Positions 1 to 64,000 of a stretch of 64,000 bases of DNA are shown here, piece after piece. Positions within the stretch are counted from its first letter, which is position 1. The number at the start of each line of letters is the position of its first letter. Made by a program: the position numbers and the translations under genes. This DNA comes from Clostridia bacterium. GTDB lineage: Bacteria; Bacillota; Clostridia; TANB77; CAG-508. Under the pieces are notes generated by a model. The model searched no databases. It saw only the letters and a program-made list of their open reading frames with translations, and was not told the origin of the DNA. Location of the stretch: assembly GCA_045650705.1 (NCBI GenBank), contig JAZRRK010000055.1, forward strand, positions 13,842-77,841, given 5' to 3'.

Positions 1-11009: not shown

Positions 11010-11906
11010 TTATTTATCTTTTACAATTTCTTTTAAAGAACCTAAACTTGCAAGAGTATTTGTTGCTTCAAAAGGAATAAATACTTTATTTGCATCACCT
11101 TTAGCAATTTCTTGTAAAGCTTCTAATGATTTTAATTGAATTAATTTATCATCAGGATTTGCTTTCTTAATAGAATCGAAAATCATTTGGATTTCTTGAG
11201 CTTTTGCTACAGCAACTTCTCTTATAGCTTCAGCTTCACCGGCAGCTTTTCTAATTTGAGCTTCTTTATCAGCTTCTGCTTGTAATATAGCTGCTTCTTT
11301 TTGACCTTCTGCTATTGTAATAGCAGCTTGTTTTTCTCCTTCAGCTTGTAGGATTGCTGCTCTTTTATTTCTTTCAGCATTCATTTGTTTTTCCATTGCA
11401 TCACGAATATCTGATGGTGGATTAATATCTTTTATTTCAACTCTATTTACTTTACAACCCCATTTATCAGTTGCTTCATCTAATAATACTCTTAATTGAT
11501 TATTAATTAGATCTCTTGAACTGAAAGTAGAGTCTAAACTCATTTTACCAACTATATCACGGATTGTAGTAATTGCTAAGTATTCAATACCTCTTTTTAA
11601 AGATTGAATTTCGTATACTGCTTTTGCTGGATCAGTAATTTGATAAAATACTACAGTATCAATTGTGATTGTAACATTATCTTCTGTAATTACACCCTGT
11701 GGTGGGATATCCATTGTTTGTTCTTTTAAACTTACAACACTTCTAACCTTATCAACAAAAGGAATAATAATTGTAAGTCCTGCATCTGCGATTTTGTGGA
11801 ATTTACCAAGTCTTTCAATAATATAGACCTCGGCTTGCCTAACTATTTTAATTGATGAAATTGCTATAATTAAAACTATAACTAAAAATATAATTAAAAA
11901 TGGCAT
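11010..11906 (-). CDS. SPFH/Band-7 (stomatin-like) protein
   Basis: N-terminal TM, SPFH core (VQAEVYIIERLGKF), Ala/Glu-rich coiled tail; follows nfeD. Confidence 0.85.
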   Translation of the reverse strand: MPFLIIFLVIVLIIAISSIKIVRQAEVYIIERLGKFHKIADAGLTIIIPFVDKVRSVVSLKEQTMDIPPQGVITEDNVTITIDTVVFYQITDPAKAVYEIQSLKRGIEYLAITTIRDIVGKMSLDSTFSSRDLINNQLRVLLDEATDKWGCKVNRVEIKDINPPSDIRDAMEKQMNAERNKRAAILQAEGEKQAAITIAEGQKEAAILQAEADKEAQIRKAAGEAEAIREVAVAKAQEIQMIFDSIKKANPDDKLIQLKSLEALQEIAKGDANKVFIPFEATNTLASLGSLKEIVKDK

Positions 11907-11952
11907 AATTTACCTCCTAAAAAAATTTTATATTAAAAAAACTAATAACAAA

Positions 11953-12399
11953 TTAAATATTAACATTAACTTTTGAATCATTTTTGGATTTTACAATAAG
12001 TTTAACACCATCTATTTTCAAAATTTCAACATTTGTACCTGATACAATATTTTCTTCAGATTTAGCAGACCAAATTTCTCCATTTACTTTAACCTGCCCA
12101 ATACCATTAATAGAATCAATATCCTTAATAACAACTCCTGTTTTTCCAATGATACTGTAAGCATTAGTTACTATTGATTTATTGGTATCAACATATTTAG
12201 AAATAAGAGGTTTTGTTAAAAATATAAGTACAACTGAAGAGATAACAAACACAGCAGTTTGGATAAATAGATTATCGATAATAAAACTTGTAATCATTGC
12301 TAAAATACTGCCAATACCTAACCAAAAGATTAGAAATCCAGTAGTCATAATTTCAACAACAAAAAATATTCCAGCTGCAATCAACCATAAATACCACAT
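11953..12399 (-). CDS. NfeD-family membrane protein
   Basis: TM helices plus C-terminal OB-like domain (GQVKVNGEIWSAKS); operon partner of the SPFH gene. Confidence 0.8.
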   Translation of the reverse strand: MWYLWLIAAGIFFVVEIMTTGFLIFWLGIGSILAMITSFIIDNLFIQTAVFVISSVVLIFLTKPLISKYVDTNKSIVTNAYSIIGKTGVVIKDIDSINGIGQVKVNGEIWSAKSEENIVSGTNVEILKIDGVKLIVKSKNDSKVNVNI

Positions 12400-12459
12400 A
12401 GTAACCTCCTAAAAATATATTACCATTAATATTATACTATAGAATTATAAAAAAATAAA

Positions 12460-12498
12460 GTAAAAAGGCAAAAATTATGTTAATTTTTACCTTTTTAC
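12460..12498 (-). terminator. Long hairpin terminator downstream of the XRE gene
   Basis: GTAAAAAGGCAAAAATTA / TTAATTTTTACCTTTTTAC. Confidence 0.55.
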
Positions 12499-12501
12499 TT
12501 A

Positions 12502-12825
12502 CTAATCTTCTACAATTACTTTTGCGATTTTATATATTAAGTCTATTTTTTCTGCTGGACAATTTTTTAATAAAGAATTAAATGCTCCAGACATATAAGA
12601 TGGAGATTCAGAGTAAGAACCATTTAGAATTTCTCCTTCAGGTACTTCTAAAATAGAACAAATTTCAGATAGTCTTTTTAAATTAATCGCTGTTGAGCCA
12701 CGTTCAATTCTACTAATATAAGCAACAGATACTTCCATCTTTTCTGCTAATTTTTCTTGTGTGATTTTTTTATTAATTCTTGCTTGCTTTAATCTAATTC
12801 CAATAATACTATAATTAAGCGACAT
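12502..12825 (-). CDS. XRE-family HTH transcriptional regulator
   Basis: ITQEKLAEKMEVSVAYISRIERG HTH motif. Confidence 0.8.
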   Translation of the reverse strand: MSLNYSIIGIRLKQARINKKITQEKLAEKMEVSVAYISRIERGSTAINLKRLSEICSILEVPEGEILNGSYSESPSYMSGAFNSLLKNCPAEKIDLIYKIAKVIVED

Positions 12826-13031
12826 ATAAAACCTCCTTTTTTTTTGAATATAGCATTACAAAGTAAAAATTTACAGAAACAAACAAGTAAATGTTTACTG
12901 TAATAAGAATATGATATGTAAAAAGCAAGTAAGACATACATTTTTGATAAAATATTGTTACGATTTTTTCTTGACTATTTTCGACTTTTGATATATTATA
13001 ATGAAATCAAAAAGTAAAAGGAGATAACACA

Positions 13032-16000
13032 ATGTATTTAAAGAGATTAGAAATGCAAGGGTTTAAGTCATTTGCAGATAAAACTGTATTAGAATTTATG
13101 CCAGGAATTACAACAGTTATAGGACCAAATGGTTCAGGAAAGAGTAATATTTCAGATAGTATTAGATGGGTTTTAGGAGAGCAAAGTATAAAATCTTTAA
13201 GAGGTAGTAAATCAGAAGATATAATTTTCGCAGGAACACAAAACAGAAAATCACTTGGATTTGCAGAAGCATCTATTGTAATAGATAATACAGATGGAAG
13301 GCTTCCTATAGAATATGCAGAAGTAGTAGTTACAAGAAGATTATTTAGGAATGGAGAAAGTGGATATTTTATAAACAAAACACCATGTAGATTAAAAGAT
13401 GTTCTAGAACTATTTATGGATACAGGAATTGGAAAAGATGGATATTCAATAATAGGGCAAGGAAAGATAGATGAAATATTAAGCAATAAATCAGAAGAAA
13501 GACGTAATGTATTTGAAGAAGCGGCAGGTATTGTTAAATATAGAGCAAGAAAAAATGAGGCAGAGAAGAAATTAGAACAAACAAAAATTAATTTATTTAG
13601 AATAAATGATATCCTATCAGAAATTGAATCAAATATTGGAACATTAAAATCACAATCTGAAAAAGCAAAAACATATTTAAGTTTAAGGGAAGAATTGAAA
13701 TCAATAGAAATAGGATTGTTTATATATAACATAAATACATATAAAGCAAAATTAGAAGAATTAATACAAGATATAGATACAATAAAAAATCAACAAACAG
13801 ACGAGGAGGCTAAGTTATCTGTATTACAGAATTTAAAAGAAAATTTAAAAAATGAATTAGAGGAAATAATATTAAAAATAGAAGAGACTCAAAATTTAGG
13901 ATTTGAGAGTGAAAAAAAGATAGAACAAATAAACTCAGAGATAAATGTTGCAAATGAAAGAATATCAAATAATACACAAAATTATGAAAGAAGTTTAAAA
14001 GAAATAGAAGAATTAGAAAAAAGAAACATAGAAATAGAAGAAGAGAAACAAAATAGAATACAAAAAAAGGATAACTTAACAGCAAATAAAGAAAAGTTCG
14101 TAAAAGAATTAGAAGAGAAAGAAAAAGCATTAAAAGATTTATCAGAAAAGCTTACAGAAGAAGAAAAACAGAATGAGGAGAAAAAAAGACAAGTAGAAGA
14201 AAATACAGAAACAAAATATAAATATAAAGAAGAAATAAATACTACTGAAATTAATAATGAAAACTTGAAGAAAAGACAGGGAACTGTAAAAAATGAAATT
14301 CAAGATATAATATCTAACTTAGATGAAAAAAGAATGATAAAATCTGATCTTCTAAAAACATTTAATGATAAAGAAACAAAAAGAAATGAATGTAAAAAAA
14401 GGTTAGAAGAGATAAACGTAAAGAAAGAACAATCAAACAATAAAATAAAAGAATATGAAGATAAAATAAATAATTTATTATCTACTTTAAGAATAAAAGA
14501 CTCAAAACAAAAATTCCTAATTGAGATGGAGAAAGAAAAAGAGGGATATTCTAGAGCAGTAAAGAGTATATTAACAGAATGTGAGAAAAATAGTAAACTA
14601 AATAAAGGGGTAAAAGGCGTTTTAGCAAATCTTATATCAGTTGAGGAAGAATATAAAACAGCAATAGAGATTGTACTTGGAGCTACTTTGCAAAATATAG
14701 TTACAGAGACAGAAGAAGATGCTAAAAAATTAATAGAATATTTAAGAGAAAATAATTTAGGAAGAGCATCTTTTTTACCTATATCTTCTGTAAAAGGTAA
14801 AAAAATAGATAGGCTAATAAAAAATAATCTTGAGGGTGTAATAGGAATAGCTTCTAATCTAGTAAAAGTAGATAAAAAGTATGAACAAATAATTGAAAAT
14901 TTATTAGGTAGAACTGTAATTGTAAAAGATATGGATACAGCAATAATACTTGCAAGACAAAATAGTTATGGCTTTAAAATTGTTACATTAAAGGGTGACT
15001 TAATAAATCCAAGTGGAGCTATTTCAGGAGGCTCAATTGCACAAAAAACTACAAGTATAATAGGAAGAACATCTCAGATAGAGGAACTAAAAAAAGAGAT
15101 AATAGAGCTTGAACAAAAAATAGAAAAAGTACAAAACGAGAAAAAGGAATATGAAGACTCAATAGAAAACTTACTAGAAGAAGTTGAAGCAATAGAGAGA
15201 ATATCACAAGAAATAGAAATAGAATACGCAACAGAAAAGCAAAGAATAGAATCATTAGAAGAGACTATATCTAATTTAGAATCAAAGCTAGAAAAACTTA
15301 GAATAGAAACAACAGAGATAGAGCAGAATATAGAAAACAATTCAAGCAAAAAAATAGAGACAGAACAAAAGATAATAGAATTAGAAGAAAAAACTAATTC
15401 ATTAAATGTGCAAATACAAGCTTTTGCAGAAAAGAATAAAGAAAACCAAAAATATATAGATGATTTAAATTTCGATATAACAAATTTAAAAATATCTGTA
15501 AGTTCTTTTGATGAAAGTAGTAATTCTTTAGAGGAAATATTAAATAGAATAGATGCAGAATTAAAGAATAATTTATTAAAAATAGAAAACAAGAAGAAAC
15601 AAAATCAAGATACTATAGAAGAAAATGAAAGTTTAAAACAATTAATTTTAACCTCAAAAGATAATATAAACAAAATAAAAGAACAAGTAAATTCAAGTTC
15701 TGACATAGTAGAAAAATTAAAAGAATCAAAAGTTAATAAAAATTCAGAAATATCAAAAACAGAAAAAGATATTGAGTCTCAATATTCAATAATTGAAGAA
15801 ATAAAAAATCAGTCTAATAAATTAGAGGTTAAAAAATCAAAAATTGATATGGAATTAGAGCAAATTATCAATAAAATGTGGGAAGACTACGAGATAACTC
15901 CAAATAATGCAGGCGATTATAAAAAACCTAATAATATTCAGGAAACAACAAAACAAGTAAAAACATTAAGAGATAAGATTAAAGAACTTGGAAGCATAAA

Positions 16001-16580
16001 TATTGATTCAATTGAAGAATATAAACAAACAAAAGAAAGATATGACTTTATGTGCGAACAGCGTTTAGATTTAGAAAATTCTAGCAACAAGTTGAAAAAA
16101 GTAATTCAAGATATGACAAAAACAATGAAGGAACAATTTAGCCAGCAATTTAAAATAATAAATAAAAACTTTGGAGAAGTATTTAAAGAATTATTTGATG
16201 GTGGAAAGGCAGAGTTAAAACTAACAGATGAAGAAGATATACTAAATTGTGGAATAGAAATAGAAGTTCAGCCACCAGGGAAAAAACTACAGAACATGAG
16301 TTTATTATCAGGTGGAGAAAGAGCATTTACAGCAATAGCATTATTATTTGCAATATTAAAAATAAATCCAGCACCATTCTGTGTATTAGATGAAATAGAA
16401 GCAGCACTAGATGATGTAAATGTATATAGATTTGCGGATTACTTGAAAAACTTTACAAAAACAACTCAATTCTTAGTAATAACACATAGAAAAGGGACAA
16501 TGGAAGCGGCAGATACAGTATATGGTATAACAATGGAGGAAAGCGGAATAAGTAAATTATTGTCAATGAAATTAAAATAA
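13032..16580 (+). CDS. smc: Chromosome partition protein SMC
   Basis: Walker A GPNGSGKSN, long coiled coils, hinge, signature LSGGE, Walker B VLDEIEAALD. Confidence 0.95.
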   Translation: MYLKRLEMQGFKSFADKTVLEFMPGITTVIGPNGSGKSNISDSIRWVLGEQSIKSLRGSKSEDIIFAGTQNRKSLGFAEASIVIDNTDGRLPIEYAEVVVTRRLFRNGESGYFINKTPCRLKDVLELFMDTGIGKDGYSIIGQGKIDEILSNKSEERRNVFEEAAGIVKYRARKNEAEKKLEQTKINLFRINDILSEIESNIGTLKSQSEKAKTYLSLREELKSIEIGLFIYNINTYKAKLEELIQDIDTIKNQQTDEEAKLSVLQNLKENLKNELEEIILKIEETQNLGFESEKKIEQINSEINVANERISNNTQNYERSLKEIEELEKRNIEIEEEKQNRIQKKDNLTANKEKFVKELEEKEKALKDLSEKLTEEEKQNEEKKRQVEENTETKYKYKEEINTTEINNENLKKRQGTVKNEIQDIISNLDEKRMIKSDLLKTFNDKETKRNECKKRLEEINVKKEQSNNKIKEYEDKINNLLSTLRIKDSKQKFLIEMEKEKEGYSRAVKSILTECEKNSKLNKGVKGVLANLISVEEEYKTAIEIVLGATLQNIVTETEEDAKKLIEYLRENNLGRASFLPISSVKGKKIDRLIKNNLEGVIGIASNLVKVDKKYEQIIENLLGRTVIVKDMDTAIILARQNSYGFKIVTLKGDLINPSGAISGGSIAQKTTSIIGRTSQIEELKKEIIELEQKIEKVQNEKKEYEDSIENLLEEVEAIERISQEIEIEYATEKQRIESLEETISNLESKLEKLRIETTEIEQNIENNSSKKIETEQKIIELEEKTNSLNVQIQAFAEKNKENQKYIDDLNFDITNLKISVSSFDESSNSLEEILNRIDAELKNNLLKIENKKKQNQDTIEENESLKQLILTSKDNINKIKEQVNSSSDIVEKLKESKVNKNSEISKTEKDIESQYSIIEEIKNQSNKLEVKKSKIDMELEQIINKMWEDYEITPNNAGDYKKPNNIQETTKQVKTLRDKIKELGSINIDSIEEYKQTKERYDFMCEQRLDLENSSNKLKKVIQDMTKTMKEQFSQQFKIINKNFGEVFKELFDGGKAELKLTDEEDILNCGIEIEVQPPGKKLQNMSLLSGGERAFTAIALLFAILKINPAPFCVLDEIEAALDDVNVYRFADYLKNFTKTTQFLVITHRKGTMEAADTVYGITMEESGISKLLSMKLK

Positions 16581-16602
16581 AGTTAAGAATTAATGTGAAA
16601 AT

Positions 16603-16630
16603 AGGCAGAGATTAAATCTCTGCCTAAAAA
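16603..16630. terminator. Bidirectional terminator
   Basis: GGCAGAGAT-TAA-ATCTCTGCC plus A/T runs. Confidence 0.7.
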
Positions 16631-16634
16631 AATA

Positions 16635-17370
16635 TTAAACTTCAAATTCAATATATAAAAGGGAATGGTCAGATAAATCTGTTTCAATAGTTTCAAATTT
16701 ATGTAATTTTAGCCCATTTGAATAGAAACACGTATCAATACAACCACTACTTTCTTTAGAAAACCAGGTTGGCTCTGAATTATCCAAATGATGAAATTTT
16801 TTCTTTAAAATTTCATATTCTTCATAAGAATCTTTTTCTTTAAAAATATATTTGTGATTTCCTATTTTGGAAATACCTACATTAAAATCTCCAGCAATTA
16901 TAATACCTTCAGATTTAGCAATATTTGAAGTTATACGAAGCAAAGCTTTACTAGCTAAGATTCTTTCTTCTTCAAATACTGAAAGATGAACAGAAAATAA
17001 ATTTAACTTTACAGTTCCAAAAGAAATTTTATTACATAAAAATCCTCTTTGTTCATGCTCAGGAGATGTTGTAGGAGATAAATAATTAGCAGAGTATTCA
17101 ATAGGAAAACGAGATAAAATTCCATCACCATAGAATCCATTTTTATATTTAATATTAGTTCCCATAGAGCGGTATTGCAAACCAGTATATTTGCTAAAAG
17201 TATATATTTGATTTTTATTATAAGCGCGCTTAGTATATAAATCTATTTCTTGTAAGAAGATAATATCTGGTCGATATTTTTTTAAGAAAGTTGCCTGCCT
17301 GCGAACATCAATTCTTCCATCTAGGCCTTCTCCGATGACACATATTAAAAGATATAGCCTTTAATATCAT
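16635..17370 (-). CDS. Endonuclease/exonuclease/phosphatase (EEP) family hydrolase; frame broken at CGG_A (17334-17331, minus strand)
   Basis: ATG 17370 gives MILKAISFNMCH. Skipping C17334 continues GEGLDGRIDVRRQATFLKKYRPDIIFLQEIDLY into ORF 16635-17180. C-terminal SDHS motif. Confidence 0.75.
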
Positions 17371-17453
17371 AATAATCACACTCCATTACAATTATATCAA
17401 ACAATAAACAAAAAATACAATAAAATTTGTAAAAAGTTGTTAAGAATTAAATT

Positions 17454-17611
17454 AGATATAAATAATATAGATTTTAATTCCGGTCTCCAGCCGCGGTATA
17501 TTGAATACAAAATCTAATTTGATGGCTACGATAATGACTATTTATATAATAATTGCACGCCTCCGGCTACTCAAAGGTCGACCTCATTTGCAATCTATAT
17601 TATTTATATCT
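17454..17611. repeat. MITE-like 158-bp element with perfect 20-bp terminal inverted repeats
   Basis: AGATATAAATAATATAGATT (17454-17473) is the exact reverse complement of 17592-17611. The GC-rich interior contains ATGGCTACGA and ACGCCTCCGG. Confidence 0.7.
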
Positions 17612-17645
17612 AGTCAGTAATATTATAAAAAATTAAAGAAAATAA

Positions 17646-17684
17646 AAACTTTTGTTTGACAAACAAAAAAATATATGATAATAT
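17646..17684 (+). promoter_or_regulatory. lexA promoter with overlapping candidate SOS (Cheo-like) box
   Basis: AAAC-TTTT-GTTT palindrome 17646-17657 overlaps TTGACA 17656-17661; 17-nt spacer; TG-extended TAATAT 17679-17684. Confidence 0.5.
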
Positions 17685-17700
17685 ATAAAAAATATTTTTA

Positions 17701-18369
17701 ATGGAGATGATTTTAGTGAGAAAAAAAGATCCTAATGAATTAAACAAACGAGAGAGGGCAATATTAAAATATATTGAAAAACAAATACAAGATAATGGAT
17801 ATCCACCATCAGTAAGAGAGATAGGAAAGGGTGTTGGATTAAGTTCTACAGCAACAGTCCATACGTATATTACAGGGTTACAAAAAAAAGGATATATTAA
17901 AAAAGAGGATCAAAAAGGAAGAACTTTAAAATTATTAAAGGGTGGACTAGAAGGACAACAAAAAATACAAGATAAACCAGTATATAGTGGAAAAGAATTA
18001 GTAGATGTACCTGTTATAGGAAAAATAACAGCAGGTGAACCAATTTTAGCAGTAGAGAATGTTACAGACACATTTCCAATTCCAATTGATTTTGTTGGAA
18101 ATGATGAGAGTTTTATGCTTACTGTTAGAGGAGAAAGCATGATAGAAGCAGGTATTTTAGACGGAGATTACATTTTAGTAAGAAAACAGGATATAGCAAG
18201 AAATGGAGAAATTGTAGTTGCATTAATAGGAGACGAAGCAACAGTATAAACTTACTATAAAGAAAAAGACCATATTAGACTACAACCAGAAAATCATACA
18301 ATGGATCCAATAATAGTTCCAAACTGTAGAATACTTGGAAAAGTTTCTGGTGTATTTAGAAAGATGTAA
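17701..18369 (+). pseudogene. lexA: LexA repressor interrupted by an in-frame TAA (18247-18249) at the catalytic Lys position
   Basis: wHTH N-domain, AG cleavage site (ITAGEPI), Ser motif RGESM, then [24 protein letters not shown]...GVFRKM continues in the same frame. Confidence 0.85.
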
Positions 18370-18414
18370 TATAATTTATACTAAATTGGATATACTAACT
18401 TTGGGGTGTAGCAT

Positions 18415-18579
18415 ATGCAAAAAGATAAAAAAATTTCAAAAAAAGAAGATACAACGAAGTATGGAGAATTTGTATGTTCTGCATATCATTGGTTACCATT
18501 AGAGAAGCAAAAAGAACAAGTAAAAAATATGGAGAATATGACAAAAAAAGAAAACAATAATAGGTCAAAGGATATTTAA
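18415..18579 (+). CDS. Small hypothetical ORF (54 aa), absent from the ORF track
   Basis: GGGGTG SD 6 nt upstream of the ATG; followed by hairpin AGGTCAAAG..CTTTGACCT 18562-18590. Confidence 0.3.
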   Translation: MQKDKKISKKEDTTKYGEFVCSAYHWLPLEKQKEQVKNMENMTKKENNNRSKDI

Positions 18580-18611
18580 CTTTGACCTATCTTTTAGTTT
18601 GTGGGTAAAAA

Positions 18612-18640
18612 TTGACTAATTTACATAAGTATGTTATAAT
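18612..18640 (+). promoter_or_regulatory. Near-consensus sigma-A promoter of the atypical ORF
   Basis: TTGACT, 17 nt, TG-extended TATAAT; flanked by inverted GACTAAT / ATTAGTC. Confidence 0.6.
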
Positions 18641-18707
18641 GTTAACGATTAGTCATTTAATGCCCGAGGAAATGTACTAATGAAAATAAAACAAAGGAGA
18701 AAAAACT

Positions 18708-19136
18708 ATGATTAAAGAAAAGTTCTTGAATCTGGTCGAAGAAGTGTTGGAAACTGGTGTTACCACGAAACTTTGCAACTGCACAACTGCAGATGAAATG
18801 CAGGGTGTATGCGATGAATTTATTTATGAGAATAGAGAAATCATAGATAAAATTTCAGCTTGGGAACATCAGGCGTTTGTTAAAATGGAAGGCCTTTTTT
18901 GTAGAAAAGACTTCCTTTTTAAGGAAAGAGAAGAAGTCGAAAATCCTATAGCAGTGGTTATAGTGATTTATTTTCTTCCTTCACTAAGCGAGAAGGAAAT
19001 CTTTGAAACTTGGGAAGACTTATATTGTGCTCTTCACAAGTTGAACGAAGAATTTGCCTCTGCTATTGCAGATATAGCATGGGGAAAATATATCAAAGAT
19101 ATTACAATCAAGGATATCTTTGAGTACATTAAGTAA
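18708..19136 (+). CDS. Hypothetical protein in a compositionally atypical (visibly more GC-rich) islet
   Basis: 142 aa, AGGAG SD, own promoter and terminator; no family recognised. Confidence 0.55.
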   Translation: MIKEKFLNLVEEVLETGVTTKLCNCTTADEMQGVCDEFIYENREIIDKISAWEHQAFVKMEGLFCRKDFLFKEREEVENPIAVVIVIYFLPSLSEKEIFETWEDLYCALHKLNEEFASAIADIAWGKYIKDITIKDIFEYIK

Positions 19137-19148
19137 ATCTATCGGGCT

Positions 19149-19179
19149 ATCCCCTCTCAAAATAGAGAGGGGATTTTTA
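19149..19179 (+). terminator. Rho-independent terminator
   Basis: ATCCCCTCTC / GAGAGGGGAT stem plus T-run. Confidence 0.8.
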
Positions 19180-19274
19180 AAATAAATTAAAAAAGTGTAA
19201 TAATAATTACTTTTCAATAATATACATTTATTAAAGTTTAGTACAAACGTTAATTATGGGAGGTAATTATTTTT

Positions 19275-20753
19275 ATGGAGAATTTAGAGATATATGAGGA
19301 TATTAGAGCTAGAACAGATGGAGATATATATGTTGGTGTAGTTGGACCAGTAAGAACAGGAAAATCCACTTTCATAAAAAATTTTATGGACTTGTTAGTT
19401 ATACCAAATATTCAAAATACTTATAAAAAAGAAAGAGCAAGAGATGAGCTTCCGCAAAGTGCTGCTGGAAGAACGATAATGACAACTGAGCCAAAATTTG
19501 TACCAAATGAGGCAATTGAAATTACAATAGGAGATAACTTAAAATTAAAAACTAGATTAGTAGATTGTGTAGGGTACTTAGTTAATAATGCATTAGGATA
19601 CATGGAAGAAGATGTACCAAGAATGGTAAAGACACCATGGGCAGATGAAGAAATGCCTTTTGAAGAAGCTGCAGAAATTGGAACAAGAAAGGTTATAGCA
19701 GAACATTCTACAATAGGAATACTAGTTACAACAGATGGAAGTATAACAGAGATTCCAAGAGAAGACTACATAGAAGCAGAAACAAGAGTAGTTAATGAGT
19801 TAAAAGCGCTAAATAAACCATTTGTAATGGTATTAAATACAAGTAATCCATATTCAAATGAAACACAAATGTTAGCAAAAGATTTAGAAGAAAGATATGG
19901 TGTATCTGTAATACCAACGGATTGTACCAATTTGAATATAGAAGATATAAATAATATATTTGGAAGAATTTTATATGAATTTCCAATAGAAAGAATAAAT
20001 ATAAATCTTCCAGGTTGGATAGATGGTTTAGACTACGAACACAGCTTAAAGCAAGAACTTTATAAAGAAATAAAAGAAGCATTTAGAGATATAAAAACAG
20101 TAAAGAGAATAAATGATGGTATCGAAAGAATAAAACAAACAGAAATAATTGTAAAGACTACAATTGATAATATAGATTTAGGAACTGGAAGTGTAACAGT
20201 AGAAATAAGTTTAAATAACACATTGTTCTATAAGATATTAACTGAAATGACAGGAATAGAAATGAACAATGAAGCCGATTTATTTACAACAATAAATAAT
20301 TTGTCAAGGATAAAGAAAGAATATGATAAAGTAGATATGGCTTTACAAGAAGTAAAACAAAAGGGATATGGAATAGTAACTCCAACAATGGAAGAGCTAA
20401 TACTAGAAGAACCAGAAATAGTAAAACAGGGTTCAAGATTTGGAGTAAAATTAAAAGCAAAAGCACCATCTATACATATGATAAGAGCTGATATAGAAAC
20501 AGAAGTATCTCCTATAGTAGGAAGTGAAAAACAATCAGAGGAACTTGTAAACTATTTATTATCAGAATTTGAGAATGATCCTATAAAAATATGGGAATCA
20601 AATATATTTGGCAAAAATTTGCATGAATTAGTAAATGAGGGGTTACAAAATAAGCTATATAGAATGCCAGAAGATGCACAAGGTAAATTGCAAGAAACAC
20701 TAGAGAGAATAGTAAATGAGGGAAGCGGAGGATTAATCTGCATAATATTATAA
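19275..20753 (+). CDS. spoIVA: Stage IV sporulation protein A (spore coat basement-layer ATPase)
   Basis: Walker A GPVRTGKST; 492 aa; conserved C-terminus NEGSGGLICIIL. Confidence 0.95.
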   Translation: MENLEIYEDIRARTDGDIYVGVVGPVRTGKSTFIKNFMDLLVIPNIQNTYKKERARDELPQSAAGRTIMTTEPKFVPNEAIEITIGDNLKLKTRLVDCVGYLVNNALGYMEEDVPRMVKTPWADEEMPFEEAAEIGTRKVIAEHSTIGILVTTDGSITEIPREDYIEAETRVVNELKALNKPFVMVLNTSNPYSNETQMLAKDLEERYGVSVIPTDCTNLNIEDINNIFGRILYEFPIERININLPGWIDGLDYEHSLKQELYKEIKEAFRDIKTVKRINDGIERIKQTEIIVKTTIDNIDLGTGSVTVEISLNNTLFYKILTEMTGIEMNNEADLFTTINNLSRIKKEYDKVDMALQEVKQKGYGIVTPTMEELILEEPEIVKQGSRFGVKLKAKAPSIHMIRADIETEVSPIVGSEKQSEELVNYLLSEFENDPIKIWESNIFGKNLHELVNEGLQNKLYRMPEDAQGKLQETLERIVNEGSGGLICIIL

Positions 20754-20859
20754 GATTGTAGGGATATAAATCAAAAAATTATATCCCTATAATTATAATA
20801 AAATATGCATATAACATAAAATGTTTTAATACACTTATAAAAGATAAAGGAGAAAGTAT

Positions 20860-21630
20860 ATGTTTTATGTTTTTAATAAAGATAAATTAGTTTCATTTGC
20901 AGTAGCAGCCTGCACAGTACTAGCGCTATTTATGATGACATCATTATTTGCCAAAACTCCAGAAAATACATTGCAAACAGCAGCAACAAGTAAACAACTT
21001 CCAATATATAATGTAAACACTGATGAACCAAAAATATCATTAACCATAAATTGTGCTTGGAATGATGACGATATAGATAAAATACTAGAAACTTTAGAAG
21101 AACATCAAGTAAAAGTTACTTTTTTTATGGTAGGAGATTGGATTGAAAAATATAGTGATTCTGTAAGGAAAATACATAAAGCAGGACATGAAATAGCAAA
21201 CCATTCATATAATCATCCTCATGTAAATAACTTAAGTTATGATAAAAATTCAGAACAGGTACAAAAATGTTCAGAATTGATAGAACAAATTACAGGTAAG
21301 CCAAGTACTTTATATAGAGGTCCATATGGAGAATATAACGATACAGTTATGCAGTCTGCAAAAGACAATAATCATATGGTTATTCAATGGTCTATTGATA
21401 CATTAGATTATAAAGCTCTAACTGGAGAACAAATGTGGGAGAGAATACAATCAAAATTAGAAAATGGAGCAATAATATTAATGCATAATGGGACAGAAAA
21501 TACTGCAAATAGTTTAGATATGATAATTACTAATATAAAAGATAAAGGATACACTATTGTAAGCGTTTCGGAATTAATATATAAAGAAAATTACACAATT
21601 GATAATAATGGAATACAACATAAAAATTAA
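20860..21630 (+). CDS. Polysaccharide deacetylase (NodB domain), PdaB-like
   Basis: N-terminal TM, TFFMVGDW and HEIANHSYNHP motifs. Confidence 0.8.
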   Translation: MFYVFNKDKLVSFAVAACTVLALFMMTSLFAKTPENTLQTAATSKQLPIYNVNTDEPKISLTINCAWNDDDIDKILETLEEHQVKVTFFMVGDWIEKYSDSVRKIHKAGHEIANHSYNHPHVNNLSYDKNSEQVQKCSELIEQITGKPSTLYRGPYGEYNDTVMQSAKDNNHMVIQWSIDTLDYKALTGEQMWERIQSKLENGAIILMHNGTENTANSLDMIITNIKDKGYTIVSVSELIYKENYTIDNNGIQHKN

Positions 21631-21632
21631 AC

Positions 21633-21659
21633 AAAACGAAGGTAATGCCTTCGTTTTTA
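21633..21659. terminator. Bidirectional terminator
   Basis: AACGAAGG-TAAT-(G)CCTTCGTT plus T-run. Confidence 0.75.
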
Positions 21660-21664
21660 TAATA

Positions 21665-21874
21665 TTATTCCTTATCAGGTATGTATTCTAAAAGTTCAGA
21701 AATTTCACAATTAAATGCTTTACAAATATTATCAAGTTGTTTAACATCAATTCTTCTTATTTCTTCATAGTACATCTTAGATATAGTTGCAGGTCTTATG
21801 TGAGTAACGTCTGCTAAAGCTTTTTGAGTCATTTTGTGTTCTCCTAGCAAATTTGAAAGTTTAATTTTAATCAT
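21665..21874 (-). CDS. Small XRE/Cro-type HTH regulator
   Basis: Start MIKIKLSNLLGEHKMTQKALADVTHIRPATISKMY with GGAAGGGG SD; 69 aa. Confidence 0.75.
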   Translation of the reverse strand: MIKIKLSNLLGEHKMTQKALADVTHIRPATISKMYYEEIRRIDVKQLDNICKAFNCEISELLEYIPDKE

Positions 21875-22032
21875 AAGTAAACCCCTTCCTAACTGAATTA
21901 TAAAGTATTTTATCATTTATTGTAGAAAAATAACACAAAAAGATTACAATATAACGATAAACGTAATAAAAAGTTGCCTAACAGTAAAAATGGTGTTATA
22001 ATATACATAATATTACAATATGAGGTATAAAG

Positions 22033-22269
22033 ATGATTAAAATGAAACATAATAAGTGTATGAATATTAATAAAGAATGGAAAAAAGAATGCAACGAATA
22101 TTTAAAAGAATTACAAAAATTTCTAGATAAAGCAGAAAATATTGAAGATAAAGAATTAAAAAGAGATATAATTATTCAAATGCTAAAATGTGATGAAGTA
22201 TTAACAAAGATTGCAGAAAAAGAATTTGAAAAATATTATGAGCAGGGGAAAAAATGTCAAAACAAATAA
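22033..22269 (+). CDS. Small hypothetical protein
   Basis: 78 aa, Lys/Glu-rich, GAGGT SD; 16-nt overlap with the next gene; divergent from the XRE gene. Confidence 0.4.
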   Translation: MIKMKHNKCMNINKEWKKECNEYLKELQKFLDKAENIEDKELKRDIIIQMLKCDEVLTKIAEKEFEKYYEQGKKCQNK

Positions 22270-22601
22270 TAATTGGACTGAGTGCTGGTGTAGTAAGTGG
22301 TCTATTCGCATCCGGTGGAGGAATGATAGTAGTTCCAGCATTAATTCATATATTAAAATTAGAAGATGCAAAAGCAAGGGCAACTTCAGTATTTGCCATA
22401 TTGCCAATGGTTGTAACAAGTGGACTTTTTTATTATAAAAATAATTATATTAATTGGGATATCGCCATAAAATGTGCAATAGGAGGCATTGTAGGTGGAA
22501 TTATTGGAGCGAAACTTTTGAAAAAGTTTTCCGGAAAGACTTTAAGAATAATGTTTGTAATATTTTTAGCATACACTTCTATAAAAATGATTATGAGTTG
22601 A
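22254..22601 (+). CDS. Half-size TauE/SafE (TSUP) family membrane protein, first of a pair
   Basis: 115 aa, about 4 TM, GVVSGLFASGGGMIVVP motif. Confidence 0.65.
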   Translation: MSKQIIIGLSAGVVSGLFASGGGMIVVPALIHILKLEDAKARATSVFAILPMVVTSGLFYYKNNYINWDIAIKCAIGGIVGGIIGAKLLKKFSGKTLRIMFVIFLAYTSIKMIMS

Positions 22602-22612
22602 AAGGAAAAAAT

Positions 22613-23005
22613 ATGTGGGAATTAATAACAGGTTTAATTTCTGGAATAGTTAGTGGTACTGGAATGGGAGGAGGAACAATATTAATACTTGTTCTTTCTA
22701 TTTTTTTGGGTGTAGATCAGCATATAGCTCAAGCTACAAATTTAGTTTTTTTTGTTCCAACATCTATTTCAGCAATAATAGTTTCTATAAAAAACAAATT
22801 AATAGAATGGAGAGTAGGGACAACCATAGCCATAAGTGGTATAATAGGAGCAGTAATAGGAGCAAATGTATCTTCTAAAATACCAGTAAATGAATTGAAA
22901 AGATATTTTGGAATTTTTTTAGCAATTATAACAGTATATGAAATATATTCAATTATAAAAGAGTATAAAATAACTAAAAATAGAAATAATAAAGAAAAAG
23001 GCTAA
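22613..23005 (+). CDS. Half-size TauE/SafE (TSUP) family membrane protein, second of a pair
   Basis: Start MWELITGLISGIVSGTGMGGGTILI with GAAAGGA SD; about 4 TM. Confidence 0.65.
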   Translation: MWELITGLISGIVSGTGMGGGTILILVLSIFLGVDQHIAQATNLVFFVPTSISAIIVSIKNKLIEWRVGTTIAISGIIGAVIGANVSSKIPVNELKRYFGIFLAIITVYEIYSIIKEYKITKNRNNKEKG

Positions 23006-23052
23006 ATAGTAGAATAAAGTCAAAAAATAAAAAAGGAGCCTTACAGAAAGGA

Positions 23053-23199
23053 ATGAAAAAAATGAGATTTGTAAAAGGGATAGTATTAGGGTCAGCTCTT
23101 ACAGCGGCAGCATATATGATGTGTACAGAAGGAATGATAAATAAAAGGAAAATAAAGAAACAAGCTAGAAAGATTGCATATAAAATGGGAATGAACTAA
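23053..23199 (+). CDS. Small membrane protein ORF, absent from the ORF track
   Basis: MKKMRFVKGIVLGSALTAAAYMM...; SD-like AAGGA; alternative start at 23062. Confidence 0.35.
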   Translation: MKKMRFVKGIVLGSALTAAAYMMCTEGMINKRKIKKQARKIAYKMGMN

Positions 23200-23211
23200 T
23201 AAAAAACAAAA

Positions 23212-23271
23212 AGAGTTAATTGGGAGGGAGAATTTTGACATATGTCAAAATTCTCCCTCCCAATTAACTCT
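23212..23271. terminator. Perfect 60-bp palindrome (30-bp arms, no loop) between convergent genes
   Basis: AGAGTTAATTGGGAGGGAGAATTTTGACAT / ATGTCAAAATTCTCCCTCCCAATTAACTCT. Confidence 0.7.
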
Positions 23272-24124
23272 AAAATTCTATAAATTTATATATTGCTTCT
23301 GCAAATCCGCCTTTTTCAACAGGATTAATTGTGGTATATTGAGCTACTTGTTTTAATTCATCATAAGCATTTGACACTGCTATACCTACACCAGCATTTT
23401 TAATCATATCTAAATCATTTAAATTGTCTCCAATTGTAAGCATTTCTTCAGGTTTTACATTAATGTAATCCCCAAGGATTTTCAAAGCAGTGCTTTTATT
23501 TACACCTTTTGGAGTAATATCCAAATATTCATACTCTTTATTAATTATTAAATCTTTATATTGACCAAGTTTTTTTATAGTAGTAACAGAAATATCTAAT
23601 TTATCTAAAATGGTATTTTTAACGACATCTGTTGAATTAATACTAGATATTACCAATTTACACACTTCAGAATTACTATTTAATATATATTTTTTTATAT
23701 CATCTACTATTTTAAATTTCATATAATTTTCGGATTTTGTAGATGTTTGTAATTTATAATTTCTTAAATCTAAATAAAGTAATTCTTCAGAGATAACTTC
23801 ACTATCTGTATAAACATGAACATGAAGATTATACTCTTTAGCAATGTCTATACACATTAATACATCAGAATTAGATAGTAGTTTTTTATATATTTCTTTG
23901 CCGGTTTTTAAATCTATAATTTGATTTCCATTACCAAAAATTCCATAAGAAGCATTTATTCTAGTGCAAACATCTTTAGTAATAGGATATGCCTTACCTG
24001 TGCAAATAACAAAATCCATATTATTTTTGGTTAAATCTTCTATTGCTTTAAAGTTATTTTCATAAATAAAATTATTCTTATCAATAATAGTACCATCTAA
24101 ATCACTAGCTACTAATTTAATCAT
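23270..24124 (-). CDS. Cof-type HAD-IIB phosphatase
   Basis: Start MIKLVASDLDGTII (DxDGT) with GGAGGAAA SD; C-terminal GDNLNDLDM motif. Confidence 0.85.
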   Translation of the reverse strand: MIKLVASDLDGTIIDKNNFIYENNFKAIEDLTKNNMDFVICTGKAYPITKDVCTRINASYGIFGNGNQIIDLKTGKEIYKKLLSNSDVLMCIDIAKEYNLHVHVYTDSEVISEELLYLDLRNYKLQTSTKSENYMKFKIVDDIKKYILNSNSEVCKLVISSINSTDVVKNTILDKLDISVTTIKKLGQYKDLIINKEYEYLDITPKGVNKSTALKILGDYINVKPEEMLTIGDNLNDLDMIKNAGVGIAVSNAYDELKQVAQYTTINPVEKGGFAEAIYKFIEF

Positions 24125-24302
24125 GATAATTTCCTCCAATATATTAATTATAGCACATATGACAATAAAAGTAAAATTACGCAAAATATTACAATAATAT
24201 TACAAATATATTTCATTTAAAAAACATTTATGAAAACCTATTGACTTTTTAAATAAAATTATATATTATACTTGTATATTTATGTAGGAGGGATATAAAA
24301 AA

Positions 24303-24773
24303 ATGGCAGTTGCAATTATGAATAAAGTATTAGATGCTTTAGGCTTATTAAGTAATGAAAAAGAACAAGACTTAGAAAATGAGGATATATATGAATTTGA
24401 AGAAGAAGAAAAAGTTGAAGAAGATGTAGAGGAAAGAGGACTATTTGGAACAAGAAAAAACAAAATAGTTAATATGCCACAAGTACAATCTGTAAAAATG
24501 GTTATAACACAACCAACATCTTTTGAACAATCTGAAGAAATATGCAATTATCTAAAAGACAGAAAATCTATAATAGTGAATTTAGAATATGTAAATAAAG
24601 ATGTTGCAAGAAGAATAATAGATTTTTTAAGTGGAGCGGTACATGCTTTAAATGGACATATACAAAAAGTATCAAATTCTATATTTTTAATTGCACCAGT
24701 AAATTATGATATAGAGAGTGATTTAGCAAGAGAAGAGTTAAAAAATAAATTGTCAGTATCTTGGTTAAAATAG
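24303..24773 (+). CDS. sepF: Cell division protein SepF
   Basis: Acidic linker then conserved C-domain (VITQPTSFEQSEEICNYLKDRKSIIVNL). Confidence 0.85.
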   Translation: MAVAIMNKVLDALGLLSNEKEQDLENEDIYEFEEEEKVEEDVEERGLFGTRKNKIVNMPQVQSVKMVITQPTSFEQSEEICNYLKDRKSIIVNLEYVNKDVARRIIDFLSGAVHALNGHIQKVSNSIFLIAPVNYDIESDLAREELKNKLSVSWLK

Positions 24774-24785
24774 GAGGGCAAAAAT

Positions 24786-25238
24786 ATGATAACACCTTTA
24801 GATATAGAAAATAAAAAATTCTCAAGACAGATGGTAAATGGATATAATGTAGATGAAGTAGATGAGTTTTTAGACGAAATAACAGCAGACTATGAAAAAC
24901 TATATAAAGAAAATAAAGAATTAAAAGAAAATACAGAAGAATTACATAATGATGTGGGACAATATAAAAACATAGAATCAACACTTCAAAACACACTTGT
25001 TATCGCACAAAAAACAGCAGATGAAGTGCAAAATGTTGCAAAACAACAAGCAGAACAAATAATAAAAGATGCAGAATATCAATCAAGAGTCAAGATGGAT
25101 GAATTAAACACTCAAATTATGATAAAAGAAAAAGAAATAGAAGAATTAAAAAAACAATTTAGTGTTTATAAAGCAAAAATGGAATCATTATTAATATCAC
25201 AACTTGAATTAATAAAAGATATGGATGAAGAGGTATAA
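24786..25238 (+). CDS. divIVA: Septum-site determining protein DivIVA
   Basis: N-terminus MITPLDIENKKFSRQMVNGYNVDEVDEFLD plus coiled coil. Confidence 0.9.
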   Translation: MITPLDIENKKFSRQMVNGYNVDEVDEFLDEITADYEKLYKENKELKENTEELHNDVGQYKNIESTLQNTLVIAQKTADEVQNVAKQQAEQIIKDAEYQSRVKMDELNTQIMIKEKEIEELKKQFSVYKAKMESLLISQLELIKDMDEEV

Positions 25239-25250
25239 TAATATTAAGAG

Positions 25251-25277
25251 TATGCAGGTATAACCTGCATATTTTTT
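25251..25277 (+). terminator. Rho-independent terminator
   Basis: ATGCAGGT / ACCTGCAT plus T-run. Confidence 0.75.
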
Positions 25278-25311
25278 ATGCCTTAAAATATATTTTAATA
25301 TATGTAATCTA

Positions 25312-25338
25312 TGTAGGGGAGACCATTGACCGTCCATG
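25312..25338 (+). repeat. Hairpin repeat family A, degenerate copy
   Basis: TGTAGGGGAGACCATTGACCGTCCATG versus consensus TGTAGGGGCGACCATTGGTCGTCCG. Confidence 0.6.
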
Positions 25339-25402
25339 TTTGAAGAAAATGCTAAATATTTAGTGGTAGATCTTGACTAATCTACAAAAGGAGGAAACAA
25401 TA

Positions 25403-26030
25403 ATGCAAATTAGGAAAATAATCTTTTTTATAATTATCATAATACTTATTTCATTGCTCACATTTTTTATAAAAAATAATTATAATTCTTCAAAAAAAGG
25501 AAATAATATAAGTAACAAATCAGCTGATGAAATTGAAGAATATATTTTAAATATAGATTCATATTATGCAATAGCACAGGTTACAGTACAGAGCAATAAA
25601 AGTAGTAATACTTATAAATTAAAACAAGAATATATAAAAAATCAAAACATGTATATGCAAGAAGTAATTGAACCAGAATATATTGCAGGAGTTAAATTTA
25701 TATATAATGAAGGAATACTAAAAATAGAAAATACAAATTTGAGTTTAAGCAAATTATATGAAGAATACAAATATATAGAAAGTAACGTACTTAGTTTAAA
25801 TTCATTTATTGAAGATTATGCGAATAGTGAAGAAAAAAAGTGCTATGAAGAAAATCGGAAAAATAATATTTGAAGTTACAAAGAGAAAAAATAATAAATA
25901 TGATATTAGCAAAAAAATGTATATAGATAAGGAACAAGGAAAAATAGAAAAAATTGAAATAAAAGATGGGACACAGAAGGATAAAATTTACATATTATAT
26001 AATGAGATAAAAATAAATACACTAAAATAA
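25403..26030 (+). CDS. YdcC/LolA-like sporulation lipoprotein-fold protein; frame broken at CGG_A 25856-25859
   Basis: ATG 25403 with AAGGAGG SD and N-terminal TM. ...SEEKKCYEEN, then skipping C25856, GKIIFEVTKRKNNKYDISKKMYIDKEQGKIEKIEIKDG joins ORF 25809-26030. Confidence 0.65.
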
Positions 26031-26121
26031 TAAAATAAAGATGAACTAATGAAGAATTAGAATCTCTATTACCTATATTTAAGATATAAAACAATATTTA
26101 ATATAGCAGGAGTGAAGAAAA

Positions 26122-26472
26122 ATGGTAATAAAAAGAGGAGATATGTTTTATGCAGATTTGAGTCCAGTAGTTGGCTCAGAACAAGGAGGTATAAGACCAG
26201 TTTTAGTAATACAAAACAATACTGGAAATAAATATAGCCCGACAGTTATAGTTTCAGCAATAACATCACAACAAAACAAAAACAAATTGCCAACGCATAT
26301 AGAACTTTCATCAGAAGAATTTGGATTAAAATCCGATTCTATAATATTGGCAGAACAAATAAGAACAATAGATAAAAGCAGACTAAAAGAAAAAATAGGG
26401 CACATAGATAATGATACTATAATGTCTCAAATAAATAATGCGTTAGGAGTAAGCTTTGGATTAGGTGAATAA
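26122..26472 (+). CDS. mazF: MazF/PemK (EndoA-type) endoribonuclease toxin
   Basis: [44 protein letters not shown] is highly EndoA-like. Confidence 0.9.
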
Positions 26473-26475
26473 ATT

Positions 26476-26505
26476 AAAATACCAGATTATATCTGGTATT
26501 TTAAT
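26476..26505 (+). terminator. Rho-independent terminator
   Basis: ATACCAGAT / ATCTGGTAT plus T-run. Confidence 0.75.
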
Positions 26506-26594
26506 TTTGTATAAGAGCTCAATTGACAAGATTCGACTTTTGCAGTATTATTATATGTAGTATATATACTATAAAATAAGAAGGAGAATTAAAA

Positions 26595-27074
26595 ATGTGG
26601 AAAGAATTTAAAGAATTTGCATTAAAAGGAAATATAATGGATTTAGCAGTCGGTGTTATTATAGGTGGTGCGTTTCAAAGTATAGTAAAATCATTAGTAG
26701 ATGATATAATAATGCCAACAATTGCAATATTTATTGGACAAGTAGATTATACAGAATTAGCTATAACAATAGGAGAAAGCTCTATAAAGTATGGCTCATT
26801 TATAACAGCAGTTATCAATTTCTTAATAATAGCTATGTCTATATTTTTAATGATAAAATACATAAATAAATTAAATAAAAAAATTGAGCATATGAAAGAA
26901 GAAGAATTAAAAAAACTAGAGAAAAAAGGAAAATTCAGAAGAAGAAAAACAGATATAGTTCCAGAACCAGTAGCAGAATCTACAACAAAAGTGTGTCCAT
27001 ATTGCTATACGGAAATAAACATAAAAGCAACAAAATGTCCACACTGTATATCAGAATTAGAAGAAAAACAATAA
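26595..27074 (+). CDS. mscL: Large-conductance mechanosensitive channel MscL with C-terminal zinc-ribbon tail
   Basis: MscL core ([17 protein letters not shown]...MPTI); tail with CPYC...CPHC. Confidence 0.85.
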
Positions 27075-27148
27075 TCAACAAAAAACACTAAAATTTTCAC
27101 TAAAAGCTGTAATCCGTAAGAAAAAAATGAAAAAATTTACAAAAATGC

Positions 27149-27178
27149 TTGACAAAGATAATCTACACGCAGTATAAT
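27149..27178 (+). promoter_or_regulatory. Sigma-A-type promoter of the S10 operon
   Basis: TTGACA 27149-27154, 18-nt spacer, TATAAT 27173-27178; CTACACGC / GCGTGTAG inverted repeat brackets the -10. Confidence 0.6.
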
Positions 27179-27184
27179 AGATAT

Positions 27185-27444
27185 TGCGTGTAGATTTGCG
27201 TTGAAGCGAAATGTGGCTACATCTTTATGGTGGAGGGAACTTTCGTGGAGTATGTCTTGGCTAAGACCTAGGCGGATAAGTTAGAAAATTAGCACTTGTC
27301 CATGTCTTTTGACTTGGATAAAAAAATGGATTCAAATGAAACACCAGGGTGCGTTAATAACTTTCCTAAGGTAATTAAAACGTACATATTTAAAGATGCC
27401 AAAAGTATGTATGGTAAAAAATATTTTAAGGAGGGAATTTAACA
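27185..27444 (+). promoter_or_regulatory. Long GC-enriched 5' leader of the S10 operon
   Basis: About 260 nt between promoter and rpsJ start, with several local hairpins (e.g. GTCTT-GGCT-AAGAC); no ORF. Confidence 0.45.
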
Positions 27445-27882
27445 ATGGCAAATTCGACAGAAGTTGAAAACAAAGAAAAAGTTCAAAAAGGAACTAAAAA
27501 ACCAGTAGCTAAAACAGCTAAAAAACCAGCTGCAAAAACAGAAAAAGCTACAAAACAAACAAAAAGGGTAATGGCTACAAGTGAAAAAATAAGAATAAGA
27601 TTAAAAGCTTATGATCATGTTCTTATAGATCAGTCTGCTGAAAAGATAGTAGATACTGCTAAAAGAACAGGAGCTAAAGTTTCAGGTCCTATTCCATTAC
27701 CAACAAAAAAGGAAATAGTAACAATAATTCGTTCACCACACAAACACAAAGATTCAAGAGAACAATTTGAAATGAGAACACATAAAAGAGTTATTGATAT
27801 ATTATATCCAACACAAACAACAGTTGATAGTCTAATGAAATTAGAATTACCAGCAGGTGTTGAAATAGAAATAAAACTTTAA
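27445..27882 (+). CDS. rpsJ: 30S ribosomal protein S10 with a Lys/Ala-rich N-terminal extension of about 42 aa
   Basis: AAGGAGGG SD before ATG 27445; canonical S10 begins at [16 protein letters not shown] (27571), which has only a weak SD. Confidence 0.85.
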
Positions 27883-27971
27883 TTTTAAAGACGGTTAAAA
27901 ATTAACCATGCTGATTGATAAAAACAAAGTGTTTTTAAATTAGCCAATAGTTATTAGGAGGATAAAGAGAT

Positions 27972-28604
27972 ATGAAAAAAGCAATATTAGGTAGAAAAGT
28001 AGGAATGACACAAATTTTTGATGAAAATGGAAAAGTTATTCCAGTTACAGTAGTTGAAGCAGGTCCTTGTACAGTAGTTCAAGTTAAAACTAAAGATAGT
28101 GACGGATATGAAGCTGTACAATTAGGTTTTGGAGAAGTTAAAGAAAAGAAATTAATTAAACCTACAAAAGGACATTTTGCAAAAGCAAGTGTAACTCCAA
28201 AAAAATATTTAAGAGAATTTAGATTAGAAGAAGTATCTTATAATGTAGGAGATGAAATAAAAGCTGATATATTTACAGCAGGAGAAACAGTTGATGTTAC
28301 AGGAACAACTAAAGGAAAAGGTTTTCAAGGTGTTATTAAACGTCATGGACAATCAAGAGGACCTATGGGTCATGGTTCTATGTATCATAGAAGACCAGGT
28401 TCAATGGGATCTACATCAACACCAGGTAGAGTTTTCAAAGGAAAGAACTTACCAGGACATATGGGAGTAGAAACAGTTACAATTGAAAACTTAGAAATAG
28501 TAAAAGTTGATTTAGATAAAAATGTATTATTAATAAAAGGTAGTGTTCCAGGAAACAAAGGCGCTATTCTAAAAATAAGAAACTCAGTAAAGAGTGCAAA
28601 ATAG
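27972..28604 (+). CDS. rplC: 50S ribosomal protein L3
   Basis: Conserved L3 sequence, AGGAGG SD, operon order. Confidence 0.95.
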
Positions 28605-28625
28605 TAAGAGAGGAGAGAATATAAA

Positions 28626-29249
28626 ATGCCTAAAATAGATGTATACAATGTAGAAGGAAAAAAAGTAAGTGATATCGAATTAAATGACAACATATTTGGA
28701 ATTAAACCAAATGAAAAGATAGTTCACATTGCTTTAGTTAATTATTTGGCAAATCAAAGACAAGGTACAGCTAGCACAAAGACAAGAGCTGAAGTTGCTG
28801 GTGGTGGAAGAAAACCTTGGAAACAAAAAGGTACAGGTAGAGCAAGACAAGGAAGTATAAGAGCACCACAATGGATTAAAGGTGGTATTGCATTAGGACC
28901 TAAACCACGTGATTACAGTTATAAAATTAATAAAAAAGAAAGACAATTAGCAATAAGATCAGTATTAAGCTCAAAAGTATTAGAAAACAACTTAGTAGTT
29001 GTAGATAAATTAGAATTAAAAGAAATCAAAACAAAAAATATGGTAAAAGCATTAGAAAACTTAAAAGTAGAAGGAAAAACTCTAATAGTATTACCAGAAA
29101 AAAATGAAACTGTACAAAAATCAGCTAGAAATATTGAAGGAGTTAAAACAAGTTTAACAAACACAATAAATGTTTACGACTTATTAAAATACAACAAATT
29201 AGTATTAACAGTTGATACAGTTAAGAAATTAGAGGAGGTGTATGCTTAA
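28626..29249 (+). CDS. rplD: 50S ribosomal protein L4
   Basis: Conserved L4 sequence (GGGRKPWKQKGTGRARQGS). Confidence 0.95.
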   Translation: MPKIDVYNVEGKKVSDIELNDNIFGIKPNEKIVHIALVNYLANQRQGTASTKTRAEVAGGGRKPWKQKGTGRARQGSIRAPQWIKGGIALGPKPRDYSYKINKKERQLAIRSVLSSKVLENNLVVVDKLELKEIKTKNMVKALENLKVEGKTLIVLPEKNETVQKSARNIEGVKTSLTNTINVYDLLKYNKLVLTVDTVKKLEEVYA

Positions 29250-29597
29250 ATGAAACCAGAAGAAATAATAGTAAAACCTATAATAACAGAAAAGAGTAAT
29301 ATGGGTCTTGAAGAAGGAAAGTATACATTCCAAGTAGCAAAAAAAGCTACAAAAGTTGATATTGCAAATGCAGTAGAAGCTCTATTTAATGTTAAAGTAT
29401 TAGATGTAAATACAATGACAGTAAAAGGAAAAGAAAAAAGAATGGGAGCTCATTCTGGAAAAAGACCAGATTGGAAAAAAGCAATAGTAACAATCGATAC
29501 AAACCCAGCTGAAGAAAAATATTTATCTAAAGGTGGAAAAGAAGTTAAAGTTGATAAGAAATACAAAAATTCTATCGACGAATTTATGGGTGCTTAA
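29250..29597 (+). CDS. rplW: 50S ribosomal protein L23 (with a short C-terminal extension)
   Basis: Conserved L23 core; abuts the rplD stop. Confidence 0.9.
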   Translation: MKPEEIIVKPIITEKSNMGLEEGKYTFQVAKKATKVDIANAVEALFNVKVLDVNTMTVKGKEKRMGAHSGKRPDWKKAIVTIDTNPAEEKYLSKGGKEVKVDKKYKNSIDEFMGA

Positions 29598-29599
29598 TA

Positions 29600-29740
29600 A
29601 TGAAAGAAGAATCATTTAAAGAAGCGTTAAGAGATTTTGCTAAATATGGTGAAATATTAGAAAATCCAAAATTATCTAGTGAACAAAAATTAAAAGAACT
29701 TGATAAAATAAAACCTAAGAAAGAAAAAGATGAAAGATAG
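29600..29740 (+). CDS. Possible 46-codon ORF inside the rplW-rplB spacer
   Basis: ATG 2 nt after the rplW stop; MKEESFKEALRDFAKYGEILENPKLSSEQKLKELDKIKPKKEKDER; no SD. Confidence 0.2.
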   Translation: MKEESFKEALRDFAKYGEILENPKLSSEQKLKELDKIKPKKEKDER

Positions 29741-29837
29741 AAATTATCCAGAAAAAACTGGGATAAAAAATAAATATCCGGAAGTGGTCCGGGAAAACAA
29801 CCACAAATATAGAAAAATAAAGAAAGGAGAGGAGATT

Positions 29838-29942
29838 TCAAAAACGAGTATTGCTAGGAAAACGAATGAAAAATTTTGAGATAGTACGCTGTACATCGAA
29901 AAATTTTGAATGAAGTTTGACACCGCAAGACGAAGTTTTTCA
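29838..29942 (+). repeat. Repeat family C, copy 1 (about 105 nt)
   Basis: Aligns along its length with 39100-39205 (TCAAAAACGAGTATTGCTAGGAAAACGAATGAAAAATTTTGAG...GACACCGCAAGACGAAGTTTTTCA). Confidence 0.75.
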
Positions 29943-29963
29943 AAACTCCGAGCGTGAATAGTA

Positions 29964-30791
29964 ATGGGGATAAAAACATTTAGACCATACACACCATCAA
30001 GAAGAAATATGACAACATTGACAAACGATGAGATTACAAAAAAAACACCAGAAAAATCTTTATTGAGAGCAAAAAAGAAAAATGCTGGTAGAAATTCTTA
30101 TGGTAGAATAACAGTAAGACATCAAGGTGGAGGAAACAGACAAAAATATAGAATAATTGATTTTAAAAGAAAAAAAGATAACATGGAAGCAACAGTTATC
30201 GGTATAGAATACGATCCAAATCGTACAAGTAATATAGCATTAATCGAATATACAGATGGAGAAAGAGCATATATCTTAGCTCCAGTTGGATTAACAGATG
30301 GAGACAAAGTTATATCAGGTGAAAACGTTGATATTAAGCCAGGAAACTGCTTACCGATAGAAAATATACCAGTTGGTACATTAATTCATAATATAGAATT
30401 AAATCCAGGTCAAGGTGGAAAAATGGTAAAAGCTGCTGGTGGAGAAGCTCAACTTATGGCTAAAGAAGGAACTTATGCACATATAAGATTACCATCAGGA
30501 GAAATGAGATTAGTAAGAGCAAAATGTAGAGCAACAATAGGAACAATAGGAAATACAGACCATAGTAACATCAAATTAGGAAAAGCAGGAAGAACAAGAC
30601 ATATGGGTATTAGACCAACAGTTAGAGGTTCTGTTATGAACCCAGTAGATCACCCACATGGTGGTGGTGAAGGTAGAGCTCCAGTAGGACATAGTGGACC
30701 ACTTACTCCTTGGGGTAAACCAGCATTAGGATATAAGACAAGAAAGAAAAATAATAAAACAGATAAATATATCGTAAAAAGAAGAAAGTAA
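29964..30791 (+). CDS. rplB: 50S ribosomal protein L2
   Basis: Conserved L2 sequence ([24 protein letters not shown]); in-frame TGA at 29955 fixes the start; no SD. Confidence 0.95.
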
Positions 30792-30810
30792 TTAAAATAG
30801 CGATAATATG

Positions 30811-30836
30811 TATGGGGCGACCATTGGTCGTCCGTG
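30811..30836 (+). repeat. Hairpin repeat family A copy
   Basis: TATGGGGCGACCATTGGTCGTCCGTG. Confidence 0.75.
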
Positions 30837-30863
30837 GAAAGTGATTAAAAGGAGGATAAATAA

Positions 30864-31142
30864 ATGTCAAGATCTAGTAAGAAAAAACCATTCGTAGAAG
30901 AAAAACTATTAAAGAGAATTGAAGCTATGAATGAAAATGGAACAAAAGCAGTTTTAAAAACTTGGTCAAGAGCTTCTACAATATATCCACAAATGGTAGG
31001 ACATACAATAGCAGTTCATGATGGAAGAAAACATGTTCCAGTATATATATCAGAAGAAATGATAGGACATAAATTAGGAGAATTTGCTCCAACAAGAACA
31101 TTTAGAGGACATTCAGGAGAAAAGAAAACAGACGTTAAGTAA
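30864..31142 (+). CDS. rpsS: 30S ribosomal protein S19
   Basis: Conserved S19 sequence, AGGAGG SD. Confidence 0.95.
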
Positions 31143-31179
31143 AAGTCTGACAGACAAATATTAAGAGGAGGTAAATTAA

Positions 31180-31533
31180 ATGCCAGAAGAAAATAAAGTA
31201 CTAGAAGCAGTAGCTACATTAAGATTTGCTAGAATATCAGCTAGAAAAGTTAAAATAGTAGCAGACCTTATAAGAGGTAAAAATGTTGATGAAGCTTTAG
31301 CAATAGTTAAATTCACACCAAAAGCATCATCTGAATTAATAGAAAAATTATTAAAATCTGCAATAGCAAATGCAGAAAACAATCATGGTATGAACAGAGG
31401 AAATTTGGTTGTTAGCGAAATATATGCAAACCAAGGTCCAACATTAAAAAGAATTAGACCAGCAGCAAAAGGTTCAGCAGTAAGAATTAGAAAAAGAACA
31501 AGTCATATTACAATAAAAGTAAGAGAAGTTTAA
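31180..31533 (+). CDS. rplV: 50S ribosomal protein L22
   Basis: Conserved L22 sequence, GAGGAGG SD. Confidence 0.95.
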
Positions 31534-31550
31534 GGAGGGAAATAAAGAGT

Positions 31551-32213
31551 ATGGGACAAAAAATGCATCCACATGGATTAAGAGTTGGTGTAATAAAAGA
31601 TTGGAATTCAAAATGGTACGCAGATTCAAAGAATTTCAGTGATTATTTAATAGAAGACCATAAAATCCGTGAATATGTAAAGAAAAAATTATTTGTTAGC
31701 GGTATTTCTAAAATAGAGATAGAAAGAACAGCTAAATTTATAAAAGTTAATGTTTACACAGCAAAACCAGGAGTAGTTATAGGTAAAGGTGGAAACTTAG
31801 CTGAAAGTTTAAAACAAGAATTATCTAAAATGATAAATAAAGATGTAAATTTAAATATAGTTGAAGTTAAAGATGTTGATACAAATGCTCAATTAGTAGC
31901 AGAAAACATTGCAAATCAACTAGAAAGAAGAATCTCTTTTAGAAGAGCAATGAAACAATGTATGCAAAAAGCAATGAAAGCAGGAGCTTTAGGAATAAAA
32001 ACATCTGTATCTGGAAGATTAGGTGGAGCTGATATGGCTAGAACAGAATTCTACAAAGAAGGAACAATTCCACTACAAACATTAAGAGCAGATATTGATT
32101 ATGGATTCTGTGAAGCAGATACAACTTATGGAAAAATAGGTGTAAAAGTTTGGATATATAAAGGAGAAGTTCTTCCTACTAAAAAAAATAAAACAGAAGG
32201 AGGAGAAGAATAA
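31551..32213 (+). CDS. rpsC: 30S ribosomal protein S3
   Basis: [15 protein letters not shown] domain. Confidence 0.95.
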
Positions 32214-32656
32214 TGCCAGTAATGCCAAAAAGAACAAAATATAGAAAAATGCAAAAAGGTAGAAATAGAGGAAAAGCAACAAGAGGAAACGTTGTAAATG
32301 AAGGACAATACGGATTACAAACATTAGAAGCTGGATTAATTACAGCAAATCAAATAGAAGCAGCACGTATTGCAATGACACGTTACATCAAAAGAGGTGG
32401 AAAAGTTTGGATAAAAGTATTCCCAAATAAACCAATAAGCAAGAAACCTGCTGAAACTCGTATGGGTAAAGGTAAAGGAGCTGTTGAATATTGGGTAGCA
32501 CCAGTTAAACCAGGTAGAATACTATTTGAGTTAGCAGATGTTTCAGAAGAAATTGCAAGAGAAGCTTTAAGATTAGCTGCACATAAACTACCAGTTAAAA
32601 CAAAATTCGTAACAAGAGAAAATAATCAAGGTGGTGATGTTGATGAAGATAGATAA
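32213..32656 (+). CDS. rplP: 50S ribosomal protein L16
   Basis: [14 protein letters not shown]; overlaps the rpsC stop. Confidence 0.95.
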
Positions 32657-32837
32657 AATAAGAGAAATGTCTTCACAAGACTTAAATAAAGAATTAGGTG
32701 AATTAAAAACAGAGCTATTCAAATTAAGATTTAATTTAGCAACAAATGGATTAGACAATCCTATGAAAATAAAAGAGACAAAAAAAGATATAGCTAGAAT
32801 AAATACAGTATTAAAAGAAAGAGAAATGGCTAAATAG
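32643..32837 (+). CDS. rpmC: 50S ribosomal protein L29
   Basis: Start [14 protein letters not shown] with GGTGGTG SD; the upstream in-frame starts in the track look spurious. Confidence 0.9.
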
Positions 32838-32886
32838 AATTTGGAATTAAAAGTTCCAAAAACTTTAGTGAAAGGAGAATTCAAGA

Positions 32887-33150
32887 ATGGAAGAAAGAAA
32901 TCTTCGTAAAGTTATGATTGGTACAGTAACATCTAATAAAATGGATAAAACAATAGTAGTATCAGTTGAAACAAGTGTAAAACATCCTTTATATGGCAAA
33001 ATTGTAAAAAGAACATATAAATTAAAAGCACATGATGAAAATAATGCTTGCCAAATAGGAGATAAAGTAAAAGTAATGGAAACTAGACCTCTATCAAAAG
33101 ATAAGAGATGGAGATTAGTTGAAGTTGTAGAAAAAGCAATCATAAAATAA
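32887..33150 (+). CDS. rpsQ: 30S ribosomal protein S17
   Basis: Conserved S17 sequence. Confidence 0.95.
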
Positions 33151-33186
33151 AATTAATAAAAACCACATTCAACTTGTAATAGTGAG

Positions 33187-33212
33187 TGTAGGGGCGACCA
33201 TTGGTCGTCCGA
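33187..33212 (+). repeat. Hairpin repeat family A copy
   Basis: TGTAGGGGCGACCATTGGTCGTCCGA. Confidence 0.8.
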
Positions 33213-33289
33213 GAATAGTTAGAAATGAATAGTGAATAGTGAATAGTACATAATTCGCTTCACGAATTTTGAAAAGGAGGAAAACCGTA
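33213..33289 (+). repeat. Heptad-repeat / hairpin / SD cassette upstream of rplN
   Basis: GAATAGT heptads (33213-33247), AGTACA, hairpin AATTCG-CTTCA-CGAATT, then TTTTGAAAAGGAGG. Confidence 0.7.
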
Positions 33290-33658
33290 ATGATTCAACA
33301 ACAATCTAGATTAAAAGTAGCAGATAACACAGGTGCAAAAGAATTAATGTGTATCAGATGTTTAGGTGGTTCACATAGAAAATTTGCTGGTGTAGGTGAT
33401 GTTATAATAGCATCAGTAAAAAATGCTATACCAAATGGTGTTGTAAAAAAAGGTGATGTAGTTAAAGCTGTTATAGTAAGAACAACAAAACCTATTAGAA
33501 GAGCAGATGGTTCTTATGTTAGATTCGACGAAAATGCAGCAGTTATAATACGTGATGATGGAAATCCAAAAGGAACTCGTATATTTGGACCGATAGCTAG
33601 AGAATTAAGAGATAAAGATTATATGAAGATTTTATCACTTGCTCCAGAAGTTTTATAA
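33290..33658 (+). CDS. rplN: 50S ribosomal protein L14
   Basis: Start [18 protein letters not shown] with AAGGAGG SD. Confidence 0.95.
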
Positions 33659-33685
33659 TAAAGAAAAATATAGAAAACTACGATG

Positions 33686-33708
33686 TGTAGGGGGACCATT
33701 GGTCGTCT
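33686..33708 (+). repeat. Hairpin repeat family A copy (1-nt deletion variant)
   Basis: TGTAGGGGGACCATTGGTCGTCT. Confidence 0.7.
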
Positions 33709-33768
33709 GAACTTCAGCGAAATGCTAAAAGTTCATAATGAATAATAGAAAGAAGGAGGGAAACCTTA

Positions 33769-34077
33769 ATGAAAATAAAAAAAGGTGATACAGTTCAAGT
33801 TTTATCTGGAAATGATAAAGGAAAAACTGGAGAAGTTTTAGAAGTAATCCCAAAACAAGAAAAAGTAGTTGTTAAGGGTGTTAATATAAGAAAAAAACAT
33901 ATCAAACCTAAAAAACAAGGTGACGAAGGTGGAATAGTACCAGTTGAATGTGCTATACATACTAGCAAAGTAAATGTATTATGTTCTAAATGCAATAAAC
34001 CAGCAAGAATAGGATACAAAATTGAAAAAGATGGAAAAGTTCGTATTTGTAAAAGATGTGGAACAATAATCAAATAG
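33769..34077 (+). CDS. rplX: 50S ribosomal protein L24
   Basis: KOW motif KKGDTVQVLSGNDKGKTGEV; two CxxC pairs in the C-terminal part. Confidence 0.9.
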   Translation: MKIKKGDTVQVLSGNDKGKTGEVLEVIPKQEKVVVKGVNIRKKHIKPKKQGDEGGIVPVECAIHTSKVNVLCSKCNKPARIGYKIEKDGKVRICKRCGTIIK

Positions 34078-34098
34078 GAAAGGAGGAAATAAATAATT

Positions 34099-34638
34099 AT
34101 GGAAATATTAAGAGAACAATATGAAAAAGAGATAATACCTGCATTAATGAAAAAATTTGAATATAAATCAGTTATGCAAGTTCCAAAATTAGAAAAGATA
34201 GTTATTAATATAGGATTAGGAGATACAAAGGAAAATCCTAAAGCCTTAGATAATGCGATTGCAGATTTAACAGCTATAACAGGTCAAAAACCAGTTATAA
34301 CAAAAGCTAAAAAATCTATTGCAGCATTTAAATTAAGAGAGGGAGCTAATATCGGTTGCAAAGTTACATTAAGAAAAGATAAAATGTATGATTTTGCATA
34401 CAAATTATTTAATGTAGCACTTCCAAGAGTTAGAGATTTTAGAGGAGTTTCAAATAATTCTTTTGATGGAAGAGGAAATTACTCATTAGGAATTAAAGAA
34501 CAAGTAATCTTCCCAGAAATCGAATATGAAAAAATAGATAAGGTAAGAGGAATGGATATTATATTTGTTACTACAGCTAATTCTGATGAAGAAGCTAAAG
34601 AGTTACTTGCTAAATTAGGTATGCCATTCAGAGCTTAA
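34099..34638 (+). CDS. rplE: 50S ribosomal protein L5
   Basis: Conserved L5 sequence. Confidence 0.95.
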
Positions 34639-34706
34639 TAAATAGTGAAGAAAGAAAAGTGAAGAGTACAAAACTCTTTAAGTTTTGAAGGAGGAAAATA
34701 AAACAT
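34639..34706 (+). repeat. Heptad-repeat / hairpin / SD cassette upstream of rpsZ
   Basis: AATAGTGAAG..AAAAGTGAAGAGTACA, hairpin CAAAACT-CTTTA-AGTTTTG, AAGGAGG. Confidence 0.65.
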
Positions 34707-34892
34707 ATGGCTAAGAAATCAATGATTGTTAAGCAACAAAAAGAACAAAAATATGCAACTAGAGAATATAATAGATGTAAATTATGTGGAAGACCACATG
34801 GTTATATTAGAAAATATGGAATTTGCCGTATATGCTTTAGAGAATTAGCACATAAAGGTGAAATACCAGGTATTAAAAAAGCTAGCTGGTAA
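34707..34892 (+). CDS. rpsZ: 30S ribosomal protein S14 type Z (zinc-binding)
   Basis: 61 aa, CKLCGR...CRIC. Confidence 0.95.
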
Positions 34893-34955
34893 GAAATAAA
34901 TGAAAAATTTGTTTTAAGAATAAATTATAAAGTAGAATAATAAGGAGGAGAGAAA

Positions 34956-35354
34956 ATGATTACAACTGATCCAATTGCAGATATGCTAACAAGAATCAGA
35001 AATGCAAGTCAAGCAAATTTTAAAACAGTAGATATTCCAGCATCAAATATGAAAAAAGACATTGCAGAAATATTGTTTAATGAAGGATATATAAAAGCTT
35101 ACGAAGAAATCCAAAATGAAAATCAAGGAATAATCAGAATAAGCTTAAAATATACAGAAAAAGGTAAAAAAGTAATATCAGGATTAAGAAGAATAAGCAA
35201 ACCAGGATTAAGAATATATGCATCAAAGGAAGAACTTCCTAAAGTATTAAATGGTTTAGGAATAGCTTTAATATCAACATCAAAAGGAATAATGACAGAT
35301 AAAAAAGCAAGAGAATTAGGTGTTGGTGGAGAAGTATTAGCATATATTTGGTAA
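34956..35354 (+). CDS. rpsH: 30S ribosomal protein S8
   Basis: [13 protein letters not shown]. Confidence 0.95.
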
Positions 35355-35376
35355 TATTAGAAAGGAGAATATTAAC

Positions 35377-35916
35377 ATGTCAAGAATAGGAAATAAACCA
35401 ATTACAGTTCCAGAAGGTGTAGAAGTAAAACTAGATGGACAAAAAATAACTGTAAAAGGACCTAAAGGTACTCTAGAAAGAGAAATACACCCAAATATAA
35501 AAGTAGAGTTAGATAATAATGTTATAACAGTTACAAGACCAAATAATGAACCAGCAAATAGAAGCTTACATGGATTAACAAGAACTTTAATAAATAACAT
35601 GGTTACAGGTGTTGTAAATGAATATACTAGACAACTTGAAATAAATGGTGTAGGTTATAGAGCTGCAAAACAAGGAAATAAATTAGTTTTAACATTAGGA
35701 TATTCACATCCTGTAGAAATGGTAGAACCAGAAGGAATTAAATATGAAGTTCCAACTCCAAATCAAATAATTGTTAAAGGAGTAGATAAAGAATTAGTTG
35801 GTCAAATGGCAGCAGTTATCAGAACAAAAAGACCACCAGAAGTTTATAGAGGTAAAGGTATTAAGTACGTTGAAGAACGTATTAGACGTAAGGTTGGTAA
35901 GACAGGCAAAAAATAA
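35377..35916 (+). CDS. rplF: 50S ribosomal protein L6
   Basis: [15 protein letters not shown]. Confidence 0.95.
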
Positions 35917-35929
35917 AATTTGTAATTGT

Positions 35930-36048
35930 AAACAAATGAAAAACTTCGTCTGGCGTTGTTGTCCAGCACAAAAAAATCCTCAGCGTATCTTTATACGCCT
36001 CCGGTTTTTTAGTTCGGACGCCTAGCCATACTCGTTTTTGATTTGTTT
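35930..36048 (+). repeat. Palindromic GC-enriched element (about 119 bp) in the rplF-rplR spacer
   Basis: Termini AAACAAATGAAAAAC / GTTTTTGATTTGTTT; interior ACGCCTCCGG shared with the 17454-17611 element. Confidence 0.65.
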
Positions 36049-36146
36049 AGAGCAAACGAACAATATAACTTTTGCTTTGTGTGCAATGAGTAAGCAAATA
36101 AATAAAAATTTATTGAAAAAGAATTTTAGAAAGGAGCGATATTAAT

Positions 36147-36506
36147 ATGGTTTCTAAAACTAATAGAAAATTAGAAAGAGAAAGAAGACATAAAAGAGTA
36201 CGTACAAAAATAAGTGGAACAACTGAATGCCCAAGATTATGTGTATTTAGAAGTAACACAAATGTATATGCTCAAATAATTGATGATACTAAAGGAATTA
36301 CTTTAGTAAGTGCATCAACATTAGATAAAGAAGTAAAAACAAAACATTCAAATAAAGAAGCTGCAAAAGAAGTTGGAACTTTAGTTGCAAAAAGAGCTTT
36401 AGAAAAAAATATTAAGAATGTTGTATATGATAGAGGCGGATATGTTTATCATGGTATCGTAAAAGAATTAGCAGAAGCTGCAAGAGAAGCAGGATTAGAG
36501 TTTTAA
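36147..36506 (+). CDS. rplR: 50S ribosomal protein L18
   Basis: Conserved L18 sequence. Confidence 0.95.
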
Positions 36507-36567
36507 TAAAAAGGATACAAAAAAAAGCCTTATCAAAAATCAAATAAGGAGGGAAATTTAAGTCAAT

Positions 36568-37056
36568 ATGGAAGAAAAAACAATGGAGTTCAAAGAAAAA
36601 GTTGTAGCTATAAACAGAGTTGCAAAAGTTGTTAAAGGTGGTAGAAATTTCAGATTTAGCGCAGTAGTTGTTGTTGGAGATGAAAACGGACACGTAGGTA
36701 TTGGAAATGGTAAAGCAGCAGAAGTTCCAGATGCAATAAAAAAAGCTATTGAAGATGCTAAAAAGAATTTAATAGAAGTTCCAATCGTAGGAACAACAGT
36801 ACCACACGAATATTTAGGTACATTTGGTTCAGCAAGCGTATTAATAAAACCAGGAGCTCAAGGTTCTGGACTTATTGCTGGAGGTAGCGTAAGACCTATA
36901 TTAGAATTAGCTGGATATAGAGATATCAAAACAAAAGTTATTGGTACAAATAATCCAAGAAATGTAGGATATGCAACAATGAACGCATTAGAAAATATGG
37001 CAACAGCTGAAAGCATAGCTAAAAAAAGAGGAAAAAAAGTAGAAGAAATAGTTTAG
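36568..37056 (+). CDS. rpsE: 30S ribosomal protein S5
   Basis: [15 protein letters not shown]; in-frame TAA upstream fixes the start. Confidence 0.9.
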
Positions 37057-37105
37057 AATATATCCGTGAAGAGTTATATGTACGAAATTCATTCTTTATA
37101 ACTTT

Positions 37106-37177
37106 AGTGAAAAGTGAATAGTGAAGAGTGAATAGTACAAAATTTGCTCTTTGCAAATTTTGAAGGAGGGAAAACAG
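37106..37177 (+). repeat. Heptad-repeat / hairpin / SD cassette upstream of rplO (at the usual rpmD position)
   Basis: AGTGAAA AGTGAAT AGTGAAG AGTGAAT AGTACA, 10-bp hairpin CAAAATTTGC-TCTTT-GCAAATTTTG, AAGGAGGG. Confidence 0.7.
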
Positions 37178-37612
37178 ATGGAATTAGGAAGCATAAAGTC
37201 AGCTACAAAAAGAGAGACATCTAAAAGAGTTGGACGTGGAATGGGTTCAGGTCTAGGAAAAACTTCTGGTAGAGGACATAAAGGACAAAAAGCAAGATCA
37301 GGCGGAGGAGTAAGACGTGGATTTGAAGGTGGTCAAACACCATTATATAGAAGATTACCTAAAAGAGGATTCAAAAATATTCATGCTAAAACTTATACAG
37401 AAGTAACTTTAACAATGTTAAATCAAGTAAAACAAGAAGAAGTTACAGCTGAAAGTTTAATACAAGATGGAATTATTAGCAAAGCTAATGACGGAATAGT
37501 TATTTTAGGAACTGGAAAATTAGAAAGAAAATTAACAGTTAAAGCTAGCAGATTCACAAATTCAGCTGCAAAAGCAATAGAAACAGCTGGTGGAAAAGCA
37601 GAGGTGATTTAA
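37178..37612 (+). CDS. rplO: 50S ribosomal protein L15
   Basis: Start [37 protein letters not shown] with AAGGAGGG SD. Confidence 0.9.
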
Positions 37613-37613
37613 T

Positions 37614-38951
37614 TTGTTTAAAACAATTAAAAATGCCTTAAAAACTCCAGATATTAGAAAAAGAATATTATATACATTACTTCTAATCGTAGTATTCAGA
37701 TTTGGATGTTATATAACAGTTCCTGGAGTTGATGCAATTGCTTTACAAAATATAGCATCAGGTTCTACAACAAGTATATCTGGATTAATAGATATTATTT
37801 CAGGTGGAGCATTTTCAAGATTTTCAATATTTGCTATGACAATTACGCCATATATTACAGCGTCAATTGTTATACAATTATTAGGAATGGTAATACCTTC
37901 TTTAGAAAGATTAATTAAAGAAGGTGGAGAAGAAGGTAAAGCTAAAATAAATAAATACACAAAAATGTTAACTTTATTATTAGCTTTAATAGAAGCTATA
38001 GGACTATACTTAACATATAGTAATACATATAGTGGTTATGGAGTATTTGTAAATCCAGGATTAAAAACAGGAGCATTAGTAGTAATATCACTAGTTGCAG
38101 GAACAGCATTATTAATGTGGCTTGGAGAACAAATAACAAATAAAGGTATAGGTAATGGAATATCATTAATAATCTTTATAGGTATTATATCATCATTACC
38201 ATCAGTTGTTACAACGTTATTTAGAAGAATATTTGTAACTGGAGTTGGGTTTAGTACAACAGGATTAATAACAGCACTTGCAATAGCTGTAGGAGCACTA
38301 ATTTTAGTTGCAGGAGTTGTATTTGTACAACAAGCAGAAAGAAGAGTACCAGTACAATATGCAAAAAAAGTAGTTGGTAGAAAAATGTATGGAGGGCAAA
38401 ATACACATATACCATTAAAATTAGCAATGGCAGGTGTAATGCCAGTAATTTTTGCATCATCACTTCTAACATTTCCAGCTATGATTATACCAATGTTTAA
38501 TAGCAATATTGCTACAGCTACAGGATTTTGGGCAGGAGTATATAAGTTTTCATTATCTACATCATCTGCACAATTTGGTATAGGATATACAGTAGCAAAC
38601 GCAATAGTATACTTTATATTAATAGTAGCATTTACATATTTTTATACATATGCAACATTTAATCCAACAGAGGTTTCTAATAATATAAAGAAAAATGGTG
38701 GATTTATACCAGGTATTAGAGCAGGAAAACCAACAACAGAATATTTATCATCAATAATGAGAAAATTAACATTATTTGGTGGAATTTTCTTAAGTTTAAT
38801 TGCGATTTTACCAATGCTATTAAGCTTTACAAATTTGAATATAACATTTGGAGGAACATCAATATTAATCGTAGTAGGAGTTGCGCTAGAAACAGTACAA
38901 CAACTAGAATCAAGATTAGTAATGAGACACTATAAAGGATTTTTAGAATAA
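37614..38951 (+). CDS. secY: Preprotein translocase subunit SecY (TTG start)
   Basis: 10-TM SecY sequence, GAGGTG SD. Confidence 0.95.
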   Translation: MFKTIKNALKTPDIRKRILYTLLLIVVFRFGCYITVPGVDAIALQNIASGSTTSISGLIDIISGGAFSRFSIFAMTITPYITASIVIQLLGMVIPSLERLIKEGGEEGKAKINKYTKMLTLLLALIEAIGLYLTYSNTYSGYGVFVNPGLKTGALVVISLVAGTALLMWLGEQITNKGIGNGISLIIFIGIISSLPSVVTTLFRRIFVTGVGFSTTGLITALAIAVGALILVAGVVFVQQAERRVPVQYAKKVVGRKMYGGQNTHIPLKLAMAGVMPVIFASSLLTFPAMIIPMFNSNIATATGFWAGVYKFSLSTSSAQFGIGYTVANAIVYFILIVAFTYFYTYATFNPTEVSNNIKKNGGFIPGIRAGKPTTEYLSSIMRKLTLFGGIFLSLIAILPMLLSFTNLNITFGGTSILIVVGVALETVQQLESRLVMRHYKGFLE

Positions 38952-39074
38952 AACGAATGAAAAGCGGCATCTCGCACATTTTCATCAATTGCAAAAAATG
39001 CTCGATGTACATTTGTACACCTCCGCTTTTTGCAATTTCTGAAAATGCGTGATATACCACTTTTACTTCGTTTT
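38950..39074 (+). repeat. Palindromic GC-enriched element (about 125 bp) starting at the secY stop codon
   Basis: Termini AAAACGAATGAAAAG / CTTTTACTTCGTTTT; inner arms ATTTTCATCAATTGCAAAAA / TTTTTGCAATTTCTGAAAAT; centre contains ACACCTCCGC. Confidence 0.65.
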
Positions 39075-39099
39075 TTATATAATAAAATATAAGAATGAA

Positions 39100-39205
39100 T
39101 CAAAAGCGAGTATTGTTAGGAAAGCAAGGAAAAATTTTTGAGACTATACAAAGGTATGTCGATAAAATTTTTACGCAGCTTGACAACGCAAGACGATGTT
39201 TTTCA
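39100..39205 (+). repeat. Repeat family C, copy 2 (about 106 nt)
   Basis: Aligns with 29838-29942; the ORF track reads it as a false N-terminal extension of adk. Confidence 0.75.
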
Positions 39206-39226
39206 TTCATTCAGATGGAGGAAATT

Positions 39227-39880
39227 ATGTTCATAGTATTATTAGGTGCACCAGGAAGTGGAAAAGGAACAGTAGGAAAAATATTAGCAGAAAATTTAAA
39301 ATTAGCACATATATCAACAGGAGATTTATTTAGAGAAAATTTAAAAAATGAAACAGAATTAGGAAAAGAAGCAAAAGTATATATGGATAAAGGAGAACTT
39401 GTTCCAGATGAACTAACAGTTAGAATGTTAGAAAAAAGAATGGAAGAATCAGATGTAGAAAATGGAGCAATTTTAGATGGATTCCCAAGAACAAAAAATC
39501 AAGCAGAAGTTTTAGATAAACTATTAGAATCAAAAGGAAATAAAGTAGATATGGCTTTAAATATCGATGTTCCATTTGAAGAAATAGTAGAAAGAATTGC
39601 AAATAGAAGAAGTTGCAGAGGATGCTCAGCAATATACAATGTAGTATTCAATCCACCAAAACAAGAAGGAAAATGCGATGAATGTGGAGGAGAACTATAT
39701 CAAAGAGAAGACCAAAAACCAGAAGTAGTACAAAATAGATTAGAAGTATATAAAGCTTCATCAGAAGAACTAATAACATACTATTCAGAAAGAAATGTAC
39801 TAAGAACAGAAAAAGCTGGAGACCAAGCAGGAAGAACATCATACGATGTAGCAGCTGAAGTTGAGGCTGATTTAAAATAA
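39227..39880 (+). CDS. adk: Adenylate kinase (zinc-lid type)
   Basis: Start MFIVLLGAPGSGKGT with GGAGG SD; lid CRGC...CDEC. Confidence 0.95.
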   Translation: MFIVLLGAPGSGKGTVGKILAENLKLAHISTGDLFRENLKNETELGKEAKVYMDKGELVPDELTVRMLEKRMEESDVENGAILDGFPRTKNQAEVLDKLLESKGNKVDMALNIDVPFEEIVERIANRRSCRGCSAIYNVVFNPPKQEGKCDECGGELYQREDQKPEVVQNRLEVYKASSEELITYYSERNVLRTEKAGDQAGRTSYDVAAEVEADLK

Positions 39881-39891
39881 AAGATAAAAAA

Positions 39892-49581: not shown

Positions 49582-50730
49582 ATGAAAAATAAAAAGAGTA
49601 GAGAAAATAATAAACCATTTGATTTTCTTTTATTTATGGTAGTATTAATATTATTAGGTATGGGCATAACTATGGTGTTATCAGCCAGTTCTCCAATGTC
49701 GCTTTCTACAACATCTAGTAGTTATACATATGTATCAAAGCAAGCAATATCCGCAGTATTAGGAATTGCAGTTATGCTAATAATATCAAAAATAGATTAT
49801 AAAATATATTCAAAATTCTACAAAATAATATGGATTGTCTCTATAATTGCTTTATTAGCCGTATTAATACCTGGAATAGGGGTTAGCGTTAAAGGAGCAA
49901 CAAGATGGATTAATTTCCCTATTTTTGGCTCAATACAACCATCAGAAATAACAAAGCTGGGATTAATAATATTCTTTGCTGCATATCTTACAATACATAG
50001 AAATGAATTAAAAGATTTAAAGAAAGGTTTTTTTAAACCAATAATATTTTTTGTGATGCCAGCAATAGCAATATTATTAGGTGTCCAATCACATTTAAGT
50101 GCATCAGTCTTAATAATTTTAACAGTATCGATTATGATGCTAATGGCAGGATGTAAATTTTCTCATTTTGCCATATTTGGAGGAGCAGGAGCAGTTTTAG
50201 GAGGAGGAGCATTATATGTCCTTGCTAAATATTTTGGAATAGGTGCATATAGGCTACAAAGACTAATAGCATTTGCAGATCCATGGGCAGACCCATTAGA
50301 TACAGGTTGGCAAATTATACAAGGACTATATGCAATAGGTTCAGGAGGATTATTCGGAGTAGGTTTAGGTAATAGTAGACAAAAATATCTATACATATCT
50401 GAGCCACATAATGATTATATATTTGCTGTACTTGCTGAAGAACTAGGATTTGTTGGATGTGTAATTGTAATGCTACTATTTGCAATATTTATCTGGAGAG
50501 GAACAATAATTGCTATGAAGGCACCAGATATGTTTGGAAGTTTATTAGCTTGTGGAATAACAGGATTAATAGGATTTCAAGCAATAATAAATATAGCAGT
50601 TGTAACATCATCAATGCCAGTTACAGGAATATCACTTCCATTTTTCAGCTACGGAGGAACATCACTAATAATTTTGCTTGCGTCGGTTGGAATACTACTC
50701 AATATATCAAGGCAAGCATCTAAAATTTAG
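49582..50730 (+). CDS. ftsW: SEDS-family peptidoglycan glycosyltransferase FtsW/SpoVE
   Basis: 10-TM SEDS sequence (PHNDYIFA, LPFFSYGGTS); dcw cluster position. Confidence 0.85.
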   Translation: MKNKKSRENNKPFDFLLFMVVLILLGMGITMVLSASSPMSLSTTSSSYTYVSKQAISAVLGIAVMLIISKIDYKIYSKFYKIIWIVSIIALLAVLIPGIGVSVKGATRWINFPIFGSIQPSEITKLGLIIFFAAYLTIHRNELKDLKKGFFKPIIFFVMPAIAILLGVQSHLSASVLIILTVSIMMLMAGCKFSHFAIFGGAGAVLGGGALYVLAKYFGIGAYRLQRLIAFADPWADPLDTGWQIIQGLYAIGSGGLFGVGLGNSRQKYLYISEPHNDYIFAVLAEELGFVGCVIVMLLFAIFIWRGTIIAMKAPDMFGSLLACGITGLIGFQAIINIAVVTSSMPVTGISLPFFSYGGTSLIILLASVGILLNISRQASKI

Positions 50731-50733
50731 AAT

Positions 50734-50827
50734 TGTAGGGGCGACCATTGGTCGTCCGTTCTACGAAGTAGTGCTATAAAAGCCCCTTTAACAAGGGGGC
50801 TGTCACCGTTAGGTGACTGGGGGTTCT
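50734..50827 (+). repeat. Composite multi-hairpin element B, short copy (begins with a family A hairpin)
   Basis: TGTAGGGGCGACCATTGGTCGTCCG...AGCCCCTTTAACAAGGGGGCTGTCACCGTTAGGTGACTGGGGGTTCT. Confidence 0.75.
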
Positions 50828-50856
50828 TAACCCTAGTAAGAGAAGGGAGGCAAATC

Positions 50857-51957
50857 ATGAAAGTCATAATTGCAGCAGCAGGAACAGGAGGACATATAAA
50901 TCCAGGTATTGCTATAGCAAACGAAATAAAAAAGCATAAACAAAATGCAGATATAACATTTATTGGAACTCCAAGAGGATTAGAAAATGACTTAGTACCA
51001 AGGGCAGGATATAAATTAAAAACAATAAATGCATATGGAATAAAAAGACAATTAAGTATTTCTAATTTAAAAAATGCATATAAGACATTAAAAAGCTATA
51101 AAGACGCAAAAAAAATAATAAAACAAATAAAACCAGATATAATAATTGGAACAGGAGGATATATTTGTGGACCAGTATTACAAGCTGGAATAAAAATGGG
51201 GATACCTACGATACTTCATGAAAGTAATGCTTTTCCAGGAATGACAGTTAAGTTGCTATCTAAAAAAGTTGATACAGTTTTAGTGGGATTTGAAGATGCA
51301 AAGAAGAGACTTATAAAAGCAAAAAACATAGTACTAACTGGAACTCCAACAAAAATTGAAAAAATAAGTTTAAATGAAGGACAAAAAGGTCAAATAAAAA
51401 AACAATTTAAAATAGCAAATGATTTACCAATAGTAGTAATATTTGGGGGTAGCCAAGGAGCAGAATCTATAAATAAATGTTTAATAAACTTAATTAATAA
51501 TAAATTAAATAAATCATATCAAATAGTTTGGGCAGTTGGTAAATTAAATTATGAACAAGTAAGAGAAAGCATAAAAGAGCAATATAATTCAGTAATAGTT
51601 CCATATATATATAATATGGATGAAGTACTAAATCTTGCAGATCTAGTAGTATCAAGAAGCGGTGCAATGACAATAACAGAAGTGGCGAGATGTGGAAAAC
51701 CAGCAATATTTATACCATATCCATATGCAACAGAAAATCATCAAGAATATAATGCTAAAGTATTAGCAAATGCGAATGCTGCAAAGATAGTATTAGATAA
51801 AGATTTAAATGAGGAAATTTTAAATAAATCTATAAATCAAATAATAAATGACAAAGATATGTTAAAAAGAATGGGAGATAACGCAGAAAAAATAGCAATA
51901 CAAAACGTAGAAGAGAGAATTTATGCTGAAATAGAGAAATGTTATAATAAATCTTAA
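50857..51957 (+). CDS. murG: UDP-N-acetylglucosamine--N-acetylmuramyl-(pentapeptide) pyrophosphoryl-undecaprenol GlcNAc transferase
   Basis: AAGTGGHINPG N-terminus, GGSQGA motif. Confidence 0.9.
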   Translation: MKVIIAAAGTGGHINPGIAIANEIKKHKQNADITFIGTPRGLENDLVPRAGYKLKTINAYGIKRQLSISNLKNAYKTLKSYKDAKKIIKQIKPDIIIGTGGYICGPVLQAGIKMGIPTILHESNAFPGMTVKLLSKKVDTVLVGFEDAKKRLIKAKNIVLTGTPTKIEKISLNEGQKGQIKKQFKIANDLPIVVIFGGSQGAESINKCLINLINNKLNKSYQIVWAVGKLNYEQVRESIKEQYNSVIVPYIYNMDEVLNLADLVVSRSGAMTITEVARCGKPAIFIPYPYATENHQEYNAKVLANANAAKIVLDKDLNEEILNKSINQIINDKDMLKRMGDNAEKIAIQNVEERIYAEIEKCYNKS

Positions 51958-51971
51958 ATCAAAATATAATA

Positions 51972-52010
51972 GCAATATAACCTACTTTGGTAGGCTATAT
52001 TGCTTATTTT
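51972..52010. terminator. Bidirectional terminator
   Basis: GCAATATAACCTAC / GTAGGCTATATTGC. Confidence 0.7.
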
Positions 52011-52468
52011 TATCTGTTTAACAAATATACTCCTAAATTCAAATATGAAGCAAATAGTATCCAAAGTATATATGGAATTTGAAGTAGCCCTGCTATTTTA
52101 TTTTTAGAGTAAAATTCCCTTATCATTATTATTACTACAACTGCAAGCAATATAATCCAGAAAAAAGAAAATAATCTCCATTTAAATGTAAAAAAGAAAA
52201 AAGACCATAAAGCATTTATAAATAGTTGTAAATAATAAATTAAATTAATTCTAGGATTAACAAGAGAATTGCTTTCTAATATTCCATAAGATATTCCCAT
52301 TAATGCATACAAAATAGTCCAAACTATAGGAAAAATAAAACCAGGTGGTGATAAAGGTGGTTGATTTAATGAATTATAATCTATGGAGCTAGAAGTAAGA
52401 AGTCCGACAATACCACCAACTATTAAAGGAATTAGAATAGACTTAAAATAAATTTTAAAATTTGACAT
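52010..52468 (-). CDS. tspO: TspO/MBR tryptophan-rich sensory protein
   Basis: 5-TM, PPGFIFPIVWTILYALMG motif. Confidence 0.8.
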   Translation of the reverse strand: MSNFKIYFKSILIPLIVGGIVGLLTSSSIDYNSLNQPPLSPPGFIFPIVWTILYALMGISYGILESNSLVNPRINLIYYLQLFINALWSFFFFTFKWRLFSFFWIILLAVVVIIMIREFYSKNKIAGLLQIPYILWILFASYLNLGVYLLNR

Positions 52469-52596
52469 ATTATACCCCCTTATATAAATATATTCAAACT
52501 TTCTAGCATATATTTGTAAAATTTAAAAATAAATATTATTTAATTCATGGTCCAGGCACAAAAATTTATCTAAAACATATAATTTGGTATAGATAA

Positions 52597-52951
52597 ATGG
52601 AGGTGCTTTTTTTGTTATTTTATTTAACAAGTTTTATAGAATTTTGTAAAACTGCTTTTTTTGTTTTAGGGTACATATCAAATAATAGCTTGTTTCCAGA
52701 ACCATTATCACCAGAAGAAGAGAAAGAATATTTGGAAAGATATATGAATGGTGATGAAGAAGCTAGAAACATACTAATAGAAAGAAACCTAAGATTAGTA
52801 GCACACATATGCAAAAAATATAATATACCAAATCTAGAATTAGATGATTTGATTTCAATAGGAACAATAGGATTGATAAAAGGAATAAACACATTTAATC
52901 TAGATAAGAATGTTAGACTGGCTACATATGCTTCAAGATGCATCGAAAATG
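52597..52951 (+). CDS. sigK: Sigma-K 5' segment (pro-sequence plus region 2; spoIVCB-like), truncated by the intervening element
   Basis: FFVLGYISNNSLFPEPLSPEEEKEYL, NLRLVAHICKKY, LATYASRCIEN. TTG 52612 behind GGAGGTG may be the true start. CATATAAT at 52576-52583 resembles a sigma-E/K -10. Confidence 0.9.
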
Positions 52952-53462
52952 CAACTATCACGTGTTGGAAAATCAAGTGGCGATTAGTAAGCTGTTTGAT
53001 AAATTAAAGGACAAGCTAGATACTGAAATAATAATTCATACTAGCCCTACATGGAAGATACCACGAATAAATGAACATAGTACACTTGGAGAACAAATAA
53101 AATATTATCGTAGACTTGCTAATATAAAACAAACTGATTTATGCCTTAAACTTGGTTGTGATAGAGGTGTTTTAGACCATCTTGAAAATAGAGATATGAA
53201 ACTAATAAATATTAACTTAATTAAAGATATTATAAAAGAATTAAATATTGAAGATAAAATTATTATAAATGATGATTATATTTCTTTTATTTTTGATAAT
53301 CCAAGTAAAGCAATAATTGATTTTAGAAAGAAAAATAATCTTAAAAGAAGTGATTTATCCAAAATGATGAAAATTGATATATCAGTAATTAAAAGATGGG
53401 AAAATGGAAAGTGTCAAATGACTAGAGCAAGTTATAATAAATTAAAAAAATGTATGAGTTAG
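52938..53462 (+). CDS. Double-HTH (XRE-like) protein; its only ATG lies in the sigK 5' segment, outside the element
   Basis: Two HTH units (LGEQIKYYRRLANIKQTDLCLKLG; IIDFRKKNNLKRSDLSKMMKIDISVIKRWENG). No internal ATG before the first HTH. Confidence 0.6.
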   Translation: MHRKCNYHVLENQVAISKLFDKLKDKLDTEIIIHTSPTWKIPRINEHSTLGEQIKYYRRLANIKQTDLCLKLGCDRGVLDHLENRDMKLININLIKDIIKELNIEDKIIINDDYISFIFDNPSKAIIDFRKKNNLKRSDLSKMMKIDISVIKRWENGKCQMTRASYNKLKKCMS

Positions 53463-53650
53463 TCGCTCGTACATTTTTCTTTATCTTTTAAATGCCCTAA
53501 TACAGAATTTAATAATTCTCTTTTAGATGCATCATTAATATTTAATTGTTTTATTTTTTCTATCAATAGGGTTGCATGAAAGTCTGCAACTCTATTTTCA
53601 AGTTCTTTTTTATCTTCTTCTAGTTCTGGAAGATTTACAATAACTTTCAT
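53459..53650 (-). CDS. Small acidic hypothetical protein (63 aa), last gene of the minus-strand module
   Basis: GGAGG SD; follows the FtsK-like gene. Confidence 0.5.
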   Translation of the reverse strand: MKVIVNLPELEEDKKELENRVADFHATLLIEKIKQLNINDASKRELLNSVLGHLKDKEKCTSD

Positions 53651-53696
53651 GCTAGCCTCCTTACTTAAAGTTTATTCAAACTATAAAATAATTTGA

Positions 53697-55070
53697 TTAA
53701 TGTTTGTTATTATTTAGGATTTTTTCATAATCATCAATCCAATAACATTGTGCAAGTGTCTTGTTAACATTTGAAATATATAATCCTCTAGCATTTTTAG
53801 GGATTTTTTCAGCTGCATCTTTATTATCTAGTATGATATTGCTTAATATTTCATCAGCTCTAAAACAAATACGATAACCTATATTAGTTCTAATTTGACC
53901 TGAAATTAAATCAGCTGAAGGACGTTGTGTTGAGAGTAATAAATGTATACCTACCATACGACCTAAACGAGCTATTTTTTCAATATTTCGTTCAATTTTT
54001 TCAAGTTGTTCTTTTTCTTCTTTGGATAAATGTTTTTTATCAATTGTTAATACTTCAGCAACTTCATCAAAAGCAAGTATAATATGTTTCATTTTATTAG
54101 TAGCTTTCTTATTATAATTATCAATATTATTAACACCAAATTTAATTAATTCTTGAACCCTTATATCATATTCTTCTATAAGGTTGTCTAATACCATAAG
54201 TAAATCATTTTTAGTGCTAACAATTTTACATTTATCATGCCAAATTTTTTCGTAGTCTATTGCATTTTTAAAATCTGCTATAATTACCTTATGTCCTAAT
54301 GCTAAAGCCTGTGCTAAAACTAATTTTACAGAGGTTGTCTTGCCTGAATTGCTTTCGCCACCATCTAAACCATGAGGAATTGTAGACATATTCCAAATTT
54401 CTTGTTCGCCAAATGCATCTACACCTAAAACTACTTTTAGTTCAACATCATCTTTTTGTAAATAATTATTGTTCCAAATTTTAGGTTTAGGATTACTTAA
54501 ATCTTCTTTTGTTAAGCATAGAAGAATTTTGTTATTTCCTAATTTTTTAATGCCTTTTACTATGTACCCATAAATTTCTATTCTGCTCATATTCTTTTCC
54601 CAATCAGCAATCATTGTTGAATTAGTGAAAAATTTATATATCATTGTATTTTTATCTTTAGGATTAATATAACTTGCTATAAATATGGCTGTTCCTCTAG
54701 CATAATTTACTATTCCTGCATTATATATTTTTTCACATATTTTGTTAGAATTAATAGGTATTGCTAGACCTATTACATATACAATATAAAATAGGATTGC
54801 TAGAATAACTGCTATTATGTTTGATGGTATATTTGTGCCTAACATATTATTAATTAGCATTAATATTTTGTTATCAGGTATTTCAACACTTAAATTATGA
54901 ATTATTAATAATACTATTCCTAATACTATTGTTCCAATGATTAAAGCTATTAACTTTAATTTATTATGATAAAATTGATTTACTGCTATCTCCAAAAATT
55001 GAGGTATAGTAATTTTTCCCTTTTTATATGCTCTATTATTTTTTATTGCCTTATTTAAATTATCTTTCAT
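53697..55070 (-). CDS. FtsK/SpoIIIE-family (TcpA/Orf21-like) membrane DNA translocase / coupling protein
   Basis: N-terminal TM helices, Walker A GESNSGKT, Walker B ILAFDEV, LLSTQRP. Confidence 0.85.
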   Translation of the reverse strand: MKDNLNKAIKNNRAYKKGKITIPQFLEIAVNQFYHNKLKLIALIIGTIVLGIVLLIIHNLSVEIPDNKILMLINNMLGTNIPSNIIAVILAILFYIVYVIGLAIPINSNKICEKIYNAGIVNYARGTAIFIASYINPKDKNTMIYKFFTNSTMIADWEKNMSRIEIYGYIVKGIKKLGNNKILLCLTKEDLSNPKPKIWNNNYLQKDDVELKVVLGVDAFGEQEIWNMSTIPHGLDGGESNSGKTTSVKLVLAQALALGHKVIIADFKNAIDYEKIWHDKCKIVSTKNDLLMVLDNLIEEYDIRVQELIKFGVNNIDNYNKKATNKMKHIILAFDEVAEVLTIDKKHLSKEEKEQLEKIERNIEKIARLGRMVGIHLLLSTQRPSADLISGQIRTNIGYRICFRADEILSNIILDNKDAAEKIPKNARGLYISNVNKTLAQCYWIDDYEKILNNNKH

Positions 55071-55084
55071 GATAATTCCTCCTT

Positions 55085-56128
55085 TTAATTTTTAGTTTCA
55101 ATAAATTCTATATTTTCCATGTCTTGCATGATATCTATATCTTTTGTATGTTTAATTTTAATTATTTTTAATATATTGCTATCTTTATCACGTTGAAATT
55201 CCCAAATATTATGAACTCTTCTTTCAAATGCAGAATAGATACTAGGTTCGTATACTTTTTCATAAGAATAAATTTTTGAGAAATCTAAATTACTGCATAT
55301 AAATATATATTTTGCTGTAATTAGCTTTCCTTGAAATCTTGCAGGGGCTTGAGTAACTGGATGCGACCCAATGTAAATATTTAATTCAGGTATTTCAATT
55401 TGACCAACATATTCATCTATTAATATACAGGAATGGTTTAAACTATCGTAACCATCAAAAAGAGCATTTTTATTTCTATAGTTATACATTCTAAACACTT
55501 TTTTAGCATCTTTCATTAAATTATAAACAAAAGTTGTTTTTCCTACATTTGTAGTTCCTGTAATAAATGTTACTACAACATCTCTGTACTCACTTGAATA
55601 TTTATCTACTAAATACATATAAGCTATATCATCTAGTTGTTTTTTCTTATGCCATAATTTTGGATTTTTTTCTATTATGTCTTTAACAGATAGTCCATGT
55701 TTTAAATCCTCTAAAATTTGTCTTTCGAGTGGATTATTTTCTTGCTGTTCAGTTTCAAGAATTTTGCCTTCCTCATAGAAACTATTATCTTGGACACTCT
55801 CTAATTTTTCTTTATTTTTATCATCAGTCCATTTACCTGATTTCTCACAATATGCTCTGTTCTCTAGTGAACTACCATAGGCTTTTTCAATATGTGCTGT
55901 AGGGAATAAGGTCTTAAGCCTATTGAAATATATTGGACTAGGGCTATATAGGTATAAATGCTTATGTAAAATATTATTTGCTTTAGTTTTTTCTAAATTA
56001 GATAAACAGAAATACTGAACAGAAGTTAATTGTTTTACTTTTTCAAGTATAACTTCATCAGTTAGTCCAAATTTATCTACTGAATTCAATTCTATATTCC
56101 ATTTTCTAGATTGACTATTAGTAGCCAT
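55085..56128 (-). CDS. HUH endonuclease plus SF3 helicase Rep-like protein (rolling-circle initiator / relaxase candidate)
   Basis: Motif I RKWNIELN, motif II HKHLYLY, motif III YCEKSG, Walker A GTTNVGKT, Walker B ILIDEY, motif C ICSN. Confidence 0.8.
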   Translation of the reverse strand: MATNSQSRKWNIELNSVDKFGLTDEVILEKVKQLTSVQYFCLSNLEKTKANNILHKHLYLYSPSPIYFNRLKTLFPTAHIEKAYGSSLENRAYCEKSGKWTDDKNKEKLESVQDNSFYEEGKILETEQQENNPLERQILEDLKHGLSVKDIIEKNPKLWHKKKQLDDIAYMYLVDKYSSEYRDVVVTFITGTTNVGKTTFVYNLMKDAKKVFRMYNYRNKNALFDGYDSLNHSCILIDEYVGQIEIPELNIYIGSHPVTQAPARFQGKLITAKYIFICSNLDFSKIYSYEKVYEPSIYSAFERRVHNIWEFQRDKDSNILKIIKIKHTKDIDIMQDMENIEFIETKN

Positions 56129-56156
56129 TTTAAAACCTCCTTCTACATTCTACATC

Positions 56157-56214
56157 GCCATAGGTAATACTAAGGCTATGGCTTTAGGTCGGGCTTGTGT
56201 CTGCGACACAGCCC
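56157..56214 (-). promoter_or_regulatory. Two GC-rich hairpins just upstream of rep (candidate nick site / oriT)
   Basis: GCCATAG-11 nt-CTATGGC (56157-56182) and GGGCTTGTGTC-TGC-GACACAGCCC (56191-56214). Confidence 0.4.
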
Positions 56215-56233
56215 TCCTAAATAACCATATTAT

Positions 56234-56419
56234 TTAATTATTGTTAGCACTTGATAACTTTACTTTTGAATTGTTGCTATAAGTTAAGCGAATTAACTCA
56301 AGTTCAGCTTCATTTAGGAATACCAATTTTTCTACTTTATCAGTTATTTTAACTACGATACAGATGTATGGGTTACCATTTTTGCTAACACGTTCTTCAA
56401 GTTTTGCTGGTATATTCAT
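56234..56419 (-). CDS. Small hypothetical protein (61 aa), first gene of the minus-strand module
   Basis: Start MNIPAKLEERVSKNGNPYICIVVK with AAAGGAG SD. Confidence 0.5.
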   Translation of the reverse strand: MNIPAKLEERVSKNGNPYICIVVKITDKVEKLVFLNEAELELIRLTYSNNSKVKLSSANNN

Positions 56420-56635
56420 AACTATGTTCTCCTTTCTGTATTTTATTGGTAAGAGAATTGTATTTTTTAGATATAAATGATATAATCTATTCAACAAAAC
56501 TCTTATGTGCAAACTATTTATCGCGATAATTTCTGCTTGCATATTAATTGTATAATAAGTTTAGATGGTAAATATAGAAAGCTAAATTGGTATTTATTAA
56601 ATTTTTTTTGGTATTTGTTAAGAAAGGGTCAATAT

Positions 56636-57310
56636 ATGAAAGAAATTAAAAGAAAAGAAAAAATCCAAGAGATAATTGAAGAAGATAAAAAGAAGAAAGA
56701 AAATATATATAGCAAACAGCACGAAGTAATGGAAGTTGCTAGAAATCGTGTAAAAGATTTACGAAAAAGATTGGGATTAAATGCAAATAAATTTGTTGAG
56801 GGGATTGATGGTTTTAGTGATGAAACACTATATGCCATTGAAAAAGGAAATAGTGGTTTAACATTAGATAAAGCATTAAAAATATCTCAAAAATATGATG
56901 TTAGTTTAGATTATTTATTTGGTATTTCAAATTTTATGAATGAAAATGAAATATTAATAGACAAAGCATTTAAAATGGTATTTGACCCAACTATAATTAT
57001 AGATAAATATGATATAAAAGATGTAGGGACTTTTAAATTAGAATTAATGGTCTTAAATGTAAATGAATATTTAATGAAATTCTTATTTGATAGTTATAAA
57101 TTAGATGTTGATTTTGCTAATGATGAGCTTTCCGAATATGACTATAATTATAAAATAAATGAACTAAAAGATAATCTTTATGAAGCAATAAGAAATAATG
57201 GAAATTTAAGAATTCCACATGTCTTAATACCTTTTGATGAGGTTAATAATGATATTAATAAAATTTTAGATAAATATTATAAATTAAATAACCCTGATAA
57301 TAAGTTATAA
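56636..57310 (+). CDS. XRE-family HTH regulator with a C-terminal domain, divergent from the rep module
   Basis: Start MKEIKRKEK; HTH in VKDLRKRLGLNANKFVEGIDGFSDETLYAIEKGNSGLTLDKALKISQKY. Confidence 0.7.
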   Translation: MKEIKRKEKIQEIIEEDKKKKENIYSKQHEVMEVARNRVKDLRKRLGLNANKFVEGIDGFSDETLYAIEKGNSGLTLDKALKISQKYDVSLDYLFGISNFMNENEILIDKAFKMVFDPTIIIDKYDIKDVGTFKLELMVLNVNEYLMKFLFDSYKLDVDFANDELSEYDYNYKINELKDNLYEAIRNNGNLRIPHVLIPFDEVNNDINKILDKYYKLNNPDNKL

Positions 57311-57364
57311 ATTTGGATCTAAAATTTTATATATATAATATAATTAATGAAAGGAGTTAGTTAA

Positions 57365-58012
57365 ATGAAAATAACTAAATACCCTCAATCATGTTTATTG
57401 ATTGAAACAAACAACAAAAAAATATTAGTAGATGCAGGAGGATTGAAATATAAAGAAGAATATTTTGGTATATGGAAAAATGTTGATATTGTTTTATTAA
57501 CTCATAAGCATGGCGACCATGTAAATTATGATGTTTTAAAAAATATTAATGTACCTATTTATTCTACTATGGAAGTACAAAACGCTTACCCTGAACTAAA
57601 AATTAATATAATAAAAGAAAATGATAATATTTCTTTTGATAATATAAATATAGAAGTCGTTAAAGCAGTTCATGGATACAATCCAAATTTAAAAGATGGT
57701 AAAGAAGTTTTTGAAAACGTTGGTTATATCATAGATGATAATCATACAAGACTTTATATAACAAGCGATACTATTTGTTTTAATAATGATTATAAAGCTG
57801 ATATTGTTGCACTGCCTATTACAGCTCATGGACTTACAATGTCTAGTTATGAAGCTTCATTATTTGCAATAGATTTAGGTGCTAAATTGGTATTGCCTAT
57901 TCATATGGACAATGATGCATACCCAACTGATTTTGATTATATGAAAAAGAATTTTGATAAATTTAATATAAATTATAAAGTATTAGAAATTGAAGAAAGT
58001 TTGGAGGTGTAA
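57365..58012 (+). CDS. MBL-fold metallo-hydrolase
   Basis: HKHGDH motif, about 215 aa, AAGGAG SD. Confidence 0.75.
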   Translation: MKITKYPQSCLLIETNNKKILVDAGGLKYKEEYFGIWKNVDIVLLTHKHGDHVNYDVLKNINVPIYSTMEVQNAYPELKINIIKENDNISFDNINIEVVKAVHGYNPNLKDGKEVFENVGYIIDDNHTRLYITSDTICFNNDYKADIVALPITAHGLTMSSYEASLFAIDLGAKLVLPIHMDNDAYPTDFDYMKKNFDKFNINYKVLEIEESLEV

Positions 58013-58014
58013 AA

Positions 58015-58398
58015 ATGAAGGAGAATAAACTTACAATATTTATAAATAAACCTGTAGAAAAAGTATTTGAATATTCTTTAGAATCAGATAATGTTCCAAA
58101 ATGGATTACTTCAATTAAAGAAGAAATACCATCAGAGAGACCTGTAAAAGTTGGTACAAAATTAAAAAATATAGGTGTTAATAGTGATAATTGGAATTTT
58201 TATGAAGTAATTGCTTTTGAACAAGGTAAAACATTTACATTAAAGAGACTAAAAGGAGATTATTTTGTAAAATATACTTGTACTGAAAAAGATGGTGGAA
58301 CAGAATTTGAATATTTTGAATGGGCTGAAAATGAACTAGATGAATTAATGGAAATGTCAGCATTAGAATTATTAAAAGAATTAATTGAAAACGAATAG
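58015..58398 (+). CDS. SRPBCC (START/AHSA1/polyketide cyclase-like) small-ligand-binding fold protein
   Basis: 127 aa; typical N-terminus ([22 protein letters not shown]); GGAGGTG SD. Confidence 0.55.
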
Positions 58399-58412
58399 AA
58401 AGGATAAAAGAA

Positions 58413-58658
58413 ATGAGAGAATTAAAAATAAATGGTATATATAAACATTTTAAAGGAAACTATTATTTAGTTGTTGATATTGCTGGTCATTCAGAAACAA
58501 AAGAAAAATATGTAGTATATAGAAGATTATATGGAGATGGTAGCTTATGGATTAGACCAATGGATATGTTTTTAAGCGAAGTAGACCATGATAAGTACCC
58601 AAATGTAGAGCAAAAATACAGATTTGAATTACAAGATATAGAAAGTGTTGCAAAATAA
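58413..58658 (+). CDS. DUF1653-like protein, paralog 1
   Basis: [46 protein letters not shown]. Confidence 0.65.
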
Positions 58659-58678
58659 GAATAATAGGAGGTATAAAA

Positions 58679-58912
58679 ATGAGAGAATTAAAAATTAAAG
58701 GTGTATATAAACACTATAAGGGAGATTTATATATTGTAGAAGATATAATTTATCATAGTGAAACTTGCGAAAAGATGGTAGCATATAGAGCTTTATATGG
58801 TGATAATAAATTATGGTGTAGACCTTATGAAATGTTTTTAGATGAAGTAAATAAAAATGGTCAAAAATATAGATTTGAATTACAAGAAATTAAGAGTGTA
58901 CAGGAGGTTTAA
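58679..58912 (+). CDS. DUF1653-like protein, paralog 2
   Basis: GVYKHYKGDLYIVEDIIYHSETCEKMVAYRALYGDNKLWCRPYEMF. Confidence 0.65.
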   Translation: MRELKIKGVYKHYKGDLYIVEDIIYHSETCEKMVAYRALYGDNKLWCRPYEMFLDEVNKNGQKYRFELQEIKSVQEV

Positions 58913-58915
58913 AAC

Positions 58916-64000: not shown

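Follow-up and report, generated by a model that had tools for sequence, protein, structure and literature searches.

The window analysed here, the whole stretch of 64,000 nucleotides, contains a sigK gene that is split at positions 52949/61091 by a mobile element of 8.1 kb. The 5' segment of sigK (52597-52949, plus strand) is host DNA up to the crossover point, and host DNA resumes with the 3' segment (61091-61448, plus strand). Joining 52597-52951 to 61093-61448, as would occur upon excision, results in an intact SigK of 236 amino acids (...YASRCIENEILMHLR...). A core of five nucleotides, AAATG, is common to both ends of the element and is located at 52947-52951 in attL (...ATC GAA AAT G|CA ACT ATC ACG) and at 61088-61092 in attR (...AAC TGC AAA TG|A GAT TCT). 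An ORF of sigK that is interrupted and restored by excision at a repeated core fits the sigK-intervening (skin-like) type of element. The true start of sigK may be TTG 52612, which is positioned just 3' of GGAGGTG. On the minus strand, the element carries a gene encoding an FtsK/SpoIIIE-like ATPase (53697-55070) and a rep gene whose product has Viral_Rep and superfamily-3 helicase domains (55085-56128); none of the genes within the 8.1 kb was recognised as a directionality factor. The identical sigK site is occupied in dozens of contigs from gut Firmicutes. Recombinases of these elements share 92-94% identity while the flanking N-terminal halves of SigK share 47-83%, indicating that the element moves between hosts.

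The ORF bordering the 3' segment of sigK (59390-61093, plus strand) encodes a large serine recombinase of 567 amino acids that ends at TGA 61091-61093. The 567 sense codons (59390-61090) comprise a resolvase catalytic domain (Resolvase, PF00239, residues 13-164, E = 1.7e-31), a Recombinase domain (PF07508, residues 198-328) and a zinc ribbon (Zn_ribbon_recom, PF13408, residues 342-407), an order that fits this enzyme class, and the protein matches the integrase family phrog_95 (E = 1e-97). Upstream of the gene, at 59322-59366 on the plus strand, a promoter-like sequence (TTGCAT-N17-TGTGATATA) occurs together with the palindrome GTGATA-N12-TATCAC at 59341-59366. With its extended -10 region, the predicted promoter looks sigma-A-like. 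This stretch is conserved across most related loci, and no second copy of the palindrome was found in the window.

The ORF at the opposite end of the element (52950-53462, plus strand) comprises 170 codons and encodes a predicted N-terminal helix, a linker and two XRE-type HTH domains. The HTH_3 profile (PF01381, E = 2.6e-11) matches in two stretches, and the AlphaFold model (mean pLDDT 88.8) displays two Cro/C1-type HTH domains behind the helix and linker, in agreement with the two HTH units that an earlier sequence-only reading of the window had assigned to this ORF. Foldseek searches with the model returned, domain by domain, HipB, SinR, C-proteins, ImmR and P22 c2 (TM relative to target 0.6-0.8, E of about 0.02-0.1), all generic single HTH domains, with neither a two-domain analogue nor a known directionality factor among the matches. 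By tblastn, the tail ORF gave no match against sequenced phages and a single match, an irrelevant HTH, against plasmids. Directly after its stop codon lies a terminator-like hairpin (53446-53478), the sole such site in 52400-53800 (mean of 0.2 in shuffled sequences), which is shared with a convergent ORF of 63 codons on the minus strand (53459-53650).

Two lines of evidence place the crossover at the dinucleotide AA (52948-52949 in attL, 61089-61090 in attR): cores differ among relatives, with TAATG in attL of L002 and AAACG in attR of L008, and the arms are symmetric about this position with 9 nt on either side. The entire TGA stop codon of the recombinase (61091-61093) would thus be supplied by sigK. 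In four relatives in which the host Asn codon is AAC (L008, L010, L022, L030), no stop occurs at the junction and the recombinase ORF runs 7-24 codons into sigK. The reconstructed attP is a near-perfect inverted repeat, TTTCCAACTGGTG-N9-AA-N9-CACGTGTTGGAAA, both arms of which are located within coding sequence. The P arm TTTCCAACTGGTG (61067-61079) specifies residues F-P-T-G in the C-terminus of the recombinase and is conserved across about 30 attR sites; the P' arm CACGTGTTGGAAA (52959-52971) specifies H-V-L-E in the tail ORF, is the reverse complement of TTTCCAACAGGTG and is kept at every related attL site. This architecture fits the simple site type of serine integrases, an imperfect inverted repeat of about 40-50 bp with a 2-bp crossover, here presumably AA. 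In one relative (L091), the element is inserted into sigK in the opposite orientation and the crossover is TT.

When the two ends are joined as in an excised circle (59390-61092 to 52952-53462), the recombinase stop that overlaps the att core disappears, as the sequence-only reading had proposed, and a single ORF of 737 amino acids with one stop at its very end is formed (...FPTGANCK-CNYHVLENQV...KKCMS). All statements of that reading about the sequence itself were confirmed. An in-frame, stop-free fusion was likewise obtained in four divergent lineages for which both ends are present on one contig, with the help of parsing by hand: the window type (..ANCK|CNYHVLE); L053/L055/L065, with a recombinase of about 50% identity and different arms (..SDSGE|CNYHLKEL); L079 (..GDNCE|CTPHIMD); and L071, where the target is not sigK and the host provides a TAA (..GTDSN|CYENITE). 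L064, with both ends in a GC-rich context other than sigK, was left out as the attL and attR dinucleotides disagree by spacing (TA vs AA) and the locus is possibly aberrant or chimeric. Among 42 non-redundant sigK attL junctions, 41 read through without a stop from the junction codon as far as the first HTH; by our own estimate from base composition, a non-coding stretch of about 46 AT-rich codons would stay open in only about 2-5% of cases. In the vicinity of the core, the attachment site itself accounts for part of this frame conservation. Exceptions were found in two pairs of loci. In L048/L049, TGA replaces TGC at the junction codon so that a stop would stay in the circle, and the HTH protein has its own ATG (MFYLLKD). 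In L047/L058, known from the tail end and inserted in a target other than sigK, the frame of the HTH ORF relative to the P' arm is a different one. The intervening stop or differing frame that the sequence-only reading had named as counter-evidence thus occurs in these exceptions alone. Judged from this comparison, the in-frame fusion is not a coincidence of frame. The data support the conclusion that excision would assemble one recombinase-HTH ORF and that this arrangement is conserved and under selection.

Uninterrupted genes of the same composition occur in relatives. A profile search of 1.84 billion proteins yielded three such recombinase-HTH proteins: P0191 (753 aa), P0210 (716 aa, on 15 contigs) and P0222 (736 aa, partial). 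The hypothetical fusion of the window aligned to P0191 in one HSP with 45% identity over 735 columns, and to P0210 in one HSP with 36% identity over 724 columns. The tail is collinear with those of the ORFs in L086 and L087. At the domain boundary of the L087 ORF, a palindrome is centred on the att-like core GCAAATGC; the L086 ORF has the same AGCAAATGC core at this position within a weak, hand-aligned repeat, in which the repeat finder detected no clear palindrome. Neighbouring genes are similarly arranged. The convergent 63-aa ORF of the window shares 41% identity with a 55-aa ORF (3337-3504) beside the uninterrupted gene of L086, and L087-L089 have a 55-aa ORF at the equivalent position that gave no sequence match to it; in L087 this small ORF is followed by an FtsK-like gene, placed as in the window.

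A window-type junction in the joined state was found once. We searched with the attP pattern TTTCCAACWGGT-N9-AAAYR-N7-YACNTRWTGGAAA; the counterpart for other lineages would be GTTCTTTTAAGTGATAG-N12-CTATCACCTAAAAGAAC. Among all retrieved related loci, only L092, a metagenome contig of 730 bp encoding P0267, matched the window-type pattern; its attP (TTTCCAACAGGTGAGAGCCGCAAATGCAACATTCACGTGTTGGAAA) is read through as ...FPTGESRK-CNIHVLE.... This contig is a deletion derivative at 1.4x coverage with a premature stop in the tail. The window-type pattern had zero matches in the viral contig collection, and searches of IMG/VR for related loci with P0210 and with the HTH alignment returned nothing. 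A search with the junction segment of P0210 yielded only two separate HTH proteins of 155 aa, one of which belongs to the opposite-orientation insertion L091, and no split and fused forms of one element. A further candidate for a circle junction, P0117 (267 aa, with a Zn ribbon), was rejected as a deletion chimera of an HTH N-terminus and a recombinase C-terminus; P0070 is an HTH/XRE chimera. Taken together, the four in-frame lineages, the uninterrupted relatives of 716-753 aa and the read-through in L092 bear out the earlier suggestion of a recombination-dependent gene assembly. One gene, with attP at the boundary between its halves, has thus probably been split into the recombinase ORF of 567 aa and the ORF of the double HTH.

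We then considered from which codon the tail ORF might be translated in the integrated state. ATG 52938, as noted previously, is the only in-frame ATG upstream of the first HTH; GTG 52962, TTG 52965 and GTG 52977 (52962-52979, plus strand) are in frame as well. The sequence-only reading had proposed that the HTH protein might be made from ATG 52938 (52938-52940, plus strand), which lies in sigK DNA; a host-start/element-body chimera would then be produced in the mother cell under the sigK promoter. Gene callers use the equivalent ATG in the 13 of 42 non-redundant sigK junctions in which it can be reached. However, this ATG is incidental, since it arises from codon choice in sigK (an Arg codon ending in A followed by TGY, here AG[A TG]C of Arg-Cys codons) and hence depends on synonymous codons of the host. 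In 25 of the 42 junctions its use is prevented by a stop codon in the same frame, no more than three codons upstream of the junction, which is TGA where sigK uses ATT for Ile and TAA where sigK has GAT AAT. In addition, its Shine-Dalgarno energy of -1.5 is at background level, and the opposite-orientation insertion L091 uses a different incidental host ATG. On this comparative evidence, a start in sigK is already largely refuted, and we regard the chimera as very improbable.

Alternatively, the tail may be an ordinary, independent regulator of about 166 aa that starts at GTG 52962, TTG 52965 or GTG 52977 and is transcribed either from a weak internal promoter or by transcription that continues from sigK. 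Continuity of the frame would then be a by-product of shared ancestry and of an attachment site that does not tolerate indels, and the fusion in the circle would be functionless. Several findings are in favour of such a protein. Position 52962 is an ATG in L008-L011 and L051, gene callers usually start homologues of the tail there, and most database homologues are called at 161-166 aa. A canonical start is present within 11 codons of the junction in 31 of the 42 junctions (ATG in L008-L011); therefore, an independent HTH protein is possible while the element is integrated. L048/L049 keep the stop and have an ATG of their own, elements lacking the tail exist, and tail and recombinase core have separate evolutionary histories: the tail is far less conserved among elements than the core (63-80% vs 92-95% identity), and by sequence comparison core and tail are exchanged as modules. 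However, the candidate starts lack a Shine-Dalgarno sequence (energies of 0.1, 0.4 and -3.3, respectively, compared to a median of -8.1 for 49 long ORFs), no promoter for the tail ORF was found above chance, and no start position is conserved across the family. In nine junctions of the HLKEL sublineage, none of the first 31 codons is ATG, GTG or TTG, and in L053 and L070 there is no canonical start before the HTH and an in-frame host TGA is located one codon upstream. Nonetheless, this sublineage has kept its tail ORF intact, and dN/dS values (0.49 for the linker, 0.10 for the HTH portion) indicate selection. The uninterrupted genes of relatives, collinear with the fusion of the window, also stand against an independent regulator. 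Moreover, once a circle has been transferred, translation of its recombinase ORF would meet no stop codon until the tail ends, which would make the fusion unavoidable. We therefore consider an independent regulator with a functionless fusion to be unlikely. The earlier claim that the HTH protein might be made only as a post-excision fusion was too strong for the window, in view of GTG 52962 and the 166-aa products, but it fits HLKEL-type lineages such as L053 and L070.

Another explanation is that the tail is a decaying remnant, now of no consequence, of an ancestral full-length gene that was broken up as the element turned into a skin-like sigK switch passed on by vertical inheritance. Six related elements (L003, L007, L016, L017, L019, L025) have no tail gene, and their circles would add only 13-43 unrelated codons to the recombinase; the tail must therefore be dispensable for persistence. 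Deletion chimeras (P0070, P0088, P0117), the loci L012 and L092 and the truncated L063 point in the same direction. However, the ORF is intact in 41 of the 42 junctions, dN/dS ranges from 0.10 to 0.33 in the HTH domains and from 0.30 to 0.49 in the linker, and the elements appear to have been mobile between hosts recently. Decay is accordingly an improbable account of the tail.

The preferred reading, one gene with attP at its internal boundary, suggests the following course of events. As read from the sequence, the gene is uninterrupted in the free, circular element and consists of the promoter and palindrome at about 59322-59366, an ORF of 737 codons and the hairpin at 53446-53478. On integration into sigK at GAA-AAT-GAG, this gene is cut at the crossover AA, and what remains next to the promoter is the 567-aa core enzyme with a stop codon from sigK. 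The tail segment is left at the far end of the element without a promoter or Shine-Dalgarno sequence of its own, and its internal starts are weak or confined to certain lineages. Entry into a new host would have to be catalysed by the 737-aa form made from the uninterrupted circle, excision from sigK by the 567-aa form. As the circle would make the one and the integrated copy the other, the two directions of recombination would be served by different isoforms. Since the elements move between hosts, the form encoded by the circle must be able to integrate. HLKEL-type lineages without a start codon speak against a requirement for the tail when the integrated element is excised. Once the element is free, the enzyme would again have the DNA-binding tail tethered to it. 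This tail might bind operators in the left module of the element or near attP, and we speculate that it tunes the recombinase or the replication and transfer genes in the free state only. A further step, which we put forward tentatively and regard as rather doubtful, is that the switch between isoforms controls directionality: the 737-aa circle form would be competent for or biased towards integration (attP x attB) and would exert control over the element by way of its tail, whereas the 567-aa integrated form would be licensed for excision. The structure of the enzyme would thereby report directly whether the element is integrated. A separate directionality factor would then be less needed or replaced, and many sigK elements in gut Firmicutes would share this mode of control.

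Skin-type sigK elements with a large serine recombinase are known from B. subtilis (skin, SpoIVCA), C. difficile (skinCd, with CD1231 and the directionality factor CD1234) and C. perfringens (phage PhiS63) (PMC5025042, PMC3442830). As in these, the coding sequence of sigK is interrupted, recombination at a short core restores the ORF and the recombinase gene is located at one end of the element. In contrast to them, the element described here is only 8.1 kb in size and, with Rep and an FtsK-like ATPase, resembles a plasmid or IME rather than a prophage. Its recombinase gene reads in the direction of sigK, whereas those of PhiS63, skinBs and skinCt read in the opposite direction (PMC3442830). 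An attachment site inside the recombinase gene, so that integration truncates the enzyme, is not mentioned in PMC3442830 or PMC5595907.

A parallel in principle is integration-dependent immunity of mycobacteriophage BPs and its relatives, where attP is located within a coding sequence (PMC4557955, PMC3694055). In both systems, free and integrated genomes encode different C-termini, and the state of integration is thereby written into a protein. In BPs, the gene that is split encodes the immunity repressor, recombination depends on a tyrosine integrase and a short degradation tag is lost on integration; here, it is the gene of a serine recombinase that is split, and the part removed is predicted to be a folded tandem-HTH module of 170 residues. 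By analogy, the system of the window works like BPs but is not a member of the BPs type. For Tn4451, Lyras and Rood reportedly described in 2000 that the joint of the circle forms a promoter for TnpX. Promoter switching is also described for ICEKp1 (PMC13023037). Excision or circularisation alters expression of the recombinase locus in both cases, as it would here; the change in Tn4451 and ICEKp1 concerns transcription, whereas here the coding sequence itself would be changed.

If the proposed switch operates, the integrating and the excising enzyme would differ by a DNA-binding module of 170 residues through the geometry of the genome alone, which would represent a new natural coupling of recombinase properties to the state of integration. 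Large serine integrases are valued as strictly directional, and the only means of reversal known to us is a separate directionality factor. Engineered fusions of integrases to such factors, also employed in PMC12286644, demonstrate that large serine integrases tolerate a C-terminally attached partner and behave differently with it (PMC5737554). In these synthetic constructs the partner is an established directionality factor, whereas the tail described here is made up of Cro/C1-type HTH domains of a generic kind. Members of the family are common in MAGs of gut Clostridia and Bacilli, where they may affect sporulation control and horizontal transfer. For annotation of sigK elements, a 'recombinase' and an 'HTH regulator' at opposite ends would be read as one gene, and the stop codon of the recombinase as belonging to the host.

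In the window, sigK is broken off after ...TGC ATC GAA AAT G (52951) and continues from 61093 (...AG ATT CTA ATG CAT), and joining of the two parts restores an intact 236-aa SigK. The intervening element of approximately 8.14 kb carries at its right end the gene for a large serine recombinase of 567 aa (59390-61093; domains Resolvase, Recombinase and Zn_ribbon_recom) and at its left end an HTH ORF with two HTH_3 stretches (52950-53462, plus strand), referred to here as the tail. Reading of both junctions and listing of the ORFs verified the coordinates of the sequence-only reading, which had proposed that excision fuses the two ORFs in frame. Joining 59390-61092 to 52952-53462 indeed resulted in a 737-aa ORF with zero internal stops, reading ...FPTGANCK-CNYHVLENQV...KKCMS across the junction. 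Likewise, ATG 52938, located in sigK DNA, is the sole in-frame ATG ahead of the first HTH; further in-frame starts occur at GTG 52962, TTG 52965 and GTG 52977. The only terminator-like hairpin found around the tail ORF follows it immediately (53446-53478). Its 14-bp stem contains the overlapping stops of the tail ORF (TAG 53460-62) and of a convergent 63-aa ORF, and it looks like a bidirectional terminator common to both. On the excised circle, the recombinase promoter, the 737-codon ORF and this hairpin would form one tidy unit.

Related loci were retrieved via the recombinase (30) and via alignment of the HTH protein (55). Nearly all occupy the same sigK position, the hosts being gut Clostridia, Bacilli and Erysipelotrichaceae MAGs. 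Alignment of their ends defined attP as the inverted repeat TTTCCAACTGGTG (61067-61079)-9 nt-AA-9 nt-CACGTGTTGGAAA (52959-52971). The conserved C-terminal 'FPTG' of the recombinase and the conserved 'H-V/M-L-E' with which the HTH ORF begins thus correspond to the two site arms, and residue conservation at both may stem from DNA-level constraint. The crossover maps to AA (52948-49 and 61089-90), as judged from the symmetry of the arms and from variant cores (TAATG at attL of L002, AAACG at attR of L008). The TGA that ends the recombinase ORF thus consists wholly of sigK DNA (AAT GAG in another frame). At attR of the related loci L008/L051, L010, L022 and L030, the sigK Asn codon is AAC in place of AAT and the TGA is absent from the core. 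With no stop at this position in L008, L010, L022 and L030, the integrated recombinase extends 7-24 codons into sigK, indicating that the integrated enzyme has a host-determined C-terminus that tolerates variation. In locus L091, a tail-gene relative adjoins, on the opposite strand, the sigK 3' half (9990-10060); its central dinucleotide, TT, indicates an element reversed at the same sigK codons. L091 thereby illustrates orientation being set by the central dinucleotide, with the same design as the window in reverse and yet another incidental host ATG.

Both element ends were present on one contig in four divergent lineages and, when the junctions were parsed by hand, all four fused in frame and stop-free. 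Apart from the window type, these are L053/L055/L065 (recombinase identity approximately 50%; arms GTTCTTTTAAGTGATAG and CTATCACCTAAAAGAAC; core GAATG; junction ..SDSGE-CNYHLKEL), L079 (..GDNCE-CTPHIMD), and L071 (..GTDSN-CYENITE), which has a non-sigK target and the central dinucleotide AC and in which host DNA supplies both the TAA and the TGA preceding the tail. Among 42 non-redundant sigK attL junctions with a tail gene, 41 were open from the junction codon to a GxQIKYYR motif about 46 codons downstream. The stop-free in-frame relation of these lineages and junctions was not found in L048/L049, where the junction codon is TGA and the HTH has its own ATG, nor in L047/L058 (GC-rich, non-sigK flanks; only the tail end in hand), where the HTH ORF is in a different frame relative to the P' arm of attP. 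The tail gene is absent from six elements, whose circles would add 13-43 unrelated codons to the recombinase. Going by these exceptions, elements can persist without the tail, and some lineages appear to express it as a separate protein. Close to the core, the attachment site itself could enforce conservation of frame; on the available sequences, this cannot explain the pattern of start codons and the uninterrupted fused genes described below.

The proposal that the HTH protein is made from a sigK-derived ATG did not hold across the family: an equivalent host ATG is reachable in only 13 of 42 junctions and blocked in 25, in which an in-frame stop precedes the junction by at most three codons (TGA with Ile ATT, TAA with GAT AAT). 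The host ATG in the tail frame is a chance product of codon choice in sigK. No conserved start position within the element was found across the related junctions; directly after CAC, most have GTG, L008-L011 and L051 have ATG, and others have ATA, CTG, CTA or CTC. Nine junctions (L068 and the sublineage with junction CNYHLKEL) have no ATG, GTG or TTG within the first 31 codons. In L053 and L070, none of these precedes the HTH, and a host TGA lies one codon upstream of the junction codon. The tail ORFs of start-less junctions are still intact, with dN/dS values of 0.49 (linker) and 0.10 (HTH part), compared to 0.30 and 0.33, respectively, in the window-type group. Anti-Shine-Dalgarno pairing energies of the candidate starts in the window were -1.5, 0.1, 0.4 and -3.3 kcal/mol, the reference medians being -8.1 kcal/mol for 49 long ORFs and -1.0 for background, and no promoter-like site for the tail ORF exceeded shuffled expectation in the window.

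A search of the tail profile against 1.84 billion representative proteins yielded three proteins of the predicted size, P0191 (753 aa), P0210 (716 aa) and P0222 (736 aa, partial). In all three, the entire tail matched as a single C-terminal stretch and the architecture is Resolvase-Recombinase-Zn_ribbon-HTH. The window fusion aligned in a single HSP to P0191 (45% identity, 735 columns) and to P0210 (36%, 724 columns). The P0210 gene is present on 15 contigs of 5-50 kb that, from genes for Rep, an FtsK-like ATPase, a holin and an M23 peptidase, look phage- or plasmid-like. It is followed 3' by a small convergent ORF, with an FtsK-like gene beyond it, the same order as in the window, and the convergent 63-aa ORF of the window is 41% identical to its counterpart in L086. 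L086 and L087 both carry an uninterrupted recombinase-HTH gene. The domain boundary is occupied in L087 by the palindrome ATGTTGCCACAGTCAGCACATAGC-AA-ATGCAATATGCTGATAGCGGAAACAT and in L086 by the same core, AGCAAATGC, within only a weak, hand-aligned repeat; by sequence, both sites are attP-like, lie inside the ORF and match the sigK target core. A peptide spanning the window junction retrieved P0267 on a 730-bp ENA contig (L092), whose DNA TTTCCAACAGGTGAGAGCCGCAAATGCAACATTCACGTGTTGGAAA translates to ...FPTGESRK-CNIHVLEIDVSISKLF..., a window-type attP within a single open reading frame. This contig has 1.4x coverage, most of the recombinase deleted (codons 1 to ~455 are missing) and a premature stop in the tail; P0267 was evidently called under genetic code 4 (TGA = Trp).

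The evidence, all of it comparative, shows that attP sits within a recombinase-2xHTH gene, which integration into sigK cuts within attP, shortening the enzyme and orphaning the tail. As the circle has no stop before the tail end, we infer that the integrating enzyme must be the long, circle-encoded form; the excising enzyme would be the short one. Recombinases are 92-94% identical between elements compared to 47-83% for the flanking sigK halves, suggesting movement between hosts. The predicted structure of the tail comprises two generic Cro/C1-type HTH domains after a helix and a linker. Tails share 63-80% identity and diverge faster than the recombinase core, and a modular DNA-binding function tied to the left module of the element is suggested. 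Elements that interrupt sigK and carry large serine recombinases are well documented (PMC5025042, PMC3442830); a recombinase gene spanning attP was not described in the literature examined on them. The closest principle is the integration-dependent immunity of mycobacteriophage BPs, in which attP lies within the repressor gene and integration strips a degradation tag (PMC3694055). Here, in contrast, integration splits the serine recombinase gene and takes away a folded DNA-binding module. Synthetic C-terminal integrase-RDF fusions demonstrate that such tails are tolerated (PMC5737554). No natural equivalent was found in the literature, which was covered incompletely, and this absence does not establish novelty.

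Deletion derivatives and chimeras are common (L012, L017, L092; P0070, P0088, P0117). The two HTH units are collapsed to one in P0088 and L012, and the tail N-terminus is fused to the other XRE gene of the element in P0070 and to the recombinase C-terminus in P0117; the family is losing parts via recombination between short or homologous repeats. Tail-gene copies in L064, L047 and L058 are flanked by GC-rich non-sigK DNA, as is the recombinase end of L064 (element ends at 2020-2100 and 5100-5265), whose two central dinucleotides disagree; these loci suggest secondary or alternative integration sites. The element splits sigK in MAGs that bear the labels Tenericutes, Anaeroplasmataceae, Bacilli and Erysipelotrichaceae (L014, L020, L010, L011); either sporulation genes are kept in these lineages, or binning and taxonomy cannot be relied on.

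The recombinase gene is preceded by a conserved sigma-A-like promoter (59322-59366; TTGCAT-N17-TGTGATATA, with an extended -10) and, overlapping this promoter, by the palindrome GTGATA-N12-TATCAC, unique of its kind in the window. The half-sites of the palindrome resemble the inner attachment-site repeats (GTGATAG...CTATCAC in the L053 lineage, TATCAC on the P' side in the window), with a spacer 2 nt shorter, and the palindrome might act as an operator for either the recombinase or its HTH tail. On the minus strand, adjoining the FtsK/SpoIIIE-like ATPase gene, 55085-56128 encodes a replication protein with a Viral_Rep (PF02407) endonuclease-like N-terminus and a superfamily-3 'RNA_helicase' domain, the architecture of CRESS-DNA virus Rep; it had no PHROG match. 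Cargo-like genes at 57365-58012 and 58015-58398 encode a metallo-beta-lactamase-fold and an SRPBCC/polyketide-cyclase-like protein, respectively. They are followed by tandem paralogous ORFs of 81 and 77 aa on the plus strand (58413-58658 and 58679-58912), which both start with MRELKI(N/K)G(I/V)YKH and match the function-unassigned families phrog_21101 and phrog_4767.

Follow-up and report, generated by a model that had tools for sequence, protein, structure and literature searches.

What kind of element interrupts sigK in this clostridial genome? Skin elements are textbook cases of domesticated prophage remnants. An earlier note, made from the sequence alone, had instead taken the backbone of this one for that of an integrative mobilizable element (IME) and not of a prophage, while calling the element domesticated. 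Our analysis of the window, by which we mean the whole 64-kb stretch of DNA, leads us to regard the 8.1-kb element as probably an IME of the pCRESS2 kind, pairing an RCR-type relaxase with TcpA, that doubles as a skin element. The widespread gut-Clostridia lineage that it represents would then be of plasmid/IME type. The claim of an IME-like backbone gains support from a TcpA-like ATPase, a recurrent Rep-ATPase pair, an intact origin and a swap of modules among sister skins; the claim of domestication does not hold up.

An 8.1-kb element splits sigK

Reading of the junctions at both ends placed the element at 52952-61092 (8,141 bp), where it interrupts sigK at an AAATG core. The borders are defined by the following features.

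52597..52951, plus strand: sigK 5' fragment (codons 1-118, region 2; Pfam Sigma70_r2) with attL
52947-52951, plus strand: attL core AAATG at the end of the sigK 5' fragment, the break being defined by the empty site of L112
59390..61093, plus strand: large serine recombinase, SpoIVCA-like, at the right edge (Pfam Resolvase, Recombinase and Zn_ribbon_recom)
61088..61448, plus strand: attR core AAATG (61088-61092) and sigK 3' fragment (region 4), by junction reading

When the two halves of sigK were joined in silico, the resulting protein of 236 aa scored 322 bits against the SigK equivalog model TIGR02846, whose cut-off is 298.65 bits, confirming that the element splits this gene. The congener L112 carries an uninterrupted sigK, keeps the mraY-ftsW-murG-tspO-sigK synteny, and lacks exactly 8,141 bp. 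The locus thus displays the hallmarks of a skin: an interrupted sigK, a SpoIVCA-like recombinase at the edge, and a reading frame restored by precise joining. It also has the integration/excision module of its own that is expected of an IME, namely the large serine recombinase with AAATG att sites at both ends. The recombinase matches a PHROG integrase (1e-97), and its TGA stop codon (61091-61093) straddles the right junction.

A CRESS-type Rep and its origin

The minus strand from 56419 to 53459 had been read as encoding, in this order, a 61-aa protein, a Rep uniting HUH and SF3 domains, a membrane-anchored FtsK-family ATPase, and a 63-aa protein, and the open reading frames bear this out. 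The rep gene and its upstream region comprise the following.

55085..56128, minus strand: Rep, HUH endonuclease plus SF3 helicase of CRESS-virus/pCRESS type, 347 aa (Pfam, alignment, profile and AlphaFold)
56142..56155, minus strand: two tandem iterons, ATGTAGA ATGTAGA, candidate Rep-binding repeats directly 3' of the origin hairpin
56157..56182, minus strand: origin hairpin with stem GCCATAG/CTATGGC and 12-nt loop CCTTAGTATTAC, 44 nt upstream of the rep ATG
56164-56172, minus strand: nonanucleotide TAGTATTAC in the hairpin loop, as in a circovirus-type origin
56191..56214, minus strand: GC-rich hairpin GGGCTGTGTC...GACACAAGCCC upstream of the origin hairpin, with equivalents in L001 and L002
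56234..56419, minus strand: 61-aa protein, first gene of the rep operon, conserved in relatives

All the Rep motifs quoted in the earlier note were found, and in a family alignment of 25 sequences all but one fall on columns that are invariant or nearly so. They include motif I (SRKWNIELN), the HUH motif (H55-K-H57), the catalytic Y93 with K96 (within YCEKSGK), Walker A (G191...G196-K197-T198), Walker B (ILIDEY, with E239 conserved), motif C (S279-N280) and an arginine finger (R303-R304). The proposed profile searches recovered the SF3 domain (RNA_helicase, 30.4 bits against a Pfam cut-off of 21.5); the single Rep sequence scored 23.6 bits with Viral_Rep, just under the cut-off of 26. A profile of the Rep family matches the full-length Rep of porcine circovirus 2 (7lar, E 1.6e-17), and the first structural matches of the AlphaFold model (pLDDT 80.7) are CRESS-virus Reps. 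We therefore regard the protein as a putative RCR initiator and relaxase.

The candidate origin was followed through related loci by taking AGTATTAC as an anchor and searching for perfect stems around it; when aligned with MAFFT, the hairpins had come out of structural register owing to variable loop lengths. Next to rep, 86 of 88 related loci have AGTATTAC in the loop of a hairpin whose stem is perfect over 7-14 bp; the chance of a perfect stem of at least 7 bp at the roughly 18 offsets tested is about 0.001 per locus. The stem also varies in a compensatory manner: it reads GCCGTAG/CTACGGC in L001 and GCCCTTT/AAAGGGC in L108, although the L108 Rep is 95% identical, with further compensatory changes in L028, L071 and L082. 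In nearly all related loci, two to three copies of (A)TGTAGC(A) occupy the position of the iterons. The 105-nt intergenic region upstream of rep is strongly structured (fold z = -5.4). Because the minimum free energy fold of the single sequence gives the left arm of the origin hairpin a different partner, the case for the hairpin rests on the comparative evidence, and by that comparison an intact cognate origin of Rep is present. This bacterial Rep family now has a defined, conserved origin of circovirus type, on which nicking and replication can readily be assayed.

The element could also be taken for what is left of a prophage, an inovirus (filamentous phage) or a phage satellite. The usual label for skin elements is prophage-like, some phages have FtsK-like genes, and Reps 25-30% identical to this one adjoin Zot in inoviruses (rodent faeces; IMG/VR). 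These Zot-linked Reps, however, make up the group farthest from ours and come without the ATPase. Moreover, only 15 relatives were found in 2.9 million viral contigs as against 176 among species-representative genomes, where the best Rep match is 88%. The earlier note had itself proposed checking whether Rep is a phage protein within a prophage remnant: PHROGs hold no family for it, and none of the element's 12 open reading frames matched a Zot, coat, capsid, terminase, tail or lysis gene in Pfam, PHROG or NCBIfam. A phage ancestry of this kind has very little chance of being right.

A TcpA-like ATPase

Directly downstream of rep lies the second gene of the pair.

53697..55070, minus strand: TcpA-like coupling ATPase of the FtsK/SpoIIIE superfamily, 457 aa (Pfam FtsK_SpoIIIE)

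The suggested search returned Pfam FtsK_SpoIIIE at 51.8 bits (9e-14), and the predicted membrane anchor corresponds to two N-terminal hydrophobic segments at about aa 38-60 and 83-105. Together with an ATPase domain bearing Walker A (GESNSGKT) and Walker B (ILAFDE) motifs, a RAAG-like motif (ARLGRMVGIHLLLSTQRPS) and the absence of the FtsK gamma domain, these segments give the protein the sequence features of a TcpA-type coupling protein. Its best solved relative is a "DNA translocase coupling protein", the TcpA structure (PDB 6o1w-6o1z; 116 bits to 6o1w over residues 134-453), as compared with 62 bits for FtsK (2ius). Its best plasmid matches are encoded by the gene between tcpM and tcpC/D/E on Tcp plasmids of C. 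perfringens. By these scores the ATPase is closest to TcpA, the coupling protein of pCW3 conjugation, in agreement with the earlier reading of it as a TcpA/FtsK-like coupling protein.

The gene set of actinomycete AICEs consists of int, rep (RCR) and an FtsK-like tra. A self-transmissible element of that type, in which an FtsK-like hexamer pumps double-stranded DNA into a neighbouring cell without type IV secretion, would share its int, rep and FtsK-like genes with ours, and the weak NCBIfam match of the ATPase to plasmid TraB (5e-06) might be counted in its favour. That match is short (53 residues), however; the hosts are unicellular or filamentous Firmicutes and not mycelial actinomycetes; and TcpA, the closest characterised relative, works with a full Tcp apparatus. 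We hold such autonomous transfer to be highly improbable.

Linkage of Rep and ATPase, and exchange of mobilization modules

Wherever a related locus extends far enough for a judgement, in 76 of 76 cases, an ATPase gene of the FtsK/TcpA family comes after rep on the same strand. Of 80 loci, 40 show the compact rep-ATPase-(xis)-int layout with a tyrosine integrase and 22 with a serine recombinase; the pair thus recurs in small integrated elements with several types of integrase. Streptococcal IMEs (PMC5357655) and pCRESS elements (PMC6668415) have this layout too. Sister skins whose recombinases are 79-90% identical to ours, L109 and L110, replace Rep and TcpA with a coupling protein of VirD4 type and a Replic_Relax (MobC) relaxase. 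From a comparative standpoint, this swap speaks for a coupling role of the disputed FtsK-like ATPase, and it shows that one sigK-targeting scaffold bears interchangeable mobilization modules.

The role of the ATPase is disputed since Kazlauskas et al. read such proteins as the "DNA segregation ATPase" of integrated plasmids (PMC6668415). Following the pCRESS paper, our element might be an integrated rolling-circle plasmid that undergoes no conjugative mobilization: Rep and the origin would maintain the excised circle, the ATPase would segregate or resolve DNA, and transformation or transduction would carry the element from host to host. Two further points fit this alternative. Although Rep retains an intact catalytic tyrosine and a conserved candidate nick-site hairpin, IME reviews treat the relaxase role of PF02407-type Reps as putative (PMC5704250). 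In addition, no helper conjugative element was seen within the 64-kb window. Yet the ATPase scores nearly twice as high against TcpA as against FtsK motors, shares TcpA's membrane anchor without the FtsK gamma domain, and is replaced in sister skins, along with Rep, by a VirD4 protein and a MobC relaxase that have no segregation role. A plasmid that is never mobilized is therefore unlikely, though to be taken seriously.

Genes surrounding the module

The remaining genes fall on both sides of the rep operon.

52938..53462, plus strand: HTH_L, with two Cro/C1-type HTH domains (Pfam HTH_3), left edge of the element
53446..53478, no strand assigned: hairpin terminator where HTH_L and the 63-aa gene converge, a 14-pair stem followed by a T run
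53459..53650, minus strand: 63-aa protein, with a GGAGG ribosome-binding site
56636..57310, plus strand: cI/Xre-type HTH regulator, divergent from the rep operon (Pfam HTH_3, PHROG transcriptional repressor families)
57365..59290, plus strand: cargo segment, replaced by other cargo in L001, L004 and L109
57365-58012, plus strand: cargo, MBL-fold hydrolase
58015-58398, plus strand: cargo, SRPBCC/Polyketide_cyc2 protein
58413-58658 and 58679-58912, plus strand: cargo, two DUF1653 paralogues
58916-59290, plus strand: cargo, 124-aa protein
59289-59308: terminator after the cargo

HTH_L, whose true start is probably the GTG at 52962, is 59-80% identical in L001, L003-L006, L108 and L109, and all sister skins keep it together with the recombinase and the 63-aa gene. 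In the in-silico circle, the recombinase reading frame fuses in frame with HTH_L in the four elements checked, for which the chance expectation is about 1 in 4. The 63-aa protein matched no family in Pfam, NCBIfam or PHROG, but sister skins encode versions 68-76% identical to it, among them L109, where Rep and TcpA are missing, and its gene stays with the recombinase despite the swap of mobilization modules. Its position downstream of the ATPase is that of Xis or DUF3173 in the relatives L089 and L091, and by this analogy we infer a candidate recombination directionality factor. The 61-aa protein, likewise without a family match, has conserved counterparts in the sister skins, L002 and the branch with Tn916-type integrases. 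The cI/Xre-type regulator (39% identical in L004) is a candidate repressor of the element. Rfam gave no match anywhere in the 64-kb window, PADLOC returned generic HTH and FtsK-domain matches and nothing in the cargo genes, and a scan for sigma-70 promoters performed no better than on shuffled sequences.

Selection and apparent spread between hosts

Rep and the ATPase are under purifying selection, with dN/dS of 0.11-0.13 for Rep and 0.21 for the ATPase (against L001). The corresponding values were 0.09 for the recombinase, 0.38-0.53 for the 63-aa protein and 0.10-0.26 for the 61-aa protein; three rows for HTH_L were left out because the alignment was out of register. Between hosts, dS of the element is 0.4-0.6 compared with 1.0-1.7 in the sigK flanks, and the recombinase is 93-94% identical between hosts whose SigK proteins are only 63-70% identical. 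The element thus appears, from these comparisons, to have been transferred recently and repeatedly between hosts among gut Clostridia.

These data bear on the classical view of skin elements, by which ours would be a domesticated developmental switch: fixed, immobile, and timing sigK, with Rep and the ATPase as relics or co-opted, for example for amplifying the circle in the mother cell. Like the recombinases of other skins (10.1101/2022.02.25.481979), that of our element does sit at the border with the sigK 3' fragment, and one relative has decayed: in L002, where the element interrupts cotJC, the rep and ATPase genes are frameshifted. Inactivating lesions in homologous copies were named in the earlier note as grounds for refuting its reading; L002 has such lesions, but the other copies are intact. 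Against a fixed switch, the congener L112 shows identical synteny around an uninterrupted sigK, element genes are far less diverged across hosts than the flanking sigK, cargo and modules are mosaic across related elements, and Rep, ATPase and origin are all conserved under constraint. With an element that looks recently transferred and a congener that lacks it, the label "domesticated" in the earlier note is unsupported, and we judge a fixed switch quite improbable.

A model for excision and transfer

We propose that the element, as an IME, would move as follows. The large serine recombinase would join attL and attR at AAATG, giving an intact sigK and a released circle, with the 63-aa protein probably serving as directionality factor. 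On the circle, Rep would bind the ATGTAGA iterons and nick the TAGTATTAC loop through Tyr93; its SF3 helicase would then unwind the DNA for rolling-circle replication, producing single-stranded DNA. The membrane-anchored TcpA-like ATPase may link this strand, with Rep bound to it, to the mating pore that a conjugative element of Tcp/Tn916 type provides in the same cell. In the recipient, the strand would be closed and copied, and the recombinase would insert it into sigK. Until then the divergent cI-type repressor would probably silence the operon running from the 61-aa gene through the origin, rep and tcpA to the 63-aa gene. Excision may be timed to sporulation.

The model raises the question of whether the element uses excision during sporulation to escape. 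An entire family of elements that interrupt sporulation genes (sigK here, cotJC in L002) might be active IMEs that leave the chromosome of the doomed mother cell on a developmental trigger and, coupled with this, amplify by rolling circle and escape by conjugation. This is a speculation that we consider rather doubtful; if it were true, sporulation would be a signal for horizontal transfer, and sigK a shared landing pad for the exchange of relaxase and coupling-protein modules.

Comparison with known systems

A circovirus or nanovirus origin has its nonanucleotide in the loop of a hairpin directly upstream of rep and on the same strand, with short tandem repeats flanking the stem 3'. Our element shares the loop placement of TAGTATTAC, its position upstream of rep on the same strand, and the 3' tandem repeats, and its Rep resembles that of circoviruses in fold and motifs, although circoviruses have HUQ where the window Rep has His-x-His. 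Unlike a circovirus, the element is bacterial, integrated, about four times larger, and without a capsid gene.

The pCRESS2 elements (PMC6668415) have in common with ours a Rep of HUH nuclease and SF3 helicase next to an FtsK-like ATPase gene, the lack of viral structural genes, and site-specific integration in Clostridia. Of their signature, the motif C Asn (N280) and H-x-H (not HUQ) are present in the window Rep; for the Glu-Glu of Walker B, the family consensus is FEEF but the window Rep reads IDEY (Asp-Glu). Taxa and lengths in their supplement fit as well, for instance Ruminococcus CAG:108 (325-aa Rep, 424-aa FtsK) and Flavonifractor. The pCRESS2 elements use tyrosine integrases, as do many relatives of ours, and target tRNA genes or rpsI, whereas this element uses a large serine recombinase and sigK. 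In PMC6668415 and its supplements we found neither an TAGTATTAC origin nor sigK described. The window Rep branches off far from the bulk of its family (33-39% identity), and our tentative assignment to pCRESS2 rests on motifs and taxa rather than on a reference-sequence tree.

Streptococcal IMEs combine RCR-type relaxases (Rel_PF02407, Rel_PHA00330 and Rel_PF01719-PF00910) with TcpA (Coluzzi 2017, PMC5357655; Guedon 2017, PMC5704250). They share with our element a compact module of an RCR-initiator-like relaxase and a TcpA-like protein next to excisionase/integrase genes, also exchange relaxase and coupling-protein genes, and lack mating-pore genes as ours does, in which family searches of the 12 open reading frames matched no VirB4/TcpF, TcpC/D/E/H or other pore gene; set against them in gene order, ours has rep before the ATPase. 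The match to IME architecture claimed in the earlier note therefore stands for an RCR-type Rep with TcpA. The combination with a serine recombinase counts as a variant because the RCR-type relaxases of the streptococcal survey travel with tyrosine integrases (PMC5357655). Serine integrases of streptococcal IMEs are instead paired with MobC and VirD4 (class 8), just as in the sister skins L109 and L110.

TcpA of pCW3 is, like our ATPase, an FtsK/SpoIIIE-family protein with N-terminal membrane segments, but the two are only about 32% identical over the ATPase domain. Its partners are the MobM-family relaxase TcpM and an adjacent full Tcp apparatus, in contrast to the HUH Rep of our element, which encodes no such apparatus.

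Finally, the skins of B. subtilis, C. difficile, C. tetani and C. perfringens phage phiS63 likewise interrupt sigK in region 2/3, likewise carry a SpoIVCA-like serine recombinase at the edge beside the 3' fragment, and restore the gene by precise joining. In a survey of 15 skins, the recombinase was the sole shared gene, and a phage origin was inferred (10.1101/2022.02.25.481979). A precedent for an intervening element that is not a prophage, and possibly moved by conjugation, is the gin element in gerE (PMC5595907). The other skins are prophages or prophage-like and measure 14.6-57 kb, the insert in C. tetani sigK being a 57-kb myovirus-like prophage, whereas ours is of plasmid/IME type with a replication origin and a coupling ATPase. 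Its lineage carries an intact virus-like Rep-origin system together with a conjugation-type coupling ATPase and appears to spread between hosts, joining two literatures, that on pCRESS integrated plasmids and that on the IMEs of Firmicutes.

The element and its site in sigK

The sigK 5' fragment ends (...TGC ATC GAA AAT G) at 52951 and the 3' fragment resumes at 61093, AAATG being common to both junctions (52947-52951 and 61088-61092). Joined in silico, the two halves yield a 236-aa protein that passes the SigK equivalog model TIGR02846 at 322 bits (cut-off 298.65). The metagenomic contig L112, from a related organism and 85-92% identical in DNA, keeps the mraY-ftsW-murG-tspO-sigK order; its sigK is uninterrupted, and exactly the element's 8,141 bp are missing. 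The SigK N-terminus (52597-52700) carries a hydrophobic stretch of about 30 residues ahead of the conserved FPEPLS. Because the model alignment takes in this stretch except its first 14 residues, a pro-sequence and a skin element may coexist in this organism, unlike in C. difficile.

A two-HTH protein gene forms the left edge of the element, followed on the minus strand by the 63-aa gene, the ATPase gene, rep, the predicted origin and the 61-aa gene. The four open reading frames stand in the order that the earlier note had given them:

56234-56419, minus strand, 61-aa ORF
55085-56128, minus strand, Rep, 347 aa
53697-55070, minus strand, FtsK-family ATPase, 457 aa
53459-53650, minus strand, 63-aa ORF

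Divergent from this module lies a cI-type regulator gene, and five cargo genes encode an MBL hydrolase, an SRPBCC protein, two DUF1653 paralogues (81 and 77 aa, in tandem within 58413-58912) and a 124-aa protein. At the right end, a large serine recombinase of 567 aa has its stop codon across the sigK junction: the core supplies the TG of this TGA, and the sigK 3' fragment supplies its own first base (61088-61093). None of the element's genes resembles capsid, terminase, tail, lysis, coat or Zot genes.

Two palindromes in promoter regions are candidate operators: TTATCGCGATAA (56518-56529), between the cI-type and 61-aa genes, and GTGATA-N12-TATCAC (59342-59365), just 5' of the recombinase gene. 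In the in-silico excised circle, the recombinase frame continues into the two-HTH gene (52947-53462; 747 codons in the window). Such read-through occurs in each of the four elements for which both ends could be read (those of the window, L001, L004 and L109), with only four codons from the junction to the first possible GTG start and a chance of about 1 in 4 for a fusion.

Rep and its coupling ATPase

The SF3 helicase domain of Rep scored 30.4 bits with Pfam RNA_helicase (cut-off 21.5), and its nuclease domain 23.6 bits with Viral_Rep, slightly below the cut-off of 26. Aligned with 24 homologues, the window's Rep has every catalytic position intact: motif I, H55-x-H57, Y93/K96, Walker A G196-K197-T198, E239, S279-N280 and R303-R304, all of which are invariant or nearly so across the alignment. 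With the family profile, full-length porcine circovirus 2 Rep (7lar) gives a match at E 1.6e-17. An AlphaFold model (pLDDT 80.7) has as its top structural matches redondovirus Rep (293 columns), circovirus and nanovirus nuclease domains, and the PCV2 ATPase domain.

The ATPase, with FtsK_SpoIIIE at 51.8 bits, is closest among solved structures to the "DNA translocase coupling protein" 6o1w-6o1z (116 bits over residues 134-453, versus 62 bits for FtsK motor domains). Among plasmid genes, its best matches are the FtsK/SpoIIIE genes between tcpM and tcpC/tcpD/tcpE of C. perfringens Tcp plasmids (32% identity, E 1e-33), the position of tcpA. It has two N-terminal hydrophobic segments, Walker A and B motifs and an RAAG-like motif, while neither sequence reading nor Pfam showed an FtsK gamma domain.

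A survey of 15 skin elements, in which the recombinase was the sole shared gene, inferred a (pro)phage origin (10.1101/2022.02.25.481979), and inoviruses encode Reps 25-30% identical to ours. A phage replication protein within a prophage remnant is nonetheless opposed by the PHROG search, in which no family matched Rep, and by the lack of structural genes. Zot adjoins Rep only in those most distant relatives, which have no ATPase. Gram-positive filamentous phages and integrated plasmids or IMEs thus share a Rep family. Several of these inoviruses (L083 and L084, bajarodino viruses 13 and 74; L099, L101, L103) are circular, 5-10 kb, Rep- and Zot-encoding, from rodent faeces and IMG/VR.

A predicted replication origin beside rep

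Between the 61-aa gene and rep, the minus strand carries a GC-rich hairpin (56191-56214), then the hairpin GCCATAG-CCTTAGTATTAC-CTATGGC (56157-56182), the tandem repeat ATGTAGA ATGTAGA (56142-56155), a ribosome-binding site and the rep ATG, 44 nt from the nonanucleotide. An arrangement of this kind, with TAGTATTAC in the loop of a hairpin and short repeats at its flank, is that of the circovirus/nanovirus origin. The nonamer by itself is not rare (2 in the window versus 1.0 expected); it is comparative evidence, rather than its occurrence, that carries weight for a putative origin.

Of 88 loci encoding a Rep relative, 86 carry a perfect stem of 7-14 bp next to rep with AGTATTAC in its loop; two or three copies of (A)TGTAGC(A) come after it. 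Stems show paired changes relative to the window in the L001 skin (GCCGTAG/CTACGGC), in that of L108 (GCCCTTT/AAAGGGC) even though its Rep is 95% identical, and elsewhere (CCATGCCCTAAG, TTTCCGTAGAG, CACTCTGG). The intergenic region folds far more stably than its shuffles (z = -5.4), although its single-sequence optimum pairs one arm in another way. In one branch, with the alternative ATPase and a Tn916-type integrase (L010, L015, L020, L056, L089 and relatives), the hairpin is turned round with respect to rep; it stands some 146-160 nt upstream, and the iterons lie beyond it. Rep therefore has its predicted nick site and probable binding repeats, both constrained. The putative cognate origin, intact and co-varying by computation, is a new finding; we found no description of a TAGTATTAC origin for pCRESS2 in open-access text.

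Relatives, module exchange and spread

Rep has 621 relatives in the database, with 176 matches among species-representative genomes, mostly MAGs of gut Clostridia and Bacilli. All 76 sufficiently long loci have an FtsK/TcpA-family ATPase, of one of two alternating sub-families, after rep on the same strand. Of 80 loci, 40 have a tyrosine integrase 1.5-2.1 kb downstream and 22 have a serine recombinase within 8 kb. Among these contexts are rep-ATPase-DUF3173-integrase adjoining guaA (L091, L092), rep-ATPase-Tn916 Xis-Int (L089) and, in Anaerotruncus, a 7-kb element with a serine recombinase that occupies two different sites (L087, L088).

The same scaffold is found in sigK of other organisms. 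The L108 skin is closest (Rep 95%, ATPase 92% identical). Those of L003-L006 (Rep 86-88%, recombinase 93-94%) carry an ATPase of the other sub-family instead and different cargo; that of L004 (6745-8664) includes an IS200/IS605-type TnpA and membrane proteins. The L001 skin (Rep 51%, ATPase and recombinase each 79%) carries a restriction-modification system and other genes; this cargo (2650-8942) comprises an SLFN/AlbA_2 protein, a SacI-type restriction enzyme with C5 methylase, a MazE antitoxin and an extra sigma factor.

The most informative comparison is with two further skins: those of L109 (ENA ERZ28563592 scaffold_36, 1-12059; recombinase 90% identical, two-HTH and 63-aa genes kept) and L110 (1-12059; recombinase 79%) have neither Rep nor TcpA. 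In their place stand a VirD4-type coupling protein (TrwB_AAD_bind 76.5 bits, TraG-D_C 55.2 bits) and a Replic_Relax (MobC-family) relaxase, at 32.3 bits in L110 (cut-off 25.3) and weak in L109, a combination with serine integrase that matches IME class 8 (PMC5357655). Both also have an extra tyrosine integrase and large repeat proteins as cargo. Two unrelated predicted relaxase/coupling-protein pairs thus fill the same slot of one scaffold, which argues that the slot's conserved job is conjugative mobilization. Since the 63-aa gene stays with the recombinase in L109, it is probably part of the recombination module, where it is a candidate for the directionality factor; its position is that of the Xis or DUF3173 genes in L089 and L091.

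Purifying selection was evident as dN/dS of 0.11-0.13 for Rep (versus L003-L006), 0.21 for the ATPase (versus L001), 0.09 for the recombinase (versus L003, L004 and L006), 0.10-0.26 for the 61-aa gene (versus L003-L006) and 0.38-0.53 for the 63-aa gene (versus L001 and L003-L006). Lesions do occur in one copy, L002 (ENA ERZ27257345 k141_4588888, 2790-7219; Rep 79% identical), where rep and the FtsK-like gene are frameshifted, possibly by assembly error. Its two-HTH edge abuts cotJC, truncated after about 59 codons beside cotJB, and its recombinase end lies beyond the contig. L002 is apparently a decayed element that interrupts a different sporulation gene, for which the skin survey offers a precedent (10.1101/2022.02.25.481979).

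Synonymous divergence of the element genes (0.4-0.6) is much below that of the flanking sigK halves (1.0-1.7), and hosts with recombinases 93-94% identical have SigK merely 63-70% identical. Taken with the empty site in L112, these figures argue for horizontal movement and against an insert fixed long ago. The earlier note's IME-type backbone, as opposed to a prophage, is thus borne out by Rep, TcpA-like ATPase and serine recombinase, by the missing phage structural genes and by the MobC/VirD4 swap; its "domesticated" is not.

Conclusion

In conclusion, it is right in substance to read this skin as an integrated rolling-circle element of the IME/pCRESS2 type whose serine recombinase targets sigK. 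Gene content, family relations, purifying selection, mosaic module exchange and horizontal distribution are established by computation. Sporulation would time excision, with the 63-aa protein as putative directionality factor; Rep would nick and replicate the excised circle, and the ATPase would couple it to the mating pore of a helper. No helper conjugative element lies in the 64-kb window.

The gin element in gerE has been described as a non-prophage intervening element, with conjugative spread suggested (PMC5595907); we found no open-access text linking skin elements to IMEs or pCRESS plasmids. The Rep relatives share their compact layout with streptococcal IMEs that combine RCR-type relaxases with TcpA (PMC5357655, PMC5704250) and their rep-ATPase layout with pCRESS integrated plasmids, among which FtsK-like ATPases are common to pCRESS1-3, -5 and -8 and pCRESS2 has the same taxa and protein sizes (PMC6668415).
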